Assembly (NCBI RefSeq): GCF_009914755.1
Contig: NC_060932.1
Length of the DNA: 64,000 bases
DNA from: the human T2T-CHM13v2.0 reference genome, Homo sapiens
Direction: 5' to 3' (one strand)
Shown here piece after piece: positions 1 to 64,000 of the stretch (position 1 is its first letter; the number at the start of each line of letters is the position of its first letter). The position numbers were made by a program, and so were the translations under genes. Below the pieces are notes generated by a model, which was given only the letters and a program-made list of their open reading frames with translations, searched no databases and had not been told where the DNA came from.

Positions 1-600
1 TATAATGAATATCATTTACTGTTGGCTGAGAAGTTGGTCATAAATTTATTTGCTTTTATAGATTCTTTCCTTAGGTGATCTGTCTTTTTGAGTACTTTTC
101 TGATCTTCTCTTTATCTTCACTTGTTTACAGCTTCTTTTTTTGCTTAGTGTAGATTTATTTTAATTATCCAGTTTAGGGTTTATTGGGCCTCCTAGATTT
201 AAGGTTTACTATCTTTCAACATTTCTGTAAAATACTCAGCCATTACCTTTTTTAAAAACCATATTGTCTCTTCCCCATTCTCTATTATCTCTCTCGAGCC
301 CAATAAGACATATGCTATGTCTTCTCACTCAGACCTCTCTATCTCTAACTTCATTTTAAAAGTTTCATTATTTTTCAATCTGGGCTTACATCCTAAACTA
401 TCTTGTTATGTATCTTCCATTTCCTTAATTCTCTCTTCAACTGCATCTAATGTGCTTTTTAACATGTTTAGTGAGTTTTGTACTTCAACAATTTGTCATT
501 TCTGTGATTTTCATTTTTCTTTAAAATCTACTTGTTGCTGATGCTTTCTCATAGTTTATCTTCATGATTTCATAAGTGTGTTTTTAAACATTTTATACAT

Positions 601-1690
601 TATCAGGGGAACCAGCCCCTGATAATTCAACGTAGGTTCTTTTCTATTTTCCCTAAGTGTCGGCTGGTCTTAGAAATAAAGAGAAAGGCTACAAAAGAGA
701 GAAATATTAAAGCTGGGTGTCTGGGGGAGACATCACATGTTGGCAGGTTCTGTGATGCCCCCTGAGCTGTAAAACCAGCAAGTCTTTATTAGCAATTTTC
801 AAAGGGGAGGGAGTGTATGAATAGGGTGTGGGTCACAGAGATCACATGGTTCAAGGGCAACAAAAGATCACAAGGCAGAAGGTCAGGGTGAGATCACAAG
901 GTCAGGGTGAAACTAGAATTACTAATGAAATTCCGTGTCCCGCTGTGCACTCATTGTCATTGATAAACATCTTAACAGGGTTCAAGAGGAGAGAACCAGT
1001 CTGACTAGAATTCGCCAGGCTGGAATTTCCTAATCCTAGCAAGCCTGGGGGCGCTGCAGGAGGCCAGGACGTGTTTCATCCCTTACCTGCAACTGCATAA
1101 GGCGGACACCCCCAGAGCGGCCATTTTAGAGCCCCCCCCCCCCCCCCCCGGAATGCATTCTTTTCCCAAGGCTGTTAATTATTAATATTCCTTACTGGGG
1201 AAATAATTCAGTGATATTCCTCTTACCCGTTTTCAGTAATAAGAGAAATATGGCTCTGTCCTGCCCGGCCCACAGGCAGCCAGACTTTAAGGCTATCTCT
1301 CTTGTTCCCTGAAAATCGCTGTTTTCCTGTTCTTAAGGTGCCCAGATTTCATATTGTTCAAACACACATGCTTTACAAACAATTTGTGCAGTTAAAGCAA
1401 TCATCACAGAGTCCTGAGGCGACATACATCCTCAGCTTATGAAGATGATGGGATTAAGAGATTAAAGTAAAGACAGGCATAGGAAATTGTAAGTATTGAT
1501 TGGGGAAGTGATAAATGTCCATGAAATCTTCACAATTTATGTTCAGAGATTGCAGTAAAGACAGGCATAAGAAATTATAAAAGTATTAATTTGGAGAACT
1601 AACAAATGTCCATGAAATCTTCACAATTTATGTTCTTCCATCAGGGTTTCAGCAGGTCCTTCCATTTGGGGTCCCTGACTTCCCGCAACA
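601..1690 (-). mobile_element. MER11 solo LTR (ERVK/HERV-K11 group), antisense to host gene
   Basis: Minus strand begins TGTTGCGGGAAGTCAGGGACCCC and ends TTCCCCTGATA, as in the recalled MER11 consensus. The characteristic internal ~85-bp duplication is at ~1466-1635. Perfect 6-bp TSD ATACAT at 595-600 and 1691-1696. Confidence 0.93.
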
Positions 1691-1927
1691 ATACATAGCT
1701 GTTTTATATTCTGTATTCTAATACCTTCAGTGCTTGAGGATATAAATGTTTTGTTCATTAATATTTTTGACTCTTATTAACAGTGGTTTATTTTCTGCAC
1801 TTCTTGCTGATTTTTTTGTTATGGGAAACATAAATGACAGATCATAATTTATGGGTGTCACATAACAATGAATTGGAGACTTTCTCAAAGTGACAACTTT
1901 TTTTCTGCTTTTTTCTCATGTCTAGAG

Positions 1928-2272
1928 CTAAGGTCCTCAACCTCTGGGCCGTGGACCAGTTCCATTCCATGGCTTGTTATGAACTGGGCCACACAAAAGG
2001 AGGTGAGCAGCAGGCAAGCAAGCATTACCACCTGAGCTCTGCCTACTGTCAGATCATTGGCAGCATTAGATTCTCAAAGGAACGCAAACCCTATTATGAA
2101 TTGTGCATACAAGGGATCTAGATTGTGCATGCTTTTATGAGAATTGAATTAATGCCTGATCATCTGAGGTGGAATGGTTTCATCCTGAAACCATTCCTCC
2201 ACCCCCCAAATCCGTGGAAAAATTGTCTTCCACAAAACCAGTTCCTGGTGCCATAAAGACTGGGGATTGTTG
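1928..2272 (+). mobile_element. MER1B hAT-Charlie MITE
   Basis: Follows the recalled MER1B consensus along its length (AGGTCCTCAACC...CAGATCA...GGCAGCATTAGATTCTCA...CCGTGGAAAAATTGTCTTCCACAAAACC...TGGGGATTGTTG), with degenerate terminal inverted repeats. Confidence 0.9.
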
Positions 2273-3879
2273 GTCTTCACAAGAAAGTCTAAGGCTCATC
2301 TATCTCTCTTTCCTGGTGTCCCAAGTTTCAGAATCCCAGTTACATTTTTTTTTGGCGGATGGGCGGGGGGGCAACAGAACTTATTTTTTAATGTTTCCTT
2401 TTCTAGCTGTTACTAGTTTCACAAATTTTCAGGAATTATTTTGGTGTTTATTTCTGTATTTTAAAATAACATAGCTTTTCTTGGTTTTTCCTGAATATTC
2501 ATTTTGGAGCATTATTTATTGACTTCTTACTGTGGAAAATAATAATTGGCTATCTTTCACTTTCTCCAACCTTCATCACATGTTCTTATTTGCTCATACT
2601 CCCAATATTATTATATCCTAAATTTGATTGATTACATTGTTTATTCATTATTTCAGAATTTATATCATTCCATTTATTAACACTATTCACATCTAACTGA
2701 GGATCACTTTTGTCTTCTGAATCCAAAGTCTTCTTTCTTCGTGTAATTCACTTTTCTTTTAGTGAATGCTTTCTTTATTGTATTTTATGTGGTATTTATA
2801 TGATATTAGTTATAGAACAAATTACAGTTCAAGGGGCTCATTTGACAGAAAGAAATTCATAGTAATTTAAATCTAATTTTAATTTTATTTATCTACGTAG
2901 GTTTTAGAAAGATCTTTTAACCCTTGAGATTGAATTATATATTCCTGAATTTAAATAAACCTTTTAAATTCTCTAAATCTTGTTCAGTTAATTGCTTTAA
3001 AATCAAAAGGTCTTAATAAACAATTTTTCATATTGGGGGAAAATTCTCTTTCTTACATAGTAACTTTTTCGGGAGAATGAGTTGTTATAAAATAAGAATA
3101 CAGTGCAAATTAAATCTTACTGTATATATCGTACTACTTTATTCTTGTTAGTCTGTGGAGATGACAGTCTTTGCTGTAGTAGAGCTGCCAGAATTGTTTG
3201 AAAACTGGATATCATATTGGGAAAGTCCTATTTATTTCTCTTAATATAGTATTTTTATACCTTTATTCTGTGTATAAGTGATACTTGGGAAGTAGAAGAA
3301 TTTAGGTCCTTATGAGAAATTTGCAATCTATGAAAGTAAGAAATATATGTTAAATTGTATATTATATATTAAATTGGATTTTCAGTTGACTTTAATTATG
3401 ACTCCCATTTTGCAATCATCTTGTGTTTGCTTAGCTTTTCTGTGTCTTTCTTTTCTGACATCTGCTTGAGTGAATCATTGCTCAACAGTACACATATTGG
3501 TCCTTGGGAGGGCACATGCTTTTGTTGTCTGAGCATGCTGCCTAAGGATTTATACTGGTTCTGGGCCCATGGAAAAAATAGAACTACATGGTAGAATAGG
3601 AGTATACATGGCAAATTTTGGTTATTTGAAGATTCTGTGGAAAGCTTTGAAAAAAAGATAAATTTCTTTTTCTCTTACTTTTTCTCCTTCATCCTTTTAT
3701 CTGTCTTTTTATATATCAGTTTTCATAGGGCTTGTTATTAATACTAATTTTCCCAATTTAAATAATCTATAACATTATAGAACAAATGTACTATTTTCAG
3801 TTATCCTGAGAACCAGCTATGGTTTATTCTGACATATACTTTTTGTAGCCCCCTACCATCAGGCAGATACTTTTTCTTT

Positions 3880-5940
3880 CTTTTTTTTTTTTTAAAAAAA
3901 AAAAGACTTTTATTTTAGGTTCAGGGATACAAGTGCCTGTTTATAATATAGGTAAGCTTGTGTCATGGGGATTTATTGTGCAGATTATATTACCACCCAG
4001 GTACTAAAAAATAAACCAATGGTTATTTTTATCTGATCCTCTCCCTTCTCCCACCCTTCACCCTCCACCCTCTGATAGGCCCCAATGTCTGTTTTTCTCC
4101 TCTATGTGTCCATGTGTTCTCATCATTTAGCTGCCACTAATAAGTGAGAACATGTGGTATTTTGTTTTCTGTTCCTGCATTAGTTTGCTAAGGATAATGG
4201 CCTCCAGCTTTATCCATGTTCCTGCAAAGGACATGATCTTGTTCTTTTTTATGGCTGCATAGTATTCCATTGTATATATGTAACACATTTCCATTATCCA
4301 GTCTGCCATTGATGGGCATTTAGGTTGATTCCATGTCTTTGCTATTGTGAATAGTGCTGTGGGGAACATACGTTTGCATGTGTCTTTACGGTAGAATCAT
4401 TTATATGGTTTTGGGTATATACCTTGTAATGGGGTGGCTGGGTTGAATTGCAGTTCTGTTTTTAGCTCTTTGAGGAATCGCCACACTGTTTTCCACAATG
4501 GTTGAACTAATTTACACTTCCACCAACAGTGTATAAGTATTGCCTTTTCACCACAATCTCGCCAACATCTGTTATTTTTTGACGTTTTAATAATAGCTGT
4601 TCTATCTGGTGTGAGATGGCATCTCATTGTGGTTTTGATTTGCATTTCTCTAATGATCAATGATGTTGAGTTTTTTTTCATATGCTTGTTGGCCATATGT
4701 ATATCTTCTTTTGAAAATTGTCTGTTCATGTCCTTTGCCCACTTTTCAATGGACTTGCTTTTTTTTTTCTTGTAGATTTCTTTATGTTCCTTATAGATGC
4801 TGGATATTAGATCTTGGTCAGACGCAGAGTTTGCAAAAATTTTCTCCCATTCTGGCATTTTCTCCCATGCCATTCCCATTATGGCATTGTCATCATGAAA
4901 TCTTTGCCTGTTCCTGTGTCCAGAATGATTATCTACATTGTCTTCTAGGACTTTTATAGTTTTGAGTTTTTATTTAAGTCTTTGATCCATCTTGGGTTGA
5001 TTTTTGTATATGGTCTAAGGAAGAGGTCCAGTTTCAATTATTTGCTTATGGTTAGCCAATTCCAGCACCATTTATTGCGTAGGGAATCCTTTTCCCCATT
5101 GCCTGTTTTTTTCAGGTTTGTTGAAGATAAGATAGTTGTAGGTGTGTGGTCTTTTTTCTTGGCTGTCTATTCTGTTCCATTGGTTTATGTGTCTGCTTTT
5201 GTAAAGGTGTCATGCTGTTTTGGTTACTATAGTCTTGTAGTATAGATTGAAATTGGGTAATGTGATGCCTCCAGCTTTGTTCTTTTAGCTTAGGATTGCC
5301 TTGACTACTCAAGCTCTTTTTTCATTTCATATGAATTTTTAAATAGTTTTTTCTAGTTCTGTGAAGAGTGTCATTGGTAGTTTGATAGGAACAGCATTGA
5401 ATCTGTAAATTGCTTTGGACAGAATGGCCCTTTTAATGATATTGATTCGTCCTATCCATGAGCATGGAATGTTTTTCCATTTGTTTCTGTCATCTCTTTG
5501 AGCATGTTTTATAGTTCTCATTGTAGGGATCTTTCACCTCCCTGGTTAACTGTCTTCCTAAGAATTTGATTCTTTTTTTGGCAAATGTGAATGGATTGCA
5601 TTCCTGATTTGGCTCTCAACTTGACAGTTGTTAGTGTATAGGAATGCTAATGATTTTTGTATGTTGAATTTGTATCCTAAGACTTCACTGAAGTTCCTTA
5701 TCAGCTTAAGGAGTTTTTAGGCCAAAACTATGGTATTTTCTAGATACATATTTTCATGTTGTCTGCAAAGATAGTTTGGCTTTCTCTCTTCCTATCTGGA
5801 TAGCCTTTATTTCTTTCTCTTTCCTGATTGCTCTGGCCAGGATTTCCAGTACTGTGTCTGATAGCAGTGGTGAGAGAGGGCATCTTGTTTTGTGCCAGTT
5901 TTCAAGGGGAATGCATCAGCTTTTCCCCATTCAGTATGAT
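3880..5940 (-). mobile_element. 5'-truncated older primate L1 (L1PA13-16-like): 3' UTR and ORF2 C-terminal part, with internal deletions
   Basis: T-rich tail followed by L1 3' UTR. Minus-strand ORFs 4127-4369, 4397-4879 and 5339-5521 translate to decayed L1 ORF2p ([25 protein letters not shown]). Confidence 0.9.
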
Positions 5941-6472
5941 GGCATATTTCCTATATGCTACGGGTTTGGCTGATAACAAAATTGACAAATATCCCTTCCC
6001 TTATGTTTCATATATCCTAGTGGAGCTAATAATATTTGTATTAAAATATATGTACAATTACAGAAACTTATTTACAGATGTATATAACCCGCACATAAAT
6101 TGAGAATTGTATACTCTGCTTTAGGTAAGTTCTATTCGAACTACTTTTCATCAGAAAGGGACAAAAATAGGTTAGTTAGTTGGTTGGAATTGCAGCCTGT
6201 TACACTTCCGCTTTGTGTTTTATGTCAGAATGTTGGCCTGCATTTAATCTAGGCTGCCCTTTCTCTTTGCTTTTGAACATTAAAAGTTGTAATTTTTAAT
6301 GATTTTTTGAATGATTATAATACCTTCTTTCAAATCATGAATCAATTTTTTAATATAATGAAAAAGTTATTTAGGAATATTTTACCTAAAGTATTCCATT
6401 TTCAGGGCCAATATAAAAATTGTTCTTTGCCTAAAAAGTTGAGCTTATTATTATATTTTATGGACAAATGTA

Positions 6473-7152
6473 CTTTTAATGAGATGTAATTCACTTTCTA
6501 TACAATTATTTTATATTGTGTGATTCAATGTTTTATAGTATATTCACCAGGTTGTACAATCATTTTCTAATTTCAGAATATTTTTATCACTCTCAAACCA
6601 CATAGCTCTTAGCAGTTATTTCTACTCTCCCCTCTCACAGGCCCTGGTAACCACAAATCTACTTTTTGTCTCTATGTTTTTGCCTCTTCTGGCAATTTCA
6701 TATAAGTGGAATTCTAAAATATATGTTTTCTTTGTCAGGCTTATTTCACTTAATATAATGTTTTCGAGATTCATCAGTGCTGTAGCATGTATCAGTACTT
6801 CATTTCTTTTTATGGATAAATACTTTTCCATTGTTTGGAAATACCACATTTTGTTTATTCGTCAACTCATGGAAATTTATATTGATTTCACTTTTTGGCT
6901 GTTACGAATTATGCTGATATGAGCATTTGAATACAAGTTTTTGTGTGGGCATAAGTTTTCGGTGCCCACATTTCCTCAAAAAGACATATAGTTGCAGTAT
7001 GACCCAGTTATGCCATAGTATTTTCCAAAGTGGGTGTACCAGTTTACATTCCTACCAGCAATGTATCAGGGTTTGCATTCCTCCACATCCTTTCCAACGC
7101 TTGTTACTGTTTGTCTGTTATGTCATAGCTATCCTACATGGTGTAAAGTGAC
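6473..7152 (-). mobile_element. Old L1M (L1MB-like) 3' fragment
   Basis: ORF 6622-6849 (MWYFQTMEKYLSIKRNEVLIHAT) is a decayed L1 ORF2 C-terminus, with L1MB-type 3' UTR sequence. Confidence 0.75.
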
Positions 7153-7211
7153 AAATAGCTTATTGTTTTTTATGAGGACTTATGTAACAGTTTAAAAATC
7201 TTGTCTTTTAG

Positions 7212-7321
7212 GTGCTGTACTTCTTTGCAGTATACAAGGACTAGCAGTTAATATTGACCCAATCTTATATACGTGGCTCATCTATCAGCCTCAGAAACGA
7301 ACAAGTAGACATATGCAACAG
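7212..7321 (+). CDS. VPS13B: VPS13B internal coding exon (110 nt, phase 1 to 0; probably exon 20)
   Basis: Acceptor tcttgtcttttag|G and donor CAG|gtaaga. Translates (G)AVLLCSIQGLAVNIDPILYTWLIYQPQKRTSRHMQQ, recognised as VPS13B and in frame with the next exon. Confidence 0.96.
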
Positions 7322-7666
7322 GTAAGAGATTTTTAAATAATTTTTTCTGTTAACAAATATTTTTCTTATTCATTTAGTAGAATTATATATGTCTTTTGAT
7401 GGATTCTTTTTTAACAAATGTACTAGATTTCCTTTGTCTCCCCACCTTACCCCTTTCAAACAATTCCGTTCCCTTATTTTTGTATGAGAAATTGCATGTC
7501 AGTATAAAGTTTCTTTGATTATTAAAGGGGCTTTCTGTACAATGGCTTACAAAACAGAAACTAGTTTAGGAGTCCTATTTCACCAGTCTTCATTCTTTCA
7601 TAGTGTCTACATGTCCATTCTCATGGTGTGCAATACATAAGAATTGCTCAGTAAATGAATGTTGGC

Positions 7667-7982
7667 TTGTTTGTTTTGTTTTGAGACACAGTTTCACTCT
7701 GCCTCCCAGGCTGAAGTGCAGTGGCGTGATCTCGGCCCACTCCCTGGTTCAAGTGATTCTCTCGGGACTACCTCCCGAGTTCAAGTGATTCTTGTGCCTC
7801 ATCCTCCCAAGTAGCTGGGATTACAGGCATGTGCCACCATGCCCAGCTAATTTTTGTATTTTTAGTAGAGACAGGGTTTCACCTGTTGGCCAGGCTGGTC
7901 TTGAACTCCTGACCTCAAGTGATGTACCCACCTCAGCCTCCCAAAATGCTGGGATTGCAGGTATGAGCCACAGCGTCTGACC
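7667..7982 (-). mobile_element. AluS with an internal micro-rearrangement
   Basis: Antisense dimeric Alu with T-rich tail; GTTCAAGTGATTCT is duplicated internally. Confidence 0.92.
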
Positions 7983-8179
7983 AGCTTTTATTTTTATCTC
8001 TACATTTCCTTGTCATATTTAGGTTTTTTCAACAAACATGCATCGAATACCTAATCCTGGGATTGGGATGGTTGGTGCAAAAAAGGTTGGAATATGTGTT
8101 TGTTTAAAAAGGTATAAATTAGAAAGTAGTAAGTAGGCAATTATAGTTTCTAGAATACTTAAACATAATTCTGACAGTT

Positions 8180-8300
8180 TTATTATTTTCGTTTTAAAGA
8201 TGAAGAAACTGATGCTTATTGAGATTCATTTATGTATAGTCACACAGCTTTAAGTAAATGACAGAACTAAGAATTTTTGAGGCCAAATTCGTGCTTTATT
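8180..8300 (-). mobile_element. MIR fragment
   Basis: MIR core-like TTTTAAAGATGAAGAAACTGA...GTCACACAGCT...GACAGAAC. Confidence 0.6.
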
Positions 8301-9315
8301 GAATTATAATTTCCCATCAACTTAAGTATAATTTTGCAATATCCTATTTGGAATAGTTTTGTATCGTTTTTCTGAAGTAACTTCAAGCTAGTTGATGGGA
8401 GAAGAATACACAATTTTATAATTATGTAAGAATTAAAAAGTTTAACAAAAAAGTACTAAGGAGCACCTTTTAAAGGTTTTTCTTCACTTTGTCCTAATTT
8501 TATTTGAAACTTCTGCCATACCTGTCCCCATTTTTCCTTTTAATGAGTAGTTACAGAATATAAGGCAGTATGCTGTACACCATGGCCACAGAAATAAAAG
8601 TCATAGGTGAGAATATCCCTCCCTCTGAGAGTATTTAGTGTATTTGAGAATCTTAAGGGATATAGTAATGCCATTTTTAGTAATTAACTATGTAGATGTA
8701 TGTCCAGGATTATGTGAAAACAAGAGGAATAGTTCTCACAACCAGGGTAGTGTGTGAAAAGGAGGAATTAACAACTAAGCTGAGTATTCTAGGAGTGAGA
8801 CAGACAGAGAAGGTTGTTTTAGACTGAACTGTTTGAGCAAAGGCAAAGAAGATGCAAAAGCATGACAAGAAAGAGACTTCAGTGATTCCAGAATGGAGTC
8901 AAGTGTGTTCTTGTAGAGACTAGGAGAAATTGGAAACCAATTTCTGAAAAAAAATTTTGAATTTGTAGTCCTAGGTATTTGAGACTTCATTTTGAAGGGT
9001 AAAGAGGAGCTATAGGAAATTGGTATAAACAGAGCTGGATTTTAGAAAGTTTACTCTAGCAGAATATAGAGAATGGGTGATACAGAAGTTAGACTAATGG
9101 CAGTAACCAGTTGGGAATAATTTTCATTGTAAATTCTTGATTGGTTATTCTCTAAGTAATACAGTTATTTCCAGTGTACCATAGATATCCCTGAAGGTCA
9201 AGTAGAGTGTTCTAGCAGCTTAAGTAAATTAGACATTCATTTAATTGATACCAAGCATATTAAAATATTTTGATTTTTAACTTTTTAAAAAATTATAACT
9301 TTTAAAATGAACATA

Positions 9316-9662
9316 CAATCACGTGCCCCTTAATGATGGGGATACATTCTGAGAAATGCATCATTAGGCAATTTTGTTGTTGTGCAAACATCATAGAGTG
9401 TACTTATACAAACCTAGATGGTATGACCTGCTAGACATCTGGGCTGTAATCCATCTCTGGTATAGCCTATTGCTCCTAGGGTACAAACCTGTACAGAGTA
9501 TTACTGTACTGAATACCTTAGGCAATTGTAACACAAAGGTAAGTATTTGTATATCTAAACATAGAAAAGGTATAGTAAAAATATGCCATTATAATCTTAT
9601 GGAACCACCATCGTGTATGCAATCCATTGTTGACTGAAACATTGTTATGTGGCACATAATTA
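9316..9662 (-). mobile_element. Tigger3a (MER7A) TcMar MITE
   Basis: Matches the reverse complement of the recalled Tigger3a consensus (GGGGATACATTCTGAGAAATGC...CCTATTGCTCCTAGG...TCTAAACATAGAAAAGGTA). Flanked by TA dinucleotides. Confidence 0.88.
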
Positions 9663-9719
9663 TAGGTATATTTTTCGAATTCAGAAATAATGGCTTTATT
9701 TAGAAGCTAAACTACTTGC

Positions 9720-9992
9720 AATACCAATACTTTGGGAGGCAAGGTGGGAGAATTGCTTGAGCCCAGGAGTTCAAGACCAGCCTGGGGAACATAGCGAGAC
9801 TCTGTCTTTACAGAAAATAAAAATTAGCTCTGCGTGGTGGTGCAGGCCTATAGTCCCAGCTACACTGGAGGCTAAAGCAGGAGGATTGTTTGTGCCTGGG
9901 AGGTGGAGGCTGCAGTGAACAATGATCACACCACTGTACTCCAGCCTGGGCAAAAGGGCGAGACCCCATCTCTAAAAATAATAAGAATAAAA
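9720..9992 (+). mobile_element. AluJ (5' end eroded)
   Basis: J-type left arm TTGAGCCCAGGAGTTCAAGACCAGCC, A-rich linker, right arm and A tail. Confidence 0.9.
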
Positions 9993-10212
9993 GGTAAACT
10001 AACAAATACCATAACCCCACTCATTCAGAGTTACAAATAATGTTGGAGTATATGTCTCCATACCTAAATCTTTGCATTCATCTTTATTGACTTGGAATAT
10101 ATTTTTACAAGTGTAATTAGTAGCACTAGGCAAGTATTTTGCATTTTAGAAACATATTTTAAGACTTTTGTTGTATCACCAAATTGCTTCCAAAAAGGGT
10201 ATAAAATTTGCA

Positions 10213-10525
10213 TTTTCTTTTTCCTTTTTCTTTTTTTTCCACACAGGTTCTTGCTCTGTTGCCCAGGCTGAAGTGCAGTGCTGTGATCACAGGTCACTGC
10301 AGCCTTAACTTCGTGGGCTCAAGTGATCCTCTTTTCTAAGCCTCCTGAGTAGCAGGGACCACAGGCACCCACCACCATGCCTGGCTAATTAAAAAACAAT
10401 TTTTTTTGTAGAGGTGGTGTCTCACTATATTGCCCCGGCTCGTCTAAAACTCCTAGGTTCAAGTCATCTACCCACCTAAGCCTCCCAAAGTGCTGAGATT
10501 ACAGGCATGAACCCCATGTCCAGCC
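10213..10525 (-). mobile_element. AluJ
   Basis: Antisense dimeric Alu with J-type GGGCTCAAGTGATCCTC. Confidence 0.9.
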
Positions 10526-10759
10526 CAGTTTACATTTTGAACAGCAGTTGATAGCATTGTTATTTTACTACAGTTTGGCATACTTAAAAATATACTTTAA
10601 AAAATGTTCTTAATCTACTATTTTACTCTTGAATGTTCCCCCTGCCCCACCCCACCATGGAAAATCGAGAGAATTGCATAGTTGAGCCATATGTTTCCAT
10701 ACCCAGGTTCAATATTTATTAAGTCATGACCACTCATCCTTTTAAAATCTGTTAGGTGA

Positions 10760-11420
10760 AAAAAAAATGCCGATATACAAGTATTGGTGAAAATGTAGAG
10801 AATGATTACTATTGTTGTGAGTGAAAATTTGATAAATTTGTCAGTATCTAATAAAATTGAAAATTAGCCAACTTATAACCCCAAACTTTTACTTCTTGAT
10901 GTAGGTATGCTCTTAGAGTGAAATTCATAAAAGTAAGGAATACTGTGTAAGCCTGCTGTTGTGTAATCATTACAATAATGTGAAAATTTGAAAACCTAAA
11001 TGAAAATTTGTAAGAAGGTTGATAAAGTATGAAATATTCACAGGATATAACATTTATTAAAAATTATACAATAGACCTTAGTATGGATGTCTCAAAAATT
11101 GTAGTTGATGCAAAAGCAATTTCCCAATGATGTATGCAATATGAGGGCACTTATATATATTTTTCTAAAACTGCCCTTAATGTGTGTCTGTAAGTGAATG
11201 CAGGTGTAAAAATTAAGTTGAAGCATTTGTACTAATATCATAATAATGGTTGACTCTGGGAGGAAAGGGCAGTAGGTTGGCACTCAAAGGGGATTTTAGT
11301 TTTATCTATAATATTTTTTTAAAAAAGCAAATATGATAAACTGTTAATAGCCATTAATTATTGGTCATAATAGGTATGTTGTATTCTTTGTAACCCTCTA
11401 GTATTTTTTTAATTTGTTAA
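10760..11420 (+). mobile_element. Ancient L1M(E) 3' fragment
   Basis: Highly decayed L1 ORF2-end/3' UTR-like motifs (ACAAGTATTGGTGAAAATGTAGAG, GAAAACCTAAATG, TGGATGTCTCAAAAA). Confidence 0.55.
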
Positions 11421-11872
11421 ATTAATAATTAGTGAAAGATGGTTACGTTTTATAGGATGCAGCTATGAAAAGCTTTAGGTATTTTGGGATTATGGGACAT
11501 TTTTGGGTTAAAGATAGAACAGATCTGAGACTAGATTGCAACTGAAATTTGAGAAGAGCTACAGTACCAGAAGGAAAAAGAATATACAGAGGGTAATAGG
11601 AGGTTGTTAAAAATAAATACTACTTATTTTGATGTTTTTGACCAAGGTAGCCATATTTCTAGAATAGTGGAGGAAATCACTGGTCTTACTCCTTATTTGG
11701 TATCACTTAATGCCTGACATGCAGCATCTTTATTAGCAGTCATTCAACAAATATAGGTATTTTGTATACAGCTGTGTACAAGGCATACAAGAGCCTTACT
11801 CTTGTGTTAGAAAGTGGTTTTGTTTGGCCTTGGCCTTTTAATTCTTGCCTGTGTGAAAATACACTCAGAGTT

Positions 11873-12215
<343 letters not shown>

Positions 12216-12365
12216 TTAGTATTGTCAGTACCACGAAAATTTATTGGATCTATAAAATTTTATATGGATTTATAAAACTTTGTGCTTTCATTAGTTGCAT
12301 CTTTCAGCTATTGTGCTTGAATTTACACTGTATAGCACATAAATTTTCTCTAGTTACTTATTATA

Positions 12366-12772
12366 TAGTTGACCCTAGAAACAATGCAAGGGCTAGGGAC
12401 ACCAACTCCCTGCTTGGTCAAAAACCCGTGTATACCTTTTGAGTCCCCCTAAACTTAGCTAATAGCCTACTGTTGATCAGAGACCTTAATGATAACATAA
12501 ATAGTTAATTAACACATATTTTATATATGTGCTATATATGTTATTCTTACAATAAAGTAGATAAAAGAAAATGTTATTAAGAAAACCATAAGGAAGACAA
12601 AATACTATATAGGACGAAAGTAGATCATTCTTGAAGGTCTTCATGTTGAATAGTAGACTGAGGAGGAGGAAGAGGAGGGGTTCGTCTTGTCTCAGAAGTG
12701 GCAGAGGTGGAAGAAAATCCACATGTAAGTGAACTTATGTGGTTCAAACTTATATTATTCAAGGGCCAAGTG
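12366..12772 (-). mobile_element. Tigger2a (MER28) TcMar MITE
   Basis: Terminal inverted repeats (T)AGTTGACCCT and AAGGGCCAAGTG flanked by TA. Internal GAGGAGGAGGAAGAGGAGGGGTT matches the recalled consensus. Confidence 0.88.
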
Positions 12773-13044
12773 TATATTAATTTTAATCCTGAACTTGGTT
12801 GTACCTTTTTAGAGTTTGGATTGTATTCCAGGAATATAAATGGACAAAAATTCAAAGGATTATGGAGTCACTAAATATTAGAGTATAAGAGGTTTTCTAG
12901 TCCACCCCCCCTCCTTATTTTTTAGATGAGGAAATTTAAATGCATCAAAACTTAACAATATAAGGAGCATATCTCATCTAGGTCTTAAAAATGGTTTCCA
13001 ATTTAGATTTGTGTATTATCAGTTTGACTAAATACCAAATATAA

Positions 13045-13405
<361 letters not shown>

Positions 13406-14333
13406 TCTAATTTCTTTTCCTTTTTTTTACTCAGTGTGACTAGCAACTTGTAAAATAATATGCCCTTTTCCATGTTTCAGAACATGATTGATTTTATTAC
13501 ATAGTTATATAATAAACATGTTTTCATTGAAATACTTTTTTATAATGTACATTATATTGAGTATTTTAAGTTGGGTGAGGCTTAAGGTTGGATCTATAAA
13601 ACTTTGGTTGTGGTACTGAAGATAACCTTAGACTACACTGCAGCCTGACCAACCGCCACCAGATTCACCATCTGATACAGCTGTGTTACAGTTATCATCT
13701 GTTGTTTCCAAAGCTAAAATTTCCTTCTCAAACTGTGGCTAAAACGCAACGTTTGATGATTGTTTTCCACCCACTTCAGCATTTATCTTTGATCCTATGG
13801 CAAACTTAAAACTTTTTTTGCCAATAATATGACAAAATTGTATTGGGCATCATCATCAGTAACATCAGACTTTATTTCAGTGAATAAAGATGAAACAGCT
13901 GCTTTATTGTCCAGCTCAGCCCTCATGCATTCAATAGAGGATCATAATATTTTCCAGCTTTCTCTAACTAGTTATTTTTCTGTGCTTTCTGAATATGCTA
14001 TGGATATCTTTTGTCAGACAAAACGTAGAGATTTTCAGTATTCTTCAAAAAAGTTGGACTATCCATATTAACATGTACATAATCAGTTTGTAAAAGTATG
14101 TTTCTAAAAACATAAGGATTTTTTTTATAAGGATCCATTTTATAAGGATAACTTTATAAGGATACTTTTCCATTTTTTGAAAACATAATTTTCAAAGTGA
14201 ATTTTAATTTTAACTTGCTCTTTCCATATTATTTTAATACTTCTTACTAAAACTTACATTTTCTGGGTACTTACAGGCTCTTTGGTTTTCACTCAGAATT
14301 TTAATTTAAAATTTAAGTGGATAAGCATTGCTC

Positions 14334-14391
14334 TGTGTGTGCATGTGTGTCTGTGTCTGTGTGTGTGTGTAAGAGAGAGAGAAAAAAAAAA
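14334..14391. repeat. Compound (TG)n-(AG)n-poly(A) microsatellite upstream of exon 21
   Basis: Directly visible: tgtgtgtgcatgtgtgtctgtgtctgtgtgtgtgtgtaagagagagagaaaaaaaaaa. Confidence 0.85.
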
Positions 14392-14562
14392 GCGGGGCTG
14401 TGGGGACAGATGAGGGAGGGAGAGATTGATTGATTTACAATAATGAAGTCTCAGCCCCAACTTGTGAAGGACTGTCCTCAGTATTGCCATGTTTAACCTT
14501 TGCTGCTTAAGAAATAGTGAAAAACTAAAAACTAAAAAGGTTTTCATTTTGTCTCTTTCCAG

Positions 14563-14710
14563 CAGCCTGTGGTAGCTGTTCCTCTTGTTATGCCAGTTTG
14601 TAGAAGGAAAGAGGATGAGGTGTCTATTGGAAGTGCCCCCTTGGCAAAGCAGCAATCATATCAGGCCTCTGAATATGCCAGCAGCCCTGTAAAAACAAAA
14701 ACGGTAACAG
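14563..14710 (+). CDS. VPS13B: VPS13B internal coding exon (148 nt, phase 0 to 1; probably exon 21)
   Basis: Acceptor ttttgtctctttccag|CAG and donor CAG|gtatgt. Translates QPVVAVPLVMPVCRRKEDEVSIGSAPLAKQQSYQASEYASSPVKTKTVT, with phases matching both neighbouring exons. Confidence 0.96.
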
Positions 14711-14715
14711 GTATG

Positions 14716-15174
14716 TGTCAAGTACTGTAAAGGGACTATGATTGTACTCTACTTCTAAGCTAGCAAGTTAGCATCCACAATTTCATGGATGCTGGCCAAA
14801 GACATGAGACTCATTGAGTGGAGACAAAGAACTTTATTATCCACAACATTAGCAATAATCACAGTATTAGCATTTTTTTGTGTTAGTGCCCTGAGCCCAG
14901 TTTCCATAAGGTGGCATGAAGAGGGCCAAGAATTCTGAATTTAGGGAACTTGAACCTTTTATAATGGATAGAAAGCATGCCTGCCCTATTCTCCAGAGGG
15001 AGGCGCTGTGTCTCCTTTGCAAGGGTGTGAGCCCACTTGCCCTTTGCACAGAAGCAGGATCGTATTTCTATCTTCTGAGACTGTTCGCTATGCAAATATC
15101 CTTAAAAACACAGTAGGGAACAATGACAATCACCACCTCTACTTAAAAGACCCATAGAGAATTATCTCTCAATA
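14716..15174 (-). mobile_element. ERVL solo LTR (MER73/MER74/MER88/LTR53-like group)
   Basis: Minus strand starts TATTGAGAGATAATTCTCTATGGGTC (recalled consensus TGTTGGGAGACAATTCTCCATGGGTC) and ends CCAGCATCCATGAAATTGTGG...CAGTACTTGACA. 5-bp TSD GTATG at 14711-14715 and 15175-15179. Confidence 0.85.
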
Positions 15175-17929
15175 GTATGTTCCTTCTTTAAGTGAATTCT
15201 TGAAAACGACAGTACACCTTAATCATCTTTCCTCCCCTTTCTCTCATACTCTCTGCTAGATCTTCTATGTAAATATAAAGTATAACTATCCTTCTATAAA
15301 ATAATTTATTTCCTTTTGTGTAATAAAAAGAATTTTACATATATAATTCATCAATATATAATTAAAAAAATAATTTTTATGATTTTATTTTGTGATTTGT
15401 TTTTTCTTCTTAACCTCTAATTTTTATGATGATTGGCTACTTTTCTTTGGGTAATTTTATGTCTTTTCTTTAGCTTTATTTCTTATAACGCAGATATTCC
15501 CAACCACATTGATAAAGATTTTATAGTTTCAGTAAATCAGAACCATCTATCAAGTCTGTTATGGGCAAGACTCTGTTCTAAGTGAAATTGAGGGCAGAAA
15601 TATTAAGAAGATCCCTACCCTTAAAGAATTTAAAATATAATCATATATGCAAGGAAATTCAAATTAGCTATTGTAGTATTTAAGTCGTATTTAACAACCA
15701 AAATGCTAAAATAAATTTGTTTATGGTATTTTATACATAAGTATTATTATTTTGTGCTTTATGATTTTTCCTAAAATATGACATTAATTATGTTTATTTT
15801 GTGGAATCATTAGTCTTCCACCTGTCCATAGCCACAAGCCTTTTACTTTGTTGAGATTTTATCAATTGACAAAAATGCCTGTGCCTCATTTTGTATCACA
15901 AAAAGATTATATAGTTTGTGTTGAGTTTTGATTATAAAATTAAATATTCTTTCCTTTAAATGTCATGTTAAGTTTAAGAGTTAGAGTTTAGGTTTTACAT
16001 AAAGGTTTATAATTGAGCTGTTAATTTACATAAAGGTTTATAAACATCACCTTTTAGTTAAGAAAATAAATGTCCATTAGTGAAAAAAAAATGGTAAGAA
16101 TTACCTTACATGCATGTAAACCATATATTTAAAATAATGGTTAAGGATAATTAACGGTGACAGAAAATGCTTATAATGTAAATGAAAATAGATGATATAG
16201 AACTATTTAGAATATGCAATCACAGATTTTGAAATGCATCTGTATATGCGTGGAAAAGTTTATATGTAAACTCATACCAATCACATATCAATTCATAAAT
16301 GATATCAGTTGATCTGATAATTATTTTGCCTTCTTTATTATACTTTATGTTTTTATAAGAAATTAATAATTGTTAGTGAGGGAAAATAAGCTGAAAACAT
16401 AATTTCTCATCATTAATTACTTTATAAAATATGAAAACATAAACAACACATTTTTTTAATTTTAAATTATTAATCTGAACTATGGTTCTTTTCTTTAGAA
16501 TTAAGGATAATTGCATTTTATGTCTTTGGTGTTCCCCCACCTTTAGAACCATCAGATATCCTATAGATATTCTTCTTATAGATAAGGACATTATTATTTC
16601 ACCAAATGTATATTCTTACTCAAGCTTGCATAAAAATTAATAGGCATCCAACTAATGCTTGTGATTGCCCTGTTTGGTGACTGTGAGCAGTCACCAAAGG
16701 TAAAAGGCCTTGAGTATAACATTTATTGTTTATGAATTCTATTTCTTTCCCTTTGGGTGCCCACTATTTTTAATTCTCTGGGGAACTTGGCAGTGGTACT
16801 CTTCTTGATAATACTCTGTCCTAAACATTTTCTTTACCTAGAATTATGTTTTAACACTTTGTTTTATTTTTAATTAAAGGATACAGTCTTCTTTTTTAGA
16901 ATAAAAATATATTTTATGATTTCTTAGAGTGAGTACATACATCTAAATGTAGTTATCAATCACTGTTTTAATTATTATTTATATTGCATCATAAATTATA
17001 ATGAGTTTGTTAAGGTATTCATAGTCTTTTGCACATCTGCCTACCTTTTTTGGTTGTTGGTTTTTGTTTGTTTTTTAACCATCTTAGCCATTTTCAGTAG
17101 CATTAGGTATAAATCAGTAGCATTAGGTATAATCACATTGTTGTAAAATACACATTTTATTTTTTAACTACATGTTACAGTGGAGAAATGTTAATGTTCA
17201 TTTTATTTCTGAGTTCTTATTAAAATTATTTTTTAAATTTATATCATCACAGCCTATGGTCCAATGTTGATTTTAAGTTCATCCCCAACAAGTTATATAT
17301 AGTGGTTTTGACACATGAATACAAAGACCTGCTGATACTGCACTGGGTTTGATTTTGCTTTTTAATTATTCAGTTAGAAGCAGACCTTTTCCTCTTCCAA
17401 ACTCAGCCAATGTTAAGTGGCTGGCTACAGGGGGACCTGTGCTTGATGGCTCGGAATGTGTTAACAGCAGAATGCCACTATTTCAATGATATAGTCATGT
17501 AGGGCAGACTGAGCCAGAATAAAAACTTGCTGTTCCACATGAAGATAATCTATTATCACAGAATTCTAAATAATCTTCCAGAGAATCTGTATATCCTTCA
17601 AAACAATGAAACCCCTAAGAGCTATGCCATTTGTTTACCCTAGGTTTTGAAATGTTATAAACCTTAATTTGGAATTCTTGATGAAAATGTCTGTGATGGA
17701 GATGAAAACTTAACAAGCAGAATACTCCATAAATGATACTTAAGAGATATAAACCATTTTATCTTACAAGTTTATATATTACTTCTCACGTCAACATAAT
17801 AAATACAGTTAAAATAATAGAAGCCTTTTAAATTTAAGACACCTTGACTATTGCTAAGATAGTAATAAATGAAGACATGTGATAATGATGTAGATTTGGT
17901 AGATAATACTATAAATTCAAAATATAGAA

Positions 17930-19110
17930 CTTTAGCTTCTGGCCATGATAGAGTAACAGGGTTTAGATTTATATTCCTGCTGTAAACAACTAACAAACTG
18001 GATAAAATATATGGGGAAAATTCCCCAGTTTCTGGACATTGGACAATAGGCAGTGCAGGAGTGTGATTCCTCATAGAAAGGAAACAAAGGTGAGTCCTAG
18101 GATTTCCCTAGCTTTCTGCCTCAAGGCAAGTTTCTGAATACAGGGCAGAATAGGACATCTCAAACTGAGCTCAGCAGTCTTTCTGAGTTGTAGAGACAGG
18201 AACTGAAGTTAAGGGAGGCAGAGATGACTAGAAATTATGGAATAAAATTCCAGAGATGAAGAAAGCTATGCAGAGAAAGAGCCCCTGGGAGCAACAATAG
18301 AGTTCTTGAGAGTTTGCTGAATAGCAAGACATGAATGCATGGCGATGAGACCTCACAGGGTTTGGCAAGGAATAACCTCGGAGCTACGATCTTAATGATT
18401 CCCATCCTTACACAGGGTGGAAGGCATTGAAGTTCCTACTGTCCATCATATATAATTCTCATTGGTTATTTAGGACATTCAGTGGAGACCAGAAGGTCTA
18501 GGCCTCAGTAGTGGGGCTAAACTATCTATAGAGTAAAGGCTACCCTAGACTCACCTTAAACAAGCTTGTAAATCAGCCTCTGAAGGAAACAAAATAGTGA
18601 GTAACTGTTACTGTTAAAAGGAATACAATACTATTGTAGCCCAACATCATTAAAAGGAATACAATAAGATGGAGACATACAACAACTTAAATATAACAGT
18701 GCCAAACATTCAATAAAAAATTACTAGAGGTGCAAAGGAGTGAGAACTACAAACAGGAGAGAAACTAGCCAATAGAAATAGGCTGAGAAATGACACCAAT
18801 GATAGAATTAGCAGGTATATTAAATACCTATATGTTAAAACAGGTGTCATAACTACGTTGAGGTATTTACAAGAAGTTGGACACATTGAGGAGAGAAATT
18901 GAAAATATATAAAGAGCCAAACTCAATTCTACAGATGAAAAATAAAATATCTGAAATAAAAAAATTTAGTGGAATTAGATGTTGAGTAGTAGATATTGCA
19001 AGAAAAAGAAATTAATTAACTTGAAGACATAGTGATGGAAACATGCCAAAATGAAGCACAAAGAGAATAAAGGAAAATAAATGTACAGAGCCTTATCGAA
19101 CCGTGGGATG
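17930..19110 (+). mobile_element. Old L1M 5' UTR/ORF1 fragment
   Basis: L1M4/MD-type 5' motifs (GCTTCTGGCCATGATAGAGTAACAGG, AAACTGGATAAAATATATG) followed by A-rich decayed ORF1-like sequence. Confidence 0.7.
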
Positions 19111-19324
19111 ATAATTAATTATGGTTGTGAGGGTAGGGCTCACTGAAAGTTCACATTTGACCAGATACTTGAAGCAGGAGAGGGAGTGAGCCATGTAGAC
19201 ATCTGTGGATAAATGATTTGGAATTATCTATGTATCTGTATCTATATGTATACATATATATATATTTAGAAATAAATGATACACTGTAACCCTTTCATTT
19301 TATAATTAAGACTATTGAGTCACA

Positions 19325-19480
19325 AAGAGGTCAAGCAACTTATCCAAAGTTAAAAAGATATTTATTGAGACTTTTTAAAAATTGAAATTGCCAGACTATA
19401 GGAAGAGATCAAGCAACTTATCCGAGGTTAAAAAGATATTTAATGAGACTTTTTAAAAATTGAAATTGCCAGAGTATAGG
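19325..19480. repeat. 78-bp tandem duplication (2 copies, 5 mismatches)
   Basis: 19325-19402 versus 19403-19480, compared base by base. Confidence 0.95.
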
Positions 19481-20145
19481 CACTTTGCGATTATTTCCTT
19501 CTTCCACTCTGAATATTTCCTGCTTTCTTTCTTTCATGGCATTGGCAGTCCTGCAAATCAGGTCTGTGCAAATTTTGTCATCTACTATTTCATCTCTAAT
19601 ACCTAATATATAGCCAGCCAACTTCAGTGTGTTTTTTTTTGCTAAGGAATTACTCTAAATTTGCAGCCCTGTCCCGTGGCACTAAGATAGTGAAAGATTT
19701 TGCATCAGAGTTACCAAGATAGATACTACTGGGAAGCACCTTTTATGATCGTGTTTCATAATGGCATTGATGGTTCCACCTTTCTTTATTTGAGTGCCAC
19801 TTCACTGATGCACAGTTAAGTTCCTGGATGAGACTCAAAAGTGAAACACTACTGTTGGTATATATTTTTTGGCCTTGATATATCCTTAAATATATTCCAG
19901 AATACTAAGGCTTCTACCAAAATGAAAAAAAAAATGATCCTTCAGATGTTTCCATTTTTATCAGGCATATGGAAAATCTATCTTTTATGCCTAGGTCTCC
20001 AAGAGAAGTAAATATGAAAAATCTTGAAATCTTAAAAAGTACATTGTTTATATTACAGATAATAAAAGGCTTTAGATTATTGTTACTTGTTTTTAAAGAA
20101 TCTGTCTTTGGAGAATCATCTTTGGTTATTGAGTAGAATATTTCT

Positions 20146-20448
20146 TCTTTATTTATTTATTTATTTTTTGAGACGGAGTCTCACTCTGTCGCCCAGGCTG
20201 GAGTGCAGTGACGTGATCTTGGCTCACTGCAACCTCCACCTCCTGAGTTCAAAAGATTCTCCTGCCTCAGCCTCTTGAGTAGCTGGGACTACAGGCACGT
20301 GCCACATGCCCAGCTAATTTTTGTATTTTTAGTAGAGACGGGGTTTCACCGTGTTGGCCAGGATGGTCTCGATCTCTTGACCTCGTGATCTGCCCGCCTC
20401 GGCGTTCCAAAGTGCTGGGATTACAGGTGTGAGCCACCACATCTGGCC
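20146..20448 (-). mobile_element. AluSc-like
   Basis: Full-length antisense Alu. Perfect 16-bp TSD TGAGTAGAATATTTCT at 20130-20145 and 20449-20464. Confidence 0.95.
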
Positions 20449-20534
20449 TGAGTAGAATATTTCTAATTACATTTTTTTGCTGACCTCATTTCAAGGTGTA
20501 ATATTTTAAATTTATGCCGAAGTTTAATAATATA

Positions 20535-21012
20535 TTGTTTAGGCTTAAGTTTGGCTGAAAATATCAGACTACTCTAAATAACAGTGCTTTAAACAAGATC
20601 CAATTTTGTCTCTCATTAGAAAGTTTAAGCACGCACCCTAAAGCTATTATGATCTTTCAAGATCAGGAAGCTTTTTATTCTACTTTGAGTGGCCTTCATT
20701 GCCAGGCTTTCCTCATGGTTCATGATGGTGGCTTCAGCAGTTAATCAAGTCTGCATTTCAGTGAGCATAAATGAGTACAGTGAAAGAAAAAGGTGCTTTC
20801 TGCCTCATTAAGCACTACCCAGAAGTTGTACACCCCATTTTGTTTATATACTCTTGACTAGAAGCTAGTTACATGGTCCTGTCTAACTGCATAAGAGGTC
20901 TTGCAAATGTAGTATGTAATCTTTAAGGCCATGTACCTGGCTACAACTTGTATGTTCTAACTAAGAAAGAAAGGGAGAGTGGATAGTAGAGATTATTTAG
21001 CTGCTTCCACCA
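20535..21012 (-). mobile_element. MLT1 (J-like) MaLR LTR
   Basis: MLT1 antisense motifs AACAGTGCTTTAAACAAGA, TAGTTACATGGTCC..CTAACTGCA and GGCCATGTACCTGGCTA. Confidence 0.7.
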
Positions 21013-21907
21013 TAGTAACTTAAAATGGAAAATCAAAAGCTGAATTTTGGAAAAAAATAGAGAATAAAAATATTTTCCTTTTAGTATGCACATCACAAGA
21101 CAAAGCTGGTTAAAAAAATGTTTTTAGTGTTGCTTAGATATTTCACAGTAAGAGATATAGACTTGGGAGTCATCAACATATGGATCATAGTGGAAGCCAC
21201 AGAGTGGTTGAGATTTCTCAGGAGACCATACAGAGCAGGATGAGAAGAGAGTGCAAAATTACATTCAAAGGAACTCTTTAATGGTAGAGTAAGGAGAAGG
21301 AGCCAATGGAGGGAGTTCAGAAGCATGATTATGAGAAGTAGGCAACAAAGCTACATGTATATGTGTGACACAATTCCAAAGAGTTGCAAGAAGAAGGTGC
21401 ATGACATGCTGTAGAATCATCAAGAACAATGAGGCTGAAAAATAGGCTGTTAGTCTGTGGTCAGTTGGCCAGAGGACCTTTAGTTGTTAAGGAATGGATG
21501 TGAATTGAAGAAGGAGGGACAACCTATGTACACCAATCATTCAAGAAATTTGATTATATAGTCACTTGGGGTATGTGTATAGCAATAGAGATGTAAAGAG
21601 ACAAGGAGACAAAATTGGAGATACCACAAAGGCTGAGGATAATTTATACAGTGAGATCATAGGTAAGCAAGATATAAAACCCATGCACAGATGTGAGACT
21701 TAACGATCAGGAAAAATCATTTCTTCTTTAAGACAGAGGTAAGAAGATAAGACTATGTATCATTATATATTCATTTAGTTATTTTTCTTTCCACAAACAA
21801 GTATTTAGGTGGGACAAGTATTTTTTTTTTTTTGCACTGTTTTAGAGAATCTAAGAGATCAAAAAATGTATAATTTTCTCATGACAAGCCTCCTATTTTT
21901 CTCATAC

Positions 21908-22006
21908 AGGGAACCAGTTTTTCAGGTTAACTTTGGAATGCCCTGGCTGAGAAGAGGGGTTCATTCAGATGGTTAGCGGGCCCTAAAATTTTATTTTTTC
22001 TTTACA
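21908..22006 (-). mobile_element. MER4-group (MER39/MER34-like) LTR 5' fragment
   Basis: Reverse complement reads TGTAAAGAAAAATAAAATTTTAGGGCCC...GGGCATTCCAAAGTTAACCTGAAAAACTGG, matching the recalled LTR start. Confidence 0.7.
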
Positions 22007-23669
22007 AATGTCATTTGAAAATATTAAAGCATGAAGGTAGACACTATTATATAATATGCAATTTATTTTATCAGGGATAAAAGATGGTTTTAAAAAATTT
22101 TACTACTTTGGAACAGAAAAAGGTTGAAAATAAAATAAAGTCTATCTAATGAAGTACATCTAAAGTAAAATAACTTGAAAATGTAATTCAGAAAGTCGTC
22201 AGAGAATTTAATGAAAATATATGTTTACTAAGTTGTTTTGTACATTGTAAGAAAAATTATTTTTATTTCTAAATCAAAATTCAAGGGAAAAAAGTATTAG
22301 TCTGCAGAGCTTAAAATGATATACAAAGTTAAAATTATTTCATAATTTGTTTCTGCACTATTCTAGGTAATCAGCATAATTTATAATTAGACAATATTTC
22401 TAAGATTAATTTTCTAAAGGACTTCAACAGATGCTAGATGATTATTTGATATGTTACCCATATTGTAGATGATTGTAGCCGTAGACTTCATTTCCTTAAC
22501 TCTGTTTTTTTAATGTTTCATGTTTTATGAAGGTAATAGTTTATGAAGATGATAAATATGAATTATCTCTGATGATAGCTATCACTTTCATAAACATGAA
22601 GCATCCTTCGGTCATCTCATGACAATCTTTTATAGCCGTATCTATCAAATGCATTACTTAGTTGACATTTACCACATATTTGAATTTCTTGCATTGCTAG
22701 TGTTCATATGAAAACTCCTGAAGTGAATCATTAGCTCATAAAGAGATGTAATTACACTTTATTTAGTATGTCTCCATGTGTGCCGTGCGGAGTATTTTAT
22801 CATTGGTATTTGATGATTAATTCTAACAAAGTGTTCAGTTTGTTAAGCAGACTGGGTTTATCTATTTTTATTTTTAAATATACTACACTTTATTTAACAT
22901 ACATATAATGTCCTATCTTGTTGGATCGTTTTCTTGAGAGAGTAGCAATTATTCCATATTTAATTTTTAAAAAATTCTTGGTCCTTACATCTTTGGCTCA
23001 CTTTTTATTTTTCTAGGATTGTAAAGCAGATTTATTTGTGTATGGTTTCTTCTAATGTGTTCAAGTTTTGCTTTCTATTTTTACTTTGAAGGTAGAGCAT
23101 AGACTTCATTAAATTTTCTCAGAAGAGAAAGCTTTAGAAGGTAAATTATGTTGAAAAATTGCTTCTACTTCTGTACCCTATTGGAGTTATTTGACTTCCA
23201 TTACTGTTAGCACTACCTCACTCCCGTCCCACTTTTGAACATGCTGGCCCAAACTTGGAACAAAACAACAAAAAGAGGGAGGGGGAAATAAGAACCCCCA
23301 TCCCCACCCCAAAACATGGTTTCTTGGTTTCCTTCAGCACAGCTGAGGCAGGCTAACATTTTGTTAAAAGCGTTACTGAATACTAAGAAGGAATAAATTA
23401 GAACAAATACAGAAAACATAAACTATTTAAAAATAGTTAACCCTAAAATAGTAGTCTTCAATTGTTTTTCTTAGTGCACGCCTACCAGTAATTTTTTGAG
23501 CAAGCATCCATAGTAGTTATTGATTTATACATTAACTATATGTATCACTATTTAATGTAATAAAGCGTGTAAGGTTATTTTAATTTTATTATTATTTAAG
23601 TTGTACTATTCAGATGGAATTTTAATACATCAGTAATGTTTCAGTGGGTATAATATTGCATGGTATTAC

Positions 23670-23976
23670 TTTTTTTTGTTTTTGTTTTTGTTTTGTGGCG
23701 GAGTCTCGCTCTGTCATCCAGGCTGGAGTGCAGTGCGCAATCTCAGCTCACTACAACCTCCACATCCCGAGTTCAAGCAATCCTCCTGCCTCAGCCTCCC
23801 AAGTAGCTGGGATTACAGGTGCCCACCACCACACGTGGCTACTTTTTGTGTTTTTTAGTAGAGACAGGGTTTCACCATGTTGGCCAGGCTGGTCTCGAAC
23901 TCCTGACCTCAAGTGATCCGTCCATCTCGGCCTCCCAAAGTGCTTGTATTACAGGCGTTAGCCATTGTACCCAGCC
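23670..23976 (-). mobile_element. AluS (Sx/Sz-like)
   Basis: Full-length antisense Alu. TSD TG(C/T)ATGGTATTACTTTT at 23657 and 23977. Confidence 0.95.
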
Positions 23977-24587
23977 TGTATGGTATTACTTTTTAAATAT
24001 TTGTTTAATACTTTGTTATAACAACTTATAAGTTTAATTTTTAATTAAGTTTATTCCAATTGTTGGTTTTAATGGCTGACATAATTGGAAAGCTGCCTCA
24101 CTGAGATACATCATATTGAAGAGATGAAAAGGGCATCATTGACTGTACTCAGGATACTTATTTTTCAGTCCCATCTATTTTGCAAAGGTTTGCTGACATA
24201 AGGCTAGTAAATTTTCATCTTCCTTGTAAAATGAGTTATTTCAATTTAATGGGATAGTATTGCCTTTTTTATTCAAATAAATTAGTTTTGTCTTTAATCC
24301 ATATTTTTGAGTGTGTTTTACAGGAATATTTTTAAAGTGTGTATACAGGTTATGAGTATTAATTTAGTTAAAATAATAAAATTTTTAAACCTGATTAACT
24401 GTACATGGTAAATTGTAATATGCCACAATTAACTGAAAACAAATGAAGGATTGAAGAGCCCTTGGCAATTCTTTCTTGTTGTTGAGTGTTCCTGTTCCTT
24501 TGTATACTTAACATAGTGTTATCTGTGGCCTTCTGACATGAGGAAGGACTCCAATGATAGTCTACTGTATTAAATATTAATAAACTA

Positions 24588-24971
<384 letters not shown>

Positions 24972-25115
24972 TCAGGCCAGGAACACCCTATGGGTGTTCT
25001 TGTAGCTTTGTGCACCACATATTTTGGAGAATACTGTTGTGTTGGAATGTTATTATCTGAAAGTTTAGCATTACCTAGAGAAAACCTCTCATGTAAAGTT
25101 CAGATATGATTATCC

Positions 25116-25574
25116 TGTGGTGCAGATTCACTGTGCAGTGGTTACCAACTTGTCCAGTGAGACAGAACACACTCACATGCAGTGAGTTACATGAAGCAGA
25201 TTTATGACTATGCTCACAGGCATCAAGGGACAATAGAAGCCTAGGATTCAGTGTGATTTGTCCCCTTCATGTCCCCCAGACTCCAGAAAGGTGCTCAGGT
25301 TAAATGGTGTCTCATCTGTGTATGCCGCACTTGCACTACACCTGAGGGTCCCTGGAAGACATCTCTCTCTGGGTTTTATATTCCATGGTGATATGACTTG
25401 CTGGCTAAAGCATTACAGTGTACTGTTTCTGGTCGGGACTGGAACAGAACTTGAGCTGTTTTGGTCAGTCCCTTCCTATCTTAAGATGTTGTGTTGTACA
25501 ATTATTCTTAAGAACTACAAGTGAAAAAAGGAGGAGAACTGGGTGGTCCAAGGCCACCAGAGCACTGTCCTGCA
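25116..25574 (-). mobile_element. LTR47-like ERVL solo LTR
   Basis: Minus strand TGCAGGACAGTG...GGTGGCCTTGGACCACCCAGTTCTCC to CAAGTTGGTAACCACTGCACAGTGAATCTGCACCACA. Flanks TATCC/GATCC form a 5-bp TSD with one mismatch. Confidence 0.85.
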
Positions 25575-26303
25575 GATCCCAAGGAGCCAATTTAAACTAA
25601 GAAAGGTATTGGCTGAGATAGTGAAAGAAGTCTTTCCTCCTTCTGATCAGAGGAGTAAAAAGAAAAAAAAAAATCAATAGCATCTTCAAATCTGCTGGCT
25701 TAGGCAGATAATCAGTGGGATAATGACCAGTGAATATACTAATAGAAGGACTGAGAGTCAGGTGAGCTAGGAAGGCAATGAAGTTGAACAGCTCTTGAAG
25801 AAGTAAGCCTGAGAAAGGAGGGAAATAAGTCTCATGATATGCTTAAAGCATTGTGGGATCTATGCAGTCTATGCAATGATGTTGCTAGGGCAGGGCACAT
25901 ACAGCTACTAACCAATTGCCTGGTATTCCCCAAATTGATAGGTGATTTCTTTACTAGCGAATAAACATTCCTAAATTAAATTAGAAAGGACTCTTCAATT
26001 GCAAGAGACAGGAACTATATTCAAATGATTTTCAGTTTGAAAACCAGTTGTGGCAGACTACTTATTGAATCCCATAACCAAAATGGTAAAGGCAAAGATG
26101 GATCTTTTCTTCGGAATGACTTAGAACCAGAGATTCCACATTATCAGGATGCCATCTTTTCATGTTGGTTTAACCTTCTCTTACTGAACACAGATTTCTT
26201 GACAGTTTTGTACATGGCTGGGGTACCTCTGAACTCACATACTTAATTCTCTATGATCAAAGAAAAACAGGTCTTATCCAGTGCCTATTGAAAATGTAAT
26301 TGA

Positions 26304-26606
<303 letters not shown>

Positions 26607-28775
26607 TCATGTGCCGACCTCTTGGACAGTCACTATGGTCAGGAAGGTTAGGTACTATGATTGGCCCAGTGGCAGCCCAGGTTGGGTCATGTATTCACCC
26701 CTGTGTTCTGGGGCATGAGATATAATGCCAGAAAAAATGCAAGAATAGTAGAAACATGGCTCATGAGGTTAACTCCAGCTATTCCAGTTTGTACGTACTA
26801 ATTTTTTATTTTACAATTAGTCACAGCAGGTTTAAAACACATTACTGTTTTGATAGGAAGATGGTAAATTGATTATGAAGGTATTAGTCACATGAACTAG
26901 GGAACGGGGGAAAAATCTGGAAGGAAAAGACATGAGATGCATAAGACAGATTGCAGACTTTACAACAGGCTTTGTTTTAGTTTTTTTAAACACAGGGTTT
27001 ATTCAACTGAGGGAAAGGAATTACGATATGTTTTTGTTGTGTGCAGTTTTGAACAATACAGTTTTGCTTAGCACAATTTATTAATTTTTCAACTTCATCT
27101 GTTTCATTACAAAGGTTTTTTCCCAAGGAGCCATTAATTTGAATTATCATAATATGTGATTTGAACTGTAATGTCACTTAATTTTAAAGTTCTTTGAGAA
27201 CACATTGCAATGTTAATATGTGAACGTTTTTCAAATATAGAGTTCTTTGGAAATAAGTGTAAGTTATTCTAGTTTTTACACAGACTGGCAAGAATTCAGC
27301 AAAAATTCAACCAATTTTTTTTTACAGTCTTTTCACCCCCTTTTAGTAGTCAGAACAAGATTATAGTTTCCAGATGAAATTCTGAATGTCACATAGTGAT
27401 GACATACATTTTCCTGGTTGGCTCAGCATGAGATGCAATTTTGTATGCCATGTCACGCTGACTTGCAGAATCCAAAAGCTGTTATTTCCCAAGGGGCTTT
27501 CAAGAGTGATAGTATTAAATGCAGGTTTATTTTGATGAAAAGTCTCATGCATTATTGCAGTTCTGTGGCAAGTTTCTTAAAGCTTTGAATATTGTCTAAC
27601 TTGTAGAAATTTTAAAAATAGTACTACATAAAGGTCACTTTCTCTTCAAGTTATTTAAATTTATATTGCCAAATACAGTTGCCAAAAATAATGATGAGTG
27701 TAAAATATAAATCAAGAATTAGGAAGGTATAGTATATAAACCAGTAGCTTAGGGACCAAAACACCTAAGTTTTTATCTTACCCTACCCCATGTTAAGCTA
27801 ACATCACACGGTCTTGTCTTCTTCATTTATAAAATGATGATAAGTTTACCCAGCAATACCTCAAGTAAAGTAAGATATGTGAAAGTTCTTTAAAATGATA
27901 AAACACAATTCAGAAGGTGAAGATCATATTTTTGATGTTTGAATTTTAAAGGGAAAGCTGTAGACTTCAAGCATGGTGAAGCTTATTTTGACTAATAAGT
28001 TTCTAGCCTTGTGGTAAAATTTTATTCTTTCTTTTTTCCTTTGGATCTTAATCATCTACAAGTTGCCTTAAATCTCAGTGTATCAGTACAGATGCCTACA
28101 TAATGAAATTTATTTCACACTGATGATCTGCCTTCTTTTTTAGACTTGTCTAACTGACCTGCTCTGTTATACCAGTCTTATTTTTTTTTCTCTTTTTTAA
28201 AGGTGCCTCATATCCAACTGCCTACACATCTCTACTTAGGTATTATATGGGGTGCTCAAGCCTAACATGTCTTGTTTCATCTGCCTTCCTAAATTTATAC
28301 AACTGTGTACCTTTCCCCGAACCTTCATTCACCATGATGCTCAAGGCTGAGACCTAGGATTCATCCTTAGTGTCTCCCTTTCCTGTCCATTCCACTTCCA
28401 AGTTGTATCTTGAATCTTTTTGTCTGTTCGTATGCCACAACAAATGGAGCCACATCATTTTTTGTACAGAGTAATGTAAGTATATGCTAACTAGTCTTAC
28501 TGGTGCCATTTGGTATTATATTATCCTCTGATCTCAGTTACCTCAATTCATTGTTCACATGGCAGCAAGAGTCATCTTATTAAAAACCTAAATTAGATCA
28601 TGTCTCTCCCTGCTTAATCGCAGTAGTTGCTTCCTATTGCACTTAAGATATAACCCAGACTTCTTACCATGCTCTACACAGTTGAATCTTATCTAACCTC
28701 CATTAGGTTCTCCCATGACATCTTTGTCATTTTTCCTTACATGGATCCTGTTTCATTTTCTTATATACTTCATCC

Positions 28776-29081
28776 TTTTTTTTCTTTTTTTTTTTTCCTT
28801 GAGATGGAGTCTTGCTCTGTCGCCCAGGCTGGAGTGTAGTGGCGTGATCTTGGCTCACTGCAACTTCCCACCTCCCAGTTTCAAGCGATTCTCCTGCCTC
28901 AGCCTCCTGAGTAGCTGGGACTACAGGCACCCACCACCAACACCAGTTAATTTTTGTATTTTTAGTAGAGATGGTGTTTCACCATATTGGCCAGGCTGGT
29001 ATCGAACTCCTGACCTTGTAATCCACCCAACTCAGCCTCCCAAAGTGCTTGGATTACAGGCGTGAGCCACCATGCCCAGCC
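28776..29081 (-). mobile_element. AluS inserted in an L2 remnant
   Basis: Full-length antisense Alu. Flanks (~28200-29370) carry L2-like motifs (TAGATCATGTCTCTCCCTGCTTAA, AAATACTTGTTGCATGAATGAAT). Confidence 0.92.
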
Positions 29082-30635
29082 GCTATATACTTTTCATACT
29101 GCAGGTCTTAGTTTAGATGATCAATAAAAAAACTTCTGTATTCCCTAAAATAGGTCTGTACCACTCACCCAGGATTCTTTAACACCCCTTTCTATCCTTA
29201 GAACACTTATCATGTATCCTGTTCTTGTTTTTTTTTTTTTTATTCTCTCCTTCTCTAGAATATATCTCAAGGGCTATATGTGAATTGTTCATTTTTGTAT
29301 TCCCAGAGTCTAATAGCCATTTCTGGTATTGAGCAAATATGTATTAAATACTTGTTGCATGAATGAATTAACCTTTTTGTTTCTCGTTATTTTTATTCAG
29401 AGATGTAAAACTCTCATTCCTTAATCTTTTAAACCCCTGTTCTTTAATTGATTTAAGTTGATGTCCTATAACTTTTCATATCTGTTCTGGTTTCTCACAG
29501 ATATTTATCAAATATTCAGAAGGAGTTAGCAGCTCATGGCACAATTTCACTTCGTGTGCATAATCTTCCAGTGTATTCCTGCTACATCAGAAATTTAGAT
29601 ATATTTTAAAATGTTGAATTATTATAAGAATGATCCAAGTACAATGCAGGATATTAAGATAAAATTTTACCTCTAGTCAGTGTTCTCCACTCTGTGCTAG
29701 TGGGTTGGGGAATTGCAGGTAATGTATGACATGGCTTCTGTTATGATGAACTTTAGGTTATATCTGGAGAGAGAAAAGTAACGTACAAATAGTAGACTTT
29801 AGAGAACTGAGGAAAATTGAGTGGAAGGAATCATTACTATAGATTTTAGGAATTAGAAAAGTTTTCATTGAGAAGACCTTAGGATAGGTGTTAGATAGGG
29901 TTTGTAACAATCATGAAGGTGCTTTCATTTGGATGGGAACAGCAGAGAGAAGACACTGATTGGAGTAAAGAGTCTTTAGTGGAAACAGTGGAAAATAAAG
30001 TTGAACAGAGTTTCAGAGAATCAAGACCAACTTATACAGGGCTTTGAAAACCATATAGAGAACTTTGACTTTCTACCAGAGATTCATTCTTAAGTAGTAT
30101 CCTATAGCTGAGAATTGTCTGTAGGATGGAACTAAAGGAGGAAGACCCTTTTCAGAACTGTGAGTAAATCTTTATAGTGATGAACATTTTCAACAAATTG
30201 GTAGCCAGGGAAACAAAGAAGAAAGTACAGATTTAGGTTATTTCTGAAACTAAAAATTGACTTTTTTTCTTACCCTTTAAAAAAGGTATATGTAAATTTA
30301 TGTTTATTTCTTTTGAGAGAGTCCCAAGTCATTTTTAGGATCATGAATGATAATAGCTTCTTTTTCATAGTCATACATATGTGGTTTAGAATAAAGTGAG
30401 AGGTCATCAGTGCTTCTACAATTATTGTACGTTCTACATTATGATACAATTTTTTGCTATCCATCTATTTCTCTCCTTATAATGAGAGCCCCTCAGAGAT
30501 GTGACCCCAGTCTCTTTGTTTCTCCATGACCTAGCACAAGTAGGCACTCAGTTATACTTATTGAATTGAACTAAGCGACTTTTCCATAGCTCATAAGTCT
30601 TGGAAGAGGCCAGCATTTTCCTTTATCTCATTTTC

Positions 30636-30780
30636 TTTTCTTTTTTTTTTTGCCTATTAATTAATTAGTTTATTTTTTTATTTTTTTATTATACTTTAAG
30701 TTCTAGGGTACATGTGCACAACGTGCAGGTTTGTTACATATGTATACATGTGCCATGTTGGTGTGCTGCACCCATTAACT
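30636..30780 (-). mobile_element. Severely 5'-truncated L1PA (PA4/5-like) 3' end
   Basis: TTATACTTTAAGTTCTAGGGTACATGTGCACAACGTGCAGG...CCCATTAAC. 13-bp TSD TTATCTCATTTTC at 30623-30635 and 30780-30792. Confidence 0.92.
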
Positions 30781-31019
30781 TATCTCATTTTCAAGTGTTT
30801 TCCAAGCCACATCAACAGAATGTAAGAATGCAATGTAATAAGATTCAGAAGTTGGCATCTGTTTGACTTTATTTCTGCTGTGCTGCTGAAATTTTAAAAA
30901 TCTTTTTGTGATCTTCTAAAGACATGAGGAAATGGGGGATTGAGAGAAAGGTGATGAGGATGAGATTCCCTTCTGCTATGTTCTTCAACCTGTATTCTTG
31001 CCAAAATTCTTCTCTTCAT

Positions 31020-31960
31020 GGACTAGCAAGGAGGACAATATGGCTGGTGCAGAGAGAGCACTGGGAAGAGGGATGTAAGAGGAAGTAAAAAAAGACAAGA
31101 GGAAGCCAGATCCTGTAGGGACTTACAAATCATTGTAACGACTTTGACTAATAAAAGTGAGCAAGATGGGATGGCATTTAAGGGTTTTGAGTAGAGGCAT
31201 GATATAACCTTTTTTGGCTATTTTACCAATATTAATCTTGATGCTGTATTGAGAATGCACTGTAGGGAGAAAAGTGTAGAAGGAGATAAGCCGGGTGCCA
31301 TATGGCTCTTGGCCATAGTGTATATCTATAATCATGGTAACTTTGCCAGGTAGTATTACTAGAGGATGCAAGGTCAAATTCAGGATCTATTTTAAGATAG
31401 AGCCAACAGATTATAGTAATTTTCAGGATGTATGGTGTAACAGAGAAGGGTCATGGTTTTGTTTGTTTGTTCGTTTGTTTTTGCAGCCAGAAAGGTGGAT
31501 TAGGTATTTATTGAAACTTGGAGGACTATAAGATGAAGAGCATAGGGGCTTTTGAGAAAGAGACTCAAGAGTTTTGCTTTGGCTATGTTAAATTTGAAAT
31601 TCCTATTAACTATCCAAATGGAGATGTTCAGTACGCAGTTGGATAAATAGTCTGGAGCTTACAGGATAGATCCAGACAATTCCCTGGAAATAGAATCCTC
31701 ATAGAGGATACTTAAAGCCATGACATTGAGTGAGATCCTCTAAGAAGAAAGTGTTTGTAGAGAAGAGAAATGGCCCAAGTACTGAACCCTTGGACATGCC
31801 AGCATTTTGTGGTCTGGAGAATGAAGAATTACCAAGAAAACTGAGAAAGAGCTACAACTGAGGTAGAATGGGAACATGGAGATGGTAGTGTTCAGAAAGA
31901 AGTGAAGACTGTGTTTTAAGGATGTGGAAATGATCAACTTTTTCAGATTCCTCTAATAGT
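31020..31960 (-). mobile_element. L2 fragment
   Basis: L2 antisense motifs GGGTTTTGAGTAGAGGCATGATA, GGCTATGTTAAATTTGAAAT..CTATCCAAATGGAGATG and TTAAAGCCATGACATTGAGTGAGATC. Confidence 0.75.
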
Positions 31961-32918
31961 TCAGTGTTAAACAATGGCTCTAAAAAACTACCACAGAAAT
32001 TTTAGTGACTCAACATAGCAGAATTCATTTCTAGTTCTAGGAAAGTCCATTACTGAGTCCACAGTATGATAGCTCTTCTCCAAGCAGTGAATCAGCCACC
32101 TTCCATTTAGCCACTCTGAGGATCCTTAGGGCCTCAGATTCAGAAAAGAGTTTTAGGAAGATAAAGATTTTGCTGATGACATATCATGAGTTCTAGATGG
32201 CAGAATGGAGGAGATTGCAGTGTGTGGAGTGAGAGATGAGGTCAGGTGGGGATTGCACAGGTCTGTTTAGTGATGAGAATCTGGGTGATGAGGGGTATTG
32301 TTAGAATTTTGGGTTTTTCCTGATGGCTGATGTAAACAGAATACAAATGGCATAAAGGAATTAGTACTGGGGTTTCTAATGCAGAATTAGGTGGCAAGGC
32401 TGTGAGTATTGGGGCTGGAGGGATGTGGTCTTTAATCCCTCTGGGATTACAGGCATGAGCCACCATGCCCAGCCTGAAACAAGTTTGAAGATATTTAAAT
32501 CATACATTCAGTAAATATGTACAATTGTATACTTAGTGGATTTTTTAAATATTTGCAATTAGATATGTCAAATTAAATTACCAAAAAATAATCAAATTTT
32601 TAGGCCTGGGGTTTTTCTTTGGATTGCAAAGACCCCCACAAAATAACCAAGGATCATAACTTTCTTTTTCCGCTCTCCACTTACAGGAAAAACAATTAAA
32701 TGCAGATCAAGTAAACATATTTAATGGATTTATTTAAGTTAACATCCGGACTACATGCTGGCGTCATAATAGATTCAACTTACAATTCTTGTATCAGGAA
32801 TCAAATAAGATGAGAAGAGTTTTGAGTATTAGCAAAACAACTCCTAGTTGGTCTCTATTTTCACTCTCTTCCTCTTCCAATTATGTATCCTTTGTGTTAA
32901 TATAAGAATTTTCACTTC

Positions 32919-33163
32919 ATAACTCAGGAATGGAAAACCAAATACTATATATTCTCACTTATAAGTTTGAGCTAAGCTATGGGTATGCAAAGGCATACAG
33001 AGTGGTATAATGGACATGAGACTAAAAAGGTGGGATGGGGGAATACTTGGGTGACAGGTGCACTAAAATTTCAGATTTCACCACTCTACCATTTATCTCT
33101 GTAACCAAAAACCAACTGTATCTCTAAAGCTATTGAAAAATTTAAAAATTTGTTAAAAATAAA
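32919..33163 (+). mobile_element. 5'-truncated L1PB 3' end
   Basis: AACTCAGGAATGGAAAACCAAA...GAGCTAAGCTATGGGTATGCAAAGGCATACAGAGTGG. TSD AAGAA(T/C)TTTCACTTC at 32904-32918 and 33164-33178. Confidence 0.85.
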
Positions 33164-33539
33164 AAGAACTTTCACTTCTAAAACTCAAATTTTATTACAC
33201 TTAATTGTTTAACAGTTTTCACTATCTCTTGGTACCTTCAGGATGAACTTCATGTTTCTTTGCAAGATATTTAAGACCCTGCACAAGTAGGCCTTATCTT
33301 GTCTTTCTGGCCTTACCTCTAGTATACCAGTTGCATTTTTTGTGTGGTATACTTCACTCACACTAAACTACTTACAGTGCACTTTGTGAATCTGTGCCTT
33401 TGTGCATCTTCTTTCTGTCTGCTAGTCCTTCTGTCTTTGATTTAAGAATTCTTTCTCAAACAAACTCCATGTTACCTCCTTTGTGGAATCTTTCCTGCCA
33501 ATATTTGAGTGAATTAATTCAATCTTGCTGTGTTACCAG

Positions 33540-39891
<6,352 letters not shown>

Positions 39892-41367
39892 CTGTGTTAC
39901 TAGAATTTTATAGTGCAGTATTTGTCAAACCAAATGATAATCATAGTATTTAATTAAGTTTATATCTTATCTTCATCTTGTAAGCTCTTCTAGGGCAGGG
40001 ATTGTGTCATATTTTTAAGCCCTTACTGCAGAGCCCTAGTATGTGGTAAATGGACATTTAATAAGATTTGTAGTTGAGGATGAACAAAATTACTTTCTAC
40101 TTTTCCTTCCTTTCTGGCCATTTTTTCTCCTTTTTCTTTCCAAAAAAGCGTAGATGTGAACATTCAAATTCTAGTAGCAATCTGATTAACCAAAGTATTT
40201 TAATTTATATTTTTATAAGCTCCCTGGATTATATTTAGTTTCTCCCCGACTCCTTATAAATAATGATAAAAGCCAAAGAGTGGGAAGGGTGCTATTGAAA
40301 GGCGAACATAAAATATTGACACCAATTTCATAATTCTACATAAAAATCAGCTTTATTGCTTTATAGTCACACTTTGAATAATTTGTTCTTCTTAATGAAT
40401 CTTAGTTCTGAGTATAAAATATTGGAAAACAGTGACAGCCTGTTGCAGATATAAGCAAAAAACTACCTCTCTCAACCTAAAAATTCTTACTGCTTCTTAA
40501 ACATCTCATGATATGCTATCTGGAAGTGCTTTAGCTCATTTACTCCCCTGTTCAAATTTTTTGTTGTTGTCTATGTGATTTGTTTTGGAATTTAGGCCAG
40601 GAGAAAGGAATTTTAATGGTCTCAGTGGATTAATTTGGTAATCTATATATAACTTGAACATTGAATTCTAGAGACATTCATATCTTTACTTTGCTATTTA
40701 TAACAAGACATTGTTAATCAGTGTGCTCACTCTTTCTCACTCACTTTCTCATTATCTCTCTACTTCTTTTCTCCTCTTTATTCCCCTTACCTTACTTTGT
40801 TTCTTGTTTTTTTTTCTTGACAGATTTCAGAATTCCTGCCTTGCCCCATGACTTTCCATTGAGATCTAGGTAGACTGTATTGTTTATATCCTGCAAATTA
40901 TGGAGGAGAAACAAACCTAAATAGTTGACGTGATTTTAAGATCACATATCTTGAATTGGTAGAATAAAAAAAGAAACCTAGGTTTTCTGAGTCCTCCCAG
41001 TCCATGCTTTCAGGAAACTTTTATTTAAATATATTAATCTCACTGGTATCTGAAATTCTGTCACAAAGAGTTTTTTGATTTTTTGTTTCTATTTTAAATC
41101 TCAAAGCTTCTTCAAATAAGCATAAGCTTCATGAGGACTGGGATTGTGTTTGTTTTGCTCACCACAGAATTTCCAGTTCTTAATCTAAGCCTTAAGAAGA
41201 TAATAGGTACTCCATAAGTAGTTTTTGAATGATGTTTTTTGACATGTTGAAATTAGGGGATAGTTTAATTTTCCATCCCTCCCTCCTTTCTTCTTTTCTT
41301 CTTATTTTTTGGTGAGCTACATTTTCTGATTTTTCTCCTATTAGCCCATATTATTTATCTAATAAAA

Positions 41368-41442
41368 GTATTTTAAAAACTATACCATATAGCAATAGAT
41401 ATATTGTATTTTAAAAACTATACCATATAGCAATAGATATAT
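41368..41442. repeat. Perfect 37-bp direct duplication (period 38)
   Basis: GTATTTTAAAAACTATACCATATAGCAATAGATATAT at 41368-41404 and 41406-41442. Confidence 0.95.
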
Positions 41443-41452
41443 GAACAGTTAA

Positions 41453-41744
<292 letters not shown>

Positions 41745-42027
41745 TGAAATTTTCTGAATAAAGGATGACGAAATGTGATAGTGTGTATCACTCTTTTGTC
41801 AAGGCCTGGTTTCTCTTCTGAGGAATTTATCCTTCTTCCTTCAAATTATTGCCTAGAAATCTAGAGCTTGCGCTCTTCTAGATGGCTTGGTGTTCACCAG
41901 TTAGTCTTAAGCTTTCTGCAAACTTGTAAATAAATAACTCTGTCATCTTCCTTCAGGTCCTACTGAACCATTTCTCTCGCAAAGGCCTTGCCACTTTTTT
42001 CTCATTATCTCAGGGAACCTTGACTTC

Positions 42028-42419
42028 TGATATGGTCTGGCTATGTGTCTTCACCCAAATCTCATGTGGAATTGTAATCCCCACGTGTTGAAGGTGGGGA
42101 CTGGTGGGCAGTGATTAGATCATGGGGGTAGTTTCTAAAGGTTTAACAACATCCCCCTAGTGCTGTCTCCTGGTAGAGTTCTCAAGAAATCTGATGGTTT
42201 AAAAGTTTGTGGCACTTCCTCACTCCCTATCTCTTTCCTGCCACCATGTGAAGAAGGTCCTTGCTTCCCCTTCACCTTCCACCATGATTGTTTTCCTGAG
42301 GCCTCCTAGTCATGCTTCCTGTTAATCCTGTGGAACTGTGAGTCAATTAAACCTCTTGTCTTTATAAATTACCCAGTCTCAGTTAGTTCTTTATAGCAGT
42401 GTGAAAACAGACTAACACA
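42028..42419 (+). mobile_element. MSTA-like MaLR solo LTR, sense to VPS13B
   Basis: TGATATGGTCTGG...CCCAAATCTCATG to AAATTACCCAGTCTCAG...CAGACTAACACA. Flanks ACTTC/ATTTC form a 5-bp TSD with one mismatch. Confidence 0.92.
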
Positions 42420-44485
42420 ATTTCCCTTATGGGTTATTTTTCATAGTCATCTCTGTCTGCCTTTGACTCTTTAAAAAATGCTGCCTCTCCATTATGATCT
42501 ATGATCTGAGTTTGCAAGGCTTATTTTCTAGAGGTTTTTAATTTTTATATTTTTATCTTTTAGGTAATTGAACTGTGGTTAAGGCAGTTGCCCCCTAGTA
42601 TAATACTGGCTTGGCTATCAGTTTGATTTCCCATGAACAGAAAGGAAAAATAAAAATTGACAATGATTTTCTTCTTGATGACTATTAAAATTTCAAATAA
42701 AAATGAAACCACAAATTATAAATAGGTACCTTACACAAAGATGATACAGAATATCAAATAATATGCTGATAGAAAAGGTTTTAAGAAGGTACACATATGA
42801 TTTGTTCTCTATTTTAAAAGATATCAATTGATTGTTTGATCGAGTATTTACTATGCAAGGCATTATACTACTGCTACATGAAATAAATAGATAAAAGAAA
42901 CATGAATTCTCCTTTCAGCAAAACAAACACTCTGTTGGTGTCAGCACTGTACTGAATAAAGTCCATAAACATAAGTTGATGGTTGCAAGTTTTATGTTTA
43001 AAGGGAAAATTTTAAAGTAAGTATCCTATTAGAAGTCATCCTTCTTTATTGATTTAAGTACTAAACCTAACCTACTTTAGTGAAAGCACTTCTTTCTTTA
43101 AGGCTTTTACTTAGCAGATGATGAAAACCTAGAACAGAAAGGGCTTAATTCTAAGAAGTGCTTACTATGAAAACTGAATTATTACAGCTGAACAAATGTA
43201 TCTTGACTTTTTGATATGATGAAGTAACGTGGTTACTGTGAGAATCTTAAACTTCAGAATATAAGCCATTTGATATCAAGTGTCAGTATTTGGTGCCATT
43301 GGCTTATACATGTTACTAGATATTTAGAGTTACCATTTAATCATTGACATCATTATTCAGTCTCCCAGAATAAGAACAGAGATTTTGATGTACTGATTTT
43401 GAGTAATTTTATCAGGTTCCAGTTCGACTTGAAGAAGGTAAAGAGATGTTTTCGTATAAATCATTGATTAAAATATAGATGCAAAACAGTAATTTAATGC
43501 TGTGGCTTGGAATTTCTACGTTTATGATTTTTCATCCAATTCTATCTAATTGGTGGCATGTTAATAAATATGTATATAAAGATTATTTCTCATTGGAAGA
43601 ATAAGAGTAAGAGAGGACATAAAGAGAATGTGTCTTCAGTGTCTAGCCATTAGCCACTACTCTTTCTTGCTACACCATATCACTATGCTCAGCTCCTCCT
43701 TTGGAGAGACACACATTCAAATATTTAAAGTTATACCATGAAGAATGTTATGTTATACAGAATTAAGTCAGAATTCTGCCAGGCTCTAGAAGAAGGACCA
43801 AATCTTTTTGGGAAATCAGTTACCATTTCTCAGAGGAAATGACATTTAAGGTAGAACTAAAACAATGAGTTGATTTTGATAGAAAAGGAGTACAGTTGTG
43901 TTTCAGATATAGTTGTCTTCAGGTTCTTTACATAATCAATGATTAGTTAAGTTTTATATCTTTATTCCTTATATTTATAGTATTTTCATAAACTGTTTTC
44001 GTATACATTACAACATTTAAATTGAGTAGTATTCTTGATACTACACATATTTTTAACTTTAAGGTGGAAGTCGGAAACCTGACACTTAGATTAAATTCAT
44101 TTTCCTTAATCATGTGTCTTGTGGCACAACTAAAACACAAGCTGACTCCAAGTGTAGTACTTTTTCCATGGGACAGAAATGAAGGAATCATATTGTACCA
44201 AGTTGAATGGTTCATCCCCAAGATATAATTGTTGATATGTTATTTTAACCACTGAAATTTGGGTCTGAAAATTATTTATTTATTGTAGAAAACTAAAAGT
44301 GTAATAGATACATTTGAAATGAGATTGCGATGTTAAATTTAGGCTTTATGTAGCTCTAGTGGGAATGAGTAAATCTGATGTTTTCTGAACTATTTATTAT
44401 CCATGATCCATAGTAGAAATTTTATACATTTGTTGTACATTTGATAAAACTAGGAGTCATTGTATGGGGATTGAATAATAGAAAA

Positions 44486-45050
44486 GGCAGCATAACATAG
44501 TGGTTACAAGGATGGACCCTGGAACCAGTCTGCTTAGATTTACATCCTTGTTTTGCCACTTACTAGCTGGGTGACTTGGGATAAGTTACTTAACCTCTTT
44601 GTCATCAGTTTCCCTATCTAAAAATGGTGATAATAAGAGTCTGAAAATAGTATATTTCCTGTCAGGTTGTTACAAGGGCTAAACAGGGTATTATTATTAT
44701 TATTTTTTGAGACTCCATCACCCAGGCTGGAGTGCCGTGCCATTAACTCAGCTTACTGCAACCTCCACCTCCCAGGCTGAAGAGATCCTCCTGTCTCAGC
44801 CTCCCGAGCAACTGGGACTACAGGCATGCACCACCATGCCCAGCTAAGTTTTGTAATATTTTTTGGTAGAGACAAGGTTTTACCATGTTGTCCAGGATGA
44901 TCTTGAACCCCTGGGTTCAAGCAATTTGCCTGCCTCAGCCTCCCAAGGTGCTGGGATTACAGGTGTAAGCCACCGTGCCTGGACAAACAGGTTAATAAAT
45001 TTGTAAAGCACTTGCAGCAGTGCCTGGCTTGTAGTAGGTGCTATAGAGGT
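44486..45050 (+). mobile_element. Near full-length MIR split by an Alu
   Basis: CCACTTACTAGCTGGGTGACTTGGGATAAGTTACTTAACCTCT...TCAGTTTCCCTATCT before the Alu, and GTAAAGCACTTGCAGCAGTGCCTGGC after it. Confidence 0.88.
44690..44984 (-). mobile_element. AluJ
   Basis: Antisense dimeric Alu with (TAT)n tail, flanked by AAACAGG repeats. Confidence 0.9.
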
Positions 45051-46266
45051 TTTGATTAAATAAGATAGATGGGCGTGAAGCTTGACAGAGTTTTATGTAG
45101 TAGACCTGTCTTGCCTTTCCCTAGCTGCAGAAAATATTGTCTTTTCTTTTTTACAAACTTGACTATCATCATTTAGAAATATAATGAATTGAAAACTGGT
45201 ATATCCAAAATAGTGTACTTTTACTGATTATGTTTTTCATAGCTATTTGAACAACACTTTTAAGCCACATGTAGATTTCAAAGTCTCTAAATTTTTTCAT
45301 TAGATCATTATATCAGAGAACATAGTATTTACAAAAAACATGTAGCTGTTTTGGTTAGTGGCGACTGGAAATATTGCTTGACGGTGGTTTAATAGTGCCC
45401 ATACTGCTTGGAAATATTAGCATTTATTAGATAGATTCATTTTCAAATGGTAATAATAGTACTCATATAGTACTAATATTTTTCATCGGTAGGTTTTTAA
45501 ATTTTGACCGTGAGGCTTTTGTGCAAACCTTTGCTATTCATGGTTTCAAGTAATTTTAAAATTTGGTCTGTATTTTAAGCTAATTATTTAGATTCCTAGA
45601 GCTATACAGTAATATTAGGTAACCATTTTCTTCTAATAATTACTAATGTACAGAAGAAAAGCAAGAAGTCCAAATAAGTACAAAGTTAATTAATATACAT
45701 GTTTTAAAAAATACAATAAGTAATTCATTTTTATAAAACAATTCTGAAACATATATAGTAAAGAGTTAAATACTTACCACTTCCTTACCCATCATCATTT
45801 CCATTTTTCCCTCCTCAGAGGTACTCTCTCACAGGCTTACGTTTTTACACTTCTATAACTTTTTCTATGTGTGGGAAGATAAATACGTATTCAAATTTAG
45901 TACACTGTTTAAAAACATATTTGGATGATACCACACATATGTTTGAGTTTTTTCACTTCGTAAGATACCAAAAATATGCCTTTAGTCATACCTGTAATTG
46001 TACCTCATCCTTAACTGGTTTAATTATACTCTTTATTGCAAATATTTCCAAATTAGCTGTTTCTTTTTTGATGGACAGATAAATTGTTTAGCATTTTCTT
46101 TCCTCTTGTCTTCTCTCCTTTCCTTTCTTTCTTTTTTGCTGTTACAGAAATTACCACTGATGCTGAATATCTTTTATAAATTGTTTGCATGCACCCTCAC
46201 AACTTTTACTATTTCCATAGCATATTCTTAGAAATCGGATTATTTTATAGAAAAAGTATGTGTGAA

Positions 46267-46575
46267 TTTTTTTTTTTTTGAAACAGTCTCACTCTGTTGC
46301 CCAGGCTGGAATGCAGTGGGGCAAACTTGACTCACTGCAGCCTTGACCTCCTGAGCTTAAGCAATTCTCCTGCCTCAGCTACCTGAGTAGCTGGGATTAC
46401 AGGTGTGTGTCACAACATCTAGCTAATTTTTTTTTTTTTTTTTTGTATTTTTAGTAGAGAGGTGGTTTTACCATGTTAGCCAGGCTGGTTTCGAACTCCT
46501 GACCTACAGTGATCCACCCACTTCAGCCTCCCAAAGTGCTGGGATTATAGATGTGAGCCACCCACCATGGCCGGC
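46267..46575 (-). mobile_element. Alu (J/S) inserted in an old L1M remnant
   Basis: Antisense dimeric Alu with a long T linker. Confidence 0.9.
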
Positions 46576-46753
46576 ATGTTTAAATTTGTAGCAGATATAA
46601 ATTGCCCTCTGTTGCAGTTCCATTCTATAGAGCATACCTATTTTCCCCATATATAAAACATTCTCACAAGAGGCTTCAACAATGACAAATTTCATAGGTA
46701 TACAACTTAACTCTTTAACATGTTTCCAGTATAACAGATGAAAAGTATGTCTG

Positions 46754-52306
<5,553 letters not shown>

Positions 52307-52479
52307 AAAAGTATGTCTGATTGTTGGATATCTGATGAAAAGGATATCTGATATCTTAATTTTTATTTCTTTGTTAGCAATGTTGAGCATTTTAAAAATA
52401 AGTTACTAGCCAAATAACTTTTTTTCTGTAAATAATCTATTCTTATCTTGTCTATTTTTTTATAGTCGTTTATCTATTT

Positions 52480-53100
52480 GCCACCTTATATCTTTACTTG
52501 GATGTCTAATGGAAATCTCAGTTTAAGACATCCCAAACTAAGTTTCCTTTCTTCTCAAATGTGCTTTTCCTACAGCTCCATTCTTCCAGTCTCTCAGTCC
52601 TAATACCTTGGAATCATCTTTGCTTTCTCTTGTACTATACATCTAATCCATCAGTAAGTCTTATTGGTTATGTCTTTGAAATGGATACAGCATTTTACCA
52701 CTTCTTGCCACCTCGTTGCTTCTGCTGTCTCTTACAACCTGTCTTCCTTTTTCAACACTGGATACATGTAGTAAATGTTTTGCACAGTAGCCAGAGAAGT
52801 TCTTTCAAAACACATATTCAACAATGTCATGACTATATTCAGAATCTGTTATTCTGTCCCAGTTCCCTCAAGTAAAAACCATCTCCTTACTATGACCTAC
52901 ATGAGCCCTGTATGACCTGGTCCCTATATATAGCTCTAACCTCATGTCCTACTTTTCTCACCCTTGCTCACTCTGCTGAAGCCATCTTTGCCTCCATACT
53001 TTGCTTGAAAATCCCATGCATACCTTTAACTTCAGACATTCGTTGTTTTTGTTTCATCTGACTACTATAATGCTCTGCCCACTGAGATCTGCATGGATCT
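52480..53100 (+). mobile_element. L2 fragment
   Basis: TACTTGGATGTCTAATGGAAATCTCA, CCTTGGAATCATCTT..CTCT and GCACAGTAGCCAGAG motifs. Confidence 0.7.
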
Positions 53101-53722
53101 CTTCCAAACTGGTTTGCTTTAATAAACTTTATTTACAATTTCTGATATTGACAATGTCATAATATATGACAATATAACTATGAGAAAGAAAAAGTCCGTT
53201 CTTCATGCCCTTAAGGTATTTTAAATATGGTATCAATGCTCATATATTAACCAAGTTAGGGGGAGAGGGGAAGTATGAGTGGATATGGCAACTAGTCATA
53301 TATCACCACATTCTCATAGTAGTGATATGGTACTACTTATTTTGGAGAGCATCCTAGGTTCTTCAAACTTAATTTATTTAGGTCTGATTTATTTATTTTA
53401 TGCTACTTTATAAGTACCTAAAATACTACATATAAATTATGTATTTGAATTAACATAAGCTGTATTATATAAATGTATCCAGTTTTAAATGAAACTGTTT
53501 AGTTATAATACATTACTATAAATTACTCAATTGTTTAAAATAATTCCTGAAATCTTTCATTATGAAAACATGGTTGAAATCCTCTAATTTCTTTACTTGG
53601 AAGAACAAAATTTTAAATAATATAGGGAGTGGAATATTACATTTCATTTTATTAAGAAATCTTCCTTTTATGTAATCACATACCTCTTTTGGTTATCATC
53701 AAAATCCACCCCCCCCCCCAAC

Positions 53723-54024
<302 letters not shown>

Positions 54025-54543
54025 AAAATCACTTTTTAAAATTGAGAGATTTTATTGGTAAGTTTTTGTTATCAGGAACATTTACATATGGGAAGGATAA
54101 TTTTCTATCAATTTTGGATGAATCAAGTGCTTTTTAGTTGAATTTCTCTTTTTCTTCCAAGAAAAGATTTTATTGATGTATTGCCTTTATACTGAAAATT
54201 GGACAAGTTGTTAAGTTACTGCTTAATGAATTCTTACAAAGTGAATACTTGCATGTAATTAATAAATAGAACGTTACTATCACTTCACAAGTCTACCTTC
54301 TAGTCACTAATCCCTGACAAGGGTGAATGCTCTCCTGACTTCTAACAAATTAGGCCTGCTTATTTTTGAATACTTGCAAAAATCAGTTCTATAAGAGAAA
54401 ATGATGTAAAATGACAATTCATAATCTCATATAAAAATTATAATTTTAAGCAAGGAATGAAACAATCTTGAAAATACGTTTGGTATGTTCTGTGAAATTG
54501 TAAGTTATGTTTCTATTAAATAATTAGCTATTCTCGTACTCAG

Positions 54544-54671
54544 AATCCCGCCCATTGTCAGTTCCTGTTAAAGCCATGTTGAATATATCTGAAAGCTGTA
54601 GAAGTCCTGAAGAAAGAATGAAGGAATTTATTGGAATTGTTTGGAATGCAGTGAAGCATCTCACACTACAG
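54544..54671 (+). CDS. VPS13B: VPS13B internal coding exon (128 nt, phase 1 to 0; probably exon 22)
   Basis: Acceptor ttctcgtactcag|AA and donor CAG|gtaaaa. Translates (E)SRPLSVPVKAMLNISESCRSPEERMKEFIGIVWNAVKHLTLQ, in frame with the previous exon and recognised as VPS13B. Confidence 0.95.
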
Positions 54672-56806
54672 GTAAAATAAAAGTTAGAAATATTATGGAT
54701 ATAATTTCTATAATCCTTTTTAATTCCCAGCATTGTTAATATTGGTAAGACTTTTCTCACATGTAACAATTATGTATACCATCTCATTTTCTTAATTTAG
54801 TTGAAAATAATTGGTGTACTTCACTTATCCTAAACATAATTTTATGAAACTCATCTGAACTTCCTTATAGTTATAAAAATTTACACATTTTGACATGTTT
54901 CTTGACTTAAAAAATTTTAGTTCATTCTACTTTTTGTTTAAGCATTATTTTCACAATTTTAAATTCTTAGTGTTCATATAGATCCATTCTTATCTCAGAA
55001 CTGAGATAAAGTCTGAGTTGGAATTAAATTAACATGAAAGGGTTATCTAATTATTTTTTCTACATAATTATAAGTTAAATATGAAAATTATAATAGCTAT
55101 TTCCTTATTGTTATTTTCCTCTCATTGATTTTTACTTTAAAATGCACAATTTTATCTTATTGAATTACTTTCTTTCAAGATCATGTTTAACCTGACTAAA
55201 ATATACAATTAGATGCTTATTTGATAAGCTAACAGTTATAAATTTTAGTTTTTGCATAGGATTTTTTCTCTGTGATACCAGAGACATCCTTATAGAATTT
55301 TGTATGTACCAGAGTGTAATATCAAAGGCTTAAGTCAAAGCTTTTCACCTTGACTTAAGATATAAAAGTTGCAATAGAACCTTGTTCCCACCTTACTATG
55401 AGAACAAGGTTTTGTGATCTGCAAAATTACAGCTATATTAAGCCCATAGAGATCTGAGGTCTTAAATTGACATTACCATAACAGCAGGGTGCTAAAATCC
55501 AAAAAAGTGACAAGCAACTCACTTTTTGAAACTCAACAATCTCAGAAAACTCCAAGAAGAATATATAAAAAGGAAAACATAGCTAAGTACCTAGTAGTCA
55601 AACTACTGAAAACTTACGGAGAACGTTTTATTTTATTTTACTTTATTTAAAGTGGGAAGATCTTTATTTATCAATATTCTTGTTTACCTGAAGACTATAC
55701 TGGAAGAAGCTGAAATTATAAGTAAGGCAGACCTAGATATGTATTTCTTAGCAATGTAATATTGGAGAGTTTTTTCTTGTTTCTGTATCCACAAGTTGGA
55801 GATTATAATATCTTCTTCATGAAGAGGGTCGAAAATATAGAGTGATAAAGTATATAAAAGCAACTGACAAAATTTATTCATTTATTGATTCATTTTGCAA
55901 AAGTTACCATACTGTATTCAGAGAACATACTGAAGAAAACTAATGCAGTCCTGTCCTCATGAAGATCATAGTTTGGCAAGGAGAGATATTCATTAAATGA
56001 TTGTACTTAAAATAATTTGACTATAATGGTGATGATCCTGCTTCATGAACATACGTGTCAATTAAGCTAACCCTAGAAGAATCAGGAAACATTTGGGTAC
56101 TCAATAACACTTGTGTTTTCTTTCTCTATTCCATCTTTCTCTCCTGTAGCTGTAGCTTTTTTCTAAAGCAGCTGAAGGCTGCACTGCCCTTCAGCAGGCA
56201 GACAAGAAGTGATGGAGATAACACCCCTGGGATTATCTTCACCCACCATGGGAAATGATTCTGTGGCATTCCTTGTCTGTCAGTGTGTCCTCAGTAGAAT
56301 TAAGCTCCAGGTGTCCAGGGCTTACCAGCACACCCATTTTGGTTACTGTCCTTTTGAGAAAATTTTAGAAGTGGGTAGACAGTAAAGGCCTGTTATATAC
56401 AGATTAAAAACATTAAGAATGACTCCTTACATCTTATTAGAAACAATGGAGGCCAGAAGACAATAGAATAACACTTTTATGTGCTGAGGAAAATCAGCAC
56501 ATAACATAGAATTAACATAGAATTCTCTAGTCAGCAAAGTATTCATAAAAATGTTGGCCAATAAATACATAAAGACAGAACTTTTCTCTAATAGAAATTT
56601 ACTGCAAGATATTCTGATAGAAGTTATTTAGGCTGAAAGGAAATTATAACAGAATCTTGGTTTTTCAGAAAGTAATGAAGTATATCAGAAAGTATAAATA
56701 GTTGTAAAACAACTGAATATTGAAAAAAATAGTATTCAAGGAGAAAGCTTTAGTGTGTTTTAGTCTTTTGGCTGTTAGCTTCTTTCCTCTTCATTTTCCA
56801 GTTAAC

Positions 56807-57114
56807 TTTTTGTTTGTTTCTTTTTTGTTTTTGGACAGAATCTTACTCTGTCGCTCAGGCTGGAGTGCAGTGATGCGATCTCAACTCATTGCACCTTCGC
56901 CTCCCAGGTTCAAGCAATTCTTCTGCCTCAGCCTCCCCAGTAGCTGGAATTACAGGCGCCCACCACCACGCCCAGCTAATTATTTTGTATTTTTAGTAGA
57001 GATGGGGTTTCACCATGTTGGCCAGGCTGGTCTAGAATTTCTGACCTCAGGCGATCTGCCTGTCTTGTCCTCCCAAAATGCTGAGATTACAGGTGTGAGC
57101 CACTGCACTCGGCC
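56807..57114 (-). mobile_element. AluS
   Basis: Full-length antisense Alu; source of ORF 56720-57118. Confidence 0.94.
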
Positions 57115-57249
57115 CTAGTTAAATTTAACATTAAAAAATATATGACACTTAACAAAGTAAAGGAGTTTTGATTAAGATCAAAATTCAGCAGTTAAATGAA
57201 ATTTCAGTAATTTATTCAGAAAATATTTATGAAGTCCCTGGTCTGTCCT

Positions 57250-57518
57250 ACACTCCAGCCAGCCCTTAGTCCTACAGATGTGAGGAAATTGTCTCTGTGA
57301 GCAACTAGAGTGAGTTTGGAAGTGTATTCTTTCCCAGGTGAGCCTGTGGATGAAAACACAGATGGTCAACACTTTTATTGCGGCTTTTTGAGACCATAAT
57401 TCAAGTATTTAACTAAGCCATACCAAGATTATTGACCCACAGAAACTGCAACAAATGTCTGTTGTTTTAGGCTGTTACATTTGTGGTGATTTCTTATATA
57501 GCATAGAAAATTAATATA
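57250..57518 (+). mobile_element. MLT1 (D/E-like) LTR 3' half
   Basis: AGTGAGTTTGGAAGTGTATTCTTTCCCAG...GACCCACAGAAACTG...TGTTGTTTTAGGCTG...ATAGCATAGAAAATTAATA. Confidence 0.7.
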
Positions 57519-59733
57519 GACAGATACAGACACATTATGCATAGCTATAGTGTAGTCTGATTAATCACTATAAGAAATACATACCTGCCATAAAAACTTT
57601 TTAGAAATTCATCCAAAAATATCTCCAGTGCATAAAAATACTAGTTAATATAGGAGCCAATAATCTTGATTTTAGCATTCCTTTACATGTTTCTTTTCTG
57701 AGCATGCCTCTTATAAGAAAATTAAGAGAAGAATGGGGGGAAGAAAGTATGGCTTGTCGTTCTTGTGTAATTAACTCTTAGCTTGCAGAGTTATGACTCT
57801 TTTAGGGATATCAGCTATATTTCACCAGTCTCAGCTGTCATGATTCCTTGTAATGAATATCCTAATAACTCCTTGCATTGACTTACCTGTCCTTCTCCCT
57901 TAGAGGTACCCTTTGTACAGTGGTAACATCCAGCACTTAATTTTTGTTATATGTTGGGCTATATGCTGAGAAAAAAAAAGAGACATAATAGTTGTCATGG
58001 TCTAGCTGGGAAAAGGCTAAGTGCCATGGTATGGAGTATACTGTAGGGAGCCCCTTAGAAAACTTAACGATGAAAGAAGAGAAATGGGAATGTCAAGAGG
58101 AATGTTACTTATTGAAAGGATGCCTAGGGCATGTACTTCCTGGTTTGTGATGAATTTAGATATTATCCTAGGTAAGTATTTATTGCTTTGTAGAAGATCT
58201 AGTTGACACCATTGTGTGGTTTAGAATATGATAGCTACCAATAATATTTAGTTGTTTAAAGTTTACTATAGATCTAAATGTTATTTCATGATAATAGAAG
58301 TAGTTATATTAAAAATAACCTCATTCCCTCTTATCTAATGATTGAATAATGTGGTATAATTATCCTTTTATTGATATCATTTTGAGTAGTTCTGTAATAG
58401 GGAACATGAAAGATAGTATTGGATTACATGATTATTTGACAACTCTGGGAAAATATTCCAATTTAAGATTCCAAGTAATATCAGAAATCTTTGCACTATC
58501 GATAAACAAGTAGGTACATCAATATTCCACAATGTAGGATATACTGGAGAATGTCCTTCTCTGGCCAGGATTAAATAACAGGAATAAGATTTATTTCACT
58601 GCCTGAAATAACCAAAAAATTATTGAAATATATAACACAAAGATTTCAAACCACTAGGCAATAAGCCAAGTAGACAGTGATTCCTCAGAGACTTAAGATA
58701 AAATCAGCAGGACTTAGTAATTAATTGATTTGGGGAATCAAGGAACAGAGTCTAAGAGATCTTCTAGATTCTTGTTTTGGTGTTTGGGTGGTAGTGATGC
58801 TATTAAATGAAGTAGCTTTTCCAGGTTAGGGGCAAATAGGGATTTTGAATTTACACATGCATTTGAAATGTATGTGAGACATCCAGGTATGTATTAGATA
58901 TTTACATCTGGAGTTTAAAAAACAGGTTAAGAGAAGAGATATAATTTTAGGAGTTATCTGCAGATGGTTTTCAAACCAGGAGAATGGGTCATTCAAGAAA
59001 GTATGTACAGTTGAAAGAGCAATGGGCCAAGGGAATACCGTTTTAAAAGTTGTTAGTAGAAGAGAGAATGTCCTTGAAGAAAATTATGTTAGTGATCAGA
59101 AATGGAGGAGGAGAAACCAGAGAGTTCATGAAAGCAAAAAATGCTTAGAATTTTGAGGAGCTACTGGTCAGCAATGTCAAATTCTAGATGTTAACTATGT
59201 GCTTTACTTGCTTATTTGTAGTATAAAATGGATACATTAAATAATATTTAAGGTTACTTCCAACTCTAACATTATTGTATGATTCTTTTGCTTATTTTAT
59301 AATGTTGCAGTACCTTTTAGCTTCATCACTAACAAACTTAATCTTATATATCACTTTGAATTAATTGTAAGTTATGATAGTGATTTTCCTCATTTTTCCT
59401 TTTTTAATCTCTAATTATGGTAAAATACATATAACATAAAATTTACCTTCCTTACTATTTGGAATAAACTATATGGTTTATTTTGTGGTTCCTCAATTTG
59501 AGTAAGCTTATTGAGTATCAGTTAACATAATCATTGCAGTACCAAATAATACATCTTTATATAGGTTATCTTATATATGACCTAGGTACTTGGCTTGCCT
59601 CACCCTAGTCCTGGCCCTGTGTTAAACATACTATATATTTAAACATTTCCAGATGTTAATGTATCATCAACACTTTAAAAGATAAAATTAGATTCTCATT
59701 AAATGATTACAATTTAGACTGTGAAAATCTGAG

Positions 59734-60031
<298 letters not shown>

Positions 60032-60411
60032 TTTTATTTTTAAAAACGTTGTCCATTTTTTAAGATGTTTTATGAGCCAAAATATAAAACAGAAAACCCT
60101 GCAAGTTATCATCAGATAAAACAGGACATCATAACTTAAAGGTTTCGAATGATTATTCTTTTAGTGGAAGTTTGTGCAGGTAATTATGTTTGGAACCAGA
60201 ATTTCTGCAAAGTTGATGTTGGAGCCAAAGTTGGTATTTGCTAAACCCATATTATTTTTTACTTAGAATAGAAACATGTATATTACATAAAATCATTAAC
60301 AATATTTGCTGTAACCTATTTGTTTTTCAGTGTGGAAGAAGGAGTTTCCATACTTAATTATAATGGATTATTTTATAATATTCCATGTAGTCTTGGACAG
60401 TCTTTTTTTTA

Positions 60412-60750
<339 letters not shown>

Positions 60751-62019
60751 TATATAAACTTTGGGGGCCTTTTAACAATAGATTAGCATAAGTTCACCGG
60801 TTCTTTCCAAGTTTTCTATACCTGCTCATTAACAAAGATTCTATTAAAGCTATGTTTTTATTCCAGAAGCACATAATTGGCAATAGTATGTAGCTGATAA
60901 AATAGAAATGTGCTGGCTAGAATTTACTCCTTTCTAGGAGAACATTTCTCTGCTTATTGCCAGACTTAGCTTTTTTTTTGGTCATTTACATCGAAGTTCA
61001 TCTTGCTGTCCTATGACATGTACTAGCATTTTCTTTTCCTCTTTTTTTTTTTTTTTTTTTTTGTACTCTCTGAGTTTTTCTGAGTGGACTGAAGTCTTCT
61101 GAGTTTAATGGCATTTTTAATTTCAATACCAAGCATTCTGGTCTCTTTCTTTTGGTAATAATGCTGTTATTCCTTTAGGGAACTACTTCCCACATTCTGT
61201 GTTATTTTGATGAGAGTGTCAGTCAGGGTGTCTCAAGCAGCATGAGCCAGTTAAGCTGGGCCAGTTGAATTCTGTCTTCTAGGAAGTTAAATCTAGAGCA
61301 TGACTAGTGATGAAAAAAGTCATACTGCTTGATGTCCTGATGTCCAGTAAACTCCTTGGCCTTTATTTTCAGGATTAAATGGGAGTAGACATTTTAGGCC
61401 AGAGAGATCAACTATCAATCATGCTAATTATAAAAGTAAGATTTTATATTTAATCCTTACAAATTTTGCACACAGGCCCACATTCTTACTTATAGGCATT
61501 GAACAAGTGACAGCCATTGCATGGCAGTTAGGAGGAAGTCTGGAATTCAAATCTAGGAATTTTTAATGTCTTCTCTTGACAAGATTTTTATGGAAAAAGT
61601 GTGAAGATTTATAACACTTACTCTGGAAAGGATGACAACCAAGACAACCAACTGTAGGCTTTTAATCTATGGCCCCAAATCAGGGATATTTAAATTTCTA
61701 CTACATATGGTGATATCCAAAATATTTTCATGATGCACTGAAAATTTATCAAATAGGAAAACTGTGATTTGGGTGATAGTTTATATATTTGTTGTAGTGC
61801 AAATGGAATACTAATTTTAATGGCCCCTATATACAGAGATAGTGAAACCGTAAGCAACAGCATTTGAAAATAAATGCACTGTGAACAGGTTTTATAAATC
61901 TATGAGGCTAATAATATATGGGATCTCGCCTATAGGAGAGACTTGGTGTTGTTTGTTGACTATCTTTCTTTAGCAAACGTTTAGGTAACACTTACTGTGT
62001 TAAATATATATATCAATGC

Positions 62020-62110
62020 TATAATTTCCCCCATTAACAGATGAGGAAACTGAAGTCATGGAGAGATGAAATAGCTTGTCAAATATCCCACAGCTGTGTT
62101 GAATTCATCT
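62020..62110 (-). mobile_element. MIR fragment
   Basis: CCCCATTAACAGATGAGGAAACTGAAGTC core. Confidence 0.7.
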
Positions 62111-64000
62111 CATTAACAAATCAGTTTTATTAATCACCTTAGAGGTTGCCTCTGGAATGAAATGATGAACAACGTGCATGAAGCAATTATTTTCATTACC
62201 ATATCTGATGAAAATAATTGTTTAATTGTTTCTACTTGTTGAACAATTATTTATTGAGTACATAGTACATGCACCACTGCACAATGTACAGAAACTATAT
62301 AGTGTACAAAATAGGCAAATGTTTGACTTCATAAAGTTTATGTTCTCGTGAGAATTCTGTAAGGATATTAATACTTGAAAGTGATCTTGTTTTAAGCTTT
62401 TTTAGGGCTGGCACTATGTCTTTTGTCTCTGTATTCCTGACTTCCAGGTCAGTTCATGATAGATATTAGAGAGTACATGAATAAAGGAGAGAAAAAGTAA
62501 TGAAATGCAACATACAATGTTCCTTTATTTTTGTTTTTTATTTGAAACTCTTTCCTGAAGAGTAACATACACTTATATAGAGAACATTTGGTATTGTAGA
62601 AATTATGCAAAATATAATTATCACTACATTTTCAAGTTGTAAATAAAAATAAATATATTATTTGGGAATAGGAAATAGTTATGTTATTGAAAAGGGAAGA
62701 AAATGTGGCACAACATTTCAAAGCTTTTATCTATAAAGTGCTTTATATGATGGGCAGTGGCTAATTAAGATTTTCAGATTAATGGGTAAATAAAACCTAT
62801 CTTAGTCTCTTCTTTTTAGCTGAATTGGGATCACAATTATAGAGCACTAAAAGAGAAAAATCTAAGTTTCTCAAACCTCACATATAGGGCCAAGGACTTA
62901 CAGAGGCATATATCTTTCAAATAGCACGTAAACTAGAAACTTCAGGGAAAAATGCATTGCAGTCATTTCATTTATTAAAATAAGAATAACAAATAATTTT
63001 TACTTTATTGGTTTATCTTCAGTATATGATACTTAGATATGTAGCCCTTGACCTAGTAGGAATCAAAATAGAGGTGGTTCCACTTCAAGAATTTGTAATA
63101 ATCCCTTCACTTTAACACATGAATGTGTTCAGTATTGGCAAAAGAACACGTTGCTACCAAAACTGAAACAAGATCCTTGAAACAGAAAGGATGTTGCCAT
63201 GGAAAAATGAAGTAACACTCAGTGCAGCTGTGATGCATTCATGAATAGGATATTTTTTTAAAAGATCATTTGTGTTTGGTGTGGCTCAGAGGGTCCCAAC
63301 CAGATGGTTTCCATGAACATGATCTGACCCCCAGCTTGAGGACTTCTTACTGGCAGATTACTTCATTTTCTTTCCCTTGGATTGTCAGATCCTTACATTA
63401 ATTCAGAATTTACTGCTGCAGATTTATATTCAGTAATATAAATCACTCAACATTTTACATTAAAACCACAATTTTATACATACAGTTTAACAGTTATTTT
63501 AAAAGTGTAAAAAGATTTATGTGATAGCTTTAGTATATATAATAGATAAAACATAATAATTTTGAGTAATTTTAATTATATGATTCTTATCATTAAAGGA
63601 ACTCTCACAACATATATTTTAGAAAGTTTATTTTAGAGTTGTTATGTATCTGATGCTACTATACTGTTGATTCTGTTTATGTTGCTCACATTGTTTACAC
63701 TTGATGAAATAATTGATTTTTAAATTAGTGAAATTAATGTTTTTGATTTTGGAAATTTTGGCATGATTTGAATTTTTTCCTAAGGATATGTATGCATGTG
63801 GTTGTGTATGGTAGCATACTAAACTAATTACCTCACAATATTGAAAGCATTTTTCAAGGTAGTATCAATACCTACATGAAGTGTTAAATACTGACACTTC
63901 ATATTTTGACCTTTTAACCTGAATTAATAAAGGCTATGCTCTTAATGTGCCATTTTAAATTGTGCAACTGAAAATTACTAATGAATTATGTTAAATATTT

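What the first reader, a model, noticed from the sequence alone, without database searches (positions are those of the whole stretch)
14711..15180. ERVL LTR inserted exactly into the exon 21 splice donor, with the donor itself as the target-site duplication
Seen: the intron starts GTATG (14711-14715), the LTR starts at intron +6 (TGTCAAG...) and ends at 15174, and GTATG(T) recurs at 15175-15180. Established: ERVL/MaLR integrases make 5-bp TSDs, and LTR ends read TG on either strand. Inference: the ancestral donor was CAG|GTATGTTCC. The integration duplicated +1..+5 and the LTR's terminal T restored +6, so the donor survived intact. All downstream intronic context was displaced by 464 nt and a ghost donor (ATA|GTATGT) was left behind. 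Use of the ghost donor, or read-through, gives G-M-C-Q-V-L-stop, a truncating or NMD product.
Basis: partly seen in the sequence, partly recalled or inferred. Interest (0 to 1): 0.72.

Follow-up and report, generated by a model that had tools for sequence, protein, structure and literature searches.

The report
Old solo LTR abutting VPS13B donor
An ancient retroviral LTR sits only five bases into a VPS13B intron, and the five bases it duplicated on insertion are the splice donor itself, so the donor stayed intact; this is a tidy but ordinary relic with no shown effect.

Summary
The exon ends at 14710. GTATG lies at 14711-14715 and again at 15175-15179, and the 459 bases between them (14716-15174) are one copy of a dispersed, old LTR family.

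- **Boundaries:** copies elsewhere in the genome, delimited without using this copy, match it from exactly 14716 (31 of 35 identical there, against 6 of 35 at 14715). They stop matching after 15174 (28 of 30, against 7 of 30 at 15175).
- **Target-site duplication:** across 30 other copies only the 5-base register is enriched (0 of 2000 permutations reach it), so GTATG is a genuine duplication. Chance of a match at a fixed place is about 0.001.
- **Donor:** the LTR's first T supplies intron +6, so positions -3 to +6 are unchanged.
- **Read-through:** it gives G-M-C-Q-V-L-stop, as stated.

New here: conserved AATAAA and TATAAA motifs lie on the minus strand, so the LTR is antisense to VPS13B. 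The family is very diverged. The exon is c.2935-3082, so the LTR starts at c.3082+6.

Not shown: the name ERVL (only the 5-base duplication class is supported), the empty site in other mammals, and any use of the ghost donor. Most likely this is a neutral passenger.

The parts
14563..14710 (+). VPS13B coding exon of 148 bases, phase 0 start, equal to c.2935-3082.
   Evidence: The hub's gene table gives the exon. It is open only in frame 0. The numbering is anchored on the single in-frame CGA of the window's three exons, which falls at c.2911/codon 971. This agrees with c.2911C>T p.(Arg971*) in PMC7209105 (passage seen).
14711..14715 (+). Intron +1 to +5 (GTATG): the working splice donor and the 5' copy of the target-site duplication.
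   Evidence: The identity of family copies to the window is at flank level here (6-14 of 35).
14716..15174 (-). Solo LTR of 459 bases from an old dispersed family whose full copies are about 500-520 bases. Its sense strand is the window's minus strand, so it is antisense to VPS13B.
   Evidence: Searches give the family and its edges. One search gives the orientation motifs and divergence. One search found no shared internal flank.
14716..14716 (+). First base of the LTR on the plus strand (T). It now serves as intron +6.
   Evidence: The base is T in 31 of 35 family copies. The base after the 3' duplication copy (15180) is also T.
14833..14838 (-). AATAAA on the minus strand: the likely polyadenylation signal of the LTR.
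   Evidence: TTTATT occurs on the plus strand in 22 of 28 copies, and 17 of the occurrences cluster at relative position 0.22-0.26. AATAAA on the plus strand occurs in only 8 of 28 copies and is scattered.
14958..14963 (-). TATAAA on the minus strand, about 125 bases upstream of the AATAAA in LTR sense: the likely TATA box.
   Evidence: TTTATA occurs on the plus strand in 12 of 28 copies, and 10 of the occurrences cluster at relative position 0.53-0.56.
15173..15173 (+). T where most family copies have C, so the canonical terminal CA reads TA in this copy.
   Evidence: None of 30 copies share T here. Of 34 copies, 20 end AACA and 3 end AATA.
15175..15179 (+). 3' copy of the target-site duplication (GTATG). 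With 15172-15174 and 15180 it forms the 'ghost donor' ATA|GTATGT, at c.3082+465.
   Evidence: It matches 5 of 9 positions of the recalled donor consensus, against 8 of 9 for the real donor.
14728..14730 (+). TAA stop reached in the exon's frame if the donor is not used, whether by read-through or by use of the ghost donor.
   Evidence: Translation. An extension to 15174 adds 464 bases, and 464 mod 3 = 2.

Best explanation
An old retroviral element of the class that makes 5-base target duplications, most likely ERV3/class III (ERVL or MaLR), integrated into the VPS13B intron. Its staggered cut spanned intron positions +1 to +5 after c.3082. Repair duplicated GTATG on both sides.

The upstream copy stayed joined to the exon. 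Every LTR starts with T on this strand, and +6 had been T, so the nine-base donor CAG|GTATGT was left letter for letter as before. The element is now a solo LTR of 459 bases in antisense orientation. In that orientation its polyadenylation signal is not read in the gene's transcript.

All earlier intron sequence from +6 onward was pushed 464 bases downstream, together with a weak copy of the donor (ATA|GTATGT). The insertion was tolerated because nothing beyond +6 was indispensable for this donor. Today it is a neutral passenger.

Shown: the sequence, the edges, the duplication length of the family, the frame, and the orientation motifs. Inferred: the order of events, the ancestral state, neutrality and great age.
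For: - The sequence is as described.
- The stretch is a dispersed repeat, with 42 matches from 260 candidates and 40 matches from 273 candidates for the other half of a sister copy.
- The edges are sharp. Identity to the window is 6 of 35 at 14715 and 31 of 35 at 14716. It is 28 of 30 at 15174 and 7 of 30 at 15175. The copy ends were set without the window copy.
- Eleven of 29 loci align from exactly 14716.
- The flanks of 11 near-full copies are unrelated to each other beyond a shared terminal motif.
- The family's duplication is 5 bases. The per-site match is 0.467 against 0.283, and 0 of 2000 permutations reach it. Registers 3, 4, 6 and 7 are at background. The window copy matches 5 of 5, at P about 0.001 for a fixed place.
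- The termini are short (TGT...ACA), and no long terminal inverted repeat joins the two ends among the 25 longest inverted pairs listed of 137.
- TATAAA and AATAAA are conserved on the same (minus) strand about 125 bases apart.
- Divergence is high. Median K2P distance is 0.57 for the window against 27 copies and 0.50 among the others. Local identities are 60-77%.
- Published passages (PMC3088655) say three things. The core donor signal is about 6 intronic bases. Near exons, sense-oriented LTR elements are the more harmful ones. Most TE classes show more antisense elements near donors.
Against: - No genome lacking the insertion could be examined, so the single GTATG join is inferred, not seen.
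- No Dfam or Repbase comparison was possible, so the family has no name here.
- No internal proviral sequence was found next to any copy. None of 49 left flanks and none of 43 right flanks share sequence abutting the LTR. The retroviral nature therefore rests on LTR-like anatomy alone.
- The family signal for 5-base duplications is statistical. Of 30 copies, 5 match 4 of 5, 10 match 3 of 5, 15 match fewer, and none matches 5 of 5.
- This copy's far end reads TA, not CA.
- The orientation rests on two short motifs.
- Neutrality is assumed. No expression, conservation or junction data were available.
Confidence: 0.82

Rival explanations
1. The structure is the same, but the LTR is not a passenger. 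Either the ghost donor at 15175 (or read-through) yields a regular unproductive VPS13B isoform that is degraded, or the LTR sequence next to the donor now supplies intronic signals that this GTATGT donor depends on.
For: The ghost copy of GTATGT is still perfect, although the LTR base just before it has changed and the family is highly diverged. A stop follows six codons into the intron, so any such product would be truncating. Passages of PMC3088655 say that TEs inside the depleted zones near exons join chimeric transcripts more often.
Against: The ghost donor lacks all three exonic consensus positions, matching 5 of 9 against 8 of 9. The real donor lies 464 bases upstream and is unchanged. 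With one copy held by selection as the donor, survival of five bases in the other is not improbable (my estimate is about 0.15-0.3). The hub's table lists no RefSeq functional element. No junction data could be consulted.
Confidence: 0.07
2. It is a true LTR insertion with a 5-base duplication, but it belongs to neither ERVL nor MaLR. It belongs to another LTR group that can make 5-base duplications, such as ERV4-like, an atypical ERV1, or an old Gypsy-like mammalian LTR.
For: PMC4299795 (passage seen) lists 5 bases for both ERV3 and ERV4 and warns that duplication length is not consistent within classes. No ERVL-type internal region was found next to any of the 49 left or 43 right flanks.
Against: In mammals the great majority of very old LTRs with 5-base duplications are ERVL or MaLR (recalled knowledge, not tested here).
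Confidence: 0.1
3. The two GTATG copies are a coincidence. The element arrived by some other route, or its real duplication has decayed, and the donor was never part of the integration event.
For: Five bases is short. GTATG occurs 64 times in the window. Half of the sister copies (15 of 30) show 2 or fewer matches in the 5-base register.
Against: The match sits exactly at edges defined independently by the family. It lies in the only register that the family enriches. P is about 0.001 for a fixed place, and none of the six neighbouring shifts matches.
Confidence: 0.02

Closest known systems
Solo LTRs of class III endogenous retroviruses (ERVL and MaLR) fixed in mammalian introns
   Same: Short TGT...ACA-type termini, 5-base target duplication, a dispersed old family, TATA and polyadenylation motifs on one strand, antisense orientation inside a gene, and no internal region left.
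   Different: The family name and any link to an ERVL or MaLR internal sequence were not established here. The position, starting at intron +6, is about as close to an exon as an LTR can lie without changing the nine-base donor.
Depleted zones for transposable elements near exons (Zhang, Romanish and Mager 2011, PMC3088655; passages seen)
   Same: That paper reports LTR elements under-represented within 2 kb of human exons, a core donor signal of about 6 intronic bases, and sense-oriented LTR elements near exons as the more harmful. This copy lies inside the zone, starts just past those 6 bases and is antisense, so it fits the surviving minority they describe.
   Different: The paper gives distributions, not this locus. 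In the passages I saw it does not discuss a duplication that coincides with the donor.
Disease-causing or mutagenic intronic insertions near splice sites (human Alu and L1, mouse IAP/ETn; as summarised in PMC3088655)
   Same: An insertion within a few bases of an exon edge, which leaves cryptic signals nearby.
   Different: Those insertions disturb splicing and are mostly sense LTRs or lie near acceptors. This one is ancient, antisense, next to a donor that it left unchanged, and sits in the gene's normal reference allele.

Membership tests
LTR of an endogenous retrovirus (solo LTR) | Multi-copy dispersed family with the same sharp edges in unrelated flanks | tested here: met
   Searches gave 42 and 40 matches. 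In one search identity jumps from 6 of 35 to 31 of 35 at 14716 and falls from 28 of 30 to 7 of 30 after 15174.
LTR of an endogenous retrovirus (solo LTR) | Terminal TG...CA dinucleotides | tested here: met
   TG lies at 14716-14717, and G at 14717 is shared by 35 of 35 copies. Twenty of 34 copies end AACA. This copy reads TA at 15173-15174, a single difference from most copies.
LTR of an endogenous retrovirus (solo LTR) | Target-site duplication of fixed short length | tested here: met
   Only the 5-base register is enriched (0.467 against 0.283; 0 of 2000 permutations reach it; 30 copies). The window copy matches 5 of 5.
LTR of an endogenous retrovirus (solo LTR) | U3-R-U5 signals: a TATA box and a polyadenylation signal on the same strand | tested here: met
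   Minus-strand TATAAA occurs in 12 of 28 copies and AATAAA in 22 of 28, each clustered at one relative position about 125 bases apart. This is motif-level evidence only.
ERVL / ERV3 (class III), including MaLR | 5-base target duplication | tested here: met
   The rule comes from PMC4299795 (passage), which also says it is not exclusive.
ERVL / ERV3 (class III), including MaLR | Some copies flank an ERVL-type (pol, dUTPase) or MaLR-type internal region | tested here: inconclusive
   None of 49 left flanks and none of 43 right flanks share sequence abutting the LTR. Among the 82 places listed I saw no pair of copies at proviral spacing. The second fragment near L018 is only about 170 bases. The sample is limited to the best-scoring copies.
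ERVL / ERV3 (class III), including MaLR | Match to a named Dfam or Repbase LTR consensus | not testable with these tools
   No repeat library is held, and window.fa carries no soft-masking.
Alternative or cryptic 5' splice site in use | Splice junctions from 15174 to a downstream exon | not testable with these tools
   No RNA-seq or EST data are held. Consensus match is 5 of 9.

The most novel reading that the evidence does not exclude
This LTR marks the closest position at which an LTR can enter an intron and leave the donor untouched. If it is shared across placental mammals, it would be a natural experiment of about 100 million years showing that this VPS13B donor needs nothing beyond +6. 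In addition, the perfectly kept ghost donor 464 bases downstream might be used at a low level, or after donor variants at c.3082+1 to +5, to give a truncating, degraded isoform relevant to Cohen syndrome.
Probability: 0.07. Interest if true: 0.45.

Novelty: new member of a known kind. Interest (0 to 1): 0.25.

Why it matters
The finding is mainly a clean teaching case. It shows at single-base resolution how a target-site duplication can rebuild a splice donor, and why an antisense LTR can survive inside the zone next to exons where such elements are normally removed.

For VPS13B (Cohen syndrome) it adds a small practical point. Variants at c.3082+6 and beyond lie in LTR sequence. A second GTATGT sits at c.3082+465 and could be tried by the spliceosome if the real donor is damaged. 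Any such product stops after six codons, the same loss of function as exon skipping, so the clinical reading would hardly change.

My rough arithmetic uses recalled totals of about 700,000 LTR-class copies in 3.1 Gb and about 200,000 donors. It suggests that uniform insertion would put some tens of LTR edges at any given intron position, and fewer after selection. The arrangement should therefore be rare but not unique. This was not computed here.

Tried and rejected
- **Other copies in the window:** none. One search gave only chance hits of 12-27 bases, so inverted pairing within this intron is not at issue.
- **Proviral partners:**
  - The all-against-all comparison of 3-kb loci returned 80-87% identical matches of up to about 300 bases. 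I took these for Alu elements, unverified, and it gave no internal sequence.
  - A stricter test of flanks abutting the LTR gave 0 pairs among 49 left and 43 right flanks.
  - The second hit near L018 proved to be a fragment of about 170 bases, 1.5 kb away.
- **Repeat mask:** window.fa is all upper case, so NCBI's mask could not be read. The hub's list of longest masked stretches does not include 14716-15174, which I cannot explain without the mask.
- **Literature:**
  - VPS13B with 'intron 21' gave 1 paper, not relevant.
  - VPS13B with 'c.3082' gave 0 papers.
  - VPS13B with 'exon 21' and 'Cohen syndrome' gave 2 papers, neither relevant by the listing.
  - A first search for the ERVL/MaLR duplication rule gave 0 papers, and a second found PMC4299795.
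  - These searches cover only the held open-access library.
- **A reference error:** one reference copy (L011) was started 2 bases late. The four loci whose 5' edge depended on it (L002, L006, L013, L039) were dropped before the count, leaving 30 of 34. L011 was removed as a reference.
- **Splice-site scoring:** no MaxEnt-type tool is held, so I counted only matches to the recalled consensus.

Full report
**What is in the sequence.**
One search shows the VPS13B exon ending ...ACAG at 14710. The intron starts GTATG (14711-14715), followed by TGTCAAG... from 14716. Further on...CTCAATA ends at 15174 and is followed by GTATGT (15175-15180). The two GTATG copies are 464 bases apart. From window composition, GTATG at a fixed place has P about 0.0012. 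The pentamer occurs 64 times in 64000 bases, and none of the six neighbouring shifts (-3 to +3) matches.

**Is the stretch between them a repeat with those edges?**
A search of the window's own genome with 14650-15250 gave 42 matches from 260 first-look candidates, of which 40 were scored, so these are lower bounds. A sensitive re-alignment of 29 fetched loci to 14600-15300 started at exactly 14716 in 11 loci and at 14712-14719 in 24. The other five started at 14707, 14709, 14740, 14740 and 14768.

An alignment of 11 near-full copies with their flanks showed a shared terminal motif at the far end, in line with 15174, with unrelated sequence beyond it. A second genome search, using the far half of a sister copy, gave 40 more matches from 273 candidates.

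For the sharpest test I set the ends of the copies with four reference copies other than the window. I then compared each copy to the window without gaps, anchored at those ends.
- 5' edge: copies identical to the window number 6 of 35 at 14715, 31 of 35 at 14716 and 35 of 35 at 14717.
- 3' edge: the counts are 29 of 30 at 15172, 0 of 30 at 15173, 28 of 30 at 15174 and 7 of 30 at 15175.
- Averages: mean identity is 0.28 and 0.33 in the flanks and 0.67 inside.

Position 15173 is T in this copy only. Of 34 copies, 20 end AACA and 3 end AATA, so the canonical terminal CA reads TA here.

**Is GTATG a target-site duplication?**
In one search, 34 copies had both ends located. I dropped four whose 5' end depended on a reference that I had started 2 bases late, leaving 30. 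In these I compared the bases before and after the element in registers of 3 to 7 bases.
- Only the 5-base register is enriched. The per-site match is 0.467 against 0.283 for permuted pairings, and 0 of 2000 permutations reach it.
- Registers 3, 4, 6 and 7 give 0.32, 0.28, 0.22 and 0.31, all within the permutations.
- The distribution at 5 bases is: 5 copies with 4 of 5, 10 with 3, 6 with 2, 8 with 1, and 1 with 0.

The family therefore makes 5-base duplications, and the window copy, at 5 of 5, is the best preserved in the sample. That is not odd. One of its two copies is held by selection as a splice donor, so only the other has been free to decay. I estimate the chance of five bases surviving at about 0.15-0.3 (inference).

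**What kind of element is it?**
The ends are short (TGT...ACA). No long terminal inverted repeat joins the two ends among the 25 longest inverted pairs listed of 137.

Across 28 copies of 400-600 bases, two motifs are each clustered at one relative position.
- TTTATT on the plus strand is present in 22 copies, with 17 of the occurrences at relative position 0.22-0.26.
- TTTATA is present in 12 copies, with 10 of the occurrences at 0.53-0.56.
- AATAAA on the plus strand is present in 8 copies and is scattered.

Read on the minus strand, this is a TATAAA followed about 125 bases later by AATAAA, with about 120 bases to the end. That is the usual U3-R-U5 layout. The LTR's sense strand is therefore the window's minus strand, and it is antisense to VPS13B. 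This orientation rests on motifs only.

In general, a 5-base duplication is the mark of ERV3/class III elements. ERV1 makes 4 bases and ERV2 makes 6. The same source lists 5 bases for ERV4 too, and warns that the rule is not strict (PMC4299795, passage seen).

I could not name the family, because no repeat library is held and window.fa carries no masking. I found no internal proviral sequence. No flank abutting the LTR is shared among 49 left or 43 right flanks. I saw no pair of copies at proviral spacing among the 82 places listed. The second hit near L018 is a fragment of about 170 bases. 'ERVL' is thus supported as a class-level guess and no more.

**Age.**
Median K2P distance is 0.57 between the window copy and 27 others, and 0.50 among the others over 351 pairs. 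Local alignments run at 60-77% identity. Alignment error inflates the first figures, and selection of best hits flatters the second.

Either way the family is very old. By recalled yardsticks it is comparable to the mammal-wide repeats. I infer that the insertion predates or accompanies the radiation of placental mammals, but this was not tested.

**Consequences for the gene.**
The exon is open only in frame 0, and the three exons of the window join in one open frame. Read-through from 14710 gives G-M-C-Q-V-L and then TAA at 14728-14730. An exon extended to 15174 would carry that stop and add 464 bases (464 mod 3 = 2).

For numbering, the preceding exon (7212-7321) was taken to end at c.2934, from my recall. 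The only in-frame CGA in the window's three exons then falls at c.2911, codon 971. This agrees with c.2911C>T p.(Arg971*) reported for VPS13B in PMC7209105 (passage seen). The exon is therefore c.2935-3082, the LTR starts at c.3082+6, and the ghost donor is at c.3082+465. The number 'exon 21' was not verified.

The real donor CAG|GTATGT matches 8 of 9 positions of the recalled consensus CAG|GTAAGT. The ghost ATA|GTATGT matches 5 of 9 and lacks all three exonic positions.

An LTR starts TG on this strand. An insertion one base nearer the exon would therefore put T at +5 in place of the conserved G. The observed position is thus the nearest one that leaves -3 to +6 unchanged (inference from the sequence).

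**Comparison with what is known.**
Zhang, Romanish and Mager (PMC3088655, passages seen) report the following.
- LTR elements are under-represented within 2 kb of human exons.
- The core donor signal is about 6 intronic bases, against 20-50 at acceptors.
- Sense-oriented LTR elements near exons are the more harmful.
- Most TE classes show more antisense elements near donors.

This copy is just what their survivors should look like: antisense, on the donor side, and starting immediately past the core signal. It is a striking example of a known kind and does not represent a new kind.

My searches found no paper on this locus. They cover only the held open-access library.

**What remains open.**
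The ancestral empty site, the family name, and any use of the ghost donor or effect of the LTR on splicing all remain open.

Noticed in passing
window 14930-14940 and about 15150: Relative to 9-10 of the 11 sister copies aligned, the window's LTR lacks about 44 bases after 14934 and about 19 bases near 15150. This explains its 459 bases against about 500-520 in full copies, and why many local alignments stop near 14930.
   Followed up: partly
window 14706-14716 and 15170-15180: The exon end plus donor reads AACAG|GTATGT. The LTR end plus duplication reads AATA|GTATGT here and AACA| in 20 of 34 sister copies. So the two junctions resembled each other over four more bases than the duplication. 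I take this as coincidence between an exon ending in CAG and an LTR ending in CA.
   Followed up: no
window 14717-14718 against 15181-15182: Intron +7 and +8 changed from T,C (the old context, now at 15181-15182) to G,T (LTR). By recalled U1 pairing rules, G and T could pair weakly with the U1 end where T and C could not, so the insertion may have slightly lengthened the possible U1 duplex. This is untested.
   Followed up: no
position +2 after the LTR in sister copies (aligned to window 15176): The second base after the LTR is T in 18 of 30 copies, against about 35% T in the window's composition. This may reflect a weak target preference of the integrase or AT-rich landing sites.
   Followed up: no
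loci (for example L033, L036, L039, L047, L049): Many genomic matches to the far half of sister copy L025 begin only at query positions 115-139 and run to the end. This suggests a related subfamily or a second LTR family that shares just the last 150-175 bases or so, which is the U3 start in LTR sense.
   Followed up: no
L024 (G000:C4:58094874-58098062), oriented 1119-1501: One sister LTR is split by a later insertion of about 380 bases. That insert also occurs in L006 and L016 at 77-79% identity, so it is another repeat landing inside the LTR.
   Followed up: no
window 15290-15480: The old intron sequence displaced by the LTR runs into a very AT-rich, low-complexity stretch with several short direct and inverted repeats.
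   Followed up: no
window 14716-15174 against the hub's mask list: A 459-base repeat masked as one stretch would rank among the 20 longest masked stretches listed by the hub, several of which are 336-350 bases. It is not listed. NCBI's mask may cover it only in pieces or not at all, which would fit its high divergence.
   Followed up: partly
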